Position numbers and translations under genes: made by a program. From positions 58,159 to 122,158 of the IMG/VR virus record IMGVR_UViG_3300000228_000002: DNA of 64,000 bases. One strand, given 5' to 3'. Numbering within the stretch: the first letter of the stretch is position 1; the number at the start of each line of letters is the position of its first letter. The stretch is from a virus. The notes below the pieces were generated by a model. The model did no database searches, was not told the origin of the DNA, and saw only the letters and a program-made list of their open reading frames with translations. Of this stretch, positions 1 through 64,000 are shown one piece after another.

Positions 1-29
1 CAACTAGGGGTTACTAGTCAATACTAGTC

Positions 30-59
30 TTGCAAGAATGTGGTGGTTTGTGGTACAAT
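30..59 (+). promoter_or_regulatory. sigma70-type promoter
   Basis: TTGCAA-18nt-TACAAT with extended TG; strong SD (AAGGAGGT) and ATG follow at 79. Confidence 0.55.
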
Positions 60-78
60 GCATGAAAGGAGGTAAACC

Positions 79-168
79 ATGAAAGATAAAGACACTTTTT
101 TCTCGCAGACCAATTGCGATCGATGTGGGGAGCCTCTGAGTTCCAGACAAAGGTATAAATACTTCTGA
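79..168 (+). pseudogene. short or truncated Zn-finger-like ORF (MKDKDTFFSQTNCDRCGEPL...)
   Basis: Strong SD; one CxxC, then a stop after 29 codons with no second Cys pair. Confidence 0.35.
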
Positions 169-210
169 TTAAGGTTGTGGCTACATGCCTAAACGTGATA
201 GCTAGGTCCC

Positions 211-405
211 ATGAAGTATGTTTTCTTGGCTTCCCTTTGCCTCTCCTGTGGCAGAGAACAGACTGACCCCAAGGTAACAGAGACTCAGAGCCAAAGGCTC
301 GTGGAGTATCAGAAAACCATTTCTGAGGTATGCAAAGATCAGGAATACCCTCAGACTATCAAGTTGGATGGTAAGGAATACCCCTGTGGGCATCCCGAGG
401 AATAG
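211..405 (+). CDS. small lipoprotein
   Basis: MK, hydrophobic stretch and lipobox-like LSC. Confidence 0.55.
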   Translation: MKYVFLASLCLSCGREQTDPKVTETQSQRLVEYQKTISEVCKDQEYPQTIKLDGKEYPCGHPEE

Positions 406-589
406 GTATTGTGAAAATGTGGCTCCCCTTGGTATAATGTCTTATAACCAAGGGGACATTGAGCGTGACATTGGTAAATCTCTTCGCCTTAAGCAGGTGA
501 ATAAAGTGAAGATGCCTAAGTTCCTTGATGAATACGTTAACATCAAGACAGTAGCATAACAATATTATTTCGAAAACAGAGAGGACTAA

Positions 590-880
590 ATGAGTGAGAT
601 TAAAATTGAATCAATTGAAAATGATATTGAGATTCTTAATTATTATGATCTCACCAGTGAAGAACAAAATGAGATCAAAGATAACTATGAGACTGTATCA
701 GAGAGTAGTTTCTTCAGATATCGTGGCGGTCTTTACGACTTAAATGACTTTATGAAACTTGATAAACACTCTGAATTTATCGGCTGGAATGCCTACCATT
801 CAGACAGTTTTTTTAGTGGTGTAATAATTAAACTTAATAATAGTGGTGAGACGTTAAACGCTGCTATGTACTTTAGTTAG
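590..880 (+). CDS. hypothetical phage protein
   Basis: 96 aa ORF with GAGAGG SD. Confidence 0.7.
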   Translation: MSEIKIESIENDIEILNYYDLTSEEQNEIKDNYETVSESSFFRYRGGLYDLNDFMKLDKHSEFIGWNAYHSDSFFSGVIIKLNNSGETLNAAMYFS

Positions 881-1015
881 GAGAGGACTAAAAATGGTTG
901 TTCCATATATCGATCTACCAAGCTTCTTACTAGCGTCCCTTAAGGCAGTAGAAAGAGTGGTATTTTTTGTTCATTCAGATATAGTGAGGACAAGAGATTC
1001 GTATGGTAACGATCT

Positions 1016-1939
1016 CTAGTTCTTACTAGCCAACATTCCCAAATAGGATTCAGTCACACTAGGGTATCTCAGTGATACCAGGTGCAAAAACCTCTGCTTC
1101 TGAGTGATCAGGAATATCAGTGAATTGGCTCTGTTAACTAGCATATCCTGGTAGTTCTCTTTATTGAAGTAACCACCAAGAACAGTTGGATTATCACAGA
1201 TTTGATCACATAGCATCCTGAGATAAGACTCATCAGTATTGAGAAGTTCCCAAGGGTTGGCAGTGCTTCCCTCTTTCGGATTGAAATACTCATGTATGAT
1301 CGTTTGAGCGTTGGTGATGTTAACTGCCAGCTGCTGAATTGCTTGCGGATTCACCAGTCCAACCGATACTGCTTTAACAATATCTCTGGCATGCCCACCA
1401 GACGATAGGTATACTGAGATCATCATTTCTTCTGTGATTTCAGGATTCAAGAATTTCATCAGTGCAAAGGCTTCTGTCTCGGATAGAGTACGAACCTCAA
1501 GGGCTGTACATCTTGATCTGATGGTAGGGATAAGCTTCTGAACATCAGTGGTACAGAAAATGAAGTAAATCCCTTCTTTCGGCTCCTCGATCACTTTAAG
1601 CAGACCCTCCTGGGCTTGCTTAGTCATTGAATGGAACTCATCGAGAATATAAACCTTGGCTGTACCAAAGCCTGCAAATAGTGTATCGTCTGCAATGGCT
1701 CGAACATCGTCGATACCATTGGTGTTAGCAGCATTGATTTCGTGAATGTCAGATGGGTTGCTGGCTAGAACGTTAGCAAGCATTCTGGCAAAAGTCGTCT
1801 TAGTACAACCATATGGACCATGAAATAGGAGTGCTTTAGGAATATCAGTAGGATTGGACAACCATTTGTTGATAATTGGCTTCAGGTGTTCCTGGCCAAA
1901 AACCTCTGATAATTTCGATGGTCTAAATTCCTTACTCAT
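1016..1939 (-). CDS. dnaX: DNA polymerase III gamma/tau-like clamp loader AAA+ subunit
   Basis: FRP..L.EV.GQ, GPYGCTKTT Walker A, EINAA, ILDEFH, LLKVIEEP, TIRSRC. Confidence 0.9.
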   Translation of the reverse strand: MSKEFRPSKLSEVFGQEHLKPIINKWLSNPTDIPKALLFHGPYGCTKTTFARMLANVLASNPSDIHEINAANTNGIDDVRAIADDTLFAGFGTAKVYILDEFHSMTKQAQEGLLKVIEEPKEGIYFIFCTTDVQKLIPTIRSRCTALEVRTLSETEAFALMKFLNPEITEEMMISVYLSSGGHARDIVKAVSVGLVNPQAIQQLAVNITNAQTIIHEYFNPKEGSTANPWELLNTDESYLRMLCDQICDNPTVLGGYFNKENYQDMLVNRANSLIFLITQKQRFLHLVSLRYPSVTESYLGMLASKN

Positions 1940-2492
1940 CTGTAGCCCCAACCTTTTTTAACTTATCAACGTTCGGATACCCATCGCCGGTCCATAACCA
2001 ATCGGCAAAATGAACTCTATCAACATTGTAGTGATTTTGGAAATTCTTCTTGAAGTCTTCCATGTCGGAATAAACTCTGGCAAATTTACCATCTGCTTGT
2101 TGGCTCTTTCTACCATTATAAACATGCTCATTATTGGCTTTATTGATCTGGCCCTTGGTGTAGAAACCAAGCTTTTCTGCAATGATGTATGTTATCCTTG
2201 GAACAGCCAATCTAGTTTCAACTTCATGTGCAACACCGGCTGAGAAAACATTCTTGGAAATGTAGAAAACTGCCAAGTCAGCGTTTAATAAGGCAAAATC
2301 GTTGACTCTCATCAAGTAATTGATTCCGACTTCGTTGTTCCCAATATTCTTAGCGTTTGTCCATGCTTTATCTGGTCTGAATATCAGAGATTCCTTGAAT
2401 GAATCGGATTCTTCAAAGATTCTTGTCATTTCATCGAAAGCATTAAGACTGGATGCCAGGTCAATTGCTGCACCTAAATATACTGAACTCAT
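1932..2492 (-). CDS. nucleoside 2-deoxyribosyltransferase/RCL-like N-glycosidase
   Basis: VYLGA..., ND...L..AD..V, SAGVAHEV pattern. Confidence 0.6.
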   Translation of the reverse strand: MSSVYLGAAIDLASSLNAFDEMTRIFEESDSFKESLIFRPDKAWTNAKNIGNNEVGINYLMRVNDFALLNADLAVFYISKNVFSAGVAHEVETRLAVPRITYIIAEKLGFYTKGQINKANNEHVYNGRKSQQADGKFARVYSDMEDFKKNFQNHYNVDRVHFADWLWTGDGYPNVDKLKKVGATDE

Positions 2493-2516
2493 GTAAACCT
2501 TCTTGTAGATTGTGTT

Positions 2517-2873
2517 TTACAGAGTGATGGCTCTGAAGTTGTCTTCGTATCTTTGCTTCAATTGGTCGAATTGCTCTTTCTTTTGTTTATACATTGGTTC
2601 GAAGTCGAACTTCACTTCATATTCTTTACCAAGCGGATGGCTCACACCGGATCCACTTTTCTTCGCAATCTTCAAATCTTCAAATACTGCATTTCCATCT
2701 TTATCTACACGTGTCCAAAATGCATTACCGCCTTGCCACCATAGTTTATCACCAATTTGAATGTTGTGTTCTGGGTCTACATAAATAGCACAGTAATCTC
2801 TAACGTCCAGGGTGTTCACCCATTTGAGATCACCACGATCATAGACTTGTACTACTTTACCACCCACGCTCAT
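2517..2873 (-). CDS. hypothetical protein
   Basis: 118 aa ORF with AAGGAG SD, co-oriented with neighbours. Confidence 0.7.
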   Translation of the reverse strand: MSVGGKVVQVYDRGDLKWVNTLDVRDYCAIYVDPEHNIQIGDKLWWQGGNAFWTRVDKDGNAVFEDLKIAKKSGSGVSHPLGKEYEVKFDFEPMYKQKKEQFDQLKQRYEDNFRAITL

Positions 2874-3004
2874 ACATACTCCTTAATTGGCGGTAGGAGG
2901 ATCCAAACCTTCAAGTCAAAGTTCACGACGACGTGCTTCAACAGGTTGATCAACACCCGCATTTATCAATTTCGCCATCCCACCATTTCGGACATGTTTT
3001 ATAA

Positions 3005-3865
3005 TTAAAAAGGATTGCAGTAATTAGGAAGTTGATTATTGACTACGAAGTAATCGGTAACCCAATCTGGTTTACCAACATCCTTGTACTCTAGTGTGAT
3101 CTCTCCGTTCATAGGGAGATTGGTAGTCTGCAGGAATTCCATCTTCTTCGACTCACGAATTTCTTTTGCCCACACTTTATCATCTGGATTCCAATAGAAC
3201 TTCTCTTTCTTGGCTATGCTCTTAATCTCCTCAAATCTTTGTTTCCGTTCGAAAAAATTCGGTTCTTTATTAGTAGGGAAAGGCCAGCTTGCTCTGATCT
3301 CGATACTGTTAGAATGACAGATGGTTAGTGCTTTGTACAGATCGTAGTTCGAGGCCACTTTGAGCATGCTCATTACATCCGTCACTGCTCTGTGTGGGAA
3401 AGGGTTGATGAAACCGTGTGAATGTTCAAGTGATGCCAGTGCTTTTGATTTCATCTTTCTCGGATATTCAATATCCCAACATGAATCAACCCACACCTTG
3501 GGTTGGAAATATACACCATATCGGGCATAACACATCTTGAGCATTTGATAATCATAATCTGTACCGTTGTGGGCCATGATGACATCAGCACTATTGATGA
3601 GCTCCGATAAGGTAGTAAGTTCTTTAGCTATTAGCTTCGAACCCCACTTTGCTAACAGTTCATCTGTGATACCATTGATCTCAACTACTTCTTCATGGAT
3701 TGGTAATCGACCTGGTTCATCAATGAGTTCTGAGTAGATTTTAACTGGAATACTTTCATCCCAATCCCATAGAACTGCACCAATTTCGGTGATTCTATCT
3801 TCAGGTTGAGGTCCCTTTGTGATGTCTACATTCATTCCCTCAAGATCCAAACCTAAAACGATCAT
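3005..3865 (-). CDS. DEDDh 3'-5' exonuclease (Pol III epsilon-like)
   Basis: LDLE, AHNG.DYD, HRA..DV motifs. Confidence 0.88.
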   Translation of the reverse strand: MIVLGLDLEGMNVDITKGPQPEDRITEIGAVLWDWDESIPVKIYSELIDEPGRLPIHEEVVEINGITDELLAKWGSKLIAKELTTLSELINSADVIMAHNGTDYDYQMLKMCYARYGVYFQPKVWVDSCWDIEYPRKMKSKALASLEHSHGFINPFPHRAVTDVMSMLKVASNYDLYKALTICHSNSIEIRASWPFPTNKEPNFFERKQRFEEIKSIAKKEKFYWNPDDKVWAKEIRESKKMEFLQTTNLPMNGEITLEYKDVGKPDWVTDYFVVNNQLPNYCNPF

Positions 3866-4174
3866 CTAATTCTCCCAAATGTGTTGGGAAATTTTTAGCA
3901 TCAGCTACTTTTGCTTTCTGTTGATTGTTTTCAAGTACGGGTCTCTGTTTTCCTTGTACTCGGCTATCTCAGGGTTCCCGAAGTAAATAATTGCCAGCCA
4001 CTCTTTCTTACTGGCTTTAGGCGATGGAAATGCTGATAATCTTAACGTGGTTATCACTTTGTGGCCATTAGTTCCACAGGTGCCGGATCCTTGCCAGTTT
4101 TCAAGCAATGGAGGCATATCCACTTGTAGTGACAAGGTTTGTTTATATACTTTCTCATGACCACTTTTACAAAA

Positions 4175-4251
4175 TGGTGCTCGGAGCACGACTCGAACGT
4201 GCGGCCTCTTCCTTATCAGGGAAGTGCTCTAACCAACTGAGCTACACCCCC
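4175..4251 (-). tRNA. tRNA-Ile(GAU)-like gene with unpaired acceptor stem
   Basis: D arm GCTC/GAGC, anticodon arm CTTCC-CTGATAA-GGAAG, T arm GCACG-TTCGAGT-CGTGC, 3' ACCA; acceptor GGGGGTG/TCCGAGC mostly mismatched. Confidence 0.75.
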
Positions 4252-4268
4252 ACATAAACAATACAAAA

Positions 4269-4357
4269 TGGGGTGACGTGTGAGAATTGAACTCACGACC
4301 TTCAGGCCCACAACCCGACGCTCTACGCCTTTCGGCTCCAACTGAGCTAACGCCACC
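4269..4357 (-). tRNA. tRNA-His(GUG) with encoded G-1 and a D-loop hairpin insertion
   Basis: G-1:C73, acceptor GTGGCGT/ACGTCAC, anticodon loop TTGTGGG, T arm GTGAG-TTCAATT-CTCAC, CCA. Confidence 0.85.
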
Positions 4358-4392
4358 ATTTAAAAACTTTCGAACTACCAGAAAGAATTATC

Positions 4393-4938
4393 ATGATCGA
4401 TGGCGAATTCAACGGGTTGAACCCAAAGAAGGATGATCTACTCCAATTTGCTATGTTGAAAGCAGTCTTCGATAAAGAGAGTTTCCAGTATTTAGTGTCT
4501 CGCAACACTCTTAACATTTTCATTCACTCTGATGCACAACCAACAAAGAATTTCCATAGAGAACATTTAACTGAGTGTTTTAAACAAGCTAATGCCAGTA
4601 AGATTGACCTTAAGAGAGCCAAGGAATTGGTGGACGAATATGTTGGTGACTGGTGGGGCACTGCATGGCCATGTGGTGATTGTGTAACTACGGATCTGGC
4701 TTTTGCATTCGAGAAAGGTTTATTCAAGAACAATGCCTACGATGATAATGATGTGGAAGTCAAAGGTACAGTTGACTATAGAATTCTTGAAATGAAACCT
4801 CTTAAGGCTCTTGCAGAAACGTTTGGTTGGGAAAAGCCTAAAGATGTGCTACGTGAACACGATGCTAGAAATGATTGTTTCAATCAGATGTATGAATTGA
4901 ACAACTGTCTGGCATTCTTCAAAAAGAAACTCGGTTAG
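4393..4938 (+). CDS. DEDDh exonuclease (oligoribonuclease-like)
   Basis: IDGEFNGL, D motif II and HDARND; true start may lie a few codons upstream. Confidence 0.75.
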   Translation: MIDGEFNGLNPKKDDLLQFAMLKAVFDKESFQYLVSRNTLNIFIHSDAQPTKNFHREHLTECFKQANASKIDLKRAKELVDEYVGDWWGTAWPCGDCVTTDLAFAFEKGLFKNNAYDDNDVEVKGTVDYRILEMKPLKALAETFGWEKPKDVLREHDARNDCFNQMYELNNCLAFFKKKLG

Positions 4939-5281
4939 CCTTCAGTTCTATGAAGTGGGCTAGCATCTCGTCTAGCTCACTCATAAGCCTTTCGTCTACT
5001 GGCGATGGCTCGAAATACCAATCTCTGTAGTACAGGTTCCAACTTATTCCACCAAACATTTTCTCATAACAAGTGCAGAAGACATGCTGATTGGTCTTCT
5101 TCACCAGTCTGTCTCGATGTTTTTCGTCACGAACATTCTTCCAAGTTCGACCTGCCCCGTCCATCATCGTTGGTGGAAATCCCTTCTTGCTACATAGACT
5201 GATTTCTCTTGGCATTATAGTTGTCCGATTAATACTTTCATTACATAGAACAGTGCCACAGTAATAAGTACAGTGCAACAC
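4919..5281 (-). CDS. hypothetical protein
   Basis: ORF in the minus-strand run; start uncertain. Confidence 0.5.
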   Translation of the reverse strand: MLHCTYYCGTVLCNESINRTTIMPREISLCSKKGFPPTMMDGAGRTWKNVRDEKHRDRLVKKTNQHVFCTCYEKMFGGISWNLYYRDWYFEPSPVDERLMSELDEMLAHFIELKANRVSF

Positions 5282-5556
5282 CCTTTGAAGTAGTATTCAG
5301 CAAGAGGAAACATACCCTTGGCATAGGCTTCTTCATATTCCCCTTTACTCTTAATTAGACCGAATACTTCTGCAACCCCCATAATAAATATTAGAAATAG
5401 CATCATTTTTTCGAAGGGTAGGTTGTTCAAGTTAGTCGGAAACACTGGTTGTAGAAACCACGAAATTAGACACTGAACCTTATAGGCAAGTGCTGCCGTG
5501 ACTGCAAATATTCCAATTACTGATATCCCGAATTTGCCAAATGCTTGAAGTATCAT
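5215..5556 (-). CDS. membrane protein (about 3 TM segments)
   Basis: Three hydrophobic stretches; ATGA coupling with the upstream ORF. Confidence 0.65.
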   Translation of the reverse strand: MILQAFGKFGISVIGIFAVTAALAYKVQCLISWFLQPVFPTNLNNLPFEKMMLFLIFIMGVAEVFGLIKSKGEYEEAYAKGMFPLAEYYFKGCCTVLITVALFYVMKVLIGQL

Positions 5557-5882
5557 ATTTTCTCCTCAATTAGTACGATTTTAACTGATTTAATATCTTT
5601 GGATGAGACCATTGTTCCAGATTTCTTATCGTAGTACGTCGAACCAGGTGTAAGAATTCCTCTAGCTGCTCTCTCAGCTACGTCTATAGCTTTGATGAAC
5701 TCCGGTATGACGTATTCATATACACCGAAACTTGACAATTCTCGTAATCTCTCGTATTCCCCATGCATGAATGCAGTTCGAGTGCGACAATGGTGGATAG
5801 CTGATGAACCATAACTTTCAGACTCTAAAGACTCAGTATCAGTAGCTACTACAAGTTTGTATTTTTCCTTATTTTCATCCAA
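5553..5882 (-). CDS. hypothetical protein
   Basis: 109 aa ORF with GGAGG upstream. Confidence 0.65.
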   Translation of the reverse strand: MDENKEKYKLVVATDTESLESESYGSSAIHHCRTRTAFMHGEYERLRELSSFGVYEYVIPEFIKAIDVAERAARGILTPGSTYYDKKSGTMVSSKDIKSVKIVLIEEKI

Positions 5883-5892
5883 GAACTTTTGT

Positions 5893-6027
5893 TCAGCCTC
5901 CTTGAGTGTCTATCTTCTCTGTAATTTCATCTACCATTCGACGAAGCTCATCAATGCTAGGCTTAGACTGTGTTGGTTCAACAGTTGGTTGTTCACTTGT
6001 TAACCACTTGAAGAATTTGATTACCAC
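5893..6027 (-). CDS. small hypothetical protein (44 aa)
   Basis: GTG start overlapping the helicase stop; fills the gap between genes. Confidence 0.4.
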   Translation of the reverse strand: MVIKFFKWLTSEQPTVEPTQSKPSIDELRRMVDEITEKIDTQGG

Positions 6028-8807
6028 GTGATAGCCTCTAGGAACCAATTAGGAAAGAGTCCTGGGTTTCTCTGTACGAAATGTCTGAAAGAGTCATCCA
6101 TGATATAGGTATGACTCCAATCTGCTTGATGTCGTGTTGCTCTACCATAGGCCTGCATAACCGTCGTGGCAGTTAGCATCTCATAGTAACCAGAATAAAT
6201 TTCTTTTCTCAACTGGAGCAATGGGTCTCCAAGATACGGATACGGAGTCTTGGCTATAATTTGGAATCTACAGTTTCCGGAAACCACACTTTTTCCGCGT
6301 CTTCTTACCACAATCAATCCAGTACTAACTGTTACACAATATGCGTCCATTTCTGTATCGTACTCTCTATTGATGTAGTTATGCTCACCTCTAACGAATA
6401 GGGAGTAGGGACTATCATACCAATGAACTGCATGCCCATTGAACGTGGTTTTGAAACCCGATATGGCTGCTAAGGCTGCTATGGTATCTAGGTTGGATGG
6501 TAGGGAGCTTGTGTAACTCTTTTTTCTGGTATTTTTCGGGTTAGATCCATTCCAATATGGTAATTCTGCTAGTAGAAGTCTTCTCTGTCTCAAGTCGAGT
6601 CTGAATAAAGACTCAATGTCCCAATGTTTATCTTGGCTCCATTTTCCCAATGTCATCAGTGGAATAATATATGATTTGGGAACATGATAACATTCATCCC
6701 CCCTTTTGTTTACTAAAACGTGATACTTGTATTCGAGTCTATCCAACAGTTCCTTAATTCTTTTTTTCTTCCTGTCTCTTCTAAATGTTAGCCTAACGTC
6801 GGTAACATCTTCACTGGTGACCCAATTACCGTCAGCTTGCATAGCCGCTGCTAGTCTGATCTGATCATCACTAAGGTTTATCTCACTCATATTCTCGTAT
6901 ACACCACCACACACAAATTGAAGGCTTTTACCAGTTGGTGCTTCGCTAGCTTTGGTTAGCCTAGTAGTTCCTGTATCCACCTTTCTCCATAACATGGTGT
7001 GATCCGATGTCACCACTAGGTTATTGGTCATAGTATCGTATTCAGACCACCTCTTAGATTTCGTCCTAACTATTCTTTGTGGGTATTCGAAGTGGATCTT
7101 TTCAGTATTTTGTGTGTATGCAGCTACACGTACACCCTCAACTAGATTAGGAAAGGGTACCCAACCCGACTCCGTTAGAATCTCAGTTTCAGAATCATAA
7201 CAGAGCTCATCTTTTAAATCGATACCTTCAGTCATTGATGGTGAAAGTAGGACAGTGTTTTTGCTCTCTCTATGTCTGGATAGACATTCGTTTTGTTCTC
7301 TACTTGATCTTGCGAACAGTAGTCGAGCTCTCAGGTCTTGTCTGATTCCTGAGTAGATTTGGTTACAAAGGTGGTAAGTCACACCATGGATCATACCTTT
7401 ATAATCCTTATAGTGATCCATCAAATATTCAATTCGATTGATCAACTGTGGGATAACGATTGGGAGGGATTTAGCATTCATCTGGCCTACAGAATAGTTC
7501 AGATAAACAGGTCTAATCTCTTTCGGAAATGGTGACGAAGTTCTAATGATTGCAACATTCTTCTGGTCGATACCTAGCATGTTGCAATAAGTCTCATACC
7601 CAAGAATAGTGGCAGATAAGTGAATCCTAATGGGAGCCAGCTTCTTGATCTTATTGTAATATTTCTCTACTCGAACTGGGTACATCTTGAGTCTCTCAAC
7701 AAGAGTCACATCTTGTTGATTCATTTCATGATCGACCGATAAGTTACCTGAATGCAATTGTCCCTTGATGAACTTGATCTTGTGAACCAGTTGTTCGTTC
7801 TCCTCAGTGAGGGCATCTTCGTCTTCCTGGATTCTCTCTAAGATGTCTTGAAGGAACCCCTCGTACTTGGACGGATTTGCATATTTAGGAATAGAGTTCA
7901 CACCGAAGGGTGTCAGCATCTTGAGACTTAGAGCCAGTCCCACCGAAGAAGACATAACTTCTGGAAAGGAGTGTGCTTCATCAATAATGAGCATTTCTCT
8001 TGGTGATATCTGGTCTGGAACATACACAGCATATGAAATCAGAGTGTGCATATTGAGGAGTGAGAACTTGGAGTCGGATAATGCTCTACTTTTGGCAGTA
8101 CCGTAGTCGCATCTTCCAAAATTCTCTCTACACTCTTTTCTTGATTGCTTTGTCTTGTTACATGGAGAACTACTGCAGTCAAAACCATCATTCACATTGC
8201 ATCGATAGTTTGACTTACCACGAAGATCAGCCAACCAGTTGAATTCTGAAAGGTACTGATCTTGGAGAGCCTTGTTAGCAGTGACCAGATAACCCGAATA
8301 TTGTCTCAAAAGAGAGGCAATTGCAATAGGTGATTTACCTACTCCCGTTGGAGCATCAATGATGATGTCAGTTATGTCCTCATTGGCCAGGTATTCATCC
8401 AATTTGGAGAATATGGCATGCTGCGTGTGACGGATCTCGCTAAATGGGAAAGTATTCTTGTATTCTTTCTGTGGTAGCAATTCTTTGATTTGGCTTTCAT
8501 AAGCATTTGAAACATCTTCTATTCCGGCCACTATGTAACAGAGAGTTCCAGATAAACCCGATCTCATAGCACTGATTACAGACAACATGTGGTTGTGCTG
8601 TTGCTCGGTTGTCTTCTCCCATTCATCTTTTTTGAACATGTCGCCTTTCTTGTAGTCTTGCAATATGTAGTCAAAATTCTGGGAAGTGAAATTGGTTTCG
8701 TTGGCTAGAAAGTCTGTATAAGTATTGAGTGCGTCCTCGAATGGCTTGCTCGACTCGGTTACTTCGAGTAATTTGGAAACAAATTTTCCAATAACAGTAT
8801 CTTTCAT
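6021..8807 (-). CDS. DinG/XPD-family SF2 helicase, intein-containing
   Basis: DAPTGVGKS, Cys-rich Fe-S region, IIDEAH, LSAT, EGID, QAYGRATRH..D. Confidence 0.9.
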   Translation of the reverse strand: MKDTVIGKFVSKLLEVTESSKPFEDALNTYTDFLANETNFTSQNFDYILQDYKKGDMFKKDEWEKTTEQQHNHMLSVISAMRSGLSGTLCYIVAGIEDVSNAYESQIKELLPQKEYKNTFPFSEIRHTQHAIFSKLDEYLANEDITDIIIDAPTGVGKSPIAIASLLRQYSGYLVTANKALQDQYLSEFNWLADLRGKSNYRCNVNDGFDCSSSPCNKTKQSRKECRENFGRCDYGTAKSRALSDSKFSLLNMHTLISYAVYVPDQISPREMLIIDEAHSFPEVMSSSVGLALSLKMLTPFGVNSIPKYANPSKYEGFLQDILERIQEDEDALTEENEQLVHKIKFIKGQLHSGNLSVDHEMNQQDVTLVERLKMYPVRVEKYYNKIKKLAPIRIHLSATILGYETYCNMLGIDQKNVAIIRTSSPFPKEIRPVYLNYSVGQMNAKSLPIVIPQLINRIEYLMDHYKDYKGMIHGVTYHLCNQIYSGIRQDLRARLLFARSSREQNECLSRHRESKNTVLLSPSMTEGIDLKDELCYDSETEILTESGWVPFPNLVEGVRVAAYTQNTEKIHFEYPQRIVRTKSKRWSEYDTMTNNLVVTSDHTMLWRKVDTGTTRLTKASEAPTGKSLQFVCGGVYENMSEINLSDDQIRLAAAMQADGNWVTSEDVTDVRLTFRRDRKKKRIKELLDRLEYKYHVLVNKRGDECYHVPKSYIIPLMTLGKWSQDKHWDIESLFRLDLRQRRLLLAELPYWNGSNPKNTRKKSYTSSLPSNLDTIAALAAISGFKTTFNGHAVHWYDSPYSLFVRGEHNYINREYDTEMDAYCVTVSTGLIVVRRRGKSVVSGNCRFQIIAKTPYPYLGDPLLQLRKEIYSGYYEMLTATTVMQAYGRATRHQADWSHTYIMDDSFRHFVQRNPGLFPNWFLEAITW
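6273..7202 (-). mobile_element. intein (310 aa) in helicase with LAGLIDADG-like core
   Basis: Starts CYDSETEILT..GW, block B VTSDH, AAMQADG, ends YCVTV...SGN|C. Confidence 0.88.
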
Positions 8808-8838
8808 TTATACGTCCATGGCAGGTGTTTGGGATGGC

Positions 8839-8867
8839 ATTTTACAATAACTGAGCAAGTTTGTCAA
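8839..8867 (-). promoter_or_regulatory. sigma70 promoter upstream of helicase
   Basis: TTGACA-17nt-TAAAAT. Confidence 0.7.
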
Positions 8868-8883
8868 CCGTGCAGTATATTGT

Positions 8884-9084
8884 TCAACGCTGGAAGTATT
8901 GGTCTACTCTAGTTTTGAAATCGCCTTCGGTTAAAGGCTTGATATAAATACTGATATACATCATTGTTGGGAGCAACCCTAGGAACAATACTTTGATCTT
9001 TTTATCCAGAGATAGATTGCTACACCAGATGTCTCTAATGTAAAGAAGGCCACAGATTTGAAGAACCATTAGGAATTCACCCAT
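8884..9084 (-). CDS. small membrane protein
   Basis: 66 aa with two hydrophobic segments. Confidence 0.45.
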   Translation of the reverse strand: MGEFLMVLQICGLLYIRDIWCSNLSLDKKIKVLFLGLLPTMMYISIYIKPLTEGDFKTRVDQYFQR

Positions 9085-9148
9085 GCGTCAAAATAATTTG
9101 TGTGGTGGGTTGTGTAAATGTGATACCACAAGAAACTGGTGAGAGCTT

Positions 9149-9604
9149 CTAAATAATTACTGGGGAATCTGGTTGCATGTTTACTTTGTTCTTACTCTCG
9201 TACTCTTCAGAGATATAGCCCTCTGCCTCAGCACGTTTCATAAACCTCATCATAAGCTTGCATTCAAGTATCATTCTGGAAGGAGTATGTGTCATATCCC
9301 TCATGTGAGATAGTTCATGAGCCAATAGGGATAGCATGTCCAATTTTGAATAGTCTGAGAGTTTGATCTTCAGAGGACGGTACTTCTGAATATTCTGGTA
9401 CTTGGTCATTAATATTATGCGATAGTAGACTGTTTTGTCTTTTTTCTCGTACTGATTGCATATACCAGAGATACGTTGAACTTCCTTGTGACCGGCTTTA
9501 GGAACTCTTGAGATAAGGTGGGTTAGGGTAGCCAATTCCGGAAGGATTGGTTTAGCATCTTCTAAATATGGAATCATCCATTTAAGCGATTTAGATATTC
9601 TCAT
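9149..9604 (-). CDS. HEXXH zinc metallopeptidase-like protein
   Basis: LLAHELSH motif followed by a downstream H. Confidence 0.6.
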   Translation of the reverse strand: MRISKSLKWMIPYLEDAKPILPELATLTHLISRVPKAGHKEVQRISGICNQYEKKDKTVYYRIILMTKYQNIQKYRPLKIKLSDYSKLDMLSLLAHELSHMRDMTHTPSRMILECKLMMRFMKRAEAEGYISEEYESKNKVNMQPDSPVII

Positions 9605-9638
9605 ACTTGAGTTACCCTCTCTTTAAATGAAAAATAAT

Positions 9639-10451
9639 TCATTCAGGAGGCGAATACTCCGGCAGTCCCAATTGACCTCTATATTCTCGGGCCTTGTTGA
9701 AAACATCAAACCAGGTGTCGGTCACGGGGTCAGTTATGAAACTATTTCCGATCAGGGCATTCATCGGTCTCTCAAGATCCTTGCTAACGGGTATCTCTTG
9801 ACCCAGAAGAAATCTTCCGAAATCATTGGTACTAATACCACATCTAGGTGCTAGACCTACTATTGGTTCATAATACTTGAGGCTTTCGAACCTATTCATT
9901 AGTTGATCTGCTAACCAGTCTGTTTCTGTAGGGATCATGATACTCTCAGGTAGTCTTATCTCTCTACCACCCTGATTTGCCTTGAGAAGTCTTCCGGCAA
10001 ACGAGTCCCATGGTTTGTACTTTGAATACAAGTTGGCAACCCTTACTGCCCACACGTTCTTCTTGAAGTTGTACTCCAGACGAATTAACTCTTCCATCAT
10101 GGCTTTGGTCACTGCATAGTGTGAGGAAAGGTTCCTGGAGTGATTGTAACTGGATCTGCTTTCAGCTACATAGTTTGTGGAGAAACAGACCAGATTGGAC
10201 TTTGGAAACTTATGAATAAGATCATGAACTCTCCGTACGTGACAATCAAATGCTCCATATGGATCATTTTTGCATTCACTCACTGAACCGAACCCTTCGG
10301 TATTCCATATCCACGTGCTTTCCGAGTCGGTAATTTCTATCTCATTTATCGGTTTCCTATGAAACACTATAGGGGAGGATCCGGTCTTGCGATATACTGC
10401 TCTGTTTAGCGACTGACCGAGATTTCCTCTACCTAAAACCACGTGTTGCAT
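9639..10451 (-). CDS. NAD(P)-dependent sugar-nucleotide reductase (RmlD-like extended SDR)
   Basis: LGRGNLG, FSTNYV, YAVTK (YxxxK), RVANLY. Confidence 0.75.
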   Translation of the reverse strand: MQHVVLGRGNLGQSLNRAVYRKTGSSPIVFHRKPINEIEITDSESTWIWNTEGFGSVSECKNDPYGAFDCHVRRVHDLIHKFPKSNLVCFSTNYVAESRSSYNHSRNLSSHYAVTKAMMEELIRLEYNFKKNVWAVRVANLYSKYKPWDSFAGRLLKANQGGREIRLPESIMIPTETDWLADQLMNRFESLKYYEPIVGLAPRCGISTNDFGRFLLGQEIPVSKDLERPMNALIGNSFITDPVTDTWFDVFNKAREYRGQLGLPEYSPPE

Positions 10452-10500
10452 ATATATTGTCCTTGCAATGCTTTATATTACACTGTTTTTAGGAATAATT

Positions 10501-10893
10501 ATGTCAGGAATTCAGGAATTTAACTTCAGGTATAGACAGAAAGAGGATGATTTTTCGAGCTTCTTCAGTCAATTTGAGAGTCCAGAAGAAAAGATTGTTG
10601 AAGATGACCTGACTGAGGAAGAGAAAGAATTAGAAAGAAAGAAACTTCTACACCAAACAAAACAACTCGATCCAAGTAGAACAGTCCTGATAACTCAAAG
10701 TATGAGAGATGTGGTTGAATTCCTACAAGTCAACAGACCGGTGGATAAGAATGCCAAAAAGCAAAAAGGCATCCGTGGATTTGTGGACTATCTCAATATG
10801 AAAATGGGCTACTTGACCCACCTAACTCCAAAAGAGTGGGAAGGCCTGCAAGAAGTCTATAAAGTTGAATTGAATAAGAGACTAAGCACCTGA
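10501..10893 (+). CDS. hypothetical protein
   Basis: ORF with AGGA SD before ATG 10501. Confidence 0.6.
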   Translation: MSGIQEFNFRYRQKEDDFSSFFSQFESPEEKIVEDDLTEEEKELERKKLLHQTKQLDPSRTVLITQSMRDVVEFLQVNRPVDKNAKKQKGIRGFVDYLNMKMGYLTHLTPKEWEGLQEVYKVELNKRLST

Positions 10894-11202
10894 TTTCTGA
10901 TATTTCTCTATTTCTTCTTTCGTAAAGACCTTGACGTTAGTCGGTTTCCCAAGTCCTTTATGTGACTTTCTATAACGAAATACCCATGTTCTAGCTTTGT
11001 TAAGAGCAGTATACTGACTTTCTGTTACATGATAACCATTGTTTTTGGCTTTAATAACTATGTCTTTGACTAATTTCCTCACATCCAACAACTTGATCTC
11101 GTTGACTGTTGTCTCATTGGAGAAGAATTTGACTAATTGCTCTGCTTTCCTCATATCCCTTTTTATGCTCAGTTTTGTTTTGGGGATGCTGTTTGTGTAC
11201 AT
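10882..11202 (-). CDS. basic hypothetical protein
   Basis: Lys/Arg-rich ORF; start taken as ATG 11202. Confidence 0.55.
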   Translation of the reverse strand: MYTNSIPKTKLSIKRDMRKAEQLVKFFSNETTVNEIKLLDVRKLVKDIVIKAKNNGYHVTESQYTALNKARTWVFRYRKSHKGLGKPTNVKVFTKEEIEKYQKSGA

Positions 11203-11273
11203 GTGCACATACGTCCTGCGGACGATAACGGCACCCCAGAACTGCGATGGATGGATTAACAAGCGGAGCGGGA

Positions 11274-11390
11274 AAATATCCCACCCATTGAATACTCCCT
11301 TCGGGAGTGTGCACTAAATGAGCCATTACTATGCACAAGTGCATAGATAATAGACTCAAAACTTTAGTGCTTAATATGGGTGGGATTTTG
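11274..11390. ncRNA. multi-stem structured element (candidate ncRNA)
   Basis: ATCCCACCCAT/ATGGGTGGGAT outer stem; ACTCC/GGAGT, GCACTAAA/TTTAGTGC, TGAG/CTCA and CTATGCAC/GTGCATAG inner stems. Confidence 0.55.
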
Positions 11391-11502
11391 ATTAAAAAAT
11401 ACTCTTCGACAAAAGGTTTTCAAAAATTAAAAGAACTTCCGTTCCCCTATTTTCAAATTGACCATGAGAATTACTTCATTATAGATTCATTGTTGTTATG
11501 AA

Positions 11503-11610
11503 TCAATGAAAACTCACCTGGATAGCTACCGCTGGGTTGGAAAAGTAGAGTTTCACTCTCATAAGGGCAAAGAGGAAAAGAGTATAGGCAATAATGCCAA
11601 GATTGTTCAT
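11503..11610 (-). CDS. 35-aa hydrophobic peptide (type I toxin-like)
   Basis: AAAGGAGG SD; MNNLGIIAYTLFLFALMRVKLYFSNPAVAIQVSFH. Confidence 0.5.
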   Translation of the reverse strand: MNNLGIIAYTLFLFALMRVKLYFSNPAVAIQVSFH

Positions 11611-12068
11611 AGGTAAAACCCTCCTTTCTCAAGGGAGGCTACTACTAGATCCTTCTTCATTCAATTCATTTGTCCGGTTGATCCCAAAAATTCATTTTCC
11701 ATCAATTGTGAGTTGATGACAACATAGAAAGCTTGCACCTTCCTGTACCTGTTAAAATTGTTTATTCGACAATTTATGATTCGTAAGATTAGGTCCCTAC
11801 TATCATCATTTAACAGTTTGAAAAAGAATCAAAACAAAACGTCCCCCAGCTCACTGTGTGCCTATCCTTTCTTTTTCATCACCACATATTTTCATATTAG
11901 GAGGTGAATCGGCACTCTATGTGAACCGTCTATACCATTTATACCGTGAATAACTAAATACCATGAGTGTGCCTAAAAAGGTAATGAATTGTCAACCATA
12001 TTTTGGTTTGAATGTTTTTTAGAATATAACATTAGTTGATTCTTTGGCCATGCAGCATAAGGAACGAA

Positions 12069-12830
12069 ATGAATAATGAAATCAGTGAAATTGTCAACCA
12101 TCTTGCACAGGGTGACATAGACAAAGCCTTGGCATTATCAAGAGACCTACCAGAGATCAGACAGAAAATCCACTCATCAATTGAATTTTTATCCTATCCC
12201 GAGAAGTACAAGGAATTGTATTCTTCCGATATGGAGGACATCGACGAAAGGAAGCCAGGTCTTTTCATAAATTCAGAGCCAGATTCACGACAACTCAAAA
12301 TTATTGAACACATAGAGCTTTTGAATAATAAATGGAGAATGCTTGATATTGGGTGTGCAGATGGCAGTCTGATATCGTATCTTCTTAAGAGACAGTTGAT
12401 AAGATTTGGCCATGGAGTTGATGCATGGGAATCAGGAATCAAGTATGCCAAGGCATGGGCTAAAGACAAGAATGTTAAAGCAGAATTCACTTGTTCTCTA
12501 GCAGAAGATTTTAATGACACCGACTTGTATGATGTGGTTGTTATGGGTGAAGTTCTTGAACATGTTATTCATCCTGAAACACTGTTTAAAAAAGCTCACC
12601 AACTTATAGGACCACAAAGACACCTGATCATTACAGTGCCAATCGACAGACCACCCGTAACTGAAGAAGAAGCTAAACATCTTCTTTCTGGGAAACCAAA
12701 TCTGCATGTCAGATTGTTCAATATAGACAAAATTTATCACATGTCTAAAAATGCAGGATTCGAGTTTAGAAGACTAGAAATCGAGGGTAGAAACTGGAAG
12801 AATCTAGTAGTTACCATGCAGAAATTGTAA
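12069..12830 (+). CDS. class I SAM-dependent methyltransferase
   Basis: MLDIGCADG, GVD, YDVVVMGEVLEHV..P, IITVP. Confidence 0.88.
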   Translation: MNNEISEIVNHLAQGDIDKALALSRDLPEIRQKIHSSIEFLSYPEKYKELYSSDMEDIDERKPGLFINSEPDSRQLKIIEHIELLNNKWRMLDIGCADGSLISYLLKRQLIRFGHGVDAWESGIKYAKAWAKDKNVKAEFTCSLAEDFNDTDLYDVVVMGEVLEHVIHPETLFKKAHQLIGPQRHLIITVPIDRPPVTEEEAKHLLSGKPNLHVRLFNIDKIYHMSKNAGFEFRRLEIEGRNWKNLVVTMQKL

Positions 12831-12860
12831 TACCTAGTAATACCTAGTAATACCTAGTAA
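12827..12860 (+). repeat. tandem repeat (TACCTAGTAA)x3
   Basis: Three exact 10-mers between the MTase and the first radical SAM gene. Confidence 0.9.
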
Positions 12861-12870
12861 TTGAGGGAAG

Positions 12871-13878
12871 ATGCTAATAGAAAAGAAAAGAAACTCCGAA
12901 GGAGAATTCTTCGTAAATTTTTTCGAGTTCTGCAATATGAGATGCTCATTCTGTTGGCAAGATCATGAGAACCTTGCTGGTGTTGAGACCATAGTGGAAC
13001 GAGCATGGGATATAATCGACAGAGTTAAGAAAGATAAGAGAACTTATTTCATTGTTAACCTGATGGGAGGAGAACTTTTTGCAGATTCTCTACCTGATAG
13101 CATCTTCGACTCTTATAGAGGTCATGTCACGGAGCTCAAGAACAACTTTCCGAGTGGAAAAACATTTCATATTAACTGGGTGACAAACCTAGTGTATTCC
13201 GAGAAGAGACTCAATGAAGTAACAGGTCTTGTAGACTGGTGTAAGAGCCAGGGTGTAAGTAGTAACCTTACTACATCATTCGACTTTGCAGGTAGATTTA
13301 CTAAAGAACAGAAAGAAACATTTCGAGCTAACATTTCAGCAGCTAAACCTTATTTAGGTACTGTGTCTGTGGTTCTAACGAAACCCAATATTGAAAGAAT
13401 GATGAAGGGCAACGATGAACTTTTTCAATGGTTGTATGATAACAACTTTTACATTTACTTCGACTACTACTCACCAGAGAAAAATTTCAAACTCAATGCT
13501 CCACCAGACAAACTTCTTCAAGACGGATTATTGTACCTCTTAAAGAACTATCCAGAAGTTTGGCCTATTAAAGGTTGGAGAGTAAACGACATCAATAAGA
13601 TGACATGTATGAGTTCCATGATTGTTGACCACACTGGATATAAGGGGCAATGTAGAGCACTTCTCACTACCAGTGTTGCTGACAAAATGGTAAGCAAGGT
13701 TGAAATTGAAAACAATTCATCAATGGAGAAGAGTTTCACTAACAAATACAATTGCTTGGAATGTGAATTCTTCCACAAATGTGGAATGGGTTGTTTTCTT
13801 CAGCATGACTTCAAAGGCAAAGAAGAATTGGACGAGTGCCTGTATAAGGAAGTTTTCAGGGAGATTGAGAAGTGCTAG
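12871..13878 (+). CDS. radical SAM protein with SPASM-like C-terminus
   Basis: CNMRCSFC, LMGGE, C-terminal CLECEFFHKCGMGC..C. Confidence 0.9.
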   Translation: MLIEKKRNSEGEFFVNFFEFCNMRCSFCWQDHENLAGVETIVERAWDIIDRVKKDKRTYFIVNLMGGELFADSLPDSIFDSYRGHVTELKNNFPSGKTFHINWVTNLVYSEKRLNEVTGLVDWCKSQGVSSNLTTSFDFAGRFTKEQKETFRANISAAKPYLGTVSVVLTKPNIERMMKGNDELFQWLYDNNFYIYFDYYSPEKNFKLNAPPDKLLQDGLLYLLKNYPEVWPIKGWRVNDINKMTCMSSMIVDHTGYKGQCRALLTTSVADKMVSKVEIENNSSMEKSFTNKYNCLECEFFHKCGMGCFLQHDFKGKEELDECLYKEVFREIEKC

Positions 13879-14915
13879 CAGAAAGAATGTTGTCACAGAA
13901 ACAATCGAAAGTAGCTGAGATAGAAATCCATCTCTTCGAAAATTGCAATATTGCCTGCGGTTATTGCTCTCAAGACCACAATGATGCTGGTCCCAACCAA
14001 GAGTCCTTTGATAGAAAGAAAAAGTTGGCTAAACAGTACATGGCAAAGTTGTCTTGGGATAGTGAAAATTGCAGAATTTCCCTCATGGGTGGAGAGTTGT
14101 TCCAGGATAAGTTCGATTCTGCAGTATGGGAAATGTACGAGAAGCTGGTTGTCGATCTTTATACTGAAGCAAAGAAGTGGTTCTCAGGACAAGTAGTAAT
14201 AGGTGCCACTACAAACTTTTTGTTCTCTGATGATTGGCTACTGGAAGTACTCATATATGAGTTGAAGAACAACCACGGTATCGACTTCAGATTAAAGACC
14301 TCATATGATATGAAGGGGAGACCTTTCACTGATAGACTTACTCAGAATTTCATGAAGAACCTGACTCTTTTTCGCAGGTTCACAGACTCGATCTCTGTTT
14401 GTTTACATAAGCCAAACATACAGGCAATGATCAAGGGTGAAGACTCAATACTGAAGCTAATTTCTTATGATACAGAATTATGCTTCGATTGGTACATACC
14501 AGATGGCAAGAACGATGCTAAATATTTTCCTACAGATGAAGAATGTAAACAAGCATTACTTCACATTATGAAAGAGTACCCTGAATCTTCCCCAGTAAGA
14601 GAGATGCTAGCGGGAGAAATAGGGCAAGTTCAATGTTGTTCCGAGAACAGAGTTCTCATACCTGCTAACGAGATCGTATCCAACTGCATATATCTTCCAA
14701 ACCAATATAAAAATCCCATGAATCGGGAAACTACATATGATAAGGCTACAACCTTCATTAAAGAGCAGGGTTGTACCGAATGTCCACACTTTATGAGTTG
14801 TAGCTTGTACTGTTATGCCTCATCGGACTATGCAAAAAGGATTCAAAATGCAAACTGTTTCATTAGAGAAGCTTATGAACAGTCCATCAATCAAAGAGAT
14901 CCAGATCAACAGTGA
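13872..14915 (+). CDS. radical SAM protein with SPASM-like C-terminus (paralogue)
   Basis: CNIACGYC, LMGGE, CTECPHFMSCSLYC..C. Confidence 0.9.
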   Translation: MLAERMLSQKQSKVAEIEIHLFENCNIACGYCSQDHNDAGPNQESFDRKKKLAKQYMAKLSWDSENCRISLMGGELFQDKFDSAVWEMYEKLVVDLYTEAKKWFSGQVVIGATTNFLFSDDWLLEVLIYELKNNHGIDFRLKTSYDMKGRPFTDRLTQNFMKNLTLFRRFTDSISVCLHKPNIQAMIKGEDSILKLISYDTELCFDWYIPDGKNDAKYFPTDEECKQALLHIMKEYPESSPVREMLAGEIGQVQCCSENRVLIPANEIVSNCIYLPNQYKNPMNRETTYDKATTFIKEQGCTECPHFMSCSLYCYASSDYAKRIQNANCFIREAYEQSINQRDPDQQ

Positions 14916-15432
14916 TGGAAGTTTAGAAATTTCGTATGCCCCAAGATCTGCAGAAGCAATTACTATAGCAGTATCTAGAGGACTGTCAATCACTGACGAC
15001 ATAGAGATGATATCCCAGGACAAAGGCAGTGTGGTAGTAGTGTTCGGATCCGAGGAGACAGAAGACCTAATGGATTATCGAGCCATCAAGTACAAAGAAG
15101 ATGGGGAACAAGTAAAGAAGTACTATTCAAAGAAATTTTGGGAGAAACCAAACGTTCAACTACCTATCGGAGCTAGATTGGCAAACCAGTTTGGCATTGG
15201 TTATTATTCTGACAGATCAATTTACGACATGTACTTCTTTCACGAAAATCAGGTAGTTGTGGAGAAGCATTTTGGATTCAAGATTGGTCTTCCGTACAAG
15301 GAAGAACTGCGTTACTACAAGTACGAGTCGGGACTGTATGGTGTGACTTACGACGAAGATTTGCAAGTGCACAATCTCAAGCGATATCTTTACCCATTCG
15401 ACCCATACTGTAAAAACCCTTCATACATATAA
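14875..15432 (+). CDS. hypothetical protein in the radical SAM cluster
   Basis: Overlaps the end of the second rSAM gene; Tyr-rich; start uncertain. Confidence 0.6.
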   Translation: MNSPSIKEIQINSDGSLEISYAPRSAEAITIAVSRGLSITDDIEMISQDKGSVVVVFGSEETEDLMDYRAIKYKEDGEQVKKYYSKKFWEKPNVQLPIGARLANQFGIGYYSDRSIYDMYFFHENQVVVEKHFGFKIGLPYKEELRYYKYESGLYGVTYDEDLQVHNLKRYLYPFDPYCKNPSYI

Positions 15433-16848
15433 ATGCGAGACCAAATCATGTCCAAGACAGAGGTAGTTATAGAAGAGGATTTTGAAGATAATTGCATGGA
15501 AATTGCTGCAGACGAAAATCGCACGATTGTAGCCTCTCACCAAAATTGGGTGGGTCACCACCCTGCGGAAATCGCAGCTGCAAAGATTAAGAAAGCATCA
15601 GGTAACTCTGAAGATCAACTACTTCGTGATCTTCGAAAAGACATCTTCACTATACCACTTCTCAAACAAGAGGACTTGGTTCCATTGTTTCATCAATTGG
15701 ATGGTATCATCACTGAGATAGTCAACAGAATTCTATCCTCATCACTTACTATGAGAAGTAGAGTGGTTGACGTGATGGTCAAGGTAGCTGCAGGTAACAC
15801 ATATAACAAGAACATCTACGAAAAAGAAACATCAGCATTAAACGAAAAAAGATCTAGTACATATAAAGACCACGAAATCGACTTCATGAATAGATGCTAC
15901 GATTTCCTCAGAGAGGTTGGCAAGAAAGGCCTTCTCTCGGAAGAATTGGCTAAGCCCCAGTTCATCAGGGGTGTCTACGAAGAAATACTGGAAGAGTTCG
16001 TTGATATGACAAAAGACTATGTGTCAAATCATCACAGTGCACTATATGCCAGATTATTGAACGATACCGACAAGCACTCCAAGCACCTTTCTAATTGCGT
16101 TGCCATTGAGAATAAACTGATGTTCAAAGATCAGTTGGGTTATTCCCTAATCAGAGATGCAGAACAGGCTCATAAGAAATACATCGAAATCAGATCAGTC
16201 ATCATAGCCCCATATCTTAGAGCAGTGTTTTCACTGGCCAAGAACCTAGGTAAAAACGTTCACCAGATTCTCGACAACTTCCAGAATGGCTCAATGGGAT
16301 TGATACGTGCAGTATCTTGTTATTCTATTATTAAGCCAACCTCTTTCTCATCTGTTGCAAAATCCTGGATTAAGCAAATGATGCTTCTTTGTATCAAGGA
16401 AGAAGCCAATTTTGTGAAATTACCTATTGCAACATGGCAGTCATTCACAGCTATGGAGAAAGTGCGACAGAAAGCAGGTTGTGAAATTGACGATTACGAA
16501 TGCATAGCCAAGGCCAATAAAGCCACTCTCGACAAGGTGAAGTCTGTCTATGAGTCGGTAAAGATGTCACAAGTGTTCTCAATCAATAAGACATATGATC
16601 AGAACGAGAAATTGACTCTTGAGGATGTAATTCCAGATGAAAAAGAGTCTTCGGACGACGTGATTATAGGGGAGCTCCGAGAGTATATTGAGAAGGCTAA
16701 TCTGAAATTGCAAGAGAAAAAGGTCATTGCCTTAACTCATGGAATTGCAGATATCATAGTTAGTAAAAGACTAAAAGAAGAAGATATAGAGAAAGAGAAG
16801 CTTGTGCAAGCAGCACGTAAAATAGGTTTCTCGTTATCTTATCTTTAA
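15433..16848 (+). CDS. RNA polymerase sigma70-family factor (RpoD-like)
   Basis: IPLL region 1.2; LRAVFSLAK, DNFQNGSMGLIRAV, FSSVAKSWIKQ, VKLP; region 4-like EKKVIAL.HG. Confidence 0.82.
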   Translation: MRDQIMSKTEVVIEEDFEDNCMEIAADENRTIVASHQNWVGHHPAEIAAAKIKKASGNSEDQLLRDLRKDIFTIPLLKQEDLVPLFHQLDGIITEIVNRILSSSLTMRSRVVDVMVKVAAGNTYNKNIYEKETSALNEKRSSTYKDHEIDFMNRCYDFLREVGKKGLLSEELAKPQFIRGVYEEILEEFVDMTKDYVSNHHSALYARLLNDTDKHSKHLSNCVAIENKLMFKDQLGYSLIRDAEQAHKKYIEIRSVIIAPYLRAVFSLAKNLGKNVHQILDNFQNGSMGLIRAVSCYSIIKPTSFSSVAKSWIKQMMLLCIKEEANFVKLPIATWQSFTAMEKVRQKAGCEIDDYECIAKANKATLDKVKSVYESVKMSQVFSINKTYDQNEKLTLEDVIPDEKESSDDVIIGELREYIEKANLKLQEKKVIALTHGIADIIVSKRLKEEDIEKEKLVQAARKIGFSLSYL

Positions 16849-16853
16849 TAAGC

Positions 16854-16951
16854 GGTATAGAAGCATAAATGGTATAATGGTATAAAATCGGTCAGAACAA
16901 AAACTGGCTGTTAACAACGGTATAGTGGTATAATTGGCATATGGAGGTATA
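16854..16951 (+). promoter_or_regulatory. leader with six GGTATA motifs
   Basis: Copies at 16854, 16871, 16879, 16919, 16927 and 16946; the last overlaps the SD. Confidence 0.6.
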
Positions 16952-16953
16952 GT

Positions 16954-17961
16954 ATGCAAGGTATGATGGACAATCGTTACTCGAACATGGGCATTTCAGG
17001 CGGCGGATTCGCAAAAGAAGAACGCTGGGACTCAAAAATCCAATGGTATGAATTAAAACCTGGCACTTGGAATCAAATCCGAATCTTCGGACCCGTATTC
17101 ATCGTTGCTCAGAATTGGTTCACTACTCTGAAAGGCAAAAAATTCGCTCTTTTCTCATTAGCATGGGATCCATTTGAGCGTTCTTACACAAAAACAGACA
17201 ATGATCCTATTTGGCAATTCTTCGGAAACCCATTTGATCATGCAGACGAGAGAATCAAGGCAATTGCTCCTCGTCAACAAGCATATGTACAGGCGTTTAT
17301 TCGCCCTACAGTAGGCATCCCACAAGGTGGAGATTATCGTCCACTTCGTCTCCCTATTTCGGTGATCAACGGTATTCGTAAGGCTGCTGAGTTGAACTTC
17401 AAAATGGATGCTAACAATCAAGTGGTTATTGGACAAGATGGTAAGCCAGAAATTGCAGATCCTACTGATCCACAGTATGGTCTTGATGTACTAGTTTATT
17501 ATGATCCAAGCAAAACCGGATCTGAGAAGTACTCTGTTCAATTGGGCGGTAAATCACCGATCACTCAAGCAGAAGCAGCTTATCAGCCACACTTCATGGC
17601 TTGGCACGAAATTATCAAAATGCCTTCAGTAAACGAAGTGAAAGAAGCTCTCTCACGTAACGGTTACATGGCACTTGCTAACAATGCTGGAGCTAATTCA
17701 TTCGGAAATGTTTCAGAAGTTGGCGGTTCTATGCCTGCTATGAATGTGGGAGCAGCACCTGCAGCTCCGGTAGCACCAGCAGTAGCACCAGGCCCAATGG
17801 CACCTCCTGCTCCTCAAAACATGACTCCTCCTGCACCAGCAGCACCTCCTGCTCCTCAAAACATGACTCCTCCTGCACCAGGCATGGGGGTGGGAATTGG
17901 TCCTGCACCAGTAGCTCCGACACCAACGGTACCAGCACCACCAGCACCGGGAAAGTATTAA
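16954..17961 (+). CDS. single-stranded DNA-binding protein (gp32-like) with Pro/Ala-rich tail
   Basis: LKPG.N.IRI, DPTDPQYG.DV..Y..KY.V gp32-like pattern; lies just upstream of recA. Confidence 0.7.
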   Translation: MQGMMDNRYSNMGISGGGFAKEERWDSKIQWYELKPGTWNQIRIFGPVFIVAQNWFTTLKGKKFALFSLAWDPFERSYTKTDNDPIWQFFGNPFDHADERIKAIAPRQQAYVQAFIRPTVGIPQGGDYRPLRLPISVINGIRKAAELNFKMDANNQVVIGQDGKPEIADPTDPQYGLDVLVYYDPSKTGSEKYSVQLGGKSPITQAEAAYQPHFMAWHEIIKMPSVNEVKEALSRNGYMALANNAGANSFGNVSEVGGSMPAMNVGAAPAAPVAPAVAPGPMAPPAPQNMTPPAPAAPPAPQNMTPPAPGMGVGIGPAPVAPTPTVPAPPAPGKY

Positions 17962-17989
17962 CCCCTGGACTGATGGCTCCACCGTCGGT
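17949..17989 (+). promoter_or_regulatory. -1 programmed frameshift signal GGGAAAG with downstream hairpin
   Basis: In-frame G GGA AAG, then TAT and the TAA stop; -1 frame open into ORF 17973; hairpin ACTGATGG/CCGTCGGT. Confidence 0.75.
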
Positions 17990-18428
17990 ACCTGTACAGG
18001 CTCCACAACAAACAACGGTTGCACCACCACAAATGGTGCAACCTGTTCAACCAGTTGTAGAACCGATAGCTCAACCTGTTGCTAGCGCACCAGTAGCTCC
18101 TGCACCAGTAGCTCAACCTGTTGCAAGCGCACCAGTAGCTCCTGCACCAGTAGCTGTTCAGAATACGACACCAGATTCAGGGGAAGCACGGTTCAAGCTA
18201 CCAGGAAAAACTGCCAAAGTTACTGCGGCAGAGTTTCAAATGGTAATTAATGAGTATGCCGAGAAATCTAAAAATACTAGTCCCAAGGTCGACAAATTCG
18301 TGTACCCCCTAAAAGCAGGTACAAAGGATTATGAAGGGGTTAATGTATTTAGTTGTTTTGGCTCTTACAAGTCAGACGAGTACTGCATTAAATGCCCTCT
18401 CAGAAAGAACTGCATTATCAACAGATAG
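17955..18428 (+). CDS. frameshift extension of SSB: Pro-rich linker and Cys4 domain
   Basis: Continues the Pro/Ala low-complexity sequence; ends CFGSY...CIKCPLRKNC; no SD before ATG 17973. Confidence 0.65.
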   Translation, partial: VLTPGLMAPPSVPVQAPQQTTVAPPQMVQPVQPVVEPIAQPVASAPVAPAPVAQPVASAPVAPAPVAVQNTTPDSGEARFKLPGKTAKVTAAEFQMVINEYAEKSKNTSPKVDKFVYPLKAGTKDYEGVNVFSCFGSYKSDEYCIKCPLRKNCIINR

Positions 18429-18431
18429 AAG

Positions 18432-18725
18432 GTGCTAATGAATCAGATAGGATTAGATCAGTATTTAGAGATCAAAGAAGATATCGAAGTAGGTGTGGTT
18501 GTATTTTTCTTAGAGGAGAAGTACAACCACCTCATTAGTGAGTCTCATTGGCTAAATTTCACTTCACTAGAAGTATATGCAGTTAAGATGAGTGCTGAAG
18601 ATTTCAAGTCTATGGACATAGGTGTCCACCCAAAAACATTCATCATTAAAGATGGCAAAGAAATTTTTGAAATTAATGGCATACCTTCTGAGGATGCTAT
18701 AGGAGAGTTATATGGGTCTAAGTAG
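18432..18725 (+). CDS. thioredoxin-fold-like protein lacking CxxC
   Basis: I..HPKTFIIKDGKEI..I.G resembles the thioredoxin cis-Pro region. Confidence 0.45.
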   Translation: MLMNQIGLDQYLEIKEDIEVGVVVFFLEEKYNHLISESHWLNFTSLEVYAVKMSAEDFKSMDIGVHPKTFIIKDGKEIFEINGIPSEDAIGELYGSK

Positions 18726-20109
18726 TTTAGATAACATTTCAGATTTACTAAGTGGAGCAGTTAAAGCAGCAGAGAAAGCTACTAAGCTAACATCTGTTTT
18801 CCAGAATAAGAGATTGGACGGAAAGCTAGTCCGATCGACTGGGTTACTATACCTAGACTACAAGATAGGTGGTGGTATTCCTTCAGGTAAGATCATCGGT
18901 ATTTCGTCTGATGAACACATGGGTAAATCAGCCCTTATGGCAGAAATGACGTGGGAACAATTACAAGATGGTGGTCACACGGTGTATTTCGACGGGGAAG
19001 GTACACAAGATCCAATTTTCTTAGGGAAAAGAGGTATCGATTATCAGTCATACCGTGGAAGAAGAAACAAAAATGGCGACCTTATTCCGGGCCAGAGAGA
19101 TAAAGTGTGGTTCTATCAACCGCATACTGGCGATCAATTCAAAAAATACATTCACATGCTCTGTACTGCACTACCTGAGAACAGAGAATTACAAAAACCA
19201 CCACTATTGTTCGGACTAGATTCGGCACTTTCTATCGTATCTGGTGATATTGCAGAAAATATTGATGGTAACAACACAGCAATGCATGCCAAAATGTATT
19301 CTGAGCTCCTACCCATCGTGAATGCGTCTCTACTTCGTTCGGGTGCTTCTCTGGTCTATACCAACCAACTTCGAGAAGATGTTGGTGCAGGTTTCAAAGG
19401 TATGGGGGACACAAAGTATGAACCAGGTGGTAAAGCACTAGGATTCTTTGCTTCATGTCGTTTGCGCCTTCAGAAATCTAAAGCCAAGATGAATAACGGT
19501 ATAGACGACCATCCTTTCCACGAAGAGTTCATCCCAGATATTAAGCCTAAAGCAGGCGGTGTATGGGAAGAAGGAACAACAATGGAGAAGGACAACAATC
19601 TTGATCGTTCCATTATTGTACAGTTCAAAACAATTAAGAACAAGTTCTTTACACCATTCAAAGTAGGTTACTACAGAATCGTTTTCGAATCTGCAGGTGA
19701 GACTGGTTATGGTTTCTGCCCAGTATTCGATGTGTTCTCTACTCTTCTAGAAATGGGCCTTATTGTTAAGGCTAACAACAAGAAGACATATAAGCTGAAC
19801 TTGGATGAGAAAACCAAAGAAATTGAAAAGTGGTTACCAGCAGTTTTCGATTACTACACACTTAAAGCGGCTATCCTAGCTCATGATAAGCGTGAATTAA
19901 TTCAAGCTATTAGAAGAATCACTATTGAGTCTGGATGGGCTTACGAAGGTGTAGCTGTTGAGGTTTCACCAGAGACAGAAGAATTCGATCCTGCTACTGG
20001 CGAAGTTTACGAAGTTCCTGCAGTGGCATTACCTGTTGGAGCACCACCAGTTCCAGGAGCACCACCAGTTCCAGGCATGGGCATTATGAACAAAGGGAAA
20101 ACCAAATGA
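18712..20109 (+). CDS. recA: RecA/UvsX-like recombinase
   Basis: STG...LD..IGGGIP.G, GKS, YFDGE, LDS, TNQLRE, EPGGKALGFFAS.R, KNK...PF. Confidence 0.9.
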   Translation: MGLSSLDNISDLLSGAVKAAEKATKLTSVFQNKRLDGKLVRSTGLLYLDYKIGGGIPSGKIIGISSDEHMGKSALMAEMTWEQLQDGGHTVYFDGEGTQDPIFLGKRGIDYQSYRGRRNKNGDLIPGQRDKVWFYQPHTGDQFKKYIHMLCTALPENRELQKPPLLFGLDSALSIVSGDIAENIDGNNTAMHAKMYSELLPIVNASLLRSGASLVYTNQLREDVGAGFKGMGDTKYEPGGKALGFFASCRLRLQKSKAKMNNGIDDHPFHEEFIPDIKPKAGGVWEEGTTMEKDNNLDRSIIVQFKTIKNKFFTPFKVGYYRIVFESAGETGYGFCPVFDVFSTLLEMGLIVKANNKKTYKLNLDEKTKEIEKWLPAVFDYYTLKAAILAHDKRELIQAIRRITIESGWAYEGVAVEVSPETEEFDPATGEVYEVPAVALPVGAPPVPGAPPVPGMGIMNKGKTK

Positions 20110-20468
20110 ATATAAGCATTGACTCACAAGATTTGTTAGATATTCTACTTGAAGCCGGAATTCAGACCGTAGATGCCAAGGCTCTAATTCTTGATATTTT
20201 GACTCTTCAGGAAAATGCAAAGAAGCCACCTGAACAGAAGCCTACTGCACCAGCAGCACCTACTGCACCAGCACCAAAACATGAAGTTAGAACTCAAGTA
20301 GCAGAGAATAAAGTCTATGGTGATACTGTACAAGAGGATCAGGAAGGTCATGAGGAAGAAGAGGAACAAAGACCTGCTATCACCCGTGTTCAGGGCAAAT
20401 CAGTAAATGGGTCTCGACCTAAATTTGATGGCTTTGGCGGTGATTCTACGGGAGCACTTCGCAGATGA
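20106..20468 (+). CDS. hypothetical protein
   Basis: ATGA-coupled ORF. Confidence 0.65.
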   Translation: MNISIDSQDLLDILLEAGIQTVDAKALILDILTLQENAKKPPEQKPTAPAAPTAPAPKHEVRTQVAENKVYGDTVQEDQEGHEEEEEQRPAITRVQGKSVNGSRPKFDGFGGDSTGALRR

Positions 20469-20797
20469 GTAAGAAAAAAAGAGAAAACCAAGATAGCCAA
20501 GCAATAGTTTACGCTTGGCTATCAGATTTTGACCCCAAGACGGTACAAGGCAATGTCTTGGAATCCAATATTGAATATCTAGAGAAGACGATATCAAGAC
20601 TGGAAGGTCTGATGATAAAGTCTAGTGGAGACTCTAAAACAGCCTCCACAGCCAGAGCTCGAGCCATAGCGCGAGACACCGAAAAGAGTGTAGCTGGTTT
20701 AATAAACGGAATCAAGTATGGAATATCATTCCTACTTCATGGTAAAGAGGTCAACTTAGATGAAAACAATTCTAGCCAAGGGGAAGAGCTTCAATAG
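20465..20797 (+). CDS. hypothetical protein
   Basis: ATGA-coupled ORF. Confidence 0.65.
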   Translation: MSKKKRENQDSQAIVYAWLSDFDPKTVQGNVLESNIEYLEKTISRLEGLMIKSSGDSKTASTARARAIARDTEKSVAGLINGIKYGISFLLHGKEVNLDENNSSQGEELQ

Positions 20798-21776
20798 CTT
20801 TATCCAAACTAGCGACATTCATATTGGTGAGTCAAGAAATTATGCAGGTTACTTGGAAAGACACAAAGATGTCCTGTGGCAAATTATTGCTATAGCCAAG
20901 AAGAACAAATGCCCAATACTTATTCCAGGGGACTTATTCCATCGGGATGATACTAAACATGATGAATTAAAACTGGCATATGATTTCATTGCAGAGATTG
21001 AATCTCAAGGCATATACTGTATTATTACACCAGGAAATCATGATCATATTGAGGGAACCAAGACACAATTGGACCCACTTAAAAATCTACCATTCAAATA
21101 CGTTAAAATAGTCACATGGGAAACCGAAATTATCGAGCTTGGAAACATTGGTATCATAGCCATGTCATGGCAAGACTATACTGAAGAACAAATTGAAAAG
21201 ATCGTTAGCCATCATCTGCCTCTAATAGCTGAGTGTGAGCACAAGATTGTCATGGTTCATGAATTCATGTATGGTTCGGTTATGGATAATGGAAAAATCA
21301 TTTCCAAGGGACAGAAGCTTCCTAAGACTCTACCGCAGATTAACTACTGGGCAGTAGGCGACATTCATAAGCATCAACCAGCCGGTATGCCAAATGCATG
21401 GTATGCCGGTTCTCCACTTCAGTTCAAATTTGATGATGTCAGAGAGAAGGGAGTGATTAAAGTAAACTTCCCATTCAGAGAGAAACCAGAATTTATCCAA
21501 CTAAAGTTCAAACCATTCATCACTGTGGAAAGTCCAGATCAGATGACAGAAGATGCATATTACTATCTTAAGGCCGATGCCCAGACAGTAGTTAATGCAT
21601 CCAAAGACAAAAGAATAGTAAGAGCCGAATGGGTACACGAAGAACAAACTGCTACTGCTGGTCTATCCGATATATCTATTACAGATGGTCTGGCAGAGAT
21701 TTTGGCTTCAAAAGGTCTTGGAGAAGATTGGCAGGTAAAGGGTGTTGAATTCGCTAATTCAATAATGAGGCAATAA
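20760..21776 (+). CDS. sbcD: SbcD/Mre11 (gp47-like) nuclease
   Basis: SDIHIG, PGDLFH, PGNHD, GDIHK, YAGSP. Confidence 0.9.
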   Translation: MKTILAKGKSFNSFIQTSDIHIGESRNYAGYLERHKDVLWQIIAIAKKNKCPILIPGDLFHRDDTKHDELKLAYDFIAEIESQGIYCIITPGNHDHIEGTKTQLDPLKNLPFKYVKIVTWETEIIELGNIGIIAMSWQDYTEEQIEKIVSHHLPLIAECEHKIVMVHEFMYGSVMDNGKIISKGQKLPKTLPQINYWAVGDIHKHQPAGMPNAWYAGSPLQFKFDDVREKGVIKVNFPFREKPEFIQLKFKPFITVESPDQMTEDAYYYLKADAQTVVNASKDKRIVRAEWVHEEQTATAGLSDISITDGLAEILASKGLGEDWQVKGVEFANSIMRQ

Positions 21777-22027
21777 TGAAACTAGGAATCACAAAGTATT
21801 CACCATTAGATATCGACACACTTTTGTCTGGTACCAAACGTACTTTATCTCCCAATGAGAAATCCGATTATTACATGACTTTTGCAGATAGCGAGGGCTT
21901 CAAATCAAGGGTTTGCATTGTATTCAACTCATTGGAATATTTAAAGAAGAGATCCAACATAACTATTTTAGATGAAGACAACATCACAATAGCAGAAGTT
22001 GTGGAAAAGATAAAGGCTTCCAAATGA
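21776..22027 (+). CDS. hypothetical protein
   Basis: Translationally coupled ORF. Confidence 0.6.
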   Translation: MKLGITKYSPLDIDTLLSGTKRTLSPNEKSDYYMTFADSEGFKSRVCIVFNSLEYLKKRSNITILDEDNITIAEVVEKIKASK

Positions 22028-23040
22028 AATATTTAATAACCGGTGCAGCAGGGTTCATAGGCTCAAACCTTGTACATCTTCTCAAGAAAAACAAGCCTGA
22101 AGCACAAATACTTATAGTTGATAAGATGGGTGTAGGATCTGACCCTAAGAACATCGAAGAGAGATATAACGGTACGGTAGACTTAAGGGTAGCAGATGTC
22201 ACAGACTACGAGGCTATCAAATGTATTGTAGGAGAATTCAAACCGAATTACCTAGTTCATGCTGCTGCAGAAAGTCATGTAGATCGATCTATTGATCATC
22301 CCCATTCATTTGTTGAGTCTAATATTATAGGAACCCTGAACATTCTGGAAGCTGTTAGGTCTAATGATGACCTAATCCATAGCACAAAAATCACGTTTAT
22401 CTCCACTGACGAGGTCTATGGTCAATTGGGGCCAGAAGATGCACCATTTGTGGAAGGACTCAAACATAAACCAAGTTCGGTGTATTCAGCCTCTAAATCG
22501 GCAGGGGAGGCACTGGTTCATGCCTATATCAAAACGTATGGTATGGATATTAGTATCACCAATTGTTCCAATAATTTTGGGCCTCGTCAACATGATGAAA
22601 AGTTTATACCAAAAACGATCAAGAGTATGCTCCAAGGTGATCCTGTTGAAGTTTATGGAAATGGCTCAAACATTAGAGACTGGATATACGTAGACGATCA
22701 CAACGAAGCACTTTTGAAAGTTATTCATGGTGGTCTGATAGGTAAGAACTACAACATCGGTGGTGGTAACGAGAGGACTAATCTCCAGATCGTTGAGGAT
22801 ATAAGAGAGATCGTATTCTCAGAGCCATACCTAGAATATATTAAAGAATATCACAATATTGAACTGAATCCACTCTCGATTAAGTTCGTTGCAGATCGTA
22901 AGGGTCACGATACCAGATATGCAGTAGACTACACAGCTACATCCAAAGAGCTTGGTTGGAATCCCGACACGAATAAATACAAAGAGAGACTTCAAGATAC
23001 AGTTAAATGGTATGTTGACAAGTTAAGAAACTTGAACTGA
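22024..23040 (+). CDS. rmlB: dTDP-glucose 4,6-dehydratase
   Basis: ITGAAGFIGSN, HAAAESHVDRSI, ISTDEVYG, YSASK, NCSNNFGP, DRKGHD.RY. Confidence 0.95.
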   Translation: MKYLITGAAGFIGSNLVHLLKKNKPEAQILIVDKMGVGSDPKNIEERYNGTVDLRVADVTDYEAIKCIVGEFKPNYLVHAAAESHVDRSIDHPHSFVESNIIGTLNILEAVRSNDDLIHSTKITFISTDEVYGQLGPEDAPFVEGLKHKPSSVYSASKSAGEALVHAYIKTYGMDISITNCSNNFGPRQHDEKFIPKTIKSMLQGDPVEVYGNGSNIRDWIYVDDHNEALLKVIHGGLIGKNYNIGGGNERTNLQIVEDIREIVFSEPYLEYIKEYHNIELNPLSIKFVADRKGHDTRYAVDYTATSKELGWNPDTNKYKERLQDTVKWYVDKLRNLN

Positions 23041-23050
23041 TGAGGATAAA

Positions 23051-23293
23051 ATGAAACCTTTTCTAAATGAGATTACTATCTGTGATCAGATACGCCCAAG
23101 AAGAACCTATCTAATCAATGGAAAGCCAGAAAAAATAGTGCGATTTATACCAATGCAAAATAGAGAGGGGATGATCGAAGATATTGAGATTTTGCTAGAT
23201 AAAAAACAAAATCGATATTTTTCATGGAATCTATTTAAAAATGGTAAGTCATGGGTCAAAAATATTTATGAAGTTAAGGTGAGTAGATTATGA
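23051..23293 (+). CDS. hypothetical protein
   Basis: 80 aa ORF with GAGG SD. Confidence 0.65.
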   Translation: MKPFLNEITICDQIRPRRTYLINGKPEKIVRFIPMQNREGMIEDIEILLDKKQNRYFSWNLFKNGKSWVKNIYEVKVSRL

Positions 23294-23409
23294 GTAAGAG
23301 AAATCGAATCACTAATGAGGCTCTCTGCGCTCAGGTCAGAGCAAGATCATGTGAGGCTTGCGGTAAATCGGTGGCCGGTGAATGCCATCACATCAAGGAA
23401 GGTAAATGA
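23290..23409 (+). pseudogene. truncated HNH-type remnant (39 aa)
   Basis: ATGA-coupled on both sides; CEACG....ECHHI then a stop. Confidence 0.45.
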
Positions 23410-24224
23410 ATCAACCACAACAGTTCGGAAATTTAAAACTCAAACCTATGACGAACCAGGATATCCAAAATTTGGATCAACCTTTGCCACCAACTCCGGA
23501 TCAACAGCCTGATGAGAATGACATTTTTGTCCAGGCAAGAAAAATGAATCAACCACAACCGGAAGCATCGAAACCTGCACCGAAAAAGAACGATCTAGAG
23601 GATAAAGCAATTAATATGCACCCTGTCCTCAGGAAGCTCAAATCGAAACTGGGTATTGATAGAATCACCGTTCACAAGAAATCTGTGTTGGTTGATGGGG
23701 AAGTGTTTGAGTTTGGTTTCACAGAGTATTCAGAAGACCTCAACATTTGGTGCCTTACTGAGTCTAGAAACCAATTGATCAGAGGCGAAACTGACGAAAA
23801 AGCCATGAGCACATACAACATTCTAAGAGTTGGGTGTTCTCTAGTTTCTATCAATAATTGCCCGTCCTACGAGGTTTATGGGATTGAACCTAGAGAGGGA
23901 GAGATTCCAGCTAGCAGTCAATATTTGTTGTCTGATAGACTTCGCAAAGCCGTAGCTGTCGAATTCAACCAATTCATCACGAAAGAGGGTGTTGCGTTTG
24001 TAGACATCCTAGAGCAATTCTGGCAAGAGAAAATTCTATCTAGGGTTAGCATTATTTCGGGCAATGCACTAGCCCCAAATGAGGGAGCATTCGTCTGCGA
24101 AATAGCAGGTTGTACGTTTGTACACACAGGCTCTACGACTAAAGAACATTATTGTGTCGAACATGGTGTTAAACTCAAAAAGTCGCTAACCCTAGCTGAA
24201 CAGGATTCACTCCCTTTGGCCTAA
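23406..24224 (+). CDS. tail assembly chaperone-like protein (short form)
   Basis: Ends at a slippery heptamer, with the -1 frame continuing into ORF 24308 (gpG/gpGT-type architecture). Confidence 0.6.
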   Translation: MNQPQQFGNLKLKPMTNQDIQNLDQPLPPTPDQQPDENDIFVQARKMNQPQPEASKPAPKKNDLEDKAINMHPVLRKLKSKLGIDRITVHKKSVLVDGEVFEFGFTEYSEDLNIWCLTESRNQLIRGETDEKAMSTYNILRVGCSLVSINNCPSYEVYGIEPREGEIPASSQYLLSDRLRKAVAVEFNQFITKEGVAFVDILEQFWQEKILSRVSIISGNALAPNEGAFVCEIAGCTFVHTGSTTKEHYCVEHGVKLKKSLTLAEQDSLPLA

Positions 24225-24274
24225 AGGCTACTAACCTCGACCCAGACCTAAAGATTATAGGTCAGTTAGCAGCC
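24212..24274 (+). promoter_or_regulatory. -1 programmed frameshift signal CCCTTTG with hairpin
   Basis: C CCT TTG in frame; stem GGCTACTAAC/GTTAGCAGCC with inner GACCTA/TAGGTC starting 7 nt downstream. Confidence 0.75.
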
Positions 24275-24718
24275 AGAGGTGGGTATACACTAGAACAGAT
24301 TTCGCATATGGATTATGCCGAGATTTTGTATATTCATTATCATCAAGACCTAATGGAACAAGCCAGATACCAACAGCTATTCAAGGCTCTTGGTGTGTTG
24401 TGGAGTAAAGAAGACCTAGCCAAACCTACCAAGAGAGATCCTAATGCCCCCGAGCCAGATGAGGTGTTCATACCTTTATCTATGGTTATCAACCCGAAAG
24501 TACTGGATATAGTTCGGTCGGACAAATCTTCAAATAGAAAAGAGGGTGAGGGAGTCAAGGTATTGTCTGATGGTACCCCTATCGATAAATCGCTTGGGCC
24601 AGTCAAATCTATGTCAGACCTGACTAAGGACGAGTTCTTCAATCTTATTGGACAACCTATGCCATCCAGAATGTCTAAGGAATCCAAAGAGAAAATGAAA
24701 GAGAAGTGGGTAAAGTAG
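24218..24718 (+). CDS. frameshift extension (gpT-like) of the chaperone
   Basis: -1 frame open from 24218 through ORF 24308-24718. Confidence 0.65.
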   Translation, partial: GLKATNLDPDLKIIGQLAARGGYTLEQISHMDYAEILYIHYHQDLMEQARYQQLFKALGVLWSKEDLAKPTKRDPNAPEPDEVFIPLSMVINPKVLDIVRSDKSSNRKEGEGVKVLSDGTPIDKSLGPVKSMSDLTKDEFFNLIGQPMPSRMSKESKEKMKEKWVK

Positions 24719-24742
24719 TGCGTTCTAGGTTAGATTTATAAC

Positions 24743-25246
24743 ATGCCAATATTACTGCCAAACCATGAAAATTTTTCAATAACAGAGTACAATAGCTGTC
24801 TGGGTAAACCTTATTTAGCAAAGTTTTGGACCAAGATCAGTGGGGCAGGTACAGCAACCTTTAGTATACCGGGTATACAGTTTACTGGGATAAGCACATG
24901 GATGCTTAACTCGTATATCCCTGTAGAAGTGTTCCAAGGATTTTTTGCCAACTTTTCACACCATTCACTTACTGGTGCAGCAACTGTTGCAATAAGTGTT
25001 GAATGCTACGATGACACTAAGGTACTATTAGGTACTAGAAACTGTTTTTTCTCTGGTGCTTCACCAGTAGGATATACTAACGTTCAAGCATTTATCACTG
25101 GTAGCGGAGCCACTGCAACCAATTACATTGCAGGCACGTATTTCATCAGAGTGAAGGTTACAGTATCAGCCAATACTGGTAACTACTTTCTGTACAGACC
25201 ATATTTTGACTACATGCCATATGCCCAACAAGCTCTCTACGTCTAA
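24743..25246 (+). CDS. probable virion beta-sandwich protein
   Basis: Gly/Thr/aromatic-rich, beta-strand-like pattern. Confidence 0.5.
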   Translation: MPILLPNHENFSITEYNSCLGKPYLAKFWTKISGAGTATFSIPGIQFTGISTWMLNSYIPVEVFQGFFANFSHHSLTGAATVAISVECYDDTKVLLGTRNCFFSGASPVGYTNVQAFITGSGATATNYIAGTYFIRVKVTVSANTGNYFLYRPYFDYMPYAQQALYV

Positions 25247-25288
25247 TTTCCTTTCCTAAAAAGCGTTATAATACGTGAAGGAAAAGCT

Positions 25289-25840
25289 ATGAGACTTGCT
25301 CTTGTCAGGAATAAAGAAAAGCATAACGGGTTCACCATTAAAGACTTGGATTCGGACACTGAATTCTTCTATTTAGATGGAAATGGTAGTTGTTCCCTTC
25401 CGACTATCATGCTTTCAGTAGATCCACACGTAGTGTATGGTATGAGTCACCCATCTACTGTCACAAGACTATTCCAGGATGGGCCGCAGATTCTTTTGAC
25501 CACAAAAAAGCTAGCTCATACACTCTATGAGCACGGAATGAAAGCCTGTTGGAGCCAAATTGTTCTCGGTAACACCCCAGTGTATACCCAGATGAACACC
25601 TTCTACACAGTTCAGGATGAGTTCGAGTTCTCGCCATATAAAGGCATTACCATTATTGCAAAAGTTCATGGTAAAGAAGACAAACCATTCTTGGAAATTG
25701 TGGTTAAAACTGGTGCAGATCCAGTGTACTACAACAAGGCTTATGTGATTTGCCCTTCTGGCATAAAACCGCAGGTTAATAACCCTGTGGAGAAGTTCAT
25801 AAATCCCGACACAATCATGGATTATGCACTGATAGCTTAA
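25289..25840 (+). CDS. hypothetical protein
   Basis: 183 aa ORF; TATAAT and AAGGA upstream. Confidence 0.65.
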   Translation: MRLALVRNKEKHNGFTIKDLDSDTEFFYLDGNGSCSLPTIMLSVDPHVVYGMSHPSTVTRLFQDGPQILLTTKKLAHTLYEHGMKACWSQIVLGNTPVYTQMNTFYTVQDEFEFSPYKGITIIAKVHGKEDKPFLEIVVKTGADPVYYNKAYVICPSGIKPQVNNPVEKFINPDTIMDYALIA

Positions 25841-26773
25841 ATGTCTGAGAAGTTAATACATTTAATCATAAACGAATTGAGCGGACTCAATTATCACCCA
25901 GTTAGTGATAAGAGGATCAAAATTCATTGTCCGTTCCACACGGACTCTAACCCATCTCTAAACGTAGCTTTAGGTCACCCAAAGTTACCTCCTGGTTCGT
26001 TCAAATGTTTCTCCTGTGGTGAGAAAGGAACGTGGAACAAGTTAGCCGAAAGGCTCAAGCTCAAAACCTATCATGATGGCGATCTAAAGAAGTACTATGA
26101 TAAATCGCAGAAATTTGATGACGATCCATTTCAGGATTTAGGCAAGGAAATACAAAGAGCCATCGGTGGTGGTGACAATCTTTATGTAAAGGATGGTTTA
26201 GAGGAATTGCCATTTGACTTTCAATGGAGAGGAATAGGCAGAGACTTCTGGATTGGCCTTGGTTGCCAGTATTATTGGGACTACAAAAAGGATCAATTCT
26301 ATCTCTACATGCCAATGACCATGTATGGTAAGTACATTGGATACACTTTATCAGCAATGACACCGGATCCGGATCACGGAGTTCCTAAGTATCAAACATT
26401 TGCCCAGACGGAGTTTGCCCTTCTCAACTACGATAGTCTGGTTCCCAATAGCACAATAGTAATTGTTGAAGGGCATTTTGACACATGGAGAATGATGAGT
26501 TACAGGTTCAACTGTACGGGCATGATAGGAACTGAAAACTGGTCCAAATACAAGACAGCTTCCATTAAGGCAAAACTACCTAAAAGGGTGATAATATGTA
26601 CTGATGGCGATCAACCTGGATACAAGGCCGGAAATATGCTCAATGAGCTATTTACCGCCGAAGGAATCGACACCGTCTATTACAAACTGCCAGAATTTCC
26701 AAAACCTAATGCACTCGACCCAGGCAACATGCCAATAGAGTACATCGAAGATCTTAGAAGGTATATCATATGA
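25841..26773 (+). CDS. dnaG: DNA primase (CHC2 zinc finger and TOPRIM)
   Basis: CPFH.D.NPS, FKCFSCG, VEGHFD, DGDQPG, DP. Confidence 0.9.
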   Translation: MSEKLIHLIINELSGLNYHPVSDKRIKIHCPFHTDSNPSLNVALGHPKLPPGSFKCFSCGEKGTWNKLAERLKLKTYHDGDLKKYYDKSQKFDDDPFQDLGKEIQRAIGGGDNLYVKDGLEELPFDFQWRGIGRDFWIGLGCQYYWDYKKDQFYLYMPMTMYGKYIGYTLSAMTPDPDHGVPKYQTFAQTEFALLNYDSLVPNSTIVIVEGHFDTWRMMSYRFNCTGMIGTENWSKYKTASIKAKLPKRVIICTDGDQPGYKAGNMLNELFTAEGIDTVYYKLPEFPKPNALDPGNMPIEYIEDLRRYII

Positions 26774-29055
26774 AGTTGAAAAGAGTCACTATCAAGAATA
26801 TCAGAACTTTCAAAGAGGAAACATTTCCTCTTGAGGATAGAGGATTAGTCTCTATCATTGGTATGAACGGTGCCGGTAAGACCACCCTATTCAATGCAAT
26901 ACGAGCCAACCTATTCAATGCAATGAACGACAAGTCAAAATTTGACGACCTTGTCAGAAATAAGAAAGATGCACAGATAGTTGTCGAATTCGAGAATAAC
27001 GGAAAAGAGTACGTGTCCGACTTATCTCGTATCAAAGGCAAGTGGATATACGAAATTCTAGAAGATAGGGTCAATGTCACTCCTCATAATCAGATCGACG
27101 CTAGAAAGATACCAGCTATTGCTATCGGTATCACTGCAGAAGAATGGGATGCGGCTATTCAGCTTTCTCAGAAAGGTTCACATGTTCTAGTTTCAGGGAC
27201 ACCAGCCAAAAGAAAAGAGTACATCTCCGAATTCTTTGGAATCGATGATAAGTACGACGTAATTCAAGACAAATCAAAAGAAGAATTAAAGTCAGTAGAA
27301 GCGGCTATTAGAGAAATCGAGTCTTATTCACACACCAAACAAGCATTAGAAGAAGAACTAAAGCAAACCCACGTTGTTGATGTCAGCACGGAAGAAGCCA
27401 AAGTACAAGAACTTGGAAACAAAATCCAGGAAATCAAGAAGAAAGCAGATGCTCTTAGAGGTGTTCTTACTCTTCAGAGAACTTGGGAGCAGTACTCAGC
27501 CGATGCCTATCCTGCAGAATTTGAGCAGGTAGATGCATCTGCATGGCTACACCACTTCCAAAATGAGAAATTGTCTCTTGAATCAAGAGTAAACAACTAC
27601 AAGAAAGCTAGTGAATATAACACTAGAGTAGAAGTTTCTAATCAGCAATACGACAGTCTTGAGAAGTGGTTGAGTGACAATAGCCTATTAGCATCAAGAT
27701 ATACTGAACCATCAAGCGCATATGTGAACGAGAGAGCAACACTGAGAGCCAAAAAGCAGATTGCTCAATCACGGAACCTTTACACTACCCAATTGAAAGA
27801 ACTTCAACACCTAGAAGGGAAAGTTCTACAAGACACGACTAGCGACGAACGGGCTCTATCGGAAATGAGATCAGAGTATGCTGTTATGTCTGCTAAGTAC
27901 ACGGCCACTATGAACGGTAAATGTCCAACCTGCGGATCTGAGTTTTCTCATGATCATGTTATGGGCGACTATCAAAAGTTAGTAGACCTAGGGAACAAGA
28001 TCACAGAGTACGACCAAAAGATTGCTGCTATCAAAATCGAGAACGTTCAAATAGGGAAATACTCAAGCATTCAACAGCAACTAGCCAACATTCCAGAATT
28101 TACTTCGAATGAAGACCTTCATCTTTCTGGCCTTGAGCAAGATATAGACAAGGTAATCGACTATCAGAACAAGAAGAAAGTCTTTGAAGGTATGACCAAA
28201 TCAGAGCCGATGGATTTAGGGGTTCTACCTACTGAACAAGAAGTGGCTCAAAACAAAGTGAACCTTGACTTCTACCAGAAAATGGTCAATGCTCGATCTA
28301 TCTGTCCTCAGTCTGCCCCATCAGAAATTTCATCTACTGAAATCGAAGCTGAGATTTCAAGAATGTCAAAAGAAGTTCTGCCTCTTGAAGAAGAAATAGT
28401 AGTTCTACGTTCTTCTATTATGGCAGCAGACAAGATGAAACAATCCAAGAAGAGAATTGAGGACCAGATTGAAACTATCAATCAGAAATTTGGAACTCTG
28501 GGTAAACTCCACGAAGAGGAGCTATTCTGGAAATCTATGGTGTTTGCCTATGGTCCTAAGGGTTTAAGAGTTATTCAGTTACAAAAAATTATGGACCTGA
28601 TCCTCTCAGTTCTGCCTGCTTATACTGCCAGAATGTTCAATGGCAAGAGAATATCTTTCTCAACCGAGGTAGATGCTGGTAGTATTTCCATTATTGCCAC
28701 ACGTGAAGATGACGAAGGTACCTATACCAACGATATTTCAAGCTTGTCCGGTGGTGAGGCATCTAAGATGACAGTGTGTCTAATCTTTGCAGTAGCCAAA
28801 GCAAGATTGGCCAAGAAGAAATCCAATATTATCGTCTTGGATGAGGTTGATGCTCAAGTGGATGAAGAAGGGAAATTCTTGTTCGTAAATGAGCTCCTAC
28901 CTATGATGAGAGATGAATTCGAGTCAGTATTCGTTATTTCTCACTCTAAGGACACATCGCAGACAGCAATTTTCGACGAGAACCTGTTGTTCAGCAAGCC
29001 AGAGAATCTTCACTACACTGAAATAAGAAGCTTGGGTAAGTCGATAGGGAACTGA
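26770..29055 (+). CDS. sbcC: SbcC/Rad50 (gp46-like) ATPase
   Basis: GMNGAGKTT, coiled coil with CPTCG hook, LSGGE, VLDEVD, ISH. Confidence 0.92.
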   Translation: MKLKRVTIKNIRTFKEETFPLEDRGLVSIIGMNGAGKTTLFNAIRANLFNAMNDKSKFDDLVRNKKDAQIVVEFENNGKEYVSDLSRIKGKWIYEILEDRVNVTPHNQIDARKIPAIAIGITAEEWDAAIQLSQKGSHVLVSGTPAKRKEYISEFFGIDDKYDVIQDKSKEELKSVEAAIREIESYSHTKQALEEELKQTHVVDVSTEEAKVQELGNKIQEIKKKADALRGVLTLQRTWEQYSADAYPAEFEQVDASAWLHHFQNEKLSLESRVNNYKKASEYNTRVEVSNQQYDSLEKWLSDNSLLASRYTEPSSAYVNERATLRAKKQIAQSRNLYTTQLKELQHLEGKVLQDTTSDERALSEMRSEYAVMSAKYTATMNGKCPTCGSEFSHDHVMGDYQKLVDLGNKITEYDQKIAAIKIENVQIGKYSSIQQQLANIPEFTSNEDLHLSGLEQDIDKVIDYQNKKKVFEGMTKSEPMDLGVLPTEQEVAQNKVNLDFYQKMVNARSICPQSAPSEISSTEIEAEISRMSKEVLPLEEEIVVLRSSIMAADKMKQSKKRIEDQIETINQKFGTLGKLHEEELFWKSMVFAYGPKGLRVIQLQKIMDLILSVLPAYTARMFNGKRISFSTEVDAGSISIIATREDDEGTYTNDISSLSGGEASKMTVCLIFAVAKARLAKKKSNIIVLDEVDAQVDEEGKFLFVNELLPMMRDEFESVFVISHSKDTSQTAIFDENLLFSKPENLHYTEIRSLGKSIGN

Positions 29056-29125
29056 TTTTCGCTCCCCGTTAGTTAATTTCTAAGAAAAGCAAGCCACCTC
29101 CCTTGAAGGTGCTTTAACTAATGGG

Positions 29126-29353
29126 TTGTTTATGGTCGTTCGTTCTTACTACAAAGATGGAGCTTTATCAGGTATCATCGAAGTCACAAAAATGGTTGAC
29201 TCGAAGCCAGCTCAGTATCAAATGTGCCTGATCCACTCGATCAACGGCATACTGTTAAAGAAAGATTTTGATTCAGCAGACAAGGCCTTTAGTAAGGCTA
29301 CCACTCTCGGCTACATCAGAACGAAATGGAATACTAAAGAGATCAAACTATGA
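29126..29353 (+). CDS. hypothetical protein
   Basis: 75 aa ORF coupled to the collagen gene. Confidence 0.5.
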
Positions 29354-32010
29354 GTACATTGCAAAATGGATATTTAAGAATATATAACCAATTAGTGGCA
29401 TATCCGCTTACTATCAAAATTGATTTGATTGGTGATGTAGCCAAGTCCATTAGTCTGGATGCTAATGGTTACGAAGATATTCCACTGGAAATCTATTTTG
29501 CAGGTGTGTCTGACTTAGTGGTATTGCGTGAACAAGGTCTGATAACCTACGATGATCCAACTTTCATCTCTAATGGTGTTACTGGTCCACGTGGTGCCAC
29601 AGGGCCAGGTGTTGGTGAACAGGGTGTTACTGGTCCACAGGGTATCCAAGGAGAGCAAGGCTCAACTGGGGTCCAAGGTATTCAAGGGAACACTGGATCT
29701 CAAGGTCAAACAGGTATTCAAGGTCTTGGTCAAACTGGTTTACAAGGACCACAAGGTACTCAAGGTCAAACAGGTATTCAAGGTCTTGGTCAAACTGGTT
29801 TACAAGGTGAAACCGGCATTCAGGGACCACAAGGTGATGCAGGGTCTACTGGTATTCAAGGACCAATTGGATCGACTGGTATAGACGGTATTCTAGGAGC
29901 ACAAGGTCCAGCAGGGTCTACTGGTGCAGGAATTCAAGGCCCAACTGGTGCTCAAGGAAATCAAGGACAACAAGGAACTACTGGTCTGCAAGGGCCACAA
30001 GGGTTTATGGGTGTTACAGGAGCACAAGGCCATCAAGGAACTCAAGGTCAGCAAGGTCAACAAGGTACCACTGGCTTCGGAATAACTGGTCAACAAGGTA
30101 CTACTGGTCAATCTGGTATTAACGGATCTCAAGGTCAAACCGGGGTTCAGGGTGTACAAGGTCAAACTGGTGTCCGTGGTGATGATGGGGTAGACGGTGC
30201 AGCTGGCCCTCAAGGACAACAAGGAACAACCGGTGCTCAAGGTGCCAAAGGCTCTACGGGGCTTAAAGGCGACACAGGATCTCAAGGTATTCCGGGTACC
30301 CAAGGACAACAAGGTACCACTGGTTTTGGTATTCAAGGTCAAACTGGTGTCCAAGGCTCACAAGGACCACAAGGGACTACGGGGGTTGGCACAGTAGGGA
30401 CTACGGGACAACAAGGTCCTACGGGTATCTCTGGACTACAAGGAAATACTGGTGTTAAGGGTTCTCAGGGGACAACTGGTGCCACTGGCGATCAGGGGTC
30501 AACTGGTGCGGCTGGAATTCAGGGTCAAACTGGTGCTCAGGGTCAACAGGGTAATCAAGGTGTAACTGGTGCTCAAGGTGAGACAGGTGCCAAAGGTGCT
30601 ACTGGTTTTGGTGTAACCGGATCCAAAGGTGACACTGGTGCACAAGGATCTCAAGGTGAGACTGGATTGGCTGGCACTACAGGTGCTCAAGGTACCACGG
30701 GATCACAAGGCCAACGCGGAGCTACTGGTCTACAGGGTAATGATGGAAGTGATGGAACGACAGGTGTTAAAGGTGTAACTGGTGTACAAGGTGTAACTGG
30801 TGCCACTATATATGGACCAACTGGTCTGCAGGGACCAACAGGTCAACGTGGAGCTACCGGACAGGGAACTCCTGGTACTCAGGGGGCTACTGGTGTCCAG
30901 GGTGACAAAGGTCATACAGGCTTATCAGGAAGCCAGGGGACTACAGGTATCCGTGGAGAGCAAGGCGAAACTGGAACACAAGGGGTACAAGGTACTCAAG
31001 GTGTAATTGGATCTCAAGGTCATACGGGTGTTGTAGGTCAAATAGGAGCAACAGGCGTTGCAGGCAGCATAGGATCACTTGGAGCAACCGGTGTTCAAGG
31101 TTCTCAAGGAACCACGGGTGCTAGAGGACATACAGGAGCATTGGGTGAAACTGGTGTTGCTGGTGAAACTGGTATATCAGGACCGACTGGTGTCCAAGGT
31201 GACACTGGGGTACGTGGTCACACAGGTGCTGATGGTATCGGTATTCAAGGTCAAACAGGTACAGCTGGACCACAGGGTGTCCAAGGAAACGTAGGGTTTA
31301 CAGGACTTCAAGGTGGTCAGGGCGATACTGGTGTTCAGGGTAATACAGGAATTCAAGGACAAACCGGAATTCAAGGACAAACCGGAATTCAAGGTTCTAC
31401 AGGTACTCAAGGTCTAGGAATAACTGGTTTAAGAGGACCCACTGGGCCACAAGGTACAACTGGACCGCAAGGTGTGGGGGCTACTGGTCTACAAGGTATT
31501 CCAGGTGTCCAAGGTGAGCAAGGTGAAACAGGCCCAGCAGGTGTAGGATTCACCGGTTTACAAGGCCCACAAGGTGCCCCAGGAACAATTGGCCCACAAG
31601 GTGAAACTGGTATCCAAGGTGACGACGGTGGTGAGGGTATTCAAGGTCCTATCGGTGCTACGGGTATCCAAGGAACAACTGGTCCTCTCGGGCAAACAGG
31701 TGTTCAAGGAACAACTGGTCCACTAGGTAACACTGGTGTTCAAGGTACAACTGGCCCAGACTTCTCAGCAGACAGAAGAATAGGTGTGACAGCCATTGCC
31801 AATGCTTCTGATACTATAGTTGTAGCATTTACCACTTTAGGTACCACAAATTATTCTGTTTTGGTTGAAGTTCAGAACACGGTAGACCCGACACCATTGC
31901 ATTTCTCACATACTATCATAGCTAAATCGAATACAGGATTTACCATAAAGATGAATGCAGTTACTGATTCGGCAAACTATATTCTGAATTGGCTTGCTAT
32001 AAGATACTAA
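29350..32010 (+). CDS. collagen-like fibre protein (G-X-T/G-X-Q repeats)
   Basis: About 730 aa of Gly-X-Y repeats between globular N- and C-terminal domains. Confidence 0.9.
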
Positions 32011-32012
32011 TC

Positions 32013-33131
32013 TTATACAGTCATTACTGGGAATAAGTATTCTACAACACCAGAAGCACTTTGTTCTTGGTAGTATACTGCTTTCTTATTTCCGTACCAG
32101 AGGAATGTATCTTCAAGCAATTGGGTGAATTCCTCGAACGATTTAGTATGCACGTTGATCACAAATTGAGCAACATTTTCATACATTTCGAGACTATTGA
32201 ATTTGATTCCATTATAGGTAACTCCACCAGACTTAGAATTCGTATACCCTAGATCAAGTTCTTTCGAAGCAGCCTTGATTTTGAGTTGGATATGTGTTAC
32301 TGCCTTCTTATCGTTCGTGCTTCCACTAATCGACTTAATTGCAGAAGTCAGTTCTTTCTTCTCTAAGTTACCACCAAAAGCCCAACTACTGTATCCTTCG
32401 AGAATAGACTGAAATCTATCCACATCGTCGGTAAGTTGAGCAGACACCAGAAGCATGCTACCAGAACGAATTTTGACTGCCATTTCCTGGACTTCAATTG
32501 TGGTAATTCCTTCTTTTTCCAAATACTTGTTAAGGAACGAACTGAGAATGATTCTAGGTATAACCACTTTGAATTCTGGTGTAGACTCGCCTGAAGTAGT
32601 AAATCTGCACAAGCTATAACCATCAGAAGCAGATATTTCTATTCCCTTCTCTGTGGACTTGATCTCCACAGGTGCCTTATTGGCATCCCCACGGTAGAAT
32701 GAATATGGAAGTTTCACTTTTTGAACAGCTTTAAGTAATGCACTATTATTAATAGTGACACTCTCAATTGCCTTAACTTTCCTTTCTCTGAGCTCCTGAT
32801 GTTGGAAGTCAGAGCGAATCTCAACCTTTAGTTTCCCTGAATTGACATAAACCGTGTTACTCATGAAATCAATAGTAGCTTCTTTAGTCGGATATTTAAG
32901 TTTGGCAATGTTCTTGATGTCAAAGCTAAAGCCCTTCATATCGAGCTTGTTTTCTACAACTTCGAACACTCCTATGAACTTCAACTGCACTATTTCATTT
33001 TGCAGAGATATAGACTTGTCCTCAATGTGGACACCGATGACGGATCTCTTTTTGAGAGACATCTCGGAGTATTTCAAGACAATGTCCACTATATTCTGCA
33101 GGTCTTCTACTGCAATTGTTAATTTGAGCAA
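32013..33131 (-). CDS. dnaN: DNA polymerase III beta sliding clamp-like protein
   Basis: 372 aa, three-domain length, ASDGYSL (ATDGHRL-like), VVIPR, terminal YLFPV. Confidence 0.78.
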   Translation of the reverse strand: MLKLTIAVEDLQNIVDIVLKYSEMSLKKRSVIGVHIEDKSISLQNEIVQLKFIGVFEVVENKLDMKGFSFDIKNIAKLKYPTKEATIDFMSNTVYVNSGKLKVEIRSDFQHQELRERKVKAIESVTINNSALLKAVQKVKLPYSFYRGDANKAPVEIKSTEKGIEISASDGYSLCRFTTSGESTPEFKVVIPRIILSSFLNKYLEKEGITTIEVQEMAVKIRSGSMLLVSAQLTDDVDRFQSILEGYSSWAFGGNLEKKELTSAIKSISGSTNDKKAVTHIQLKIKAASKELDLGYTNSKSGGVTYNGIKFNSLEMYENVAQFVINVHTKSFEEFTQLLEDTFLWYGNKKAVYYQEQSASGVVEYLFPVMTV

Positions 33132-33142
33132 GTGAGGTTCCT

Positions 33143-34354
33143 TTGAAAATATCAGCTATCATAGACAGCAACGTTGTATCAGGTACGATTTTATTGGACG
33201 ACTTAAGTCCTTTGACTCTGACACTTATCCACAGATACATAGACTCTGGTGTTGCCAAGCATCTTACTATAAACACAGTAAATTGTCAACCTCATAAAAC
33301 AGTCTTCGATTTCGCCTTTTTAAATCCTTATTATGTGGAAAATCTTTTTGTTGACGTTAATGGAACACTACAAGAAGTGATGCAACCAGGCACTGATCAA
33401 TTGGACGATACACCTAATCCGTTGAACGACCAGGTTTACACTGAGAATCAAATTCCAGTTCTTGCTGAAGTGGAAATCTTGGAGGTAGAACCGGTCATGA
33501 GGGACTTCAATCAAGAATTTGAAGCTCTGTCTCACTCCCCTGCTCCCAACCTTATCAACATGGAAGATTACTCTGCCAACTCTCATTTCATTTTCGATGA
33601 CAAGGGGATCAGGTTCACTGCAAACGGCCTAGTTACTATAGCCTCAGATGTTTTTGAATTGAACCACTCATCTGAATTGACCGTAGCTATTCTTGGTGAT
33701 GCACCAAATAAAGCACGACTGGTACTGATAAACCAATCAGGGCAGGAAAGAATTGTTCTACTGGAATCACCATATGACCTCTACGATAGGAAATGCTTTT
33801 CTACTTCGGTAGTCTCCTCTACTATGGAAGCCAGAATAGAATTAGACTACGAGACAGAAACAGATGCTAGAAACATCAGAATAAAAGATATTTATGTAGG
33901 CAAGACTGCACAATACTTCGAATCCCCTGATATGGATAACAGAGTTGTGAAAGAAGTGGATATCACCACTTACACATCGACTTCTTTCATATTTGACTTC
34001 GAAAGACTACCACCATTTGGTTTGAGAACTTTACTTGATTTCATAGATCCAAGCGGATTGAAGATTCAATTTTCCAATTCAAGAGTTAGAGTAAGCAAAA
34101 GAGTTAATGGTACTGTGACTCAGACTATTATGTCTCCCATCGTGGATAACACGAAACAGATTGGAGTGGTTATCGACGACTTCGGTCTGAAGATTTACTC
34201 CAACAACATCGTAGTAAAAGAGACACAATTTGAGATGCCAGTGGAACCAGGCGACTATGCAGCCAGTTTGGGGTCAACCCCTTCTGATCCGGACTATGAC
34301 TCCAATACTGTCTTGAAATTGGTAGTAGTTAATAAAAATCCTTTCGAAAGCTAA
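33143..34354 (+). CDS. hypothetical protein, possibly virion-associated
   Basis: 403 aa acidic, beta-rich ORF. Confidence 0.6.
   Translation: MKISAIIDSNVVSGTILLDDLSPLTLTLIHRYIDSGVAKHLTINTVNCQPHKTVFDFAFLNPYYVENLFVDVNGTLQEVMQPGTDQLDDTPNPLNDQVYTENQIPVLAEVEILEVEPVMRDFNQEFEALSHSPAPNLINMEDYSANSHFIFDDKGIRFTANGLVTIASDVFELNHSSELTVAILGDAPNKARLVLINQSGQERIVLLESPYDLYDRKCFSTSVVSSTMEARIELDYETETDARNIRIKDIYVGKTAQYFESPDMDNRVVKEVDITTYTSTSFIFDFERLPPFGLRTLLDFIDPSGLKIQFSNSRVRVSKRVNGTVTQTIMSPIVDNTKQIGVVIDDFGLKIYSNNIVVKETQFEMPVEPGDYAASLGSTPSDPDYDSNTVLKLVVVNKNPFES
33261..33289 (-). promoter_or_regulatory. sigma70 promoter for the clamp gene, inside the opposite-strand ORF
   Basis: TTGACA-17nt-TAAGAT. Confidence 0.55.
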
Positions 34355-34367
34355 TTCAAGAGGTAAC

Positions 34368-34880
34368 ATGCTAACTGTCTTTGCTGGCCCGATGTTTTCG
34401 GGCAAAACTACTGCTCTTATTGAACAATCCAGAAAGCTCACGGTGGATCACATTTGGAAACCAAGAAAGGATACACGTGATGAATCCTCTGTAGTTAGAT
34501 CCCACGATGGTCAGGAGGTTCAAGCATCTATCTTGGACAGTAAACAACAAATACAACACTTGAATTCCGTACTGGTAGACGAATTTCAATTTCTACCCAG
34601 AGATTTGGCCTCAAGTATCATAGATTATTCACGTAATTCAGATGTTTATGTGTCTATGCTGGATATGGACTTTCGTGGTGAGAAATTCGAGAACTTTAAT
34701 CTCATTCTGGACAGTCACGTAGCAAAGAGACTGGAATACAAACGTGCAAGATGTACTGTTTGTGACGGAGAGGCAATGTACTCCTTTAGAAAGGTGAAGT
34801 CTTCCGACTTAATCTTGTGTGGAGCAGGGGAATCATATGAGCCAAGGTGTTCTGACCACTTTTCAGTGCTACAGTTGTAG
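34368..34880 (+). CDS. tdk: thymidine kinase
   Basis: GPMFSGKTT, KP..DTR, VDEFQF, LDMDFRG, CTVC, G..ESYEPRC. Confidence 0.93.
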   Translation: MLTVFAGPMFSGKTTALIEQSRKLTVDHIWKPRKDTRDESSVVRSHDGQEVQASILDSKQQIQHLNSVLVDEFQFLPRDLASSIIDYSRNSDVYVSMLDMDFRGEKFENFNLILDSHVAKRLEYKRARCTVCDGEAMYSFRKVKSSDLILCGAGESYEPRCSDHFSVLQL

Positions 34881-35364
34881 AGAACAATTTCCTTCCATAC
34901 ATCAGCACACCCACCACAAAATACCGCAGTCCTTGGGTGGTAAAGATACGCTTGAGAACTTGGTCAATCTTTGTCCACAGTGCCACGATCTACTACACAA
35001 CATAGCCTACAAGCTCATTTCAAAGAAACAATCTGTCTCTTTTCTCGAAGACATGGTACTTATGATCTTGAAGGATCAGGGGTCAGTCAAGAGATGTATG
35101 GAGCTAGCCTTTCTCGTCCGTGATGAGATGATCATGCAAAAAGAAAAGGAGAGGGATCCGAACGACTTTGCAGATATTTACATAAGGATGAGACTCAAGC
35201 ATAAGAAAAAGCTTCATGAGTGGGCTAAATCATCCAAAATATCACTGGAAGATTTAACCAGGAATATATTGCTCAAGGCATTATCAGATAAATTCAACAT
35301 CACAATAGATCACTCTGGCGAAGCTAAAGCGGTACGTCAAAATAAAAAGAACGGAAATACCTAG
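34837..35364 (+). CDS. HNH endonuclease domain protein
   Basis: CYSC, HHKIP..LGG.D..ENLVNLCPQCH. Confidence 0.85.
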   Translation: MSQGVLTTFQCYSCREQFPSIHQHTHHKIPQSLGGKDTLENLVNLCPQCHDLLHNIAYKLISKKQSVSFLEDMVLMILKDQGSVKRCMELAFLVRDEMIMQKEKERDPNDFADIYIRMRLKHKKKLHEWAKSSKISLEDLTRNILLKALSDKFNITIDHSGEAKAVRQNKKNGNT

Positions 35365-35412
35365 TTCCGAATGGAACAATATTATTAACAACCCTATTAA
35401 TAATACTACGAG

Positions 35413-35452
35413 CAATACTGTTCACAATATTGTTCACAATATTGTTCACAAT
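35413..35452 (+). repeat. tandem 12-mer CAATATTGTTCA x3.3
   Basis: Direct repeats, with an inverted partial copy near 35374. Confidence 0.85.
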
Positions 35453-35543
35453 CCTATTATTGACAGCTTTATCAAGCTCATGTTCTGATTTTCTGGCTCT
35501 TGCAATTCAACAATTTATTAACCCTAATCAAGGAGAAGTCGAG

Positions 35544-36989
35544 ATGGGTGCTATTCAAGTGAACAAAGATGTTTCTGGTTTAAATCAAGTTAAAGCTACA
35601 AGCAGTGCAAGCTTTCAGCAGAATTTGGAGAGTTTCGTAGAGAGCCTCAATATTTCTGAGAAAGGGAAAGCAAGCTTTCGTCGTGAGGTGGTGAAGTTAG
35701 TTCTCACTATCCAAGACAAAATGGGAGCCACTGTCCTCCGTACCATGATGAAGGACATTGAAGGACATGATTACCTAGAAGACTTTGTTTTCTGGAAGAA
35801 GCAATATCTTGACGTTTCTGCCTACGTTCAGAGAGTTCTGTGGAGAGAAGTAGTTTATTTCATTCAGAAAAAAGACTTTCAAGGGAACGATCCACAGACC
35901 AATAAGGACGTAATGTACTGTATCCGTTGGTTGGCAGATAAAGACATTCAAAAAATAGTTGAAATGAAGATCAACCACAATCTCAATGCTGCTCTCGATC
36001 TCAATGCTGACTCTTTCACTACGGGGAAGACCACACAAAGAGACCTCTATGCCTATGTGAGATCAAAGGCTCAGACACTCAAGTATTTATCTAAATATGA
36101 CTACGGTATAGAGCCTGAAGATTTCGTCCAGGAAGTAGTAGAGGAATTAATCAGAGTTAATAATATCTACAATAGATCGTCTGGTAAGAACCTTGATGAG
36201 TCAGTTAAGATCGACTCTGCAATTAAGGCCTACGTTGAGGTTGCACTTAATAATAAGATCAACCAAGTTAAAGACTATTGGTCTTCTGACTCTCGTAGAC
36301 GTGTGACATCTACTCATGCCGCCGAGTACAGAAAGAGAGCCAATCTAAGAAAAGCCCTTAAGAAAGAAGTTGATTTAGAAAAGATTGCAAAAATCAACAA
36401 GGAACTGGGAGAACTAGAAGAGTTCCTCAGGACTAAGAACCATGACTACTACTCTGTAGTAACTCCACTTGTGAGAAATAACGAGTCTGAGGATCGTGAA
36501 GTTGATGCACAGGAAATCAACCCAAACATCATCATTCCAAACACCACAGATGAAGATATCTGGTCGAATGATCTTATTCTTGACCTTCCTCAACGTGTAT
36601 CAAGGTGTGTATCAATCATCCTTGGAAATCACGATGACGAGTTCTATAATTGGATTAAAGACAATGGTATGAGTGCTGAGGTAGAGAAAGACCTTAATCG
36701 CTATTTCAAAGCAGCTATGGACTTCTGTGGGGTTGAGCGAGATGAATTGCGTTCAAACCCTGTCATCATTCAGGCCCTAAGCACTGCACCTGCTACGAAA
36801 AAATCAGTGTATGTTAAGGGAGCTGATGTAATGGTGCAAAACGTCCAGACTATGAAAATCCATCCTGCCAAACTGGAAGATGAAAGAGAAGATGGAACTA
36901 TAATTTTCAAACTGACTGCAGTTAAAAGTTCTAGAGAGATTGACTCTGCCTTCGATAAAAAGTGGAAGTTAATTAGCAGAATTAACTAA
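35544..36989 (+). CDS. large protein with divergent sigma70 region 2/4-like motifs
   Basis: AGGAG SD; LYAYV..., EPEDFVQEV..EL, AYVEVALNN...DYW, LDLPQRVSRCV. Confidence 0.45.
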   Translation: MGAIQVNKDVSGLNQVKATSSASFQQNLESFVESLNISEKGKASFRREVVKLVLTIQDKMGATVLRTMMKDIEGHDYLEDFVFWKKQYLDVSAYVQRVLWREVVYFIQKKDFQGNDPQTNKDVMYCIRWLADKDIQKIVEMKINHNLNAALDLNADSFTTGKTTQRDLYAYVRSKAQTLKYLSKYDYGIEPEDFVQEVVEELIRVNNIYNRSSGKNLDESVKIDSAIKAYVEVALNNKINQVKDYWSSDSRRRVTSTHAAEYRKRANLRKALKKEVDLEKIAKINKELGELEEFLRTKNHDYYSVVTPLVRNNESEDREVDAQEINPNIIIPNTTDEDIWSNDLILDLPQRVSRCVSIILGNHDDEFYNWIKDNGMSAEVEKDLNRYFKAAMDFCGVERDELRSNPVIIQALSTAPATKKSVYVKGADVMVQNVQTMKIHPAKLEDEREDGTIIFKLTAVKSSREIDSAFDKKWKLISRIN

Positions 36990-37501
36990 TGAGATATTGC
37001 GAGTGTGGTTCTGAAATTCCGTACAGAGCTATAATTGATGGCAAGTATAGAAACCTACGTAATCGTACTAGGTGCCTAACTTGCCTACCATTTCTGACTA
37101 GTCCTTATTCCGCCAATGAGGAAGAAAGACAGCAGAGGGCCTTACAGAAAGGTAGAGAGAAGCAGAAGCGTCACTATGATAAGATGAGGGATCAACTTGG
37201 TGAGGGTCCTGTCAAGATAAGACGTAGGGAATTTAAGGAGAAGTTGATAGCTCACTTTGGTGGAAAGTGTATAGGGTGTGGATACAATAAATGTTCAGAG
37301 GTACTCTGTTTTCATCATATAAATCCTGAAGAAAAAGAGTTCTCTCTTTCCAAACGAGAAATGGTCTATTCCTATGATAGGTTATTAGCTGAGGCAAATA
37401 AGTGTGTACTATTGTGTTCCAACTGCCATATGGAACTGCATGCAGGAGAAGAAGACATAAAAGAGATCGTAGAAAAGTGGGACTGTGGTGCAATTGGTTA
37501 G
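36989..37501 (+). CDS. HNH endonuclease
   Basis: GGKCIGCGY, FHHINP.EK, KCVLLCSNCHMELH. Confidence 0.88.
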   Translation: MRYCECGSEIPYRAIIDGKYRNLRNRTRCLTCLPFLTSPYSANEEERQQRALQKGREKQKRHYDKMRDQLGEGPVKIRRREFKEKLIAHFGGKCIGCGYNKCSEVLCFHHINPEEKEFSLSKREMVYSYDRLLAEANKCVLLCSNCHMELHAGEEDIKEIVEKWDCGAIG

Positions 37502-37556
37502 CGCGGGCCGCTCATAACGGCCGAGTTGGTGGGTTCGAGTCCCCCCGGTCCCACCA
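37479..37556 (+). tRNA. tRNA with CAU anticodon (Ile2 or Met)
   Basis: Acceptor GGGACTG/CGGTCCC, anticodon arm GGCCG-CTCATAA-CGGCC, TTCGAGT, ACCA; lacks initiator features. Confidence 0.88.
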
Positions 37557-37573
37557 TTATTAAGGAACAATAT

Positions 37574-37834
37574 ATGTTTGATTTTTTCAAAAATATCACG
37601 ACTACCAAGATCACCAGAACTATCAATGGTAAGGAAGTCACTGGTGACGAAAACCCAGAGCTTTGGAAGAAGTTTGATATCACTATGGAGAAATTCAATG
37701 ACACCATGACTTCTTTCGATGAGACCATGGAGGAACTCGGTAAAACTACCACCACCAGTTCCAGTTCCGAAGAGGTAGAACTTTATGGTACATCTAAGGA
37801 AGATGCACTTAGTAAAGCAAATGCTATTCCGTAA
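37574..37834 (+). CDS. hypothetical protein
   Basis: AAGGA SD and ATG after the tRNA. Confidence 0.55.
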   Translation: MFDFFKNITTTKITRTINGKEVTGDENPELWKKFDITMEKFNDTMTSFDETMEELGKTTTTSSSSEEVELYGTSKEDALSKANAIP

Positions 37835-37880
37835 ATGGGTTTAAGATGACTTCTTTGACAGAAGATCATAACCTAAAAGT

Positions 37881-38294
37881 ATGGAAAGCAACAATGAAAA
37901 AGGAATCCTAATGTCAATGCTTAGAAATCGCTACAAAATTCCAGAAGACAAGTTCACAGAAATCACTCGTATGAGCGAAGAAGAGATCGGGAAACTCATG
38001 GAACAGTATTATGTTAACATGAGACATGAGATGAGTCTAAAGAAGAAAGATCCGGATATTAAGATGATTAAAGATAAGAAGAAGAACTTGTCTAAAGAGA
38101 TTGAGAAAGATCCTAAGGTGATCGAGTTAAAGGCTGAACTCAAGGCAAAAATCTTTGAGCTAACTTCTGAAGAGAAGGCTCGTTTGGATGAGGAACTAAA
38201 AAATGCCTCCTCAGAATACAATCGATCCATAAGAGATTTCAAGAATTTATTTCACACTTGTGCCGACATCAAAACCAAGTATGATGGGGATTAA
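37881..38294 (+). CDS. coiled-coil hypothetical protein
   Basis: K/E-rich 137 aa ORF. Confidence 0.65.
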   Translation: MESNNEKGILMSMLRNRYKIPEDKFTEITRMSEEEIGKLMEQYYVNMRHEMSLKKKDPDIKMIKDKKKNLSKEIEKDPKVIELKAELKAKIFELTSEEKARLDEELKNASSEYNRSIRDFKNLFHTCADIKTKYDGD

Positions 38295-38966
38295 ATGTTA
38301 CTAGGTGGTGTCACCGAACTGAAAGAGAGAAACTTGCTATTGGGATTGGACATTTCCAAAATGGGGCCAACCTCGCACACTAAGATTTGGGTTAAGTGTC
38401 TGGATTGTAACGAGGAGTTCGAGAGAATAAGAAGAGATCTCTACAAGAAACATACGTGCCAAATTCATAGGGTGGTTGGAGGCAAGGTCTTCAAATACTG
38501 TAATGGCTGCAGATGTTTCATTATTGGAGAGGATTTTCCTAAGGGTTATTCTGACAAATGGAACTTATCCCACATATGCAAAAAGTGTACCAAGATCAGG
38601 GACGAGAGTAGCACGGATCTTTATATAAGGAACTATCTCAGACTTAAGAAGTCTCTGTGCAAGACCAAACAGAAATATGAGTTTGATCTGGATCTCGATC
38701 ACTTGAAATATCTCTGGCACCAACAGAGGGGCAGATGTTGGTATACGGATAAGATCATGTCGACTAGTAAAGGAAGGTTGGAGTCGGCATCTTTGGATAG
38801 AGTAGACTCCAACCAGGGATATGTTAAGGGAAACGTTGTGTGGTGCACCAAAGCAATTAATGTGTTAAAAGGTGATTCTACTATTGAGGATGTCAGAAAT
38901 TTCTTCAGGACGTTCCGGTTTAGGGAGACTAGCCTCAGAGAAGGAAAGTTAAAAGGAGATATATGA
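38295..38966 (+). CDS. HNH-family homing endonuclease
   Basis: CxxC repeats; QRGRCWYT, SLDRVDSNQGYVKGNVVWC...N..KG. Confidence 0.85.
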   Translation: MLLGGVTELKERNLLLGLDISKMGPTSHTKIWVKCLDCNEEFERIRRDLYKKHTCQIHRVVGGKVFKYCNGCRCFIIGEDFPKGYSDKWNLSHICKKCTKIRDESSTDLYIRNYLRLKKSLCKTKQKYEFDLDLDHLKYLWHQQRGRCWYTDKIMSTSKGRLESASLDRVDSNQGYVKGNVVWCTKAINVLKGDSTIEDVRNFFRTFRFRETSLREGKLKGDI

Positions 38967-39439
38967 AGAAAATTTATTATTCACTAAAGCGTCTTTGGCT
39001 AATTATCAAACCATTCAGTGTCCAGTGGAAGAAATTGCATCCTGATGCTATCAGGCCAACACGGGCATATGATAATGATGCGGCCTTTGACTTATATGCA
39101 GTAGAGGACCTGGTCCTACCTCCTGATGCCCACACCAACTGTGGGTGCGGTGTAGCAGTAATGGTCCCATCCGGTTGGAGTTACGACCTTAGAGGTCGTA
39201 GTTCTCTCAATCGAAATGGCATAATCACTGCTTTAGGACTGTGTGATGCATATTACACTGGCGAACTAAGAGCTGTTCTTTCAAACCTGTCTGGGAAAGA
39301 GTATACCATTAGAAAAGGTGAGCGAATTGGCCAAATCAAGTTCAATCCTGTGTGGGATTTTCCTTGGGAAGAAGTAGAAAAGTTTGAGGCACCAGAAGGT
39401 TCTAGAGGCAGTGCCGGTTTTGGATCTTCGGGGAGGTAG
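38963..39439 (+). CDS. dut: trimeric dUTPase
   Basis: AAFDLY, GRSSL, DAYYTGE, GERIGQ, RGSAGFGSSG. Confidence 0.93.
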   Translation: MKKIYYSLKRLWLIIKPFSVQWKKLHPDAIRPTRAYDNDAAFDLYAVEDLVLPPDAHTNCGCGVAVMVPSGWSYDLRGRSSLNRNGIITALGLCDAYYTGELRAVLSNLSGKEYTIRKGERIGQIKFNPVWDFPWEEVEKFEAPEGSRGSAGFGSSGR

Positions 39440-39442
39440 GTA

Positions 39443-39745
39443 ATGGAAAATTCACCGGCAGAGAAGATATCAGAAGTTCTTACCGAAGTTAAGGGCAAAA
39501 TCAAAGAAGATATGGTGAATAATCCTTCTCATTATGGTGGGAAGGACAATCCTTACGAGGCCATCAAAGTAATCCGAGCTTGGGGTTTAGGTTTCAATCT
39601 GGGGAACACCGTCAAGTATATCAGTCGTGCTGGCAAGAAGTATGGTGATACCAAACTACTTGAGGATTTGAAGAAAGCAAGATGGTACTTGGACGATGAA
39701 ATTGCCGAATTGGAGAGACAAAATGCTTCTAGAAATAAAGCCTAA
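39443..39745 (+). CDS. DUF3310 (T7 gp1.7-like nucleotide kinase) protein
   Basis: VNNPSHY, EAI, FNLGN.VKYI.RAGKK, EDLKKARWYL. Confidence 0.85.
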   Translation: MENSPAEKISEVLTEVKGKIKEDMVNNPSHYGGKDNPYEAIKVIRAWGLGFNLGNTVKYISRAGKKYGDTKLLEDLKKARWYLDDEIAELERQNASRNKA

Positions 39746-39957
39746 ATATCCAGTATTTAAGACTTATGCTACCCATGCAGAAAGAATGGAGGCACAGTGC
39801 TTTACTTTCTCACTGTTGTATGGTGTGAAGCCAAAATAATTTCCGAGATTTAGGTACTTTGTTTAACTAGATTGTCAAAAAACCACTGAAGCATTTTGGT
39901 TTCATATCCTATTGTAACCCACTGAACCACATTTCCACAATAGGTTATTTTTAATCC

Positions 39958-40326
39958 ATGAAAGACGAAAAACTATCAAAAATTAAAGCCCTAGCCCAAG
40001 CCTCAGAATCGATCAATATAGCGATTGCCAATGAGCTTGACGACAGTAACCTTTCACCTAATACAGCTGATGATATATCTGCTCGTTACTGGCTTATGAG
40101 TTGCCTTGAGCCACTTAACCGGAAAGAGCTTAAATCTATTGTTGATGGTTTCTTGGTTCCAATGCTAAATGATGAACAAGCTAAAAAGATCGTCAAATTT
40201 TTATTAGTTAGATTTCCTCATTACTACAAAGAATTCACTGAACCACAACCTGATCCTACAACAGAAGTAAATGTGGTGAAGGTAGAACCTACAAAGATTG
40301 AAGTTCCAAGAGAATTCAAGCCTTAA
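39958..40326 (+). CDS. hypothetical protein
   Basis: 122 aa ORF. Confidence 0.6.
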   Translation: MKDEKLSKIKALAQASESINIAIANELDDSNLSPNTADDISARYWLMSCLEPLNRKELKSIVDGFLVPMLNDEQAKKIVKFLLVRFPHYYKEFTEPQPDPTTEVNVVKVEPTKIEVPREFKP

Positions 40327-40667
40327 AAGCTTTCTACTCTAAACTCGGCTATTGCCTTACCCAATTCCTGGAAGCTTTCAGGTTTAGACCTAAATACACC
40401 ATTTTTGAATAATGAACCATCGGAATTAATTCTGATATCAAGCTTCTTACATGTGGTAGTGATAGCTTCTTCTAAAGAAGGGTGCCACTCAAAGTCTTGG
40501 ACGAAATACCAACTTTTGCTTTTAATGACTTGAATTTGTTCGGGATTGGAATTGCTGATTTTTCGAATTTTCTGAATCTTGCCCTCTTTATCTAAGAGGG
40601 TATCATGAAGAGAATGCTCCCAAAAGTTCATCAAATATTGTACTACTTGTTTCTCTTCTGGGAGCAT
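40323..40667 (-). CDS. hypothetical protein
   Basis: ATG immediately after the HU stop. Confidence 0.6.
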   Translation of the reverse strand: MLPEEKQVVQYLMNFWEHSLHDTLLDKEGKIQKIRKISNSNPEQIQVIKSKSWYFVQDFEWHPSLEEAITTTCKKLDIRINSDGSLFKNGVFRSKPESFQELGKAIAEFRVESF

Positions 40668-40671
40668 GATA

Positions 40672-40944
40672 TTACGCGCCTTTAACTGCAGCTTTAAGCT
40701 TAGAACCGGCTTTGAACTTAGGAACATCCGTAGCAGGATATTTCACTTTTGTTCTAGTAGCAGGGTTGAAAGATTCGCGCTCTTTCTTATGTACCTTTTC
40801 GAAAGTACCGAAACCAAGGAATGCTACCTTGTTACCAGCAGCTACTTCCGAAGTAATAGCTTCAAGAACACCTTGAACTAGTTCTTTGGCTGCTTTCTTG
40901 CTGATGTTATGGGCTGTTGCCACTTTTTCTACTACTGCTTCCAT
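40672..40944 (-). CDS. hup: HU histone-like DNA-binding protein
   Basis: AGGAGG SD; GFGTF, FNPAT, PKFKAGSKLK. Confidence 0.93.
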   Translation of the reverse strand: MEAVVEKVATAHNISKKAAKELVQGVLEAITSEVAAGNKVAFLGFGTFEKVHKKERESFNPATRTKVKYPATDVPKFKAGSKLKAAVKGA

Positions 40945-40987
40945 TGTTATCCTCCTAAGGATAGGTATATGGTGCTTGTTAATCAAA

Positions 40988-41248
40988 TCACCAGTTATTT
41001 ATTGGACATCGTTCTGCTTTCAATCCGGCTTTAATACTAATAAAGCATCCGCAAACCGTGCACCTTGTCTTATCAAGATGCCGACAGTTTTTACAAATCT
41101 CGATTCTTTTAGAAACCGTACCTTCGTCTGCAACCACTTTACCACTTTTGATGGCACTTGCTATTACATTTGAAACTGATAAAACTAAATTACCGACCTG
41201 CCTTTTTAGAGAAGGCTTTGTTAATTTGGGTTTAGTGCAACATGACAT
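40988..41248 (-). CDS. small Cys-rich zinc-binding protein
   Basis: RIEICKNC...RCTVCGCF..K......CP..W. Confidence 0.7.
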   Translation of the reverse strand: MSCCTKPKLTKPSLKRQVGNLVLSVSNVIASAIKSGKVVADEGTVSKRIEICKNCRHLDKTRCTVCGCFISIKAGLKAERCPINNW

Positions 41249-41270
41249 AATACACCTTTTAGGAAAAGAG

Positions 41271-41951
41271 ATGACTAATAAGAAACATAAACCTGCTGGG
41301 TTATCAATTCAGCCAGTAGAAATAGAGGATAATGCAGACAGATTATCCACGAAAGACTTTATCGACGAGTTTGGTGATTCAGCCCTTGCATCTGCTATGA
41401 GCAATCTCCCAACCACCTCCAATAGTGCTTCTATGGAGGGTGGTCTGCAGGCAGTGATTGATGCTGCTAAAGACCTAATGCGTGAAAGAGAAGCCAGTGC
41501 ACTTTCTAGAGTTGATGTCCTTAAAGAGCAGACCGACTCACTAGGTCGATGTGTCTTTCTAGCCTCTCAAATTTACGAAAATTCGCCTATTCCAGATCAT
41601 GCATACCAACTCTCAGCCCTGACATCTGCATTCAATGCATCGTTAGCACAAGTTGAGAAAATGAATGATCCGGTCCAAACCTTCAATCAGATTAATGAGT
41701 TGATGGAGGCCATGTTCACCGAGTTTGTCTCTAAAATGGCAGTTGGTATTGATAGAGTTAGGAAGGATCTAGGGAAGCAAAATCCTGATCTCATAAATTC
41801 AGTCAATGCACACTTCGAAAGAATGTTAAGAGAAATGTCACCCGAAACAAGTGCAAACTATGATAAATTACAAACAGAACTTAGAAAAATCCTTGGTATC
41901 AGACAAAAGAAACCAGGCAATGGAAGCAATTCTCAAAGTGGGCAACCCTGA
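41271..41951 (+). CDS. helical protein upstream of terL (possible small terminase)
   Basis: Position and helical character only. Confidence 0.45.
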   Translation: MTNKKHKPAGLSIQPVEIEDNADRLSTKDFIDEFGDSALASAMSNLPTTSNSASMEGGLQAVIDAAKDLMREREASALSRVDVLKEQTDSLGRCVFLASQIYENSPIPDHAYQLSALTSAFNASLAQVEKMNDPVQTFNQINELMEAMFTEFVSKMAVGIDRVRKDLGKQNPDLINSVNAHFERMLREMSPETSANYDKLQTELRKILGIRQKKPGNGSNSQSGQP

Positions 41952-42019
41952 GGTAATACATATCTGGAAGATGGTGTTATCAGACAAGAGGTTATACTTA
42001 GTCGAAGAAAGGGTAGAGA

Positions 42020-44920
42020 ATGGCGGACAGGAAACTCAAAGAATTTGATCCATCGAAACTAATCACAGATTTTGCTGATGGGGGAATGGATGCCTCTCTC
42101 TTCGAAAATGTGGATGAAAGTTCATTCAAGAAAGCTCCAAACTTTTTGGAGTTCTGCATTGGACCAGACTATCTCAATGCTACAATCCTACCACGACAGA
42201 TAGAAATTGGAACAAAGCTATTTGCTGAATGGTGTCCTAAGTGTTCCACTCCAGGATACATCGATAATCTGTATGACCAAGACATTTCTGAAATCAGGGA
42301 GAATATAACCTTCCTTAAGAACGGGTTATGCCCTTCTTGTGGCTCGAACAGGTTCCAAATGATTTCCGAGGGACTATTGGAAGATTACAACGAGTTAGCC
42401 TGTTGTATGGGTCAGAGATGTATCCCGAAAACGTCGTGGGTATATACTCACAACGGTATCATCAGAATGGACAAGGTTGAGAGGGGAGACATCCTATCCC
42501 ATGGCTATGCCCACGACGTGGTGCAATCTGGGATGCTTAAACAGCTCAAGTTAGAAACCGAAGTAGGGTGGACTCTGGTCGGATCCAGGGATAGCCACAT
42601 TGTACCAGTATATGAGAGTGGTATAGTTATCGATACAAAAATTTCCGATGTCAAGATAGGCGACAAAGTGTTGATCGTTAGTCCAGACCTCTGGCCGTCG
42701 CTAGAATATTCAGTACCAAATAAATACTACAAATTTCCCAGAACTTTTGATAATGCCCTATGCTCATTTCTGGGACTAATCTGCAGAGATCATGTCAGAA
42801 CCGAAAAAGGCATAGAATACACCAATCGTGAAATGCAACCTAATTTCAAAGAGATGCTACACGATCTGTTTGGTATCACTCCTACAAAAATGGAGAATGG
42901 TAACCTATTGATCACGGGCGAATTCGTCGAGTGGTTCGACGCAATCTCCGAGGGAAGTAGAATCCCAGAGGGTATATTCAGAACTACTCAGGAGGCAACA
43001 TCAGCCTTCCTTACTACCTTCTTCAATAGAGATTGGACGCTGGTAGATCCGGAAAATGCAGAGGGGGACCTTTATCTCCAATACAGTATTGACCAAGGTG
43101 TTGATGTTGATCGACTAAAGTTGTTGATGTTGAATCTAGGAGTCATGACCGTAGTTCGAAAGACTGATAATCAGGACTTAATGTTTTCTATATCCATGAT
43201 CACTGAAGATGATAAGATTCTTGAAATGATGAGTCGTGGATATTTCCCTGTAACCGTCACCAACATAGTTGAAGATGTTGAAGTAGAAATGATGGATCTA
43301 GTTGTACCGAATGCCAACGTATACGTGGCTGACGGATTTCTACACCACAACTCAGGTAAATCAAAGCTTGTAGGTCTGATCGCCAACTATGTTACACACT
43401 GGTTCCTAACAATACCTAATCCAATCAGATTGTTCAACCAATCTGCAGGTGACATTATTGGTATATCATTTGCTGGTCTATCTGAGGAAAAGGTAGAGAA
43501 AAACCTTTGGTCTGCATACATTGGCTTCATGGATAGTTCGCCATGGTTTCAAAGGTATCACCAGTTTCTACAAGACAAGGGCAAAGAGAAGAAACAAGAA
43601 TTATTCAAAAAGAGAAACTCATACATTCAATACAACCACAAGAAATTGTGGATCGACTTCTATGGTTCCAAAGGTACGTCTCTTCGAGGTGACACCAGAG
43701 GCATGGGATCTATCGATGAGTTATCATGGTTGTTAACGGACGAAGAGTCGGGCGGTGGTTCTCACGGTAATGCAGATGCTATGCATGAAGCTATGGGTAA
43801 CTCTCTTTCCACATTGAGGGCTAAGAGACTTCAAATTTTCAATGAGAAGAATTACGATATACCGCCAATTTTGATGGTAAATATTTCATCCCCACGATCT
43901 TCTAAAGACAAAATGATGCAGTTGGTGAAGGCTAGTAGAACCGACTCCAACATTTTGGGGTATCAACTTCCTTCATGGTTATGTAACCCAGATTACACTG
44001 AGGTTTCACTTCGCAAGATGTATGCGTCGATTGATGCAGCCAAATTCTATAGAGATTATGGGGCTGAACCACCTATTGAGTCCAACCCATTTCTCAGTGA
44101 ACCCAATCTGATAGATAGAATAGCCCTGGCAGCAAATTGTCCTTATTACTCATTCAAAATAGAGAAGGATATTGACACTCTAGGGGACAAGTTCCTATAT
44201 GCCAAGCTAGATATCAAGCAAAGAGATAATTCCCCGAGACTGTTGTCATTCGATTTAGGTACTACGAACAACGCCTTCACAATGTGCGTATTCAAAGTGG
44301 ATCAAGATGCTAGACCTGTATTGGAACATGGTCTAATTATCAAACCGAAAGACGGTCACAAAATCCATTTTCCTTGGATTTACGACAATGTCACAGTTCC
44401 GTTAATCAAAAACTTCAATGTGAAATTCGTGTTCTTCGATCAATGGCAATCTCTAGATCAAGTTATGAGACTGAGAGACAGTGGAACTGAAGCATTCCAA
44501 TATTCGATGAAGTATGCAGATATCGACCAAGTAAGAGGTATGATATCTAACAGATCGGTATTGATACCCAAGATGAGAAAGACTATGGCAGAGCACCTCA
44601 AGGCCTGGAGAGAGTCGGATGAGTATCTTCCCGACGATCTATCTGGTGCATTGGGGATCCAGCTATTAACTGCTAGAGATATGGGAGTCAGGTTCATCAA
44701 ACCAACTGTTGGTGATGATGACTTTTTCCGTAGTTTCTGTTTAGGGGTGTGTAAGCTTACCGATCTCAAAGTGATTAAGAAACTCATGCAAAAAGAGACT
44801 GGCCAATCTCATAGTGGAGGAATTGGAACAATCATGTCGTTCAAGGGTGGTGGGTCAGTAGTCTCCACTGGTGGTTCGTCTATCGGTATCATAGGTAGTC
44901 GTGGAGGGAAAAGACGGTAG
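42020..44920 (+). CDS. terL: terminase large subunit, intein-containing
   Basis: GQR|SGKS Walker A, LRG.T...IDE Walker B, ISSP, RNase H-like SFDLG, FDQWQS, DD. Confidence 0.88.
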   Translation: MADRKLKEFDPSKLITDFADGGMDASLFENVDESSFKKAPNFLEFCIGPDYLNATILPRQIEIGTKLFAEWCPKCSTPGYIDNLYDQDISEIRENITFLKNGLCPSCGSNRFQMISEGLLEDYNELACCMGQRCIPKTSWVYTHNGIIRMDKVERGDILSHGYAHDVVQSGMLKQLKLETEVGWTLVGSRDSHIVPVYESGIVIDTKISDVKIGDKVLIVSPDLWPSLEYSVPNKYYKFPRTFDNALCSFLGLICRDHVRTEKGIEYTNREMQPNFKEMLHDLFGITPTKMENGNLLITGEFVEWFDAISEGSRIPEGIFRTTQEATSAFLTTFFNRDWTLVDPENAEGDLYLQYSIDQGVDVDRLKLLMLNLGVMTVVRKTDNQDLMFSISMITEDDKILEMMSRGYFPVTVTNIVEDVEVEMMDLVVPNANVYVADGFLHHNSGKSKLVGLIANYVTHWFLTIPNPIRLFNQSAGDIIGISFAGLSEEKVEKNLWSAYIGFMDSSPWFQRYHQFLQDKGKEKKQELFKKRNSYIQYNHKKLWIDFYGSKGTSLRGDTRGMGSIDELSWLLTDEESGGGSHGNADAMHEAMGNSLSTLRAKRLQIFNEKNYDIPPILMVNISSPRSSKDKMMQLVKASRTDSNILGYQLPSWLCNPDYTEVSLRKMYASIDAAKFYRDYGAEPPIESNPFLSEPNLIDRIALAANCPYYSFKIEKDIDTLGDKFLYAKLDIKQRDNSPRLLSFDLGTTNNAFTMCVFKVDQDARPVLEHGLIIKPKDGHKIHFPWIYDNVTVPLIKNFNVKFVFFDQWQSLDQVMRLRDSGTEAFQYSMKYADIDQVRGMISNRSVLIPKMRKTMAEHLKAWRESDEYLPDDLSGALGIQLLTARDMGVRFIKPTVGDDDFFRSFCLGVCKLTDLKVIKKLMQKETGQSHSGGIGTIMSFKGGGSVVSTGGSSIGIIGSRGGKRR
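42419..43351 (+). mobile_element. intein (311 aa) in the terminase Walker A
   Basis: Starts CIPKTSWV, ends MMDLVVP..NVYVADGFLHHN|S. Confidence 0.9.
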
Positions 44921-44945
44921 TTAATTTGTAGGAAAGGACATTTAA

Positions 44946-45293
44946 ATGAAAGCTAAGAATCTTATTTCCATCTACAGCATCAACACGATGAACACTACTG
45001 TAGCCCACATTGAAGAAAGCATTCCGGACATTGAAAAAATGGAACCCGAGAAAGCAGTGGCAGAAATCAAAAAAGTAGTTCTTGCTAACGAGACTCAGTT
45101 AATGCAACAAGAAATCGATAATGCAGAGCTACTCAAAATCTCTAAGTGCAGAATTTGCCAACGTCCAGGTGAACTAATAACCTTAATGAGAAATAGACCC
45201 GTTTATTTTTGTAAAGCCCACAATATTGTAAACCCAATACCAGTGGAAATCATTAAAAAATATGGATTTGATTATACTCCTACTCAAGAATAG
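44946..45293 (+). CDS. Zn-binding hypothetical protein
   Basis: CRIC...FCKAH; lies between terL and portal. Confidence 0.6.
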   Translation: MKAKNLISIYSINTMNTTVAHIEESIPDIEKMEPEKAVAEIKKVVLANETQLMQQEIDNAELLKISKCRICQRPGELITLMRNRPVYFCKAHNIVNPIPVEIIKKYGFDYTPTQE

Positions 45294-45313
45294 TCAAAAC
45301 GGTAAAAGTCTAT

Positions 45314-47389
45314 ATGCTTCTAAAGTTTAACCAACACCCTTATTATGCCGGAAACAACCAACAATCAACAACGGCTGGGGTTGCAAGGCATCGTAGTAAT
45401 CAATCAACCGTAGCAAATAACGGTGGTTATAGAGGCAGTGGTGCCAACATTGATATGTATAACCCGATCTATGATAGACTCGACGAGGGTTCTATTATTG
45501 AGGATTGGATTCCACGGGATGCCTCTGGTCTAAACCAAATGTTTTCTCTCATGTATCATAGAGATCACATTGCCGGTTCTGTTGTGGACATTATTTCCGA
45601 TCTTATTTGGTCTGATTTCGACTTAGTCGGTATCGATGATCCCGAAATTAAGAAAGTTTACCTAGACTCTATGACCAATATGAACATTCTGGCAGCACTT
45701 CCGGCTCTTACTAAGGAATTCTTGGTATTAGGTCGATCTGTTACTTCTATGATCTTCGATTCCAGAAAAGGTGTATTCACTGATTTGATCTCCCACGATC
45801 AGTCTTTCATAAGAATGACTCCGATTCCAGTTTTCGGTTATGACCCTAAACTTGATCTACTTCCATCGCCAGGACTTAAGAAATTCTTAGAATCTTCTGA
45901 CCCTAGGGACTTGGATGCTAAACAGGCTATCCCAGCAGGTTACATACAGGCTATGGCTGGAGGTTCAACTGAGGGTATTCCTCTTGATCCTATCAGTACA
46001 TTGTTTATGCCAAGACGTGTATTCAATTATGACTACGTCGGAACATCTCTATACACAAGACTTATCTCATTTTGGGCACTTGAAAAAGCCCTAATTAATG
46101 CTACTATGTCTGCAGCACGTAGACGATCGAGTCCAATTCTTCACGTCAAGGTTGGCCTTGAGAATCAATGGAGACCTACAGATGGGGAACTTTCTGAAAT
46201 TGCTGGACTTTTCCTTTCAGCTGATCAAGATCCTGTGGGAGCAATTGTCACAACTCGTAACGGAGTTGAAGCCTCGGAAGTCAAATCCGGAACCGATTTC
46301 TACAAATGGTCAGATGAGTGGCAAATGCTTACCGAGGGAAAAATGCGAGCATTGGGAGCCAACGATTCGCTTTTGAGTGGTGAGGCTACTTATACCAATC
46401 AAGAATCAGCCCGATCTTTCCTAATGGAAAAAGCTTCTTCTCTCAGAGATGTAATCACTAACAGAGTATTCTATAGAAAGTTGTTCCCGCTTATTGCACG
46501 TCTTCATGGCTTCGTTAAGAATGGTGGAGAAGTGAAGTCTGGTGTCAAACCAACTCAAAGAGAACTTCTGTCTATTCCTGAATCCGATCTAATTATCCCT
46601 ACAATTGTATGGCGTAAGGATCTAGTCCAGGATGCAAACACTGCCAAACTCGATATCCTTGAAAAGATGGAAGAGAAAGGCGTCCCTATCACTATCAAAA
46701 ACTGGGCTGCTGCAGGTGGTATTAACCTCAACGACCAATTATCTGAGATGGATATTGATACCCAAATTAGAAACAAGATTGCAGAATGGAAGAGAAATTC
46801 AGCAGTTCAGGACTTTGATCCTGCTACTGAAGCTCAAAGAAAATTCATACAAGACCTCAAGACTACTGCTACTGCAGGAATTAAAAAACAGTTGAGAGGA
46901 GTTAAAAACGAGATGGGATCTGCTGCTAGCTATCCTTTCTGGTCTAAAGATGGTACTTTTGCTAACATTACTGCCAAAGAATTAAACACAGTGGTTAAAG
47001 GTATAGACCCATCTTCTGACAATGCAAGAGTATTGCTTGATGCATTAGCCATGAGAAACTACCTAGTTACTATTCTTAAAGATCCGAGCAAAGCGGCTAC
47101 AGCACACTATTTACTCTTCAGAACTGGCCTAACACCTATTGCCCCAGCACTTGAGAAGAACCATATAGGGAAAATCTCTGAGGCCATCGATAAGGCTGCA
47201 GTGGAGTACGTCACTGGTGGTGCATCTGCTATTCAAATGGCAGAAATAGTAAACACTGAGATTAAAACTATCAGGTCATGTGATTCAATTCACAAAGCTG
47301 AAGCCATGAAATCACTTCAATCGACTGTCTCGAAGCTATATGCTACACAAGACAGAGTTTCCGGAAGTAGCCTGTATTCTGGGATGTAA
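45314..47389 (+). CDS. portal protein
   Basis: Follows terL; 691 aa, portal-like G..D.LLSGEATY.N segment. Confidence 0.65.
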   Translation: MLLKFNQHPYYAGNNQQSTTAGVARHRSNQSTVANNGGYRGSGANIDMYNPIYDRLDEGSIIEDWIPRDASGLNQMFSLMYHRDHIAGSVVDIISDLIWSDFDLVGIDDPEIKKVYLDSMTNMNILAALPALTKEFLVLGRSVTSMIFDSRKGVFTDLISHDQSFIRMTPIPVFGYDPKLDLLPSPGLKKFLESSDPRDLDAKQAIPAGYIQAMAGGSTEGIPLDPISTLFMPRRVFNYDYVGTSLYTRLISFWALEKALINATMSAARRRSSPILHVKVGLENQWRPTDGELSEIAGLFLSADQDPVGAIVTTRNGVEASEVKSGTDFYKWSDEWQMLTEGKMRALGANDSLLSGEATYTNQESARSFLMEKASSLRDVITNRVFYRKLFPLIARLHGFVKNGGEVKSGVKPTQRELLSIPESDLIIPTIVWRKDLVQDANTAKLDILEKMEEKGVPITIKNWAAAGGINLNDQLSEMDIDTQIRNKIAEWKRNSAVQDFDPATEAQRKFIQDLKTTATAGIKKQLRGVKNEMGSAASYPFWSKDGTFANITAKELNTVVKGIDPSSDNARVLLDALAMRNYLVTILKDPSKAATAHYLLFRTGLTPIAPALEKNHIGKISEAIDKAAVEYVTGGASAIQMAEIVNTEIKTIRSCDSIHKAEAMKSLQSTVSKLYATQDRVSGSSLYSGM

Positions 47390-47501
47390 ATCCGAAAACT
47401 TACTTTATTAACAAGTGCTTATAAAGTGGGAAGCATCAAAGTATTCCAACCCGCCATTTTTTAATAGTTAGAAATGGAATACGACATAGTGATGTAGGAT
47501 T

Positions 47502-49607
47502 ATGATAATTCGCAGGTACAATCCTCTTTACATGAAGCCGTCTACGTTGGAACCGTATGTTCCGTATAATCTTCCTATATACTGGGGTCCAGACCCTGCT
47601 GCAGGAATTTCATATGGATCGTACGAAAATGGAGCCAAGTCGGTAGTTGTAACTAAGAAGCAAGACAAAGTATTTTGTCCTGTTACTGGTAAACAAATGA
47701 CCTTCATTGGTGACGTTGAAGTAGTGGATTTCGAGTCGGCAAAGGCAGAAGTATTGAGTCAACACTCAATGACATGTTCTTGCGACCAAAGTTCATTTGC
47801 CAATTTTGATGTTTCAGAAGAAGATGGATTGTATTGTTGGAATTGTGGTAATTCTCTAGGAGAAAAGAAGACTATGAGCAAATCAAAAGAGACGCGGAAG
47901 TCTATTGAGGCTAAGTTGGCTACGGCTAATGATGCCCCGTCAGAGGAGTTCGTCAATATTGACCAGCTTCTGACAGAACTCGACGATGAGGCTGAAAAAG
48001 AAGAAGCCCCTGAGTCTACAACTGAGGAAGCACCTGTTGAGGAATCAACTGAGGCACCAGCTGAACCTATGGAAGCCGTTGAGGCACCTGAGTCAACTGA
48101 AGCACCAGCTGAAGAATCAATTGAAGCACCAGCACTTGAAGCACCTGCTGAGGAATCAACTGAGGCACCAGCTGCTGATCTAGCTCCAGAGGCACCTGCT
48201 ACACCGGCTGAGCAAGCTGCTGAGCAAGCTGCTGAAGAAGTTAGTGAGGAAGTGGCTGAAGAAGTTGCTCAAGAAGTGGCCGAAGAAGTTACTGAAAAGC
48301 TCCAGGATCAGATTGATGATCTTAAAGATGACGAGAAAGAAGAACAGGAAATGGTCGACCTTGACATCGTTTTATCTATGGTAAACGCTGAAAAGGAAGG
48401 CGAGGAACTGATCGACCTCTCTGAAGTAATTGAAATGGCAAAAAACGAAATTAAAACCAATGCTGAGGCAAATATGAAAACTCAAAAAACTGAGAAACAA
48501 AAAACAATAGCACGTATCCGTGCTAAGTCTAGAGCTCGTCTACTCCAAAAGCGTGTTAAAGCTGAATTAGAAGCCAAGAAGGCTCAAGCTGAAGCACCTG
48601 TTCTTGAAGATCTACCAGAAGTAAAAATTCCGGCTGAACAGAAGGAACACAAAGTTGCTGAAGTTCCTAGCAAAGACATTAAAGATGCTGCTGAGTCAGC
48701 TCCTGCTAACGTAGAACTTTCTGACGTTCGTGAACTTGAAGATTCTGAAGGTAAGAAGCTTATGGAAGAAGTAGCTACTGATCCATCAGAGGCTCTTAAG
48801 TACGAATCTGTTGCAAGCTTCGAATCTCTTGCTAACACTTCTAAGAACGATATCGAGCTTATTCTCTTCGGAGAGAAGTCAGAGAATCCTACTTGGGTAG
48901 TTTTCGCTAAGACACTTCCTGTTGCTAAGATCGAGCTTTCTTCTCAAGAACATGCTAAGATCATCCGTCCATCATTCGTTGAAGCTGACTATGCGTCTGA
49001 CTTCATCAATGCTGCTTCTCAAGATGGTCTTGTTAGCACACTGAAGACTGCTAATGCACACTTCTATGCTAACCACATTTCTGATAAAGCAGTAGCTGAT
49101 CGTTACGAAGCTAAAGCTCAAGAAAAAATTGATGCTTTCAAAGCTCAAGCAGAAACAAAACTTCGTGCAGACCTTATGGGTGCACTTGATGTTGTTACTG
49201 TTGGTATGAACAAGAATCTTTACAAAGATGTTGGACATCCGCTTAAAGAAGCTCTTTTCGAGTCAATGGTACTTGCTGGTATGCCAGAAAATACTGCTGA
49301 GTCTGTTATCGATGCCTCTTTCGCTAATGCTTCTTCAGAGTACTACCAAGTAGTTTTCGAGAAAGCTCTTGCTTTCATGAATATGAATGATACTGCTAAG
49401 AATGAAGTAAAAGCTATGATCTCTGATGCAAACATTGTTCAAGCATCTGAGAATCAAGAGCCTGCTACTCTTTCTGAAAGACTTGGTCGTGCTTCTTCTG
49501 TTGCATCTTTGACTGGTGGATATAAGCCATCACTTCAAGTTGAATCTTCAATCAAGATCGACAAAGATGCTTACAAAGCAAGACTTAAGAAAGTTATCAA
49601 GAATTAA
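47502..49607 (+). CDS. prohead scaffold/core-like protein
   Basis: N-terminal Zn ribbons, acidic E/A/P repeats, coiled coil; follows the portal. Confidence 0.55.
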   Translation: MIIRRYNPLYMKPSTLEPYVPYNLPIYWGPDPAAGISYGSYENGAKSVVVTKKQDKVFCPVTGKQMTFIGDVEVVDFESAKAEVLSQHSMTCSCDQSSFANFDVSEEDGLYCWNCGNSLGEKKTMSKSKETRKSIEAKLATANDAPSEEFVNIDQLLTELDDEAEKEEAPESTTEEAPVEESTEAPAEPMEAVEAPESTEAPAEESIEAPALEAPAEESTEAPAADLAPEAPATPAEQAAEQAAEEVSEEVAEEVAQEVAEEVTEKLQDQIDDLKDDEKEEQEMVDLDIVLSMVNAEKEGEELIDLSEVIEMAKNEIKTNAEANMKTQKTEKQKTIARIRAKSRARLLQKRVKAELEAKKAQAEAPVLEDLPEVKIPAEQKEHKVAEVPSKDIKDAAESAPANVELSDVRELEDSEGKKLMEEVATDPSEALKYESVASFESLANTSKNDIELILFGEKSENPTWVVFAKTLPVAKIELSSQEHAKIIRPSFVEADYASDFINAASQDGLVSTLKTANAHFYANHISDKAVADRYEAKAQEKIDAFKAQAETKLRADLMGALDVVTVGMNKNLYKDVGHPLKEALFESMVLAGMPENTAESVIDASFANASSEYYQVVFEKALAFMNMNDTAKNEVKAMISDANIVQASENQEPATLSERLGRASSVASLTGGYKPSLQVESSIKIDKDAYKARLKKVIKN

Positions 49608-49636
49608 GCTGATCTGCCAAGTGTAGAAACAGTCAC

Positions 49637-49661
49637 GGAGACCCCTTAAATGGGGCCTCTG
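49637..49661. terminator. hairpin between convergent genes
   Basis: GGAGACCCC-TTAAAT-GGGGCCTCT. Confidence 0.45.
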
Positions 49662-49951
49662 CTTATTTCTGATACGTGTTGTTTATCTCGTCCACAAGTA
49701 CGTATTCCTGATTCCAATATCGTCCTAAGTCGATCAGATTGGACTTGATCGAAAAATATTGGCATACCTGTGGCTTCTAATTCCTGCACTGGCAATTTGA
49801 ACATACCTTTCTCATCACTACGTATGTTCGTTATCACTATGCCCTGCAATTTTGGATTAGACGGAAGTACGTCTCTATAGGCTATAGATAGGGTTAAAGA
49901 GTTATAGTAACCACTCTTCTTTGTAAGAATTTCCAATACTATCTCTTTCAT
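49646..49951 (-). CDS. hypothetical protein
   Basis: ATGA-coupled, GGAGG SD. Confidence 0.6.
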   Translation of the reverse strand: MKEIVLEILTKKSGYYNSLTLSIAYRDVLPSNPKLQGIVITNIRSDEKGMFKLPVQELEATGMPIFFDQVQSDRLRTILESGIRTCGRDKQHVSEISRGPI

Positions 49952-50187
49952 TTTCCCTCCTTGACTAGGGCTTCTTTTAGCTTGTCATAGTAGTCCAAAT
50001 CACCCCTTTTGGCAATTACAGATCCATTGTCCACCAAAAGCGATAATACACTAAGACCGTCTTTACACTTTGCCAATTTGTGGCCAGCTATAATGGCAGC
50101 ACTTCGAATAGTGTATTCTACAGATTTCCTCAGTCGAAGCATGATATCCTGGATTACCCTTGCATGGTATAGTATTTCGATGTTCAT
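49948..50187 (-). CDS. hypothetical protein
   Basis: 79 aa ORF with AAGGGG SD. Confidence 0.55.
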   Translation of the reverse strand: MNIEILYHARVIQDIMLRLRKSVEYTIRSAAIIAGHKLAKCKDGLSVLSLLVDNGSVIAKRGDLDYYDKLKEALVKEGK

Positions 50188-50316
50188 AGATACCCCTTTT
50201 ACACAGTATACAATCCACTATATTTTTCATATTATCTTTTTCATAAATGCTATAGTGTTTATTCTAGGTAAATACAGTAGCCTAAATTTGTTAATTAAAC
50301 TCTATAGGAGAGATTT

Positions 50317-51024
50317 ATGATTGATTTAAAAAGATCACATTCGGACATGAGACTTTCTCGTGCTCTTGCTGCTGGTACAGTAGTTGAGCAAGAAGGTGTA
50401 CTTCTTTGCGCAGTTCTTGAAGATGGTGTTGAAAAAGCCACTATCGTAGCAACTGTTGCTGGTACTGAAAAAGTTATTGGTTTTTCAATGACTGGCGATA
50501 GCCAACCATCTCAGACTTCTAACGTTGAAAGCGTTAAAGTTCCTGCTTCTGGTTCGTACGTTGCTCAGCTTTCAAAGACAAACCTTATTGCTGGTAAAGC
50601 TCGTTTCGTAGCTAACGGTACTGCACTTACTATCATCACTATTGGTGCTCCAGCTGCTGGCGAAGTTCTTGTAAACCTTTCTACAGGCGCTCTTACTTTC
50701 AATGCTGCTCAAGCAGGTGCTACTGTTGTTGCAACATACATCTACGAGCTTACTCTTTCTCAGTCGAAAGCTGCTTTCGGTCAACGTCACATCAACAACG
50801 GCGGGTTGCATGCAGAATTCGGTCAAGTTGAAGTTCAAGCTGGTCACGGCGAACTTTACACAGACCAGTTCAATGCTGCTGCTGACTATTCTACTAACCC
50901 AGCTCTTACGCTTGGTGACAATGGAATCGTTACAGTTGGTGGTGCAGGTGTTGCTCTTAATGCATCAGTTGTGCACGTTCCAAATGCTGAGAATCCACTT
51001 CTTGGTATTCGTTTCCACTTCTAA
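50317..51024 (+). CDS. head decoration/structural protein
   Basis: Strong SD, strongly biased codons, Ala/Gly/Thr-rich, own terminator. Confidence 0.65.
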   Translation: MIDLKRSHSDMRLSRALAAGTVVEQEGVLLCAVLEDGVEKATIVATVAGTEKVIGFSMTGDSQPSQTSNVESVKVPASGSYVAQLSKTNLIAGKARFVANGTALTIITIGAPAAGEVLVNLSTGALTFNAAQAGATVVATYIYELTLSQSKAAFGQRHINNGGLHAEFGQVEVQAGHGELYTDQFNAAADYSTNPALTLGDNGIVTVGGAGVALNASVVHVPNAENPLLGIRFHF

Positions 51025-51051
51025 TCATTACGTCCCAGACAATATGATGAA

Positions 51052-51079
51052 AGAAAGACCTCCTTCGGGAGGTCTTTCT
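51052..51079 (+). terminator. intrinsic terminator
   Basis: AGAAAGACCTCC-TTCG-GGAGGTCTTTCT. Confidence 0.85.
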
Positions 51080-51127
51080 GTATGTGGATGGGTCTTAATT
51101 TGTCTAAAAGACTCAATGAGAGGCACC

Positions 51128-51832
51128 ATGGAACCAGACTACTTAGTCCGCAAAGATAAAATGGGTACATACCTAGTGACCAAGTGGGAAGGTGGTGCAC
51201 AACCAACTGCTATCTATACTGTTACAGACACCAACAGAGGCATGACGTGTAATTGCCCTGGTTCGTACAGAGACAAAAACTGCAAACATATACAATTAGT
51301 CAAAGAACATATTAAAAATCCTGACAAGACAATGTCAAAAGTCATAACATCTGCTATGATAGGCTTGGTAGTAGAGTCAGCTATGGTTAGCAAATTTCAA
51401 AAAGAACTCGTCAAGCATTTAAGTCAATACAACCCTCAAATAGTTGAGGACTTGCACGTAACACTGGCCCTGATCCCACAAGCCCAAACTCACCAACTTG
51501 ATGAAGCTGTTAAGGATGTAGCTACGTTTGAACCAGAATTTAGGACTCTTGAATTAGAGTTACTTCCTGGGAAAGACTTTGATTATCTAGTATTCAAGTT
51601 GATGCCAGACAGTCATTTCAAAGAGTTGACTGATCTCTTGAAACTCACAGTCGATGCAAAAATAAGACCCGATTTCGTTCCACACGTCTCAATAATGAAG
51701 TTCTCACACGGTAATTTCGACGAAATTCTAGAGAAAGTTCACTCTATCAGAGTTCCAAGCTTCCATTTAGTACCCACCAGTGTTGGTGTCTGGAATTCCT
51801 CTTTCAACATGTTCAAAGAATCCAGAATCTAG
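51128..51832 (+). CDS. SWIM zinc finger fused to a 2H phosphoesterase
   Basis: TCNCP.....CKH; LHVTL and PHVSI (two HxT/S motifs). Confidence 0.8.
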   Translation: MEPDYLVRKDKMGTYLVTKWEGGAQPTAIYTVTDTNRGMTCNCPGSYRDKNCKHIQLVKEHIKNPDKTMSKVITSAMIGLVVESAMVSKFQKELVKHLSQYNPQIVEDLHVTLALIPQAQTHQLDEAVKDVATFEPEFRTLELELLPGKDFDYLVFKLMPDSHFKELTDLLKLTVDAKIRPDFVPHVSIMKFSHGNFDEILEKVHSIRVPSFHLVPTSVGVWNSSFNMFKESRI

Positions 51833-51877
51833 GTATAAAATCTAGTATGGATGATCGACATATCTTAAGGCTGGCCA

Positions 51878-54433
51878 GTGTTTCCAACTTTGAACGTAAG
51901 AGGCATATTCGGAACCATACCTGATACACCGATAAAAGTTCAGGAAGGATTATGCGTAGCTACCAGACACCTAGGAAGAAATGGCTCCCTTCTGTCTGAA
52001 ATAGCTAGCACTATACAGGTAGCTAAGGTACCCCACGTGATTGAAAAAGACATAAGCTTCGTGTGTGGGATACGTAAGAGACTTGAAGATGGGAAATGCA
52101 ACAGTAGAAACTACTCGCAAGGTGAGAGAGTCCATGGCATAGACGGTATTTCACCTTGCCTCTCGGCTCAGATGGGTGGTACTGCTAACGGTAGTGTGTT
52201 AATAGTTGAGGGGATAGACAATATGAAAGAGCTTTCAATGAAGCCAATTAAAAGACCACCCATGGTGGAGAAGTTAAAGAAAAAGCTTAGAGCTATGCCA
52301 GAGGTAAATCTGGTTGACATGGGTATCCCATTCGGTAACAACCAACCGACCTCAAAGTTGAAAGACATTCTCGAAACCAATGTTGAACCCAAATATTATC
52401 TCCGCAAGGAAATCGTCGAGAAAATCGTTAAAGAATCGGGTTTTGAGGAAAGATTGGTAAGTCTCAAGACACCTTACAATAGAGATGAGCCTAAGATGGG
52501 TTCAGATATTTCGTACTGTCTCGATGCCACTTATGTTAAGGGTACCAATACTACTATGAAGTCCAATAGGCAACTGGTAGGAGAAGGTAATCCGGAAATT
52601 GTCACATTGAATGAACCCAAGCATTCAAATAACAAAATTTACTCAGAGGATGGGATATCACCAACACTTACCACTATGGGCGGTAGAAATAGACAACCAT
52701 CCATTTATGAGGATCAAACTACTGTTGCCTATTCTAAGTCAACAAGAGATACTCACGTAGATCACCGAGGTAAAGTTGATGGAGAAGCCAACACTATTTC
52801 TACTGGTGACGGTGGAGGCAACCAAAGTACTCAAAACTTCGTGGTTCAATACAACCGTAAAGATGAAGTAGGGAAAGAGCTTGAAGTTAGTCATACTCTC
52901 AACAGTTCCGATTGGAGAGGCATCAACAGAAACCAAGATCAAAGTGCCGTTCTAGAGTGTCTCACACCAAATGCCAAATATAAGAGCGAAAACGTCTACT
53001 CTGATGAAGGTATTGGACCATGTTTACAAGCTCACCAAGGTGGTACTGCAGGCAAAAGTGCATTGACTACTAACGTGAGTGAACCTTACCGAATTAGAAA
53101 ACTCACCCCTAGGGAGTGTGAAAAACTACAGGGTTATCCAGATGTTCTGCACAAAATTACCTTTAGCCTATGTTCAGACCAAGTAAAGAACTATGTAAAT
53201 GTGGTAAGCAAAAATCCCAGGTTGCAAAGATTTGTAGAGAATGTCGAGTTACAAGAATTACGAAAACTTGTTCATGTGGCAAAAAATTCACTACCACACC
53301 ATCACAAAACTACGTTTCATGTAGTTGAGAATGCCAATACCGAAGCCACACAGGTGGAGTTCAGAAGACAAAGCTCAGAATTGAATGGAACTGTAGACAG
53401 TGTGGTAGCCTCAATTCTACTAGACCATCAAAAGTTAGGGGAAAATTTTGTAACGGAAAGTGTAGTGGCAAGTATCACAGAGGAGCAAATAACACTTCAT
53501 GGAAAGGTGGGATATCGCCACTCAGGGATGTGTATTTCTCCAAACCTCAATGGAGAATCCTTACAGGATATATTAGAAAAAGAGATGGGTTCTCATGTGT
53601 TAAGTGTGGTAGGAAATGCCACGGTAAGAGGGAAAGCCACATCCATCATATCAAACCATTTAAATACACACTTTTTGTATTCAAGCCTAGCAACCTTGTA
53701 CTATTATGCAGAAGCTGCCATGAATGGATTCACTCAACAGGAAACAATGCCAAAGAGTATATCATTGACGATGGAATATACTAGTGGTCACACGGTTTAT
53801 GGTCGTCGTGAGAATGGTGAAGTATATGAGATGACCAACACCCAGAGGTACAGACAATGTGGTAATGGTGTATCATCACCTGTTCCGGCGTATATACTTT
53901 CTAAGCTCATCCCAAAAGATGAACAAATAGAATTATTCTCATTGTTCTCAGGTATTGGTGGTACGGAGCTTGATTTGGATAAAGAGCAATTCAAAACTGT
54001 TGCACTCTGTGAGTGGGATAAGTTTGCCTCGGACGTGTTAAGATATCACCACCCAGAAACCATAAACTTTGGCGACGTAACCAAGGTTCTCGAACGTAGA
54101 GCAGAAGTACCAAGATGTAACATGGTAGCAGGTGGTTTTCCGTGTCAGGCATGGTCATCAGCTGGTCTTAGACAGGGTTTCGACGATGCCCGTGGCCGTG
54201 GGGATATGGTTTTCCGTATGTTCAAGATTATCCAGGAACTGAAGCCAAAATATGTGTTATGTGAGAACGTTAAAGGGCTAATGACCTTTGATGGTGGAAA
54301 TGCTTTCATTGAAATATGTAAGTCTCTATCTGAACTTGGATATGAGTTCGATTTCGAAATACTCAACTCCAAAAATTTCGGGTTGGCCCAAAACCGTGAG
54401 AGAATGTTTCTATTTGGCAGACTGAAGACTTAA
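51878..54433 (+). CDS. circularly permuted, multi-TRD C5-cytosine DNA methyltransferase with internal insertion
   Basis: Order TRDs, IX (RKLTPRECEKLQGYPD), X (YRQCGNGV), I (LFSGIGG), IV (GGFPCQ), VI (ENVKG), VIII (QNRER). Confidence 0.92.
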   Translation: MFPTLNVRGIFGTIPDTPIKVQEGLCVATRHLGRNGSLLSEIASTIQVAKVPHVIEKDISFVCGIRKRLEDGKCNSRNYSQGERVHGIDGISPCLSAQMGGTANGSVLIVEGIDNMKELSMKPIKRPPMVEKLKKKLRAMPEVNLVDMGIPFGNNQPTSKLKDILETNVEPKYYLRKEIVEKIVKESGFEERLVSLKTPYNRDEPKMGSDISYCLDATYVKGTNTTMKSNRQLVGEGNPEIVTLNEPKHSNNKIYSEDGISPTLTTMGGRNRQPSIYEDQTTVAYSKSTRDTHVDHRGKVDGEANTISTGDGGGNQSTQNFVVQYNRKDEVGKELEVSHTLNSSDWRGINRNQDQSAVLECLTPNAKYKSENVYSDEGIGPCLQAHQGGTAGKSALTTNVSEPYRIRKLTPRECEKLQGYPDVLHKITFSLCSDQVKNYVNVVSKNPRLQRFVENVELQELRKLVHVAKNSLPHHHKTTFHVVENANTEATQVEFRRQSSELNGTVDSVVASILLDHQKLGENFVTESVVASITEEQITLHGKVGYRHSGMCISPNLNGESLQDILEKEMGSHVLSVVGNATVRGKATSIISNHLNTHFLYSSLATLYYYAEAAMNGFTQQETMPKSISLTMEYTSGHTVYGRRENGEVYEMTNTQRYRQCGNGVSSPVPAYILSKLIPKDEQIELFSLFSGIGGTELDLDKEQFKTVALCEWDKFASDVLRYHHPETINFGDVTKVLERRAEVPRCNMVAGGFPCQAWSSAGLRQGFDDARGRGDMVFRMFKIIQELKPKYVLCENVKGLMTFDGGNAFIEICKSLSELGYEFDFEILNSKNFGLAQNRERMFLFGRLKT
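53170..53784 (+). pseudogene. Zn-finger/HNH endonuclease nested in the -1 frame of the MTase, with one internal TGA
   Basis: MFRPSKELCKCGK...CS*EC...WKGG...RDGFSCVKCG..HIHHIKP..NLVLLCRSCH; TGA at 53326-53328. Confidence 0.85.
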
Positions 54434-54793
54434 TACGATTTGTCTTCGTTGATCTTCACTGAAATATGAGAAGTCTCTGATTTCCTCTATTTCGGATAGG
54501 TTCAACCATAAAGTCTTACCAAGTTCCTTGGCATACTTCCACAGTGGCATAGAGGCTTTTTCTAGGTTGATATCACCAACGAAATTACCATTATTGTCTC
54601 TTGGGTAACATTCATCGAAGTTGGCTTTAATGCAGTCGAAGAATGATATAGAGTCATCCGTTTTCACCAGAGTGCAATTAGCCAAATTCTCAGGCTTGCC
54701 TAGGTCATACGACTTATCTAGGTCCCAACATCCGTAATTGAACTTCTTGAACTTCACAGGTGATTCTAAATTCCGTTTCGTTTCCCAGTGCAT
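54410..54793 (-). CDS. hypothetical protein
   Basis: GGAGG SD before ATG 54793. Confidence 0.6.
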   Translation of the reverse strand: MHWETKRNLESPVKFKKFNYGCWDLDKSYDLGKPENLANCTLVKTDDSISFFDCIKANFDECYPRDNNGNFVGDINLEKASMPLWKYAKELGKTLWLNLSEIEEIRDFSYFSEDQRRQIVLSLQSAK

Positions 54794-54877
54794 ATAGCCT
54801 CCGATTTCGGATATTTTAACACATAGTATTAGGTTTCCACAAGTTATGTTAAAGGAGTTGACAACAAAGGGAAGAAA

Positions 54878-55567
54878 ATGTCTAAAGAATTGACACTTGA
54901 AATAATGAGAAAGGCTAGGATTGTTAATCCCACAACTGCACAGGTGATCAACTTCATCGTCACTGCCAATCTTTCTCAAGCTGAGAGAAAGGACTTCGAA
55001 AAGCTAGCAGCAAAACTCAACCCTGATATAGAGAAACCGTTCCTCAAGATAGACGACGTTGAGAAAGCATTTGCAGAATCCGAAATACGATACCCGTATG
55101 ATTTCTCCAGGATATCAATGTACCTCAAGGATCTAGCAGACGAGCTGGATCAGAGAAAAAGTATAAGTGGATACGAAAATACTATCAAACTCATCCCCGT
55201 AGAATACCTAAATAAATGGGATCTCCCAAACTTGATCGGAAAGCTACTCTCCCAAAACTTTTGGGAACCTAGAGTTAAAGCTATGTCCAACAAGGTGAAC
55301 AAGGGGTACTTCACTGATAGAACTGGTATTTCTATTGCCGAATTGCCAGAGCTCGGTACTTCCTTCGTAACATACGACGAAGCTCGTAAAGCATATGACG
55401 AAGCAAAAAGCGATGAAGAGAAAGTCCTAGCATTGAAACATATGATTTCCCAGATGGGTGGCAACAATACTGACTATTTGAAGGGAGTGAATAACTTCAA
55501 TGTTCAAGAGCAGTTGAAGTCGCTAACCGAGATGTGGGAATTCTTGAAGTTTACAGCAGGTTACTAG
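54878..55567 (+). CDS. hypothetical protein (possible internal head protein)
   Basis: 229 aa ORF with TTA/VTA motifs near the N-terminus. Confidence 0.6.
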   Translation: MSKELTLEIMRKARIVNPTTAQVINFIVTANLSQAERKDFEKLAAKLNPDIEKPFLKIDDVEKAFAESEIRYPYDFSRISMYLKDLADELDQRKSISGYENTIKLIPVEYLNKWDLPNLIGKLLSQNFWEPRVKAMSNKVNKGYFTDRTGISIAELPELGTSFVTYDEARKAYDEAKSDEEKVLALKHMISQMGGNNTDYLKGVNNFNVQEQLKSLTEMWEFLKFTAGY

Positions 55568-55593
55568 TAGTTCTAACATAGCTATTTTTAAGA

Positions 55594-57555
55594 ATGGCTT
55601 TCACAAGAGATTACAAGACAAACTTCAAATTTGTAGAACAGTCTAACCAGACTTACTATCACGACATAAGAGTCTTCATCATGGGTGTTGACGTTTCCCC
55701 ATGGCTGATGTCCGATGTGGCAATTACTTATTCGAAGAATGGTGGTATAAATTCTGCGTCATTCACTTTATCCAATCAATACAATGCATTTGTATTAACT
55801 GAGGCAAACCTTATTGGCAATGGCGGTAAAGGAACATGGAGATTGCAGAACCCATATTCCCCTGAGGGCCAGTACTCGGAGCAAGCCAAACACGCAATGT
55901 GGACTCTAAAGAATTCCGACGGTAGAAATGTTGCGCATAGAGTGAGCTCCTTCGGACCTATAAAAGGTAGTGGGCATAGTAAGGCTTCGGTTCTAGAGGT
56001 TGGTAAGAATGCCTCTCAGGCACAATCGTCCGTTACACATAGATACCCGTTTGCTCCAGGAAGCCTAGCAATACACAAATTCGACCATGTTCGGATCTTT
56101 GCTAAGAACCCCCTGACTATGACAAACGAGTGGATGTGTGTCTTTTCTGGTTTTGTAGATTTGAAGCCTTTCAATGAAGACTTAGTCTATGGTATGAGCT
56201 CAATCAAGGTTTCATGTCAGGATATCAGATATGCTATGCAAAGAATGCGCACACAAGCCAATCCAGCAGCATCAATTGGTAATGAGAATGCTTTACAGTT
56301 TTCTAACGGTGGACCTGTAGAGAATAACCCCGATGCCGGGTATTTTAACGATTTAGTAGGTCCCAACTCCATGACCAGCCACGTGCTAGGTGGGGTAACT
56401 TTCCTTGGTACTATTACTTTCCTGTTGCTAGGCGAAACCCCTATTCGAAGTGCCGATTCTACTGCAGGGGAAATATCAGTAGGGAATAGTGACACTACCA
56501 ACGTTAAAAAAGCCTTAAATCAGGTAGGTGAACTAGAACTAGGGGAATCAATAACTTTCGACCCTAGTGCAGCAAATAAAAACCAGATCTTAGAAGAATG
56601 GAATGATTTGGTTCTCTTCCGAGAGTTTGGCATGATGACTGAAGCAGAAATGATTCGGATTGGTCAAGAAACTCACGAATGGGGTCTTTATTCCATATGG
56701 AAAGCAAAAGTTCATATTTTGAGACCAGCCGATGGATTACCAACATCCAACTTGGTGGAAGCATCTATAACGGCAGGGAGGATCGGGGATAAGATTCAGT
56801 GGTCCTCAAGACTTGAACTTCTCCTTGATATATGTGATAACATAGACTATGTATTCTACGTTTCGCCTTGGGGAGACATAATATTTGAGTTCCCTATGTG
56901 GGATTTTTCACCTAAGGACTATGGTTCTAGGTATGAGGAAGTATATAAATTTGTAAACCACATTGTGTCTAGGGACATAAATGATGAGGGTGGCGAAGCG
57001 ATATCAGCATTGACAGTAGAGTCGAGCCAGTTACAGGCCGAGACTAAACCATCTGATGAGACACCCAACAACATTAACGGTTACGCTTCTAATAGAGAAT
57101 TAACTAGAACTATCTTCTCCAATGCACTAGCATCTAGAATTGGAGTACAAGTAAAAACTGTAGTGAAGCCTGGTATTATTAATCAGGATTTGTTGGCACA
57201 GTATGGTCTTATAGAATTTGCCAAGGCTACTGCGGATTACAATAAACACTCCTTCAGAGCTCAGTATAGACCATTTCTTATGTTGAATCGACCAGTCTAT
57301 GACATCGATGCATATAAGATAGGGACTCTAAATAATATGACGACGACATGGAGATTGCGCGAGTCAGTTGATATTGACTTGGATCTGAACTATGTTAGAA
57401 GAGGTGAGATAGGTTCTGAAGGAAACGTCGTCTTCAGATTTATCACCGGTGGGGAAGCCTCTACTATATCTTACAACAAGATCTACACTGATAGGTCTCT
57501 TGGTGGAACAGGAGTAGGCGATACTGGCAATAAAGCCAAAGAGGGCGAAGAATGA
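55594..57555 (+). CDS. baseplate hub-like tail protein
   Basis: IRVFI.GVDVS, ASFTL, FSGFV, SCQD, FYVSPWGDIIFEFP pattern; precedes the spike-like gene. Confidence 0.6.
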   Translation: MAFTRDYKTNFKFVEQSNQTYYHDIRVFIMGVDVSPWLMSDVAITYSKNGGINSASFTLSNQYNAFVLTEANLIGNGGKGTWRLQNPYSPEGQYSEQAKHAMWTLKNSDGRNVAHRVSSFGPIKGSGHSKASVLEVGKNASQAQSSVTHRYPFAPGSLAIHKFDHVRIFAKNPLTMTNEWMCVFSGFVDLKPFNEDLVYGMSSIKVSCQDIRYAMQRMRTQANPAASIGNENALQFSNGGPVENNPDAGYFNDLVGPNSMTSHVLGGVTFLGTITFLLLGETPIRSADSTAGEISVGNSDTTNVKKALNQVGELELGESITFDPSAANKNQILEEWNDLVLFREFGMMTEAEMIRIGQETHEWGLYSIWKAKVHILRPADGLPTSNLVEASITAGRIGDKIQWSSRLELLLDICDNIDYVFYVSPWGDIIFEFPMWDFSPKDYGSRYEEVYKFVNHIVSRDINDEGGEAISALTVESSQLQAETKPSDETPNNINGYASNRELTRTIFSNALASRIGVQVKTVVKPGIINQDLLAQYGLIEFAKATADYNKHSFRAQYRPFLMLNRPVYDIDAYKIGTLNNMTTTWRLRESVDIDLDLNYVRRGEIGSEGNVVFRFITGGEASTISYNKIYTDRSLGGTGVGDTGNKAKEGEE

Positions 57556-58874
57556 AATGGGTTCAGGAGCTTTATCAAGCCGGAAAACAAGAACAATCCA
57601 ATAAACAGGGTCGGGTTCTTCCATATTCTTCATACGTAGACTCTGTTTCTTCAGATACAGAAAAAGCAATCATAAGGAACTGGGCTACCAAGGGTAGAGA
57701 ACTTAGCATATCTCACCCATTCATCTCATCGGGTGCTTGGATTAGAGCACTACCTGAAGAGGGTGCTCAATACATGACTACCAACAGGGCTGATGAATCA
57801 GAACCACAATTGCTCTCTACCATCTCTAAGGGTACGGAAGTAAGGGTACAAGCCTACAGAGACAAAGTGGGTGTTTTCAGGGTTCTATCACCTGGAGAGA
57901 TTGAGATATCATCAAGAGGACTGTCACAAGCATTCTATTCTTCAAGAGCATTCTCATCCACTAGAGCTGGCAATCTCCTAAGGACTATGAATCAGGATGA
58001 ACTGTCCGTCATGGAAAGATCGCCTATTCAACTCAAACAGTTTCTCAACTACAAAGTAGGAGAATTGGGTGACGAACACAGAGTGGGAATTGTTAGCAGA
58101 TATATGAATTCCTGGAAGACCATATTTCCAAAACTGAATGAAAAGTACATGGCTGAAGAATACTTCAGTATGACTAACCCAGCTTTATCTGCTCCAAACA
58201 TTTTGTTCACTATTCAGAGAGGACATGTTACTGACAAACTTGGTGTACCTGTTAACCATAACAAAACCCAATTGCCACTCAGGATGTCTCAAAAATATTA
58301 TGCCAACGATGATACTGCAACATCCTTCGAAATTGATCAGTCTGGAAACTACTTGATCAAGCTAGCCCAGGCCGCTACCGAAGGTATGTATGTGGAAGTT
58401 CCAAACGGAAATTTCCGTTCCGTGGTTGAAAAAGACACCAATTGGACGGTTAATGGAAACTGGTCTCTACTTCTCAAGGGTACAAGATCGGAAGATATAC
58501 AAGGTGCCAAAAAGGTTCTAGTAACCAAAGCTTACTCCCTCAAAGCAGACAGTATAACAGAAGAGTCTGCCAAAGCATATTCGGTAAAAACACAAAGCTA
58601 CAAGATGACAGCAAGTGCTACGTATGATATAACTGCTACTGGCCCAGCCAAAGTGATGTCACAAGCTAAAGCAGAGTTCATAGGAACTGCCGGAACTGAT
58701 GTTGGTAGTCCAGCCAGTATTACAAATGTTAATGGTACTCTAGTTAATTTAGGTACTAACACACCAGCAGTCGGGGTAGCTAGGCTTGGTGATATGAGTG
58801 TTGGTATTGGGAACCTTGGTTTTCCTACAATTAGCACTATTATAACTGCTAGCCCTAAAGTAACCAGTGTATGA
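57552..58874 (+). CDS. baseplate spike (gp5/gpV-like)
   Basis: N-terminal WIRALPEEG, beta-helix-like repeats, C-terminal VARLGD...I..ASPKV. Confidence 0.7.
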   Translation: MKWVQELYQAGKQEQSNKQGRVLPYSSYVDSVSSDTEKAIIRNWATKGRELSISHPFISSGAWIRALPEEGAQYMTTNRADESEPQLLSTISKGTEVRVQAYRDKVGVFRVLSPGEIEISSRGLSQAFYSSRAFSSTRAGNLLRTMNQDELSVMERSPIQLKQFLNYKVGELGDEHRVGIVSRYMNSWKTIFPKLNEKYMAEEYFSMTNPALSAPNILFTIQRGHVTDKLGVPVNHNKTQLPLRMSQKYYANDDTATSFEIDQSGNYLIKLAQAATEGMYVEVPNGNFRSVVEKDTNWTVNGNWSLLLKGTRSEDIQGAKKVLVTKAYSLKADSITEESAKAYSVKTQSYKMTASATYDITATGPAKVMSQAKAEFIGTAGTDVGSPASITNVNGTLVNLGTNTPAVGVARLGDMSVGIGNLGFPTISTIITASPKVTSV

Positions 58875-59551
58875 CCAAAGTATGTAACGATTGCAATACT
58901 GAAAAGGATATTGAGAAATTTCATATCAAAAAGTACAGAACGTATAGGTCTGGTATATGTGGTACTTGCAAGTTCAGAAGAAAACAAGCAAAAGACAAAT
59001 TCCTGAAGAATAATTCTCCAGAACAATGGAGGAAACTACGAGATGCCGAAAATGAAGCCAATCGAAAGTGCAGATCAAAAAGAGTATGCAATAAACTAGA
59101 GAAACTTCGATCGTCTACTGATAAAGAGTGCAAAAGGTGTGGGCAGACCAAAGCCATTTCCGAATTCGGAAAGTTTACGTCATCGCAAGGGATTAGAATA
59201 AGACATAATTGCAATAAGTGTATTTCGGATGCAAAAAGAGCCAAGGATCACACCATGGCTGGCAGATATAAAAGATACAAATTTGATGCAGCCAACAAAA
59301 GAAGCAGAAAACTAGATTTTGATCTCAGTAAAGAGCAATTCGAGTCTATAGTTACCAAACCTTGCTACATATGTCGTAGAACCGAGCAGGGATGTGGCTT
59401 TGATATGGGAATCGACCGTTACGATAATAACATGGGATATGTTTATAGCAACTGCCGCCCTTGTTGTAGAACATGCAATGAGATGAAACTAAATAGAACG
59501 TTTGATGATTTCATCGACCATATTAGAAAAATAGGTAGAGTATGGCAATAG
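58871..59551 (+). CDS. HNH-family homing endonuclease
   Basis: CxxC repeats, PCYIC, GIDRYDNNMGYVYSNCRPCCRTCNEMK. Confidence 0.88.
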   Translation: MTKVCNDCNTEKDIEKFHIKKYRTYRSGICGTCKFRRKQAKDKFLKNNSPEQWRKLRDAENEANRKCRSKRVCNKLEKLRSSTDKECKRCGQTKAISEFGKFTSSQGIRIRHNCNKCISDAKRAKDHTMAGRYKRYKFDAANKRSRKLDFDLSKEQFESIVTKPCYICRRTEQGCGFDMGIDRYDNNMGYVYSNCRPCCRTCNEMKLNRTFDDFIDHIRKIGRVWQ

Positions 59552-60987
59552 TGTTTACTGATCCACAACTAAGAGAACTCACAGGTCAACTAATCAATGC
59601 AGATGACAAGATAGCAGGTATCCAAGCATCAGGACAGGCTGCAAGTAACAATAAGCAGGACTTCCAGGATTTAGACAATCAAGAAAAAGTCTACTTTGAC
59701 AACTGGTTAAACATTATCGATCAGTTTCATATAGAACTAAAGCTTCTTAATGCATCTCAAAGAACTTTGTACGATCAAGCATTTGTGGACCCAGCCGCTA
59801 GATTATCGCCAGGAAACGTACACTTCTCTAGCTGGGCAGGATATAAGCCAAAGCTAGTTGATTCAAATAATGGTAATCCAATAGCCGCTTATAGCGGTCA
59901 CTATGAAATAGATCGCATTAACAGAATAGTGGAATGGACTGGGAAGATTAAAACTGGATTTACTGGTGCACCAGTCTCAGGAACGGGGCATTCATATTCT
60001 GCTGGCTCTTTCCAAGTGGCATCACCAGTTGTACCGGTAGCCGGACAACCTATAGTTCTGTATCAGGCTAATGCTGCAATTTATGGTATATGCACTGGGT
60101 TTACTTCAATAGTAAACCCTACACCCCCACCAGCATCGACCACTGCAATCACCCTTACTGTCTTGGAGACATACGGTACACTTTCTGGATCGTTTACATT
60201 TGATCAGAATAGTAGTGGATTCTCAAACGCAGTCAGGACTTCAACTAGCAACGATGGCTTTCTTTTGATGTGTAAGCAAATTCTAACTAACACATCTAAC
60301 AACCTTATAACGGTTCTGGATCAAGAGTTAACAGCACTCAATGCTAACGACTCAAAAGAAGACCTCACAGAGATAGACAATGCAAAGACATCAACCAATT
60401 CCATCAAGACTACCGTATCAAATTGGGTGAACCTGATTGATGTCCCAACGTCCAACCAGCTCAAGTACGGCGATACTCAGATTAACCCGTATAACACTGC
60501 TCTCATTACAAGAAGAGACACATACATTCCTAGCAGGGTTTCCCAAATAATTGCCAGTCTTGGGAGCATTACGCAACCTAATACCACTGATGTATCAGGG
60601 AACGGAAGATATAATGACCTATATACTAGCCTCAACATAAGAATACACAAGATATCAGGACATTTGAGAAATTTCTATCAGATGGATTTGGCTGTAGTGG
60701 CATCCCAGGAACAGGTAGATGTCAAATTAGCTGAGGCTACAAGAAACAAAAATTATGCAGTGGTCAAATTATTGATTGAGGAGCCATCCGGTACCAACGT
60801 CATCATAATTAAGGACATTTCAAAATTGAATATCGGAGATGCTGTGAAAGTAATGGACAATGCCGTAGAAGGTGTTCTTGACTTCACGATTACCGACATC
60901 ACCGCTCCGAATATCGTAACCCTTTCAGAAGTCGTTCCCCCGAAATATACTGTAAGTAATCAAGTCCGTCTGGTAAAGATCCTTTAA
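59542..60987 (+). CDS. virion structural protein (baseplate/tail region)
   Basis: 481 aa, Thr/Asn-rich, in the baseplate operon. Confidence 0.55.
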   Translation: MAIVFTDPQLRELTGQLINADDKIAGIQASGQAASNNKQDFQDLDNQEKVYFDNWLNIIDQFHIELKLLNASQRTLYDQAFVDPAARLSPGNVHFSSWAGYKPKLVDSNNGNPIAAYSGHYEIDRINRIVEWTGKIKTGFTGAPVSGTGHSYSAGSFQVASPVVPVAGQPIVLYQANAAIYGICTGFTSIVNPTPPPASTTAITLTVLETYGTLSGSFTFDQNSSGFSNAVRTSTSNDGFLLMCKQILTNTSNNLITVLDQELTALNANDSKEDLTEIDNAKTSTNSIKTTVSNWVNLIDVPTSNQLKYGDTQINPYNTALITRRDTYIPSRVSQIIASLGSITQPNTTDVSGNGRYNDLYTSLNIRIHKISGHLRNFYQMDLAVVASQEQVDVKLAEATRNKNYAVVKLLIEEPSGTNVIIIKDISKLNIGDAVKVMDNAVEGVLDFTITDITAPNIVTLSEVVPPKYTVSNQVRLVKIL

Positions 60988-61034
60988 CATAGCTTACTTT
61001 TAGGTATAATATGTTTTTCCTCGGAGCAAGGCAC

Positions 61035-62705
61035 ATGAATACCCGACTAATCAAATCGATTCCTCAACTGGCAAAAGCCGGTTTAAATACTCAAGCAGTG
61101 GATTTAATCAATGTGGTTAAGGCCTCATTTGATATCCCACAAGAGTATAAGGATCATGTTAACGCACTACCTCCACACTTTGTCGAGTTGATGTACAACT
61201 TGTTCAGAGACGCTTGTTACGAGGCATGTGACGCAGGTTTCAAATGTGATGATAAAGCTGTCACAGTTCAAAAAATCGAAATGTCTTTCTCAGAGAAGGC
61301 TCAAAAAGCATTAGAAGTTCTTAGTGATACTGCTGGTCTTCTTGGTGCCCTAAGAAAGTCAATCGAGATTTGTTTCGATTGTGGCCTACAGGAAGGTGGA
61401 CATAAGTCAATCCTGGAACAGTCTGTAGAAGAGAAAGTTGAAGAAAAGATCGAAGAAGCCCCAGTGGACATGGATTGCATCGACAATAGCGATACATCTG
61501 TTACTGCATCTATTGAAAACGATGCTATTCAGAACATGATCAACTATGTAAATAGTCTTAATAATGCAGATAAGACAGCACTTGTTTATGCTCTGGGTCT
61601 CCTTAAGTATGTAGACCCTAGCTCATTAAAAGGTGTAGTTCGCAAGTCTACAACAGCTTCTGCTCCTCTTGAAGAAGTAGTAGTTCCTGAAGTTCCTGTT
61701 GTTGAAGATCTTACTGGTCTAGTTCATAATGATCTAGTAGCTCCTCTATCAGAAGAGCAGAAAGAAGACATTGCAGAACAAACAGTGGAAAATAGCGAAA
61801 TGGTTGGGATTTACTCAATTCCAGTTCTATTCCAAAAAATTGAAAACATCATGAAGTCTCACCAGTTTTCCAGTGATACAGAAATGGAATGTGAGACTAT
61901 CGATATTCTTGTTGACGGAATCGACAGCCTGACTATTGATGAAGTATGTCAAATTGCTTCTGATAAGATGAATGTAGATTGTACACCTTGCACTAGCATC
62001 GAGCAAATGCTTGACTGTCTAGATAACCAGGCAGACGTTATCACTAATCTTCTTGGCATTCCGGCTACAGTAATTTTCTTAGTGAAAGACAATGCCCTTA
62101 CACTTTCGGCCTGTTTTTCTAAATTTGATGTAGCTAAGATGCTTGAGACTCACCCGGACAATGCTACTACACCAGTAGTAGGTTCTCACGGTAGAACTCA
62201 AAACCCGATTTCACTCGGAATCAAAAAAGAAGTCGAGTGTCTAGCTCGAATGAATTCTCTTTCTGGTGTCAAGATGAAAGATCTTAAAAAAGGTGCACCA
62301 AGAATGGCACAATACGTGTCAGCATTGGTTGCTGATTTCCGAACCGGTAAGATTTGTGCATGGAGTATGGCTAAATCAGTTAAGAAATCAATGGCAGACC
62401 TTGTAGAAAGCTGTTATGGGGTTGATGCAAAACTTTACTATGATCATCTTAAAGGTGACAAGGTTACAAAGGCTTCTACAAACGTAGCTTACGAGTCCAA
62501 AGACTTCAATGAGATTCAGAATAAGTGGATGATCATTAAGCAAGGCAAGATGGTAGGTGATTCTCCTAAACAGTTTGACATCGTAGATGCATATGTAATT
62601 GTCAATAACAGTGATGATTATGTTGACTGCGAGTACAAAATTGGAAATAAGATCTACACATTAGAAGAGATCAAGGATATTGAAAAGAAAGGCAAAAAGG
62701 TCTAA
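61035..62705 (+). CDS. acidic hypothetical protein (possible internal head protein)
   Basis: Long acidic ORF with repeated VTAS/TTAS/VKAS/TKAS motifs. Confidence 0.6.
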   Translation: MNTRLIKSIPQLAKAGLNTQAVDLINVVKASFDIPQEYKDHVNALPPHFVELMYNLFRDACYEACDAGFKCDDKAVTVQKIEMSFSEKAQKALEVLSDTAGLLGALRKSIEICFDCGLQEGGHKSILEQSVEEKVEEKIEEAPVDMDCIDNSDTSVTASIENDAIQNMINYVNSLNNADKTALVYALGLLKYVDPSSLKGVVRKSTTASAPLEEVVVPEVPVVEDLTGLVHNDLVAPLSEEQKEDIAEQTVENSEMVGIYSIPVLFQKIENIMKSHQFSSDTEMECETIDILVDGIDSLTIDEVCQIASDKMNVDCTPCTSIEQMLDCLDNQADVITNLLGIPATVIFLVKDNALTLSACFSKFDVAKMLETHPDNATTPVVGSHGRTQNPISLGIKKEVECLARMNSLSGVKMKDLKKGAPRMAQYVSALVADFRTGKICAWSMAKSVKKSMADLVESCYGVDAKLYYDHLKGDKVTKASTNVAYESKDFNEIQNKWMIIKQGKMVGDSPKQFDIVDAYVIVNNSDDYVDCEYKIGNKIYTLEEIKDIEKKGKKV

Positions 62706-62706
62706 T

Positions 62707-63051
62707 ATGAAAGAAAAAATCGTTTTTCTAACTGTAGCATCCCTTGAAGAAGACTTTGCAGAAGGCAAGTCCATGTACCCAGCTGATCTGAGAAGAGCCA
62801 TTGAAAGACACGGAGAAGCAAATGTTGATGATTTCCTAATCGATAATAATGTTTGCTTCAGTACCGATGTTGAAAGTATTGTTAAGATGGAGCTTAATCA
62901 CATCGTAGGGTCGGACTTCTCTGAGTATACACACAATCTACCAATTGCAAGACTTGATGGAGACTATGACAGTATAGTTCTTGAAAGTTCAATGGGGGCT
63001 GGGGAAGAGAACAAAATCACCTGCCGAAAAATCAAAGTTTGTAGATTTTAA
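62707..63051 (+). CDS. hypothetical protein
   Basis: ATG directly after the upstream stop. Confidence 0.6.
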   Translation: MKEKIVFLTVASLEEDFAEGKSMYPADLRRAIERHGEANVDDFLIDNNVCFSTDVESIVKMELNHIVGSDFSEYTHNLPIARLDGDYDSIVLESSMGAGEENKITCRKIKVCRF

Positions 63052-63076
63052 TTCTATCTAAATATTTCTATTGAAT

Positions 63077-63105
63077 AAGAGGCTCCTAATTGGAGCCTCT
63101 TCTGT
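63077..63105 (+). terminator. intrinsic terminator
   Basis: AAGAGGCTCC-TAATT-GGAGCCTCTT. Confidence 0.75.
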
Positions 63106-63164
63106 ATTGAATTGAAATATCTAGGTTAACTTAGAAAACGAAAACTATCCTAAGGAAGCCTATT

Positions 63165-64000
63165 GTGAGTAATCGATTTTCAGCATCGCTAAATATAAGT
63201 TCTATCCTTGATGTCAATCAACCTTATGCTATTGAAGCACAGTTTGATGACCAACGTGGTATATATGCCGAGACTGGTATCCAGATCGGTATGTCAGTTG
63301 TGGATAAGGGTGGAAATTTGTATCGAGTTGACTCGATCATATCCCTATCTCCACTCAGACTTCGACTAACATATATTGACTCCAATACCCCAGCTGTTCC
63401 TCTAAACGGTTTGGGCATAATCGGGGAGGTTGCAACGGATATTCCTGTCATGGAGATATATCCCTTTGCTGATGGTGAGTTAGCTACCATTGCACTCAAC
63501 TTGAACCAGGTGATAATTCAGCAGTATGCTAACAACCAGGGCAATGGTCAAGGCCCAACTGGTGCCAAAGGAAATCAAGGTTTCCAAGGACAAAAAGGTT
63601 CAACTGGTATTCAGGGACCACAGGGACCAAAAGGTTCAACTGGTATTGCTGGTACTCAAGGGTTTATGGGTGTTACAGGAGCCAAAGGTAACGATGGCTT
63701 TACAGGTATACCAGGTCCCAAGGGCAATCAGGGTTCAACTGGTATCCGAGGCGAAAAGGGTGAAAAGGGAACTACAGGAATTCAAGGAAATGAAGGTCAA
63801 AGGGGTCCAACTGGCCCTCAAGGATCATTAGGTGCCAAAGGTGCCACTGGTACTCAAGGCCCAACGGGTGTTGGAACTGAGGGACCACAAGGTGCCACAG
63901 GTATTGGTGCCCAAGGAGCCACTGGCATTCAAGGATTCCAAGGAAACACGGGTCCGCAAGGAAACGTTGGGTCTCAAGGATCTCAAGGAGCCACAGGCTT
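63165..64000 (+). CDS. second collagen-like fibre protein, truncated by the window end
   Basis: GTG start after AAGGA; open frame entering G-X-Y repeats at about 63550. Confidence 0.85.
   Translation, partial: MSNRFSASLNISSILDVNQPYAIEAQFDDQRGIYAETGIQIGMSVVDKGGNLYRVDSIISLSPLRLRLTYIDSNTPAVPLNGLGIIGEVATDIPVMEIYPFADGELATIALNLNQVIIQQYANNQGNGQGPTGAKGNQGFQGQKGSTGIQGPQGPKGSTGIAGTQGFMGVTGAKGNDGFTGIPGPKGNQGSTGIRGEKGEKGTTGIQGNEGQRGPTGPQGSLGAKGATGTQGPTGVGTEGPQGATGIGAQGATGIQGFQGNTGPQGNVGSQGSQGATG

Follow-up and report, generated by a model that had tools for sequence, protein, structure and literature searches.

A candidate programmed −1 frameshift that would give two forms of a gp32-like single-stranded DNA-binding protein in a viral genome

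The window analysed here is a 64,000-nt stretch of a viral genome (positions 58,159 to 122,158 of IMG/VR record IMGVR_UViG_3300000228_000002). Two reading frames of its plus strand form the locus described below, and their features are collected in Table 1. The upstream frame, ORF1, codes for a single-stranded DNA-binding protein (SSB), and its gene adjoins that of a UvsX/RecA-like recombinase. The downstream frame, ORF2 (ATG 17973 to 18428), lies in the −1 frame relative to ORF1. Examination of the sequence bears out what a first-pass annotation, made from the letters alone, had reported for the junction: ORF1 ends CCG GGA AAG TAT TAA, and this end contains the heptamer G GGA AAG in frame. 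The same annotation had described the −1 frame as open (VLTPGL) into the ORF at 17973, and this frame is indeed open from 17697 to 18428. A conceptual −1 slip at the heptamer would be read as ...PGK followed by VLTPGLMAPPS..., giving a product of 334 + 157 = 491 aa. Neither a promoter-like site nor a plus-strand terminator-like site was found between ORF1 and ORF2.

Table 1. Positions, in the window, of the observed and predicted features of the ORF1/ORF2 locus
Feature	Position	Strand	Basis
ORF1, frame-0 product of 335 aa (predicted short SSB isoform)	16954..17961	+	Sequence, homologues
Predicted gp32-like OB-fold core, about residues 25-245	17026..17688	+	AlphaFold2, Foldseek
Pro/Ala-rich tail of ORF1, predicted to be disordered	17689..17958	+	AlphaFold2, composition
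Candidate slip site G GGA AAG, an X XXY YYZ heptamer in the ORF1 frame	17949..17955	+	Sequence, heptamer scan
−1 frame extension, 157 codons and stop	17955..18428	+	Open −1 frame; match to P0024
Frame-0 stop TAA, one codon past the heptamer	17959..17961	+	Sequence
Predicted hairpin, 5' arm containing ATG 17973	17967..17992	+	Structure prediction; begins 11 nt past the heptamer
ATG, possible independent or re-initiation start of ORF2	17973..17975	+	Weak SD; Met also in L001
Conserved C-terminal domain, about 84 aa, C-x9-C-x2-C-x5-C	18174..18425	+	Alignments

The AlphaFold2 model of the ORF1 core, built from only 12 sequences, has a pLDDT of about 70-88. In a Foldseek search of the PDB, ranks 1-6 are occupied by the cores of T4 and RB69 gp32 (2a1k, 1gpc, 8gme and 2atq; E = 1.3e-5 to 1.3e-3, probability 1.00, target TM-score 0.54-0.63), and the matches from rank 7 on have E-values of at least 0.03. 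The gp32-like identity that had been proposed from the sequence, with a structure search as the means of checking it, is thereby confirmed at the level of the modelled fold. ORF1 also matches phrog_15004, annotated as "single strand DNA binding protein" (E = 2.1e-10). From the fold and the RecA/UvsX-like neighbour we infer that the protein binds single-stranded DNA. At E ≤ 0.1, ORF1 matched none of the curated Pfam families, the gp32 family included, and a PDB profile search with ORF1 found no gp32. The core of T4 gp32 carries a Zn-binding Cys/His subdomain; ORF1 is devoid of cysteine, so this Zn site is absent, and a relative in which both parts are fused (P0024) has a CPVC motif in the corresponding region. 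Residues 245-335 of ORF1 have pLDDT values below 50. This tail consists of 60% Pro and Ala and lacks Arg, Asp and Glu, and its sole Lys is the Lys of the heptamer.

The −1 extension continues the Pro/Ala composition and terminates in the four-Cys domain, as the first-pass annotation had noted. The four Cys residues (codons at 18354, 18384, 18393 and 18411) are invariant in all aligned sequences, 14/14 in one alignment and 21/21 in the other. Searches with this domain gave no usable lead: at E ≤ 10, the only Pfam matches in its 14 members were seven scattered weak ones to unrelated families (best E 0.018-6.9), each in one or two of the 14. A PDB sequence search returned only low-complexity, Pro-rich p53 segments (E 0.17 or worse), PHROGs contained no match for the four-Cys module, and none was detected at tblastn sensitivity in 50,697 phage records. 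The ESM Atlas yielded unnamed viral clusters (best score 0.78), and the AlphaFold2 model of the domain is poor (pLDDT 47). The CxxCPLRKxC segment resembles the Fe-S loop of endonuclease III/MutY, whose [4Fe-4S] cluster is held by a C-x6-C-x2-C-x5-C pattern. The searches did not support a loop of that type: none of the 14 members matched the Fe-S binding domain family, and the first spacing here is x9. We take the domain to be a putative metal-binding interaction or regulatory module on a flexible tether; the metal at the four Cys residues could be Zn or, equally, an Fe-S cluster, and recruitment of RecA or SbcCD, a role raised in the first-pass annotation, would be speculative.

In many relatives the two parts are fused. 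The single ORF of P0024 (432 aa) matches both ORF1 (E = 2e-39) and ORF2 (E = 3e-14), and the −1 extension aligns with its residues 309-430. Representatives of the family were collected with a search profile comprising all 432 positions of P0024, such that core-only and domain-bearing matches are mixed. The best 150 of 183 comprise 50 single ORFs (280 aa or longer) with the four-Cys motif at their end, 17 stand-alone domain calls and 83 sequences without the motif, the sorting having been done by regular expression, by which some may be misclassified. The module is therefore present in 67 of these 150 representatives, none of them from a sequenced cultured phage. The single-ORF form was verified on viral contigs L006/L009 (475 aa) and L008, in which the gene order is sigma factor, SSB, small ORF and RecA-like gene. 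Two degenerate DNA patterns of the Cys motif retrieved only fused forms from viral contigs (L006, which equals L009 and part of L007, and L008); a further pattern match, L010, was dismissed as a chance match. In a quick tree of 59 chosen rows, all 12 SSBs of the split type cluster together (SH-aLRT 100), nested in a larger group that is otherwise dominated by fused forms, and fused forms occur on both sides of the midpoint root.

Ten homologues of ORF1, 321-340 aa in length, were obtained from several sources. The only diverged relative found as DNA is L001, from a metagenome scan (60% amino acid identity); the other nine are known as proteins only. Scans of IMG/VR viral contigs with the SSB alignment, the ORF2 alignment and P0022, and of GTDB genome contigs with the SSB alignment, found no relatives. 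ORF1 of L001 ends GCC CCA AAG TAA, with the heptamer C CCA AAG in frame and the stop directly after it, and the stop overlaps a start codon (TAATG). Its −1 frame (1088 to 1717) likewise ends in a homologous Cys domain. Conservation of an X XXY YYZ heptamer at the junction had been named at the outset as a way to check the frameshift, and both site and frame arrangement are kept in the one diverged relative with DNA (1/1). The SSB tails (64-84 aa) contain exactly one Lys, as the last or second-last residue, in 11/11 cases including the window, and they end in PGKY (two), PGKI (three), PK (five) or VK (one); Arg and Glu are absent from all 11. The homologue that ends in PVK could not form a canonical X XXY YYZ heptamer. 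The ORF2 extension is homologous to 12 proteins, all called separately, with the Pro/Ala linker kept at the N-terminal side. An SSB-type acidic EIPF motif is found within the linker of 4 of the 17 stand-alone domain calls, and two stand-alone proteins (P0069 and P0076) begin at the domain itself, without a linker.

In the heptamer scan, G GGA AAG is the sole in-frame X XXY YYZ heptamer of the overlap zone; the one other in ORF1, A AAC CCA at 17226, is situated where the −1 frame is closed. As a background, the 19,400 codons of the window's 64 long ORFs include 66 heptamers that are in frame, or 0.0034 per codon; six belong to the X XXA AAG class, and only three of the 64 ORFs have a heptamer within three codons of the stop. 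The heptamer draws on rare synonymous codons of the window's ORF1: CCG represents 4 of 43 Pro codons, GGA 11 of 31 Gly codons and AAG 5 of 17 Lys codons. The corresponding codons in L001 are GCC (2 of 49 Ala codons) and CCA (32 of 46 Pro codons). With the amino acids given, the chance of the needed codons is 0.033 in the window and 0.028 in L001, jointly 9e-4, or 7e-5 once the minor Lys codon AAG is counted too. This codon choice at both heptamers suggests selection at the nucleotide level and was counted in favour of the frameshift. Both G_GGA_AAG and C_CCA_AAG are termed "highly shift-prone" in E. coli in a recoding review (PMC5009743). By eye, no SD-like element was seen directly 5' of the window heptamer. 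A second candidate frameshift site of the window (24213-24219) was also considered, and a search for its relatives found none.

The hairpin noted in the first-pass annotation (17969-17989) is contained within the predicted one, but it folds no better than shuffled sequence: the energy is unremarkable, with a z-score of −0.35 over 80 nt, and 69 of 200 shuffles fold as well. A hairpin likewise occurs 11 nt from the heptamer in L001, where the 80 nt comprising it and a second predicted hairpin fold at a z-score of −6.2; the usual distance of −1 stimulators from the heptamer is 5-9 nt. When the window hairpin is compared by eye with that of L001, one pair shows a double change (A-U to G-C) and another is broken. 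ATG 17973, located 12 nt downstream of the ORF1 stop, had been described as having no SD. Its SD match is weak (−2.4 kcal/mol, versus a median of −4.6 for 59 ORFs), but the argument is a soft one because 27% of these ORFs are equally weak or weaker. The Met at this position, six codons past the slip site, is kept in both the window and L001, and the same Met (MAPPS...) is the called start of five ORF2 homologues.

We consider it likely that this locus produces two SSB isoforms, of 335 and 491 aa, by programmed −1 frameshifting. ORF1 and ORF2 would then be one recoded gene, with which a large (jumbo-type) phage encodes its gp32-like SSB. Most ribosomes would keep to frame 0 and terminate at TAA 17959, yielding the 335-aa SSB composed of the OB-fold core and the disordered Pro/Ala-rich tail. 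A minority would move one base backwards at the G GGA AAG heptamer, tRNA-Gly re-pairing from GGA to GGG and tRNA-Lys from AAG to AAA, and would read on through VLTPGLMAPP..., the Pro/Ala linker and the four-Cys domain of ~84 aa to complete the 491-aa isoform. By analogy with lambda G/GT, the efficiency of slippage is probably a few percent. The long isoform would match the single-ORF SSB of most domain-bearing relatives, such that the split clade would still produce the full-length ancestral protein, in a low, fixed proportion to the tail-only form, and the Cys domain would take the role of the acidic ...DDIPF tip of other family members. The short and long forms claimed in the first-pass annotation thus find support in comparative evidence: a shift-prone heptamer of another sequence at the corresponding place in L001, the use of rare codons at both heptamers, the many relatives that fuse both parts in a single ORF, and the contigs of four runs, which carry no frame-changing indel among the differences listed. 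It is from these that we infer the slippage itself.

Because domain-bearing relatives mostly have one ORF, and because low-complexity Pro/Ala repeats assemble poorly (Logan contigs break at 17829-17871 and 18084-18155), an SSB gene of ~490 aa might instead have been split by a one-base mistake in sequencing or assembly, or by a frameshift mutation that inactivated it recently. The contigs argue otherwise. Those of runs X1 (17852-18113) and X3 (17852-18096), both of which may be source samples, reproduce the junction region without change at a depth of 26-31. In two diverged strains the frame relation is preserved, and the only indels among the differences listed leave the frame intact: +1+1+1 at 17855-17862 and −27 at 18080 in the X4 contig (~93% identical), and +9 nt, upstream only, in the X5 piece. 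An indel error in a single ORF had been foreseen as the result that would overturn the frameshift, and among the differences listed the contigs of the four runs show no frame-changing indel. Moreover, the same two-frame layout occurs in L001 at 60% identity, the ten homologous SSBs, which come from several sources, all stop at 321-340 aa, and the split clade is deep and well supported. Error or decay is thereby largely refuted, and we give it almost no credence.

Independent or coupled initiation at ATG 17973 is the main rival. The gene would have undergone fission without recoding, ORF2 being a separate 151-aa protein reinitiated at this ATG and the heptamer being functionless. Short-range reinitiation can do without a strong SD, and such a history would agree with the Met shared by the window, L001 and the called starts of five homologues, with the TAATG overlap of L001, with the separate calling of 12 ORF2 homologues and of 17 among the best 150 of 183 representatives, and with the start of P0069 and P0076 at the domain. 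The Met starts carry no independent weight, however, because gene callers begin at the first Met by construction; the window has no TAATG overlap, and its ATG is enclosed in the 5' arm of the hairpin. Fission also leaves unexplained the two different shift-prone, rare-codon heptamers at the exact end of ORF1, the single terminal Lys in 11/11 tails, and the Pro/Ala linker of 25-75 aa, sometimes with EIPF, on the N-terminus of a free domain. On balance we regard it as unlikely. Frameshift features and reinitiation features occur in the same sequences, and both routes might operate together, with the long, tethered isoform coming from the −1 frameshift and some free linker-domain protein from reinitiation at ATG 17973; this combination is less parsimonious and seems very improbable. 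Programmed −1 frameshifting into two SSB isoforms remains the reading that we favour.

The fused relative L006 may hold a recoding site of its own. Its codons ATC CCT TTT GAC (...DDIPF-D... in the protein) contain the heptamer C CCT TTT, and a conceptual −1 slip there meets TGA at once and ends the product exactly at ...DDIPF. This sequence is the canonical C-terminal tip of SSBs, the free end of which is bound by partner proteins. The directions differ: in the split clade (the window and L001) a slip on X XXA AAG would add the domain, and the L006-type slip would truncate. That the SSB family needs forms with and without the Cys domain, and that recoding evolved twice in opposite directions, is a doubtful proposition at present. 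If true, recoding would set the ratio of partner-recruiting SSB to capped, domain-bearing SSB.

The programmed −1 frameshifts described in tailed phages belong chiefly to tail chaperones and a number of capsid genes, and dnaX is the classic host case. The first-pass annotation knew of none in a gp32-like SSB; in agreement, no report of a −1 frameshift in an SSB was found in the literature, including the available text of the recoding review (PMC5009743) and of the PRFect paper. If the proposed frameshift is real, the SSB coat on phage replication and recombination intermediates would be a fixed-ratio mix of two species, and both ORFs should be joined in the annotation of these phages. A widespread four-Cys C-terminal module of large-phage SSBs, without a match in Pfam or PHROGs, would also come into view.

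The closest parallel is lambda gpG/gpGT. The heptamer G GGA AAG is identical in both, as the first-pass annotation had stated, and the frame-0 stop follows immediately downstream; an abundant short product and a rare, C-terminally extended one would also be made here, as in lambda, from one mRNA. In lambda G/GT, ~96% of translation stays in frame 0 (PMC3296357). The lambda products are tail chaperones, whereas the present gene codes for a replication/recombination SSB, and its extension consists of a disordered linker and a four-Cys domain. Since the long form occupies a single ORF in relatives, the frameshift here appears to be derived, from the splitting of a fused gene.

The −1 frameshift of E. 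coli dnaX gives rise to tau and gamma, the slip yielding the short gamma, and is accompanied by an SD-like element 5' of the site and, about 6 nt past it, a stem-loop. As in dnaX, a replication protein would occur in two isoforms that differ in whether they have a C-terminal interaction region, and the slip would take place on a Lys AAG codon by the same tRNA-Lys slippage logic. Unlike in dnaX, the slip would extend rather than truncate the product, no SD-like element was seen by eye just upstream, and the hairpin is 11 nt away. It is the candidate L006 site, C CCT TTT GA, that would truncate in the manner of dnaX.

With T4 and RB69 gp32 the ORF1 protein shares the predicted core fold, the arrangement of a core and a flexible C-terminal region, and a UvsX/RecA-like neighbour. 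Identity is only 12-14%, and the tail is Pro/Ala-rich in ORF1 and acidic in gp32, for which, to our knowledge, neither a frameshift nor a Cys domain is known. A homologous core is also present in two jumbo-phage proteins of phrog_15004, ORF222 of phiRSL1 and gp037 of Achromobacter phage Motura (tblastn, E = 1e-6 to 3e-9, about 25% identity). Like the SSB of the window, these stand in a sigma factor - SSB - RecA neighbourhood, and their total length of 490-504 aa is near that of the predicted long isoform. They are, in contrast, single ORFs with long acidic/basic tails and without a Cys domain or frameshift, and Motura gp037 ends in DDDIPF, like the tip of bacterial SSBs.

The virus record, a 122-kb entry in IMG/VR, has an estimated completeness of 49%, so its source phage should be roughly of jumbo size. 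The frame-0 end of the SSB gene (ORF1) reads CCG GGA AAG TAT TAA, and the -1 frame, which leads into a downstream ORF ending in a four-Cys domain (ORF2), is free of stop codons from 17697 to 18428. Re-reading of the window sequence confirmed the coordinates, frames and junction peptide of the first-pass annotation. We consider it likely that this SSB gene produces two isoforms by -1 frameshifting: frame-0 translation would yield the 335-aa SSB, while a minority of ribosomes would slip on G GGA AAG to give a 491-aa form (334 ORF1 residues plus 157) that carries a linker and the Cys domain. By analogy with lambda G/GT, the slip rate is probably a few percent.

Main features of the locus and of a second candidate site (window positions unless stated)
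Feature	Position	Strand	Remarks
Sigma-70-like factor	15433..16848		Upstream neighbour of SSB
ORF1 (SSB)	16954..17961	+	335 aa; strong GGAGG Shine-Dalgarno upstream
Heptamer G GGA AAG	17949-17955	+	In frame as X XXY YYZ
ORF2	ATG 17973..18428	+	151 aa; -1 frame
Small ORF between SSB and RecA-like genes	18432-18725; 1711-2016 in relative L001	+ (window)	Conserved, 97-101 aa
RecA/UvsX-like protein	18712..20109	+	Downstream of SSB and the 97-aa ORF
Second possible -1 site	23406-24718	+	ORF 23406..24224 (272 aa), end CTC CCT TTG GCC TAA

The identity of ORF1 was assessed by family and structure searches. The protein has no match in Pfam and lies outside the curated gp32 family by sequence; it matches phrog_15004, “single strand DNA binding protein” (E 2.1e-10), and tblastn detects ORF1-like cores of about 25% identity in 11 large-phage records, among which the phiRSL1 and Achromobacter phage Motura matches are annotated as SSBs. 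In an AlphaFold2 model based on 12 sequences, residues ~25-245 are predicted with confidence (pLDDT 70-88), and a disordered stretch follows at 245-335. In a Foldseek search of the PDB with this model, ranks 1-6 are the gp32 cores of RB69 and T4 (E 1.3e-5 to 1.3e-3, target TM 0.54-0.63), and matches from rank 7 down have E values of at least 0.03. On the strength of these searches and the predicted model, ORF1 is assigned as an SSB of the gp32 fold, and the original SSB call is thereby upheld. The gp32 protein has a Zn site; ORF1 contains no cysteine, and this site is therefore absent.

A word-indexed protein search with ORF1 returned 10 homologues beyond the window's own, each of 321-340 aa; the search covered proteins of up to 587 aa, and none of the homologues reaches the fused length. 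The Pro/Ala tails can hardly be aligned, and all 11, the window's included, end with Lys in the last or second-last position (PGKY in two, PGKI in three, PK in five and PVK in one). This terminal Lys is the only one in all 11 tails (64-84 aa), from which Arg and Glu are absent. The 12 ORF2 homologues, including the window's own (109-149 aa), combine a variable, Pro/Ala-rich N-terminal part with a well-conserved C-terminal domain of ~84 aa, in which four invariant Cys residues are spaced C-x9-C-x2-C-x5-C.

The overlap zone holds no in-frame X XXY YYZ heptamer other than G GGA AAG. In the 64 long ORFs of the window, which total 19,400 codons, such heptamers occur 66 times in frame (0.0034 per codon); six are of the X XXA AAG class, and only three of the 64 ORFs have one no more than three codons from the stop. 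The junction was compared at the DNA level with one diverged relative, the metagenome contig L001 (2,233 bp; 60% identity in the SSB), and here too a heptamer is found. ORF1 of L001 ends in GCC CCA AAG TAA, with C CCA AAG in frame and as the sole heptamer of the overlap zone; the stop follows directly, compared to a gap of one codon in the window. The -1 frame of L001 (1088..1717) reads ...PK-VMTPEPMVAMPS... and terminates in a homologous Cys domain. The heptamer sequence has thus changed, while its codon position and its rank as a top-class shift site have been kept.

Both heptamers rely on rare synonymous codons. In the window, CCG encodes 4 of 43 Pro and GGA 11 of 31 Gly residues; the L001 counts are 2 of 49 Ala for GCC and 32 of 46 Pro for CCA, and AAG is the minor Lys codon in both (5/17 and 4/16, respectively). 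Given the encoded peptide, the chance of a heptamer is 0.033 in the window and 0.028 in L001, and the joint chance is about 9e-4, or about 7e-5 when AAG is counted too. This low joint chance argues for selection on the RNA, and not only on the terminal peptide.

Fused forms, in which SSB core, linker and Cys domain share a single ORF, emerged from a search for longer ORF2 relatives. In the first, P0024 (432 aa), residues 18-250 match ORF1 (31% identity, E 2e-39) and residues 309-430 the ORF2 reading (38% identity, E 3e-14). Of 1.84 billion cluster representatives, 183 matched a profile at E <= 0.001, and the best 150 of these were classified according to whether a regular expression found the Cys motif close to the C-terminus: 50 are fused (one ORF of >= 280 aa that includes the motif), 17 are stand-alone domain calls (<= 170 aa) and 83 lack the motif. 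Fused genes also occur on the viral contigs L006 and L009 (identical, 475 aa) and L008, in the order sigma factor, SSB, small ORF, RecA-like; as the window has the same order, these loci are considered orthologous. A quick maximum-likelihood tree was computed for 59 selected cores, of which 33 are fused, 12 split and 14 devoid of the domain. All split SSBs cluster in a single group (SH-aLRT 100), nested in a larger, mostly fused one; the midpoint root, which serves for drawing only, has fused forms on either side. The simplest reading of this placement takes the fused gene as ancestral, with a split layout that arose once and was maintained across deep divergence. Decay would not be expected to give such persistence.

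An assembly error at the junction, i.e., an indel in what is really a single ORF, was largely ruled out using Logan contigs from four sequencing runs, none of which has a frame-changing indel. Those of X1 (17852-18113) and X3 (17852-18096) are identical to the window in the junction region at a depth of 26-31, and both runs may be source samples. The 3,614-bp X4 contig covers the whole stretch with 93 substitutions, and its only indels (+1+1+1 at 17855-17862 and -27 at 18080) are all in frame; the X5 piece (17829-18017) has 9 inserted bases, all upstream. The anatomy of the locus, the conserved position of an altered heptamer, the rare codons, the fused orthologues and the exclusion of an assembly error together support the frameshift originally suggested.

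Alternatively, the ORF2 product may arise by reinitiation at ATG 17973, alone or beside frameshifting. This Met is kept in L001, where stop and start overlap as TAATG (the window has no overlap); it is the called start of five ORF2 homologues, and two stand-alone representatives begin right at the Cys domain. The start codon lies within the 5' arm of a predicted hairpin, and the site scan found no promoter-like or + strand terminator-like site between ORF1 and ORF2. The codon had been described as lacking a Shine-Dalgarno sequence: the one present is indeed weak (-2.4 kcal/mol, against a median of -4.6 for 59 ORFs), but 27% of these ORFs are equally weak or weaker. Likewise, the hairpin reported at the junction is predicted (17967-17992), but the 80-nt stretch folds no better than shuffled sequence (z -0.35; 69/200 shuffles as good). 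The equivalent 80 nt of L001, with the same hairpin and a second predicted one, gives z -6.2 (0/200 shuffles as good). Between the two sequences, an A-U stem pair is replaced by G-C, a G-U pair becomes G-C and a third pair is disrupted, a sample too small for a claim of covariation. In both, the hairpin begins 11 nt after the heptamer, a spacer longer than the usual 5-9 nt of -1 stimulators. An inverted repeat at 18017-18043 (12 pairs, 3-nt loop), in the Pro/Ala-coding part of ORF2, is called terminator-like on the - strand only and is missing from L001; at 62 nt past the heptamer, it was judged too far for a frameshift stimulator.

The C-termini of the SSB family carry either the Cys domain or an acidic ...DDIPF-type tip. 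Among the best 150 of 183 representatives, 38 of the 83 motif-less proteins have acidic ends, 11 an acidic-IPF-like tip, and only three a Pro/Ala-rich end (P0004 ...PGKI, P0054 ...FPKI and P0056); an acidic-[ILVM]P[FWY] motif is located 60-160 aa before the C-terminus in 10 of the 50 fused members and in 4 of the 17 stand-alone ones. As the family ends in the domain, the tip, or tip then domain, the Cys domain is interpreted as an interaction or regulatory module on a tether. Pfam, PDB sequences, the ESM Atlas and a structure model yielded no usable match for the domain, and none of 50,697 phage records carries it at tblastn sensitivity. DDIPF is the canonical C-terminal tip of bacterial SSBs, and many gp32-fold SSBs of large phages terminate in ...DDDIPF or ...EDDIPF (P0025, i.e., Motura gp037, with DDDIPF; P0112, P0165, P0055 and P0060), which suggests that they engage the SSB-interaction networks of their hosts. 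The sequences of P0055 and P0060 stop at ...DDIPF or one residue further on (P0060: ...DDIPFA). In the fused SSB of L006 (6700-6725, - strand; L009 identical), GAT GAC ATC CCT TTT GAC encodes ...DDIPF-D... and contains an in-frame C CCT TTT, on which a -1 slip would meet an immediate TGA and end the candidate product exactly at ...DDIPF; a rough estimate for this one independent sequence, assuming even codon use, puts the chance of the heptamer at about 1 in 24 for the encoded peptide.

With phiRSL1, Motura and a Vibrio phage, the window shares the order sigma, SSB, RecA. The small ORF of the window and L001 matched neither Pfam nor PHROG families, and small ORFs fill the same slot in L006 and L008. 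The RecA/UvsX-like protein of the window has a Pro/Ala-rich C-terminal tail (...VALPVGAPPVPGAPPVPGMGIMNKGKTK), so that SSB and recombinase share an unusual tail composition; the L006 homologue (oriented 8593-10041) ends in ...LATPPPVMPSPPAPA. Upstream of the SSB start (16850-16950, +), a repeated motif, GGTATA..TGGTATAA(T), e.g., aatggtataatggtataaaa and cggtatagtggtataattgg, resembles extended -10 elements and perhaps represents phage promoters; a two-hexamer sigma-70 scan of 16700-18800 found no promoter.

A further candidate heptamer, C CCT TTG (24213-24219), lies in frame one codon before the stop of another ORF, and the -1 frame stays open over 172 codons (24200..24718), in which no ATG occurs upstream of about 24298. 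As an A-site codon, U UUG is poorly suited to shifting. Neither part matched a PHROG family or phage record.

No frameshift in an SSB gene came up in literature searches or in passages from a recoding review and the PRFect paper. The slippage mechanism is that of ordinary bacterial and phage -1 frameshifting, with a heptamer identical to that of lambda G/GT; what is new here is the class of gene, and the proposed conversion of a fused gene into a recoded, two-isoform one.

Follow-up and report, generated by a model that had tools for sequence, protein, structure and literature searches.

The window, a stretch of 64,000 nucleotides of viral DNA, contained a gene for a C5 DNA methyltransferase (MTase) that was interrupted between motifs IX and X by a cassette carrying an HNH homing-endonuclease gene in the -1 frame. 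The features of the locus are the following.

51878..54433, + strand: host C5 DNA MTase, 851 aa, circularly permuted (ORF listing, PF00145, structural match to M.HhaI)
53144..53785, + strand: insertion cassette, 642 nt, 214 host-frame codons, 0 host-frame stops (family alignment, empty sites)
53144..53173, + strand: predicted N-terminal clamp strand, host frame, residues 423-432 (AF2 strand, block pLDDT 72/64)
53170..53784, + strand: HNH homing-endonuclease gene, 204 codons and a TAG, one nonsense codon (-1 frame, PF01844)
53326..53328, + strand: in-frame TGA at HNH codon 53 (ORF listing, family alignment)
53596..53733, + strand: HNH catalytic and zinc-binding motif region, HNH residues 143-188 (PF01844 stretch; invariant His, Asn and Cys columns)
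53756..53785, + strand: predicted C-terminal clamp strand, host frame, residues 627-636 (AF2 strand, block pLDDT 57/77)
53786..54433, + strand: host part 3' of the cassette, about 215 aa with motif X and then motifs I-VIII (Pfam, alignments, M.HhaI match)

The whole 851-aa ORF matched PF00145 in the Pfam search (E 4.3e-60), and motifs I, IV (PCQ), VI (ENV), VIII, IX and X were present together with the fold of AdoMet-dependent MTases. The parts of the enzyme followed each other in the order three TRD-like repeats, motif IX, insert, motif X and motifs I-VIII, and the permutation was seen in the match of PF00145 profile positions 230-294 upstream of positions 3-164 within one open frame. Structural comparison showed that residues 684-851 of the AF2 model superposed on residues 1-174 of M.HhaI (Z 17.2, rmsd 2.6, 171 aligned), and the catalytic motifs were intact in alignments to homologues. 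A nucleotide search of the MTase gene against phage records gave no match; at the protein level, the multispecific MTases of the Bacillus phages SPR, SPbeta and H2 were 30-40% identical to it. M.BssHII is also a circularly permuted C5 MTase, and its likeness to the window, like that of the SPR, SPbeta and H2 enzymes, concerned the host gene only, with motifs IX-X placed before motifs I-VIII and several TRD repeats. To our knowledge, none of these MTases has been reported to carry the cassette. The window MTase is possibly not intact, since its N-terminus was unlike that of the homologues. Because the entire catalytic domain is encoded 3' of the cassette, translation through the cassette would be indispensable for the enzyme.

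The original prediction had placed an insertion of 642 nt, or 214 codons without a stop in the MTase frame, at 53144-53785, and alignment to uninterrupted homologues and the rest of the family fixed the same boundaries. The insert was absent at exactly this point in the homologues P0002, P0004 and P0005 and in the ORF of locus L003, and the partial relative L007 from the metagenome scan also had an empty site. The predicted HNH gene in the -1 frame, with a 26-nt leader and a 1-nt trailer, was borne out by the ORF listing and by a Pfam match of its product to PF01844 (E 1.7e-7); its stop codon TAG lies at 53782-53784, 1 nt short of the insert end. The frame was open from 53170 to 53784 save for one TGA and was listed as two ORFs, 53170..53328, which encodes 52 aa and stops at the TGA (53326-53328), and 53530..53784. 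The beta-beta-alpha-metal motif with its catalytic His and Asn and the zinc Cys pairs were present in this interrupted ORF. Over the full length, the window HNH was 43-54% identical to intact family members, and phage HNH endonucleases were about 30% identical to it.

The single TGA, also part of the original prediction, was present both in the ORF listing and in the two Logan contigs. These contigs came from two runs of different samples and were identical across 52700-54300 including the TGA, and they are not independent, both being possible sources. In the alignment, the TGA occupied a variable column (R/S/K) between two conserved Cys residues, and the HNH genes of 13 family loci had no other internal stop. 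An alternative genetic code was rejected, as TGA ended 19 of the 90 long ORFs of the genome, 85% of which was covered by ORFs of at least 150 aa under table 11. Judged from the sequence, the window copy of the HNH was probably inactivated by this nonsense codon, and for that reason it is probably no longer mobile. The X4 and X5 contigs, of low depth, showed ten substitutions, five of them synonymous in the HNH frame, four synonymous in the host frame and one changing both; these are too few, and the depth too low, to decide which frame is constrained.

A search for related HNH genes nested out of frame returned 23 loci in which neither the site nor the relative frame of the cassette differed, and in all 23 the host frame had no stop across the HNH. 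The loci were located via the HNH protein and not via the read-through protein, so gene calling did not bias the sample; of the first 13 distinct loci, one was that of the window, 10 came from viral contigs and 2 from MAGs, and 10 further viral contigs followed. In the third frame of the first 13 loci, 15-33 stops were counted. The GC content of the family loci ranged from 33% to 55%, and the insert measured 214-220 aa in the 11 loci where its length was taken.

C-terminal motifs retrieved 70 unique HNH relatives, which served as a natural control. The corresponding frame had no stop in 21 of them (19 with a motif-X-like signature downstream, one with an unassigned host and one in an N6/N4 methylase); among the other 49, 46 had 5-20 stops and three had exactly one. 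Counted over the relatives outside the arrangement, 49 of 50 carried 1-20 stops in that frame. Read-through is not universal, since a sister HNH group in N6/N4 methylases had one host-frame stop near the HNH 3' end in three of four loci. As genome background, 115 non-overlapping segments of 205 codons were taken from the other long ORFs in the window's genome; in the same relative frame they averaged 12.2 stops, with 4 as the lowest count and none free of stops. Recoding of the HNH with the genome codon usage gave 0 stops in 7 of 5000 trials, and the within-gene synonymous shuffle of the window gave 0 stops in 3 of 2000. At several single loci the same shuffle was stop-free fairly often, up to 388 of 2000 trials (19%), so the case rests on the set of loci together with the controls. 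The open host frame is beyond chance, and the contrast between the 23 open loci and the outside relatives argues that selection acts against host-frame stops in the insert, in line with the original prediction that selection keeps this frame readable.

The HNH frame was better conserved than the host frame (43-54% versus 22-30% identity), and the family HNHs had a mean pairwise identity of 53% with every host frame open. Third codon positions were 0.50 identical in the HNH versus 0.33 in the MTase control, which could reflect constraint by the host frame or just a younger element.

The absence of an intron or intein signature, claimed from the sequence beforehand, was confirmed by several searches. 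Rfam at E<=1 found nothing in 50000-56000, and its hits in 11 family loci were all tRNAs that lay outside the insert; no conserved RNA structure was found at the 5' junction, where 6 predicted pairs showed 0 compensatory changes. The 27 nt of the insert outside the HNH ORF leave no room for a ribozyme core, and a recognisable group I or group II intron was rejected on the basis of these results. A recognisable intein was rejected too, because the Pfam search of the host-frame insert peptide gave no family match, Hint/intein families included, the residue following the insert was Gly in 92% of 111 family proteins and not Cys, Ser or Thr, and the Cys at insert position 10 owes its presence to the overlapping start codon.

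Structural analysis by AF2 described the host-frame insert as a loop of largely low confidence bounded by two beta strands, which were placed at the insert ends in both models next to a well-folded catalytic core. The model of the window protein was poor overall (mean pLDDT 49.7), and insert residues 464-598 fell below 50. The ends KITFSL and SISLTM had been proposed to be strand-like, and the alternating hydrophobic pattern expected of such strands was conserved in the family. The N-terminal strand lies almost wholly within the 26-nt leader, 5' of the HNH start codon; here the positions -5, -4, -3 and -1 before an invariant Cys were hydrophobic in 61-85% of the family and the position -2 in 9%. 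The codon of this Cys, at insert position 10, is dictated by the overlapping ATG. The C-terminal strand, preceded by a conserved helix, overlaps the poorly conserved HNH tail and its stop codon, and in 111 family proteins the positions -9, -7 and -5, counted from the G with which the exon resumes, were hydrophobic in 82, 98 and 99%, compared with 13-17% for the positions between them. The beta pattern of the ends was kept where the HNH constrains little or nothing. Conserved interior blocks of the host-frame peptide coincided with conserved HNH motifs, and the greater part of the loop is fast-evolving and probably disordered.

The profile of the host-frame insert matched 435 cluster representatives at E<=1e-3, a number that fell to 151 at E<=1e-30, counted in protein clusters at 50% identity. 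Among the best 150 matches, 121 contained a near-complete insert, with a motif IX-like sequence just upstream in 104 of 113 and a motif X-like sequence downstream in 114 of 120. PF00145 hosts made up 89 of the best 95 matches, and an Intein_splicing domain was found elsewhere in the host in 3 of 95. The homologues P0001, P0003 and P0006 carried the insert at the same point as the window. The exons of P0001, with the insert, were 90% identical to those of P0002, without it, and P0003, with the insert, was 88% identical to P0004 and P0005, both without, whereas P0001 and P0003, both with the insert, shared only 76%. This patchy distribution among near-identical host genes is consistent with homing. 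HNH-frame proteins of the family were also called as separate genes, 37 of them matching the full-length profile, and some of these could sit in broken hosts; the only one with an exact match to the loci was P0223, present in L117 and L118 and of the free-standing type. In 96 shorter proteins, sought as split forms, the host-frame insert was not detected, even in part, at E<=10; as short proteins are often contig-end fragments, this carries little weight either way.

In view of these data, 53144-53785 is quite probably a "hidden HNH" homing cassette of the kind of the ShiLan domain, the hidden out-of-frame HNH in the mycobacteriophage methylase gp65 (Arsenault, Gosselin & Gogarten, Genes 2025; PMC11855218), and is read through unspliced as a 214-aa loop of the 851-aa MTase. 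The HNH, starting at its own ATG in the -1 frame, would drive the copying of the cassette into empty MTase alleles, and the homing target would be the DNA encoding the motif IX/X hinge. The cassette would be spliced neither at the RNA nor at the protein level; since its length is divisible by three and the codons it uses leave the host frame free of stops, the ribosome would read through and yield an active 851-aa MTase with the 214-aa loop. Two short amphipathic beta strands would form the base of the loop, likely bringing motifs IX and X together again. We also put forward, tentatively and as a serious possibility, that the cassette has evolved to stand in for splicing by acting through the structure of the protein. 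In this view an old and widespread HNH lineage would have specialised on the C5 motif IX/X hinge, and a pair of clamp strands encoded in the other frame would close the loop and make the enzyme whole again.

A highly conserved site, as used by introns and inteins, and a patchy distribution would also suit a segment that is removed by a cryptic or unconventional self-splicing intron, by other RNA excision, by ribosomal bypass or by atypical protein splicing, leaving a mature protein of about 637 aa, and splicing is left formally open in section 4.4 of the 2025 paper (PMC11855218). Removal is nevertheless quite unlikely, given that only 26 nt and 1 nt lie beyond the HNH gene, that no Rfam match fell in the window region or in the inserts of the 11 family loci, that the 5' junction lacked a conserved structure, and that the host-frame peptide has no Hint/intein family and is followed by Gly; moreover, no such mechanism explains the stop-free host frame in 23 of 23 loci. 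Co-option of the host-frame insert as a working MTase domain (for example regulatory, dimerising or DNA-contacting), whose function keeps the frame open, is likewise unlikely. It would account for the frame staying open in the window though the HNH is broken, for the conserved end strands and the helix before the C-terminal one, and for the occurrence of the insert in hundreds of clusters. It is at odds with the low host-frame identity compared with the HNH frame, with conserved interior blocks that are those of the HNH motifs, with the interior AF2 confidence below 50, with a peptide without Pfam family, and with close homologues that manage without the insert.

In a third alternative, the MTase would be dead in insert-bearing phages and the lack of stops incidental, the result for instance of how the HNH uses codons or of an insertion that happened recently. 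Phage MTases are often dispensable, and the shuffle gave 0 stops in up to 19% of trials at some loci, but no catalytic motif is damaged and AF2 gives the core an M.HhaI-like fold, stops occurred in 49 of 50 outside relatives and recoding was rarely stop-free (P=7/5000), hydrophobic periodicity is conserved at the insert ends, and the family HNHs have diverged from the window HNH and from each other while every frame stayed open; this explanation is very improbable. Finally, the HNH might be made by programmed -1 frameshifting as a fusion to the N-terminal part of the MTase (TRD and motif IX), from which it would borrow DNA recognition. The HNH is always in the -1 frame and its ATG in the window has no clear Shine-Dalgarno sequence in front of it, as such a fusion would allow. 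We regard it as barely conceivable, since the 13 aligned loci all keep an ATG or GTG at this position, an HNH-frame stop lies at most 17 codons upstream of the start in 10 of 11 distinct loci (2 codons in the window), and no slippery heptamer was seen by eye in the 26-nt leader.

An earlier paper by Gosselin et al. in 2023 is said to have dealt with hidden HNHs of the ShiLan type. The ShiLan domain and the window cassette each add some 200 aa to a phage DNA methylase at a conserved position without bringing in a host-frame stop, and both are described as lacking an intron or intein signature, as patchily distributed and as forming a hairpin-like loop in AF predictions (PMC11855218). Each holds a full-length HNH with zinc fingers, cut by one TGA in the window, whose codons lie one base ahead of the host codons; the frame relation of ShiLan gp65, checked on NC_041988.1, was the same as that in the window. 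The HNH starts 18 bp after the 5' boundary in ShiLan and 26 nt after it in the window, and its stop falls in the last few bases in both (TAAC in ShiLan, TAG and 1 nt in the window) (PMC11855218). The host of ShiLan, in contrast, is an N6/N4 amino-methyltransferase (PF01555) and not a C5 enzyme (PF00145), its HNH belongs to PF13392 (HNH_3) and not to PF01844, its insertion site differs from the motif IX/X hinge, and in the window alone the HNH is nonsense-mutated and the host circularly permuted. Alignment of the ShiLan and window-family HNHs by hhalign gave a probability of 90% and an E of 1.5e-6, with 22% identity over 121 columns, and tblastn with the family HNH found no ShiLan-type methylase at E<=0.01 among the matches listed, the best 100 of 279 records. 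As far as sequence comparison can tell, the window cassette works like ShiLan and belongs to a separate lineage, whose host is a C5 enzyme, whose HNH is of the PF01844 type and whose site is the motif IX/X hinge. The original proposal of a class of read-through homing element was thus upheld by the open loci and the patchiness, and its novelty was not, as the strategy itself had been published in 2025 (PMC11855218). No further description was found beyond the 2023 and 2025 papers, and the supplements of the latter may already list C5 cases. Section 3.6 of the 2025 paper describes a second out-of-frame nuclease-like ORF in a phage methylase, Pacc40 gp60, which is similarly read through in the host frame; it differs in its position, in its helicase-methylase fusion host, in its ORF of 160 aa and in a less certain HNH assignment, and its free-standing relatives adjoin methylase genes of other phages (PMC11855218).

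Inteins resemble the cassette in being inserted in frame at a conserved site and translated with the host, but the window peptide has no Hint fold or intein blocks, Gly follows it, and the nuclease lies in another frame. Rickettsia palindromic elements are in-frame selfish insertions of about 50 aa that are translated within host proteins and have no nuclease. They too are mobile insertions that are tolerated as they are read through and extrude from the protein, and differ in their small size and in the lack of a nuclease and of a second reading frame. Phage HNHs encoded in introns or free-standing, such as I-HmuI, reside in a group I ribozyme of at least 200 nt or between genes. I-HmuI was used for structural comparison in the 2025 paper (PMC11855218). 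HNHs of this type share zinc-ribbon modules, a conserved coding target site and a patchy distribution with the window cassette, which differs from them in having neither room for a ribozyme nor an Rfam match and in keeping the host frame open.

Homing elements have been thought to persist inside genes in the form of introns or inteins that splice out. The 2025 report on ShiLan added simple read-through as a third way, on the basis of a handful of mycobacteriophage genes (PMC11855218). The window and its relatives indicate that read-through of this kind originated in, or reached, a second enzyme class together with another HNH family, and that it is common (435 clusters), with measurable selection on a second reading frame. 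For such loci, gene callers report a plain long MTase and miss the nuclease, and the reverse, an HNH called separately, was also seen. The permuted host and the broken HNH make the window a convenient test case, as its catalytic domain would be made only via read-through. If the cassette is indeed a substitute for splicing, the window would be a natural experiment: with the nuclease dead, both clamp and open frame would have been retained on account of the catalytic domain, all of which lies downstream of the cassette.

The methyltransferase frame of the window remained open across an insert that carries an HNH endonuclease gene in another frame. The original prediction of an out-of-frame HNH gene nested inside a DNA methyltransferase gene was correct in every element according to the ORF listing and Pfam, and an independent delimitation by family alignment gave the identical boundaries, 53144-53785. 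The features of the locus, in window coordinates, are as follows.

51878..54433, + strand: host ORF, 851 aa; C5 DNA methyltransferase (PF00145, E 4.3e-60, Pfam)
52847-53155, + strand: match to PF00145 profile positions 230-294 (motif IX region)
53144-53785, + strand: insert, 642 nt, 214 codons, between motif IX and motif X; zero host-frame stops
53170 (ATG) to 53782-53784 (TAG), + strand: HNH ORF, in the frame starting one base earlier than the host
53326-53328, + strand: TGA, the sole break in the HNH ORF
53933-54430, + strand: match to PF00145 profile positions 3-164 (motifs I-VIII), in the same open frame as positions 230-294

The host was assigned to the C5 methyltransferases by its PF00145 match and by a core superposable on M.HhaI, with the motif order being circularly permuted: three TRD-like repeats are followed by motifs IX-X and then by motifs I-VIII. 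Residues 684-851 of the AlphaFold2 model superposed on residues 1-174 of M.HhaI (Z 17.2, rmsd 2.6, 171 aligned). The permutation was common to the relatives P0002-P0006 and to a 333-aa ORF in the related viral contig L003. The three repeats were located in the N-terminal 400 residues, which were 30-40% identical to multispecific methyltransferases from the Bacillus phages SPR, SPbeta, and H2; the enzyme looks multispecific. Its N-terminus (GTG start) was shorter than and different from those of P0002, P0004, and P0005. The ORF just upstream (51119-51829) gave a weak match to LigT-like 2H phosphoesterases (PF02834, E 1.6e-5), and no Pfam match was obtained for five other neighbouring ORFs. The virus record holding the window is 122 kb and rated there as about 49% complete; the standard code is used in this genome, with 19 of 90 long ORFs ending in TGA.

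Only 27 nt of the insert lay outside the HNH ORF. The HNH frame matched PF01844 (HNH, E 1.7e-7, Pfam) and was about 30% identical to phage HNH endonucleases, and the host-frame peptide of the insert matched no Pfam family. Over 52700-54300, the Logan contigs of two runs, each from a different sample, showed no difference, the TGA included, which argues against a one-off assembly error, although both runs are possible sources of the record and are thus not independent proof. Aligned with four intact relatives, the TGA occupied a variable column (R/S/K) with a conserved cysteine on either side, which is how a recent point mutation would look.

When the HNH protein was used to search viral contigs and then species-representative genomes, 13 distinct loci were obtained: the window itself, 10 viral contigs, one Bacteroidetes MAG, and one Saccharibacteria MAG, with GC contents of 33% to 55%. 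At every one of them, the frame that begins one base later than the HNH frame was stop-free across the HNH gene, continued on both sides, and led into a C5 methyltransferase whose motif IX stood immediately upstream, while the third frame contained 15-33 stops. The insert was 214-220 aa long in the 11 loci measured, and an internal HNH stop was found in the window copy only. A further scan by the C-terminal HNH motifs alone gave 80 loci, which encode 70 unique HNH proteins. The host-relative frame had no stop in 21 of the 70, ten of them being C5-type loci on new contigs, and a motif-X-like signature was found downstream in 19 of the 21; at one stop-free locus (L169) the HNH gene was inside an N6/N4 methylase, and at another (L148) the host fragment could be assigned to no class. 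The remaining 49 had 1-20 stops (46 with 5-20 and three with exactly one). The stop-free frame is therefore tied to the nested arrangement rather than to membership of the HNH family. By this comparison of sequences, the original proposal that the insert is translated through as a looped-out domain is supported.

Chance and codon usage were weighed as sources of the open frame. Among 115 non-overlapping 205-codon windows in other long ORFs of the genome, read in the corresponding relative frame, the mean was 12.2 stops and the minimum was 4, and the value never reached 0. Recoding the HNH protein with the codon usage of the genome gave no stops in 7 of 5000 trials, and synonymous shuffling within the window gene in 3 of 2000. 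For some relatives, whose codon usage is already adapted, as many as 388 of 2000 such shuffles were stop-free, so that single loci are not individually decisive. Three observations counted against the read-through reading. Confidence in the model of the insert was low, the HNH-frame protein was called as a separate, full-length gene in 37 cases, and three of the four loci of a sister HNH group had a host-frame stop near the HNH 3' end. The sister HNHs, which belong to the family but differ at the N-terminus, lay in the 5' portion of genes for N6/N4 methyltransferases (PF01555; L169 1956-3976; L156, L177, and L178 around 2240-2824), the host class of the published ShiLan domain. The host frame was open through HNH in L169, and a single stop was present at locus position 2778 in L156, L177, and L178, just before the methylase domain resumes.

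Removal of the insert by splicing was also considered. Rfam at E<=1 gave no match in 50000-56000 of the window, and in 11 family loci it found only tRNAs, all outside the inserts, and no intron. RNAalifold on the 5' junction of the 13 loci gave six pairs without compensatory change. The host-frame insert peptide matched no Hint family in Pfam, and the residue following the insert was Gly in 92% of 111 family proteins. True inteins (Hint_2, Intein_splicing, LAGLIDADG_3) were observed in some C5 methyltransferases of the group, such as P0008, P0017, and P0029, and an Intein_splicing domain in 3 of 95 Pfam-tested insert hosts; the same host genes are thus invaded by several kinds of selfish element.

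Identity to the window was 43-54% in the HNH frame versus 22-30% in the host frame, and the HNH frame is the better conserved of the two. Inside the host-frame peptide, the conserved blocks coincided with conserved HNH motifs, and the invariant Cys at insert position 10 was forced by the overlapping start codon. At the C end, across the 111 family proteins, positions -9, -7, and -5 before the resuming exon held a hydrophobic residue in 82%, 98%, and 99% of cases, against 13-17% at the intervening positions. The N side, which precedes the HNH start, was 61-85% hydrophobic at positions -5, -4, -3, and -1 before the Cys and 9% at position -2. Where these patterns occur, the HNH tail is poorly conserved (C end) or no HNH is encoded at all (N side). 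AlphaFold2 predicted strands exactly at these ends, at 365-371 and 576-582 in P0241, a host protein in normal motif order (95-sequence alignment, mean pLDDT 66), and at 423-432 and 627-636 in the window protein (mean pLDDT 49.7). In both models the loop interior had pLDDT <50 and the catalytic core was confident, and the P0241 model matched solved C5 methyltransferases (Foldseek E about 5e-17). Together, the patterns and models suggest selected clamp strands in the second frame, and we infer that the two strands may pair with each other.

A profile of 11 host-frame insert peptides, searched against 1.84 billion cluster representatives, matched 435 proteins at E<=1e-3, of which 348 passed E<=1e-10 and 151 passed E<=1e-30. 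Among the best 150 of the 435, the insert was near-complete in 121, a motif IX-like sequence immediately preceded it in 104 of the 113 whose flank was long enough, a motif X-like sequence followed in 114 of 120, and the tail after the insert was 33-82 aa in all but two. PF00145 was assigned by Pfam to 89 of the top 95. The cassette is thus specific to the IX/X hinge of C5 methyltransferases. Judged by sequence, its hosts are almost always in normal motif order, and the permuted host of the window, in which about 215 aa follow the insert, is the unusual case. tRNA genes were observed directly downstream of the insert-bearing methyltransferase in L097 (3744-3889) and L091 (4578-4671). The family HNH also gave tblastn matches in Escherichia phage BUCT618 (H79, 36821-37372), annotated as 'site-specific DNA-methyltransferase', and Bacillus phage Sophrita (H61, 162693-163160), annotated as 'histone-lysine N-methyltransferase'; these could represent additional HNH genes that are hidden or mis-annotated.

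The whole-protein search returned close homologues of the same permuted enzyme. The segment was absent from P0002, P0004, and P0005 (612-666 aa) and was present at the same point, likewise read through, in P0003 (810 aa) and P0006 (507 aa). Since this search sees read-through forms only, it does not alone prove that the frame is always open. Exon identity was 90% between P0001 (with insert) and P0002 (without) and 88% between P0003 (with) and P0004 and P0005 (without), but only 76% between the insert-bearing P0001 and P0003. Identity did not track the insert, so at least two gains or losses occurred, as expected of a homing element. In L003 (3010-5640), a 90-aa ORF matching the middle of the window methyltransferase was separated by four small, hydrophobic-looking ORFs from the 333-aa ORF, a permuted insert-free methyltransferase.

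The read-through strategy as such is already published. According to Arsenault, Gosselin & Gogarten 2025 (PMC11855218), the ShiLan domain adds 202 aa to a mycobacteriophage methylase without a host-frame stop; its hidden HNH gene, in the third frame, begins 18 bp from the 5' boundary and stops inside the final four bases; the domain shows neither intron nor intein features, and a hairpin-like loop is predicted. The same wholly computational work gives a second case, Pacc40 gp60. The frame relation in ShiLan gp65, checked on its sequence, was that of the window element, but the host is PF01555 (N6/N4) rather than C5, the enzyme class and insertion site are different, and the hidden HNH is PF13392, unlike that of the window family. 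The profile comparison of the two HNH groups gave a remote match (probability 90%, E 1.5e-6, 22% identity, 121 columns). With its different host and HNH family and only a remote profile match, the window element is ShiLan-like in working and of a separate lineage. No description of the C5 form was found in print, the 2025 paper's repository of a wider survey lying outside the search. Our analysis puts the read-through strategy on a much broader footing, with statistical controls, and adds evidence for selected clamp strands in the second frame and a case with a permuted host and a broken nuclease, in which the catalytic domain would be obtainable only via read-through.
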